Virus record (IMG/VR): IMGVR_UViG_2645727905_000001
Source: a virus
Lineage: Duplodnaviria > Heunggongvirae > Uroviricota > Caudoviricetes
Length of the DNA: 6,968 bases
Direction: 5' to 3' (one strand)
Shown: piece by piece, positions 1-6,968 of the stretch
How positions within the stretch are numbered: the first letter of the stretch is position 1
How the letters are laid out: each line of letters opens with the position of its first letter
The notes under the pieces: model-generated
Told to the model about the DNA's origin: nothing
Databases searched by the model: none
What the model saw: the letters and a program-made list of their open reading frames with translations, nothing else
Translations under genes and position numbers: made by a program

Positions 1-790
1 CGGTATCTCCCTTTGGACCCTGTGGACCTGCATTTCCCGTCAGACCGGTCTCTCCCCGCTCTCCCCTGTCGCCTTTCGGCCCCTGCGGGCCTGCCGGACC
101 AGCATCACCTGCCGGTCCCCGCTCACCGGTTGCCCCGACAGGACCGGTGTCGCCACGCTCTCCTTTATCTCCCTTCGGCCCCTGAGGACCCGCGGGCCCC
201 GGTTCTCCCTTTGGCCCGGGAGGTCCCACCACGGTGGGGATTCGGTTTACGGCGTCTTCCGCCGCTATCCTGCTTTGTTCCGCTGACTGTGCGCTTTCTG
301 CCGCCTGCCGGGCTGACTCCGATGCATATCCTGCTGAAGTGTCAGCATGTGCAGCGCTCTTTTCTGCCTGACCGGCTGATATGCCGGCATTCCTTGCTGA
401 CGTCTCCGCCTCTCCGGCATTCTTCTTCGCCTCCTCAGCGTTACGCGCCACCTCTTCCACCATCAGTTCAAAACGGCGCAGTGCCTCCGGACGGGCATCA
501 TCCTCCGTCATTGCGCCGAGAAAATCATTCAGCGTCCCCGGTTGAGAATCTTCATACACGGTGATGGTCCCGGCATGTGACGGCGGGAATCCTTCCACCA
601 ACAGAATGACGCTGTACTGACCGTACTCAACGTCCATGCTGTAACGACCGGCTTCATCCGGATTTCTAGAGGCCACCGTGTTCACCACCACCGTGGTACT
701 GTTACGTTTTGCTTTCAGCTGGATTGTGCAGTTCTGTACCGGTTTTCCCGCACCATCTTTCAGCACGCCTGATATTTGCACTGCTGCCAT
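1..790 (-). CDS. stf: Side tail fiber protein (lambda Stf-like), N-terminal 263 codons; partial, continues beyond window start
   Basis: Manual reverse-complement translation from ATG at 790-788 is open for all 263 codons (positions 790..2): [123 protein letters not shown]... then Ala/Ser/Glu-rich linker, then >=25 uninterrupted Gly-X-Y triplets ([37 protein letters not shown]...). The first ~110 aa closely match my recollection of the lambda Stf (orf-401) N-terminus ([38 protein letters not shown]...). SD-like GGAGTGGG lies just upstream. Absent from the ORF track only because it has no stop inside the window. Confidence 0.85.
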
Positions 791-801
791 ACCCACTCCA
801 C

Positions 802-829
802 AAAAAAGCCAGCCTGAACCGGCGGGCTG
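802..829 (-). terminator. Possible weak intrinsic terminator in the lom-stf intergenic region
   Basis: On the minus strand, CAGCC (plus 825-829) pairs with GGCTG (plus 810-814) around a 10-nt loop, followed by GC and a T6 run (plus A-run 802-807). Only a 5-bp stem, so weak. Confidence 0.3.
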
Positions 830-849
830 TCATAACGCTGTGTTACTAA

Positions 850-4010
<3,161 letters not shown>

Positions 4011-4036
<26 letters not shown>

Positions 4037-4556
4037 TCAGCAACCCCGGTATCAGTTCATCCAGCGCGGCTGCTTTGTTCATGGCTTTGATGATATCCCG
4101 TTTCAGGAAATCAACATGTCGGTTTTCCAGTTCCGGAAAACGCCGCTGCACCGACAGGGGGATCCCGTCGAGAATACTGGCAATTTCACCTGCGATCCGC
4201 GACAGCACGAAAGTACAGAATGCGGTTTCCACCACTTCAGCGGAGTCTCTGGCATTTTTCAGCTCCTGTGCGTCGGCCTGCGCACGCGTAAGTCGATGGC
4301 GTTCGTACTCAATAGTCCCTGGCTGGAGATCTGTCTCGCTGGCCTGCCGCAGTTCTTCAACTTCCCGGCGCAGCTTTTCGTTCTCAATTTCAGCATCCCT
4401 TTCGGCATACCATTTTATGACGGCGGCAGAGTCATAAAGCACCTCATTACCCTTGCCACCGCCTCGCAGAACGGGCATTCCCTGTTCCTGCCAGTTCTGA
4501 ATGGTACGGATACTCGCACCGAAAATGTCAGCCAGCTGCTTTTTGTTGACTTCCAT
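4011..4556 (-). CDS. Nu1: Terminase small subunit gpNu1
   Basis: 181-aa ORF MEVNKKQLADIFGASIRTIQNWQEQGMPVLRGGGKGNEVLYDSAAVIKWYAERDAEIENEKL..., matching lambda Nu1 in sequence and length (recollection). N-terminal winged-HTH region. ATG at 4554-4556 sits immediately downstream of cosB. Confidence 0.95.
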
Positions 4557-4800
4557 TGTTCATTCCACGGACAAAAACAGAGAAAGGAAACGACAGAGGC
4601 CAAAAAGCTCGCTTTCAGCACCTGTCGTTTCCTTTCTTTTCAGAGGGTATTTTAAATAAAAACATTAAGTTATGACGAAGAAGAACGGAAACGCCTTAAA
4701 CCGGAAAATTTTCATAAATAGCGAAAACCCGCGAGGTCGCCGCCCCGTAACCTGTCGGATCGCCGGAAAGGACCCGCAAAATGATAATAATTATCATCTA
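4557..4800. promoter_or_regulatory. cos: cos site (cosB with Nu1-binding R-site repeats, cosN, cosQ side) in uncut prophage/concatemer configuration
   Basis: Reverse complement of 4557-4745 reads GGGCGGCGACCTCGCGGGTTTTCGCTATTTATGAAAATTTTCCGGTTTAAGGCGTTTCCGTTCTTCTTCGTCATAACTTAATG..., the lambda left end as I recall it. Inverted R-site-like repeats GGAAACGACAG (4586-4596) and CTGTCGTTTCC (4622-4632), and AAGAACGGAAACG (4679-4693). 4746-4800 resembles the lambda right end (CGTAACCTGTCGGATCGCCGGAAAGGAC...). Confidence 0.85.
4728..4751. promoter_or_regulatory. cosN: cosN terminase nicking site; 12-nt cohesive-end sequence at 4734-4745
   Basis: Plus-strand aggtcgccgccc (4734-4745) is the reverse complement of the lambda cohesive end GGGCGGCGACCT, flanked by cgcg... 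and ...cgtaacc exactly as at the lambda cos junction (CAGGTTACG|GGGCGGCGACCT|CGCGGG). Confidence 0.85.
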
Positions 4801-4944
4801 CATGTCACAACGTGCATCTACGCCATCAAACCACGTCAAATAATCAATTATGACGCAGGTATCGTATTAATTGATCTGCGTCAACTTAACGTAAAAACAA
4901 CTTCAGACAATACAAATCAGCGACACTGAATACGGGGCAACCTC

Positions 4945-5139
4945 ATGTCAACGAAGAACAGAACCCGCAGAACAACAACCCGCAACATCCGCTTTCCTAA
5001 CCAAATGATTGAACAAATTAACATCGCTCTTGAGCAAAAAGGGTCTGGGAATTTCTCAGCCTGGGTCATTGAAGCCTGCCGTCGGAGACTAACGTCAGAA
5101 AAGAGAGCATATACATCAATCCAAAGTGATGATGGATGA
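4945..5139 (+). CDS. Small DUF3950 / YlcI-YnfO family protein, predicted ribbon-helix-helix DNA-binding fold
   Basis: 64-aa ORF MSTKNRTRRTTTRNIRFPNQMIEQINIALEQKGSGNFSAWVIEACRRRLTSEKRAYTSIQSDDG. Basic N-terminus, then a predicted beta-strand (RNIRFP) and two helices typical of Arc/CopG-like RHH proteins. Strongly resembles my recollection of E. coli K-12 prophage proteins YlcI (DLP12) / YnfO (Qin), which sit next to the Nu1 homologues nohD/nohQ. First ATG after an in-frame stop at 4927-4929; GGGG about 7 nt upstream. Confidence 0.75.
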   Translation: MSTKNRTRRTTTRNIRFPNQMIEQINIALEQKGSGNFSAWVIEACRRRLTSEKRAYTSIQSDDG

Positions 5140-5326
5140 ACATCCCGGTTTCTTCCACCATCGCACCGGAAAAGCGACTATGAGGGTAACCCTGCGTCTG
5201 TCAGCACAGTAAAACCCGGTGTGCATCGTTTTTGATTATTCCCGCACACTCACGCAGAAGGAATTCCCCGTCGGGCTACGGTCATGGTTAATGCGGGAAT
5301 ACGGCGACGATACAGCGCATAATGTG

Positions 5327-5875
5327 TCAGGCTTGAATACCTTTATCGAATCCCGGTAATAAAAACTGTCCCTGTCTCTCCAGACGTTCCAGCTTTGCAA
5401 GCAATTGAGGTTTTTTCGTTCTCCCCCAGCGATTGAGCAGACGGCCTGACATGCTGGCGACATCCTTCTCTTTCATGTACTCCAGCATTACGGCGTTACG
5501 TTCTGCTTCATAACTTTCGCTGTACTTACGGAGTTCTGCTGACATCCAGTTAAACGCATTGATATAGGCTTCTTTAACAGCATCGGCTTTTGCCCCGTTA
5601 AATCCCATAACCAGCATAACGAAGCCACTAAAGTCCATGCGGTAGTAAATCTGTTTCTTGTCAAAAATACCTAAGTCATTGATTTTCTCGACGGCCCAAA
5701 AATGGGTTGTCGAGAATTCCTCAGAACATCTCAAACATTTAATAGCCCTAATCACATGCTGATGGCGTTTACCAAATGCCCTGGCAATCTGGAAGGTGTC
5801 AGTTACCGGTTGACCTTCTGCTGCGGTAACTAACTGGCGAAAGTCGAAGTCATGATTCGCAATTAATTCATTCAT
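5327..5875 (-). CDS. rha: Rha-family phage regulatory protein (Phage_pRha-like)
   Basis: Translation contains the Rha-family signature ...TDTFQIARAFGKRHQHVIRAIKCLRCSEEFSTTHF...YYRMDFSGFVMLVMGFNGAKADAVKEAYINAFNWM... The ORF-track start at 5944 is a GTG (plus 5942-5944 = cac); the first ATG is at 5873-5875 (MNELIANHDFDFRQLV...), giving a 182-aa product, which I prefer. The true start is uncertain. Confidence 0.8.
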   Translation of the reverse strand: MNELIANHDFDFRQLVTAAEGQPVTDTFQIARAFGKRHQHVIRAIKCLRCSEEFSTTHFWAVEKINDLGIFDKKQIYYRMDFSGFVMLVMGFNGAKADAVKEAYINAFNWMSAELRKYSESYEAERNAVMLEYMKEKDVASMSGRLLNRWGRTKKPQLLAKLERLERQGQFLLPGFDKGIQA

Positions 5876-6028
5876 GGCGTTGCCTGCTTCTTTGAAATGA
5901 ACCTTTGCCGCACAGGAAACCAGCCCACCGAGGCTCGCCAGCACTAACTGGTATCCTCAAAGGCCCATTCCAAAGGGTCAGGTTCGGTGTTTATTGTGCG
6001 CTGCGGTGCGCGGTGAAATACCGGTACA

Positions 6029-6057
6029 AAAATGCCCCGCATCTGCGAGGCATTTTC
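6029..6057 (-). terminator. Rho-independent terminator downstream of Rz/Rz1 (hairpin also foldable on the plus strand)
   Basis: Minus-strand RNA would read ...AAAAUGCCUCGCA-GA-UGCGGGGCAUUUUUGUACC: about 12-bp GC-rich stem with one G-U pair, followed by U5. On the plus strand the same hairpin has a C-A mismatch and is followed by UUUU. Lies between the Rz stop (6094) and the Rha start. Confidence 0.5.
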
Positions 6058-6093
6058 CTGAAAGTCACTTGTTAAATTTCAGTGAAATTAAAA

Positions 6094-6527
6094 TTATTTT
6101 AAGCACTGCGTCCTGATGTATTCCTGCAGGTAGTTAACCTGCGCGGTTATCTTGTCGATTCCACCTCGGAGACGGTAATAATTGAGTTCAGCATCTGCTG
6201 TAAGTCCTGGGCTTTCTCCATCGCCCATGCTGCTGGCTCCGGTCGTTGACTTTGCACAGGTGGCGGAGACTTGCAGGCGCTTACGCCCAGCAGAAACATC
6301 AGCACGGAGACTTTCGATAGTCGCATTAGCGTCAGCAAGCTCCTTTGTGTATCTGGCGTCAAGTTCTGCTACATCACGTTGCCGCTTCTGCATATCAGCG
6401 ATGATGGATGTGGCTTTATCGCGCTGCTCTTTGTAGGCGATGGCGTTATCACGGTAATGATTAACAGCCCATGACAGGCAGAGGATGATGCAAATAACCA
6501 GAGCGGAGATAATCGCGGTTACCCTGC

Positions 6528-6531
<4 letters not shown>
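6094..6531 (-). CDS. Rz: i-spanin Rz (inner-membrane spanin subunit)
   Basis: [42 protein letters not shown]...: N-terminal transmembrane helix then a charged coiled-coil-like periplasmic domain; resembles RzpD/lambda Rz (recollection). Preferred start is ATG at 6529-6531, forming an ATGA overlap with the lysozyme stop (6528-6530); the ORF-track start at 6543 is a GTG. Confidence 0.85.
6147..6326 (-). CDS. Rz1: o-spanin Rz1 (outer-membrane lipoprotein), embedded in the +1 frame inside Rz
   Basis: Embedded ORF; from ATG at 6324-6326 it reads [59 protein letters not shown]: signal peptide with lipobox-like VSAC, Pro-rich mature region, fully nested in Rz as is typical for Rz1. The ORF-track start (6362) is a TTG and less likely. 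Confidence 0.75.

Positions 6532-6968
<437 letters not shown>

Follow-up and report, generated by a model that had tools for sequence, protein, structure and literature searches.

A predicted ribbon-helix-helix DUF3950 cassette and a P22-type rha gene, probably separate accessory units, between Rz/Rz1 and cos of a lambda-like Escherichia coli prophage

Several described systems bear on a lambdoid locus in which a small, predicted DNA-binding protein and a Rha-family regulator are encoded side by side. In phage P22, the ribbon-helix-helix (RHH) proteins Arc and Mnt control the antirepressor Ant. In lambda, bor-type morons occupy the slot between Rz and cos; Bor is an outer-membrane lipoprotein, and its gene opposes the late operon. 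In E. coli K-12, YlcI of prophage DLP12 and YnfO of prophage Qin belong to the DUF3950 family and are encoded beside a Nu1 homologue and cos; a literature search turned up no work on the function of DUF3950, YlcI or YnfO. P22 also carries a rha gene (orf201) directly after gene 15 (Rz). We found no new work on Rha in the literature; as paraphrased in PMC4936722, the rha product of P22 and phi80 is reported to harm lytic growth when the host is defective in IHF.

The DNA analysed here (the window, 6,968 nucleotides in full) comes from a lambda-like E. coli prophage. An earlier note had pointed to two convergent genes between the lysis genes and cos, and had proposed that they could form a regulatory or superinfection-interference module. 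Both reading frames are genuine, match families in Pfam and NCBIfam that are already annotated, and are annotated by PGAP in E. coli chromosomes 99.9% identical to the window. On the + strand, opposing transcription of the late operon, a DUF3950 gene of the ylcI/ynfO type (4945-5139) encodes 64 aa. On the - strand lies rha, with matches to Phage_pRha and ORF11CD3, which starts either at an ATG (5327-5875, 182 aa) or, as in the PGAP annotation, at a GTG at 5944 (5327-5944, 205 aa); 187 bp separate the two genes. Rz (6094-6543) and Rz1 (6147-6362) flank them on the rha side, and Nu1 (4011-4556) lies on the cos side. In an alignment with the lambda right end (J02459), lambda bp 48502 falls at window position 4746. 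The 12-nt cohesive end AGGTCGCCGCCC at 4734-4745, read from the sequence, is the reverse complement of lambda GGGCGGCGACCT, and we take it to be cosN; AGGACCC at 4769-4775 (reverse complement GGGTCCT), identical in the alignment to lambda 48473-48479, is presumably the homologue of cosQ. Our reading, to which we assign a probability of about 0.7, is that two accessory units, separate and neighbours by chance, share this interval: a cassette encoding a DUF3950 repressor of the RHH type, and P22-type rha cargo.

The YlcI/YnfO-like assignment of the 64-aa protein is borne out by scores above the curated cutoffs of Pfam DUF3950 (PF13132; E 2e-20, 72.8 bits, cutoff 25) and NCBIfam YlcI_YnfO_N (NF041551; 37.6 bits, cutoff 30), and the protein also matches PHROG 949 (E 2.3e-35). 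PGAP gives that family name to the exact window protein, and YlcI and YnfO, encoded at the same site, show no substantive difference from it. The gene is under purifying selection (dN/dS 0.11 against the copy in phage BP-4795) and is among the most widespread of E. coli prophage genes, being found at 8370 places across 3785 of 5426 complete E. coli genomes (70%), some of which carry as many as 12 copies. Its alleles vary in the C-terminal tail past about residue 52-55, because recombination junctions fall there. Lambda itself has the gene: complement 48109..48303 of J02459 is a 64-aa ORF without annotation in the record, identical to the window protein at 61 of 64 residues and preceded by matching DNA back to cosQ. 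The lambda locus differs in its downstream cargo, which consists of lambda's own ORFs and bor and does not include rha. In the window, neither a sigma-70-like promoter on the + strand upstream of 4945 nor a clear terminator after 5139 was found.

An RHH fold had been predicted for the 64-aa protein, and structure prediction yields the expected strand-helix-helix topology with a short turn. In the AF2 model (mean pLDDT 74.7), residues 1-18 are extended and are followed by a helix (19-32), a turn (33-36, GSGN) and a second helix (37-60); the model is of a monomer, and the beta-strand is therefore unassigned. When the model was compared with the PDB by Foldseek, RHH proteins made up nine of the first ten matches and most of the top 50, with a best E of 0.31, which is below significance. 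They include StnY (9kkd), NikR, Arc, MazE9, MatP, CopA-SO, ParD, HicB and NikA, typically at an rmsd of 2.0-2.4 A across about 40 residues; the non-RHH matches are chains of plant TCP domains and PKA docking domains. A sequence search against the PDB gave nothing significant for the 64-aa protein or for Rha, and its matches to ribosomal L16 are noise; a profile search of PDB sequences also picks out the CopG-family protein 9kkd (E 0.26, below significance). In profile comparisons with Arc and CopG, there is a weak match to Arc only, in which strand and helix A are in register: hhalign places N14-I-R16-F-P18...G33...S38 opposite N11-L-R13-W-P15...G30...S35 of Arc (P 0.012, probability 3.6%). 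The 64-aa protein resembles Arc, Mnt and CopG in size, in its basic N-terminal arm and in its strand-helix-turn-helix order, and has in common with Arc-type repressors an N-x-R-aromatic-P strand and a G-x-x...S preceding helix B, although the sequence and structure scores are below significance. Because the predicted topology, the RHH-dominated Foldseek list and the in-register match to Arc agree, the protein very probably has the RHH fold.

The second gene is likewise what it had been taken for. Its product exceeds the cutoffs of Phage_pRha (PF09669; 75.4 bits, cutoff 29.9), ORF11CD3 (82 bits, cutoff 25) and TIGR02681 (73.3 bits, cutoff 45.95), and is 84% identical in amino acids to P22 Rha and 90% identical to the copy in phage IdasGreatGrand. 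It is under purifying selection (dN/dS 0.13 against P22 rha) and, as in P22, it directly follows Rz/Rz1, the conserved leader and hairpin being common to both phages; identity and synteny make it the P22 rha orthologue. The two proteins diverge in a patch at about residues 35-62 and differ in the last 25 C-terminal residues, and the window gene borders a cos-type packaging module, whereas that of P22 is of the pac type. By its Phage_pRha and ORF11CD3 make-up, Rha classes as a protein of the Bro network (PMC10111431), and in a sister phage a KilA-N plus ORF11CD3 protein occupies the same slot. The strong hairpin between Rz and rha (6028-6057, - strand), with an A-run on one side and a T-run on the other, is a candidate bidirectional intrinsic terminator: it folds at -21.4 kcal/mol (z-score -4.0; none of 200 shuffles folds as well) and is conserved in P22 and IdasGreatGrand bar one substitution, an A in the window for their G, in the 3' stem arm at the border of the T-run. 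We suppose that rha would be expressed from behind this terminator by antiterminated late transcription, as one of several alternative cargoes of the slot. The adjoining Rz shares 89% identity with P22 gene 15 and 57% with lambda Rz, and rha appears to travel with this P22-type Rz block.

The two genes might nevertheless work together as a pair resembling P22 immI, with the RHH protein repressing or counteracting an antirepressor-like Rha in a regulatory or superinfection-interference module. A total of 260 E. coli genomes keep the convergent adjacency, at 99.5-99.9% identity, and RHH proteins do control antirepressors in P22. The pairing is not generally conserved, however. The window rha is present at a coverage of at least 80% in 357 E. 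coli genomes and the pair, at the same coverage, in those 260, against the 8370 DUF3950 places in 3785 genomes. All four combinations of presence and absence occur; lambda has the DUF3950 ORF without rha, P22 has rha without a DUF3950 gene, and IdasGreatGrand has rha and Nu1 without the DUF3950 cassette. The two halves of the slot also have different relatives, the half with cos and the DUF3950 gene matching phages that lack rha at 99.9% identity and the rha half matching P22 at 90%. Between the genes runs a recombination junction, at about 5160/5319 to 5406: similarity to lambda ends at about 5156 and to Bor-type phages at 5319, and that to P22 begins at 5406/5424. The spacer that holds these junctions (5145-5326) is common to Bor-type and Rha-type phages.

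A single DUF3950 allele is thus seen beside varied cargo, in keeping with the earlier note's description of the slot as a hotspot. Among 75 IMG/VR loci, defined as viral contigs with a DUF3950 allele 97-100% identical to that of the window, the downstream occupant is Bor in 46, Rha in 19, lambda-type ORFs in seven and a KilA-N-ORF11CD3 protein in one, and two have none; Bor is the commonest alternative to Rha. Because each gene occurs without the other, a junction lies between them and the pair is rare, the idea of a two-gene module fails; its proposers had themselves named independent inheritance as evidence against it. Nor do the genes share a promoter region, because they converge, and they are not in one operon, unlike the genes of immI. 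Rha goes with the Rz block and the DUF3950 gene with cos, and the PADLOC defence-system models match neither protein. There remain the neighbours of more distant DUF3950 genes: the 77 ORFs downstream of 39 such loci include four AntA, three Phage_pRha and one ANT, a Bro-N gene adjoins the DUF3950 gene in one satellite (L089), and published gene profiles of PICIs place a Bro gene directly after '-DUF3950'. In Gram-negative PICIs generally, however, the Bro zone adjoins the replication zone, and this layout accounts for the adjacency (PMC10111431). Recurring Bro-network neighbours could reflect a looser functional link in satellites, but a dedicated pair in the window seems to us improbable.

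Many RHH proteins are antitoxins, and the sub-significant Foldseek matches include the antitoxins MazE9, ParD, CopA-SO and HicB, so that the 64-aa protein could be imagined as half of a type II toxin-antitoxin pair. The earlier note had seen no toxin partner, and we agree: no conserved toxin-sized ORF adjoins the DUF3950 gene. The sole ORF downstream (5219-5359, + strand, 46 aa) has no Pfam or PADLOC match, neither lambda nor BP-4795 has it, and most of its substitutions are non-synonymous, falling mostly on codon positions 1 and 2; it was rejected as a toxin or partner and is probably non-coding. The satellite and chromosomal DUF3950 homologues are solitary as well, and we hold an antitoxin role to be very improbable.

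The DUF3950 gene forms part of a discrete cassette (4779-5144, + strand) of 366 bp, consisting of about 165 bp of highly conserved upstream DNA and the gene. The similarity of IdasGreatGrand to the window stops at 4778, with cosQ retained, and in that phage about 50 unrelated nt replace 4779-5144, with cosN and cosQ kept on one side and the spacer and rha on the other. The cassette therefore acts as a single insertion/deletion unit, present or absent between conserved flanks in the manner of a moron. It resembles the bor-type morons in occupying the Rz-cos slot and in opposing the late operon, unlike rha, which is co-oriented with that operon; it differs from them in its product, Bor being an outer-membrane lipoprotein and the DUF3950 protein a cytoplasmic, predicted DNA-binding one. 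At the cassette edge nearest cosQ is a Fur-box-like palindrome (4777-4795; CAAAATGATAATAATTATC, core ATGATAAT-A-ATTATCAT) that matches the Fur consensus at 16 of 19 positions, where none of 200 shuffles gave any match; its 8-nt inverted arms are perfect, and the lambda copy has one central change.

By alignment, the cassette travels with cosQ and cosN. In all the lambda-cos phages examined, the start codon keeps a fixed distance of about 170 bp to cosQ and about 200 bp to cosN, and the upstream 165 bp or so are near-identical in all lambda-cos loci examined, including one (L042) whose DUF3950 protein is 93% identical to that of the window and whose Nu1 is only 35% identical. Such constancy invites the idea that the protein is an accessory to packaging, bound to the conserved DNA next to cosQ and able to modulate terminase at cos; it might, for instance, protect the prophage cos site or assist packaging termination. 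The invariance holds even where Nu1 is so divergent, in two database proteins (P0193 and P0252) DUF3950 is joined to the DNA-binding N-terminus of a small terminase, Terminase_2, and in BP-4795, which packages by HNH, TerS and TerL, the DUF3950 gene again abuts the packaging module, between Rz and the first packaging gene and divergent from the latter. Against this, IdasGreatGrand was isolated as a phage and keeps cosN, cosQ and Nu1 without the cassette. In BP-4795, moreover, the gene directly beside the DUF3950 gene on the packaging side is that for HNH. The cos of HK97 lies between the HNH and TerS genes, and by analogy the BP-4795 DUF3950 gene would not adjoin cos; its position shows in any case that the gene is not tied to the lambda terminase. 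Most of the distant homologues are in satellites or at chromosomal sites that lack a cos or terminase in the vicinity, and the fusions are rare, the viral contigs yielding no relative of the fused form. A packaging function is in our view improbable, and the cassette is better read as an accessory unit carrying a repressor gene.

That the DUF3950 protein is a repressor is suggested by its distant homologues in P4-like and PICI satellites, which are 34-47% identical to the lambda-type protein and whose genes are divergent from an Icd-primase operon. GTG-N6-CAC sites recur at conserved offsets in 22 satellite loci, commonly at about -99, -76 and -30 from the start codon and, in one subgroup, at -123/-100; repeats spaced about 23 bp apart in this way are unlike the operators of Arc and Mnt. 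The centres of the first two sites, O1 and O2, match within a locus at 5.11 of 6 positions, whereas shuffling gives 2.95 (none of 10000 shuffles reaches the observed value). Distances between operators correlate with those between the four residues preceding the IRF strand (r 0.47; partial r 0.48 controlling for the rest of the protein, reached in none of 5000 permutations), with the qualification that the sequences are related and adjacent, and that shared descent contributes despite the partial Mantel control. In one satellite (L054), O1 and O2 overlap a leftward promoter-like site, TTGACG-18-TATGGT. Because the repeats co-vary with residues just before the predicted beta-strand, we infer that the DUF3950 family consists of operator-binding repressors. 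The satellite homologue, sitting at a divergent promoter region, would most likely repress both its own promoter and the Icd-primase operon beside it. Extending this function to the lambda-type protein is an argument by analogy, and the residues predicted to read DNA in that protein, TTRN, differ from those of all satellite types examined.

In the lambda-type upstream region itself, no GTG-N6-CAC site occurs between 4600 and 5200, no convincing operator of any other kind was found, and no motif is common to this region and the unrelated upstream region of BP-4795. Comparative footprinting of the spacer between cos and the gene was uninformative, all lambda-cos copies being nearly identical, and an Rfam search of the window and of the satellite leaders found no known RNA. 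Two candidates were set aside: inverted repeats at 4843-4885, no better than expected by chance within 231 bp, and a promoter-like site on the - strand directed toward cos and Nu1 (GTGACA-16-TATCAT, 4808-4781), which has TATCAC in lambda.

One way to account for the missing local operator is that the gene is a moron acting in trans, on host genes, co-resident lambdoid prophages or satellites with homologous repressors, with rha as unrelated cargo. Its cassette behaviour and its bor-like orientation against the late operon would fit such a role, as would the persistence of ylcI and ynfO in the defective prophages DLP12 and Qin and the appearance of K-12 ybcW-ylcI as a convergent excludon in RNA-seq data, according to which ylcI is transcribed; the homologues, too, appear from sequence comparison to control satellite replication operons. 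On the other hand, the TTRN residues are unlike those of every satellite type examined, and PADLOC gives no match to a defence family. Trans action is in our estimation unlikely, and it overlaps with our preferred reading, from which it differs solely in where the operator lies.

Returning to that reading, of two separate units, the DUF3950 cassette is fixed beside cosQ, in lambda as in the window, and we envisage its 64-aa product as probably a dimeric, sequence-specific, operator-binding repressor. The protein would be made while late transcription is off, in the prophage or early in infection, and convergent late transcription would silence its gene; the cassette is dispensable for plaque formation.

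Finally, the locus is best viewed as ordinary mosaic cargo of a lambdoid prophage, in which the proposed two-gene module is not upheld. The part worth keeping is the small, widespread DUF3950 gene, present yet unannotated in lambda J02459. The comparative evidence gives its product a testable identity, that of an RHH operator-binding repressor, and the satellite homologues with their co-varying operators offer a simple system in which to test it. We tentatively suggest, as one possibility, that DUF3950 is an uncharacterised class of RHH repressors, in which the satellite members repress Icd-primase operons through element-specific GTG-N6-CAC operators and the cos-side 64-aa copy regulates the prophage or early state, with insulation of the packaging operon from read-through, or cross-talk with satellites or sibling prophages, as its candidate roles. 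Confirmation of the repressor identity would mean that some Gram-negative satellites are controlled by a further protein, a repressor, and that the map of lambda gains a regulator.

The window holds the late region of a lambda-like E. coli prophage in reversed reading direction. The truncated portal gene, W, terminase A (2111-4036) and Nu1 (4011-4556) lie on the minus strand, followed by cosN (4734-4745; window 4746 aligns to lambda bp 48502), a 64-aa ORF on the plus strand (4945-5139), a 182-aa ORF converging on it from the minus strand (5327-5875), and then Rz (6094-6543), Rz1 (6147-6362) and lysozyme. The 1.5-kb slot between Rz/Rz1 and cos is 99.5-99.9% identical to DNA in E. coli chromosomes, where PGAP names the two products 'YlcI/YnfO family protein' and 'Rha family transcriptional regulator'. 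Both ORFs are real genes. The small protein matches DUF3950 (E 2e-20), NCBIfam YlcI_YnfO_N and PHROG 949; the other has Phage_pRha at residues 25-112 and ORF11CD3 at residues 121-174, and matches TIGR02681. Compared with its counterpart in BP-4795 the small gene has a dN/dS of 0.11, and rha has one of 0.13 relative to P22. The cassette comprising the small gene and its conserved upstream DNA (4779-5144) is, by this measure, under purifying selection. A 100%-identical DUF3950 allele is found in an IMG/VR contig of 6967 bp (L123, match 4943-5134), nearly at window coordinates. A further ORF of 46 aa (5219-5359, plus strand), which several phage records list as a 'hypothetical protein', probably does not code: most of its substitutions are in the first two codon positions, and its 3′ end varies with the neighbouring cargo.

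The earlier note correctly identified the parts of this locus, and was wrong in suggesting that they could form a regulatory or superinfection-interference module. Each gene is found without the other, so that the two are inherited independently, which the note itself had named as an outcome that would refute its proposal, and the DNA of the slot itself splits in two. Several lambdoid phages without rha match window 4557-5319, with cos, the small gene and a spacer, at 99.9% identity, and 5406/5424-6093 matches P22 rha at 90%. In phage Turner, Bor occupies the place of Rha, and PhiR49_1 has YbcV and a KilA-N-ORF11CD3 protein in the slot. Lambda contains an intact 64-aa DUF3950 ORF (J02459 complement 48109..48303; 2710-2904 of our lambda locus L004) that shares 61 of 64 residues with the window protein; it lies ~200 bp from the right end, similarity to the window stops just beyond its stop codon, and the stretch of J02459 examined carries no annotation past Rz, this ORF included. 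In P22, rha directly follows gene 15/Rz1, and cos and the small gene are both absent. IdasGreatGrand possesses Nu1, cosN/cosQ and rha (90% aa identity), with ~50 unrelated bases instead of window 4779-5144. Of 5426 complete E. coli genomes, 3785 carry the DUF3950 gene, at 8370 places in all and at up to 12 in a single genome; 357 carry window-type rha and 260 the pair, the last two at coverage of at least 80%. Downstream of the 97-100% identical allele in 75 viral contigs are Bor (46 loci), Rha (19), lambda-type ORFs (7), nothing (2) or KilA-N (1). The window Rz is 89% identical to that of P22 versus 57% to that of lambda, so that rha seems to accompany the Rz block; the small gene accompanies cos. 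These comparisons indicate that the small gene and rha are not a pair; the locus is ordinary mosaic prophage cargo drawn from two already annotated families.

The rha gene is the orthologue of P22 rha, and belongs to the domain-swapping Bro network (PMC10111431). PMC4936722 describes P22 rha as part of the late operon, with a product that harms lytic growth when IHF is absent. PGAP starts the window gene at a GTG (5944), which lengthens the product to 205 aa; conservation of the leader is too high for comparison to favour either start. Between Rz and rha is a strong minus-strand hairpin with flanking A- and T-runs (6028-6057; equivalents in loci L085 and L086) that looks like a bidirectional terminator, with a free energy of -21.4 kcal/mol and a z-score of -4.0 (0/200 shuffles fold as well). 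The 150-nt Rz-rha leader containing it is 97-99% conserved with P22, exceeding parts of the rha coding region, and rha would be expressed by antiterminated late transcription. The gene is mosaic within itself: relative to both P22 and IdasGreatGrand, a patch at ~5690-5770 (residues ~35-62) has diverged far more than the remainder, and the C-terminal 25 residues match IdasGreatGrand, not P22.

For the small protein, a structure prediction based on 20 aligned, diverse members of the family (mean pLDDT 74.7) gives an extended N-terminus, a helix (19-32), a four-residue turn (GSGN) and a second helix (37-60). A Foldseek search of the PDB gave nothing significant (best E 0.31); ribbon-helix-helix (RHH) proteins nevertheless make up nine of the first 10 matches and most of the top 50 (StnY 9kkd, NikR, Arc, MazE9, MatP, CopA-SO, ParD, HicB, NikA), with rmsd typically 2.0-2.4 Å across ~40 residues, the remainder being chains of plant TCP domains and PKA docking domains. 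Independently, 9kkd ('Ribbon-helix-helix protein, CopG family') came up at E 0.26 when PDB sequences were searched with a profile, and hhalign paired TTRNIRFPNQMIEQINIALEQKG with Arc PQFNLRWPREVLDLVRKVAEENG in the structural register, so that N14 and R16 fall on N11 and R13 of Arc, two residues that contact DNA. The predicted RHH fold, as anticipated in the earlier note, thus has good support, short of statistical proof.

Scanned in full, 1.84 billion representative proteins gave only 141 DUF3950 clusters, many of them error-ridden copies of lambda control DNA. Lambda DNA is present in dozens of unrelated assemblies, including Streptomyces, Cohnella, Pedobacter, Staphylococcus aureus, Veillonella and metagenome-assembled genomes (loci L005-L034, L040, L041, L044, L053; proteins P0008, P0016, P0102), on contigs of ~3.5 kb or ~48.5 kb annotated as 'YlcI/YnfO family protein' of the host assembly's organism; it is probably sequencing control DNA. 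True distant relatives (34-60% identity), taken from one-genome-per-species contigs, come from Serratia, Pectobacterium, Brenneria, Xenorhabdus, Klebsiella, Enterobacter, Morganella, Proteus, Pantoea, Tatumella, Salmonella and others, and none has lambda-type Nu1, A, Rz or Rha as a neighbour. About 24 of the 39 distant loci are P4-like/PICI-type islands of common layout: a primase, small genes and an Icd-like gene on the minus strand, the DUF3950 gene divergent from the last on the plus strand and, beyond it on the minus strand, optional cargo, AlpA and an integrase, with a tRNA in two loci. This layout agrees with the Integration/Bro/Replication/Late zones of Gram-negative PICIs, in some of which '-DUF3950' appears, uncommented, among supplementary gene profiles (PMC10111431); a 2026 survey lists YlcI/YnfO among capsid-forming PICIs of Enterobacter. 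The other distant relatives are chromosomal. DUF3950 genes outside mobile elements are seen in Salmonella enterica arizonae/diarizonae (L046, L049), Rouxiella and Pantoea (L043, L070, L080, L083) and Tatumella (L050, L060, L063). One is flanked by a Peptidase_C69 gene and by an IpgD/SopB-like effector and its chaperone, in an SPI-5-like locus; others follow an operon for a cytochrome bd oxidase and an ABC transporter, or neighbour a CitMHS transporter.

The Icd-like/DUF3950 intergenic region of the satellites can be aligned across genera, and contains GTG-N6-CAC sites at conserved offsets from the start codon, commonly ~-99, -76 and -30, or -123/-100 in one subgroup. Their six-base centres vary by locus in step with the four residues preceding the conserved I-R-F strand: TTKG accompanies CACATA, CACAAA and CATATA, xYKG accompanies TTTAAA (TGTAAA in locus L047), AKKN accompanies TGCGCA and QLKN accompanies TGTAGA. 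Within a locus, the centres of the first two sites (O1 and O2) agree at 5.11 of 6 positions versus 2.95 +/- 0.30 across shuffled loci (0/10000 shuffles reach the observed value), and operator distance correlates with the four residues (Mantel r 0.47) more than with the rest of the protein (0.18; partial Mantel r 0.48, reached by 0/5000 permutations), all of these statistics being inflated by shared descent, given the relatedness of the loci and the position of the gene right beside its sites. In L054, one such satellite, a leftward promoter-like TTGACG-18-TATGGT, its -35 conserved in the alignment, is directed at the Icd-like gene, and O1 and O2 overlap its -10 and the spacer next to its -35. 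With its predicted operators, the satellite arrangement follows the textbook pattern for a repressor placed at divergent promoters. Satellite leaders (L045-L082, ~200 bp upstream of the DUF3950 start; e.g., L054 6840-6960) also share two hairpins matching no Rfam family, a long one (GAAGCCCGG...CCGGGCTTC) and a short one enclosing the Shine-Dalgarno sequence of the Icd-like gene.

In phages, the small gene is not tied to lambda terminase as such: in locus L042 the DUF3950 protein is 93% identical while Nu1 is just 35%, and in BP-4795, which has HNH/TerS/TerL packaging genes, it has Rz on one side and, 41 bp away on the other and in divergent orientation, the first packaging gene. The conserved features are position at the lysis/packaging boundary and orientation against the late operon. 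As its absence from IdasGreatGrand shows, the cassette is a discrete unit, dispensable for a plaque-forming phage. The IdasGreatGrand, BP-4795 and satellite contexts weaken the explanation of the small protein as a packaging factor. Two database proteins (P0193, P0252) are rare fusions of DUF3950 to the first ~50 residues of a small-terminase (Terminase_2) DNA-binding domain, which would favour such a role. A toxin-antitoxin reading fails, as the partner is missing. BP-4795 also carries an 'anti-repressor Ant' gene between R and Rz (L087 3712-4281), which is further Bro-network cargo at a different point in the same region.

Directly beside cosQ (4777-4795) is a Fur-box-like palindrome (16/19 to consensus; no match in 200 shuffles) that is kept in lambda and gone along with the cassette in IdasGreatGrand. 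A promoter-like GTGACA-16-TATCAT (10/12; 4808-4781, minus strand) overlaps it and faces cos and Nu1, and may be due to chance, as its -10 reads TATCAC in lambda. In K-12, ylcI is transcribed, convergent with ybcW.

An operator-binding role for the lambda-type protein would be carried over from its satellite homologues. Its arm, TTRN, matches none of the satellite types, and no GTG-N6-CAC site, plus-strand promoter or motif in common with BP-4795 was found at its locus; between cosQ and the start codon, the lambda-cos copies hardly vary at all, and comparison therefore yields no footprint. Action in trans is compatible with everything seen. A useful by-product of this analysis is a testable identity for DUF3950, as a predicted RHH operator-binding repressor, and it is also worth noting that lambda itself carries a DUF3950 gene, unannotated in J02459.
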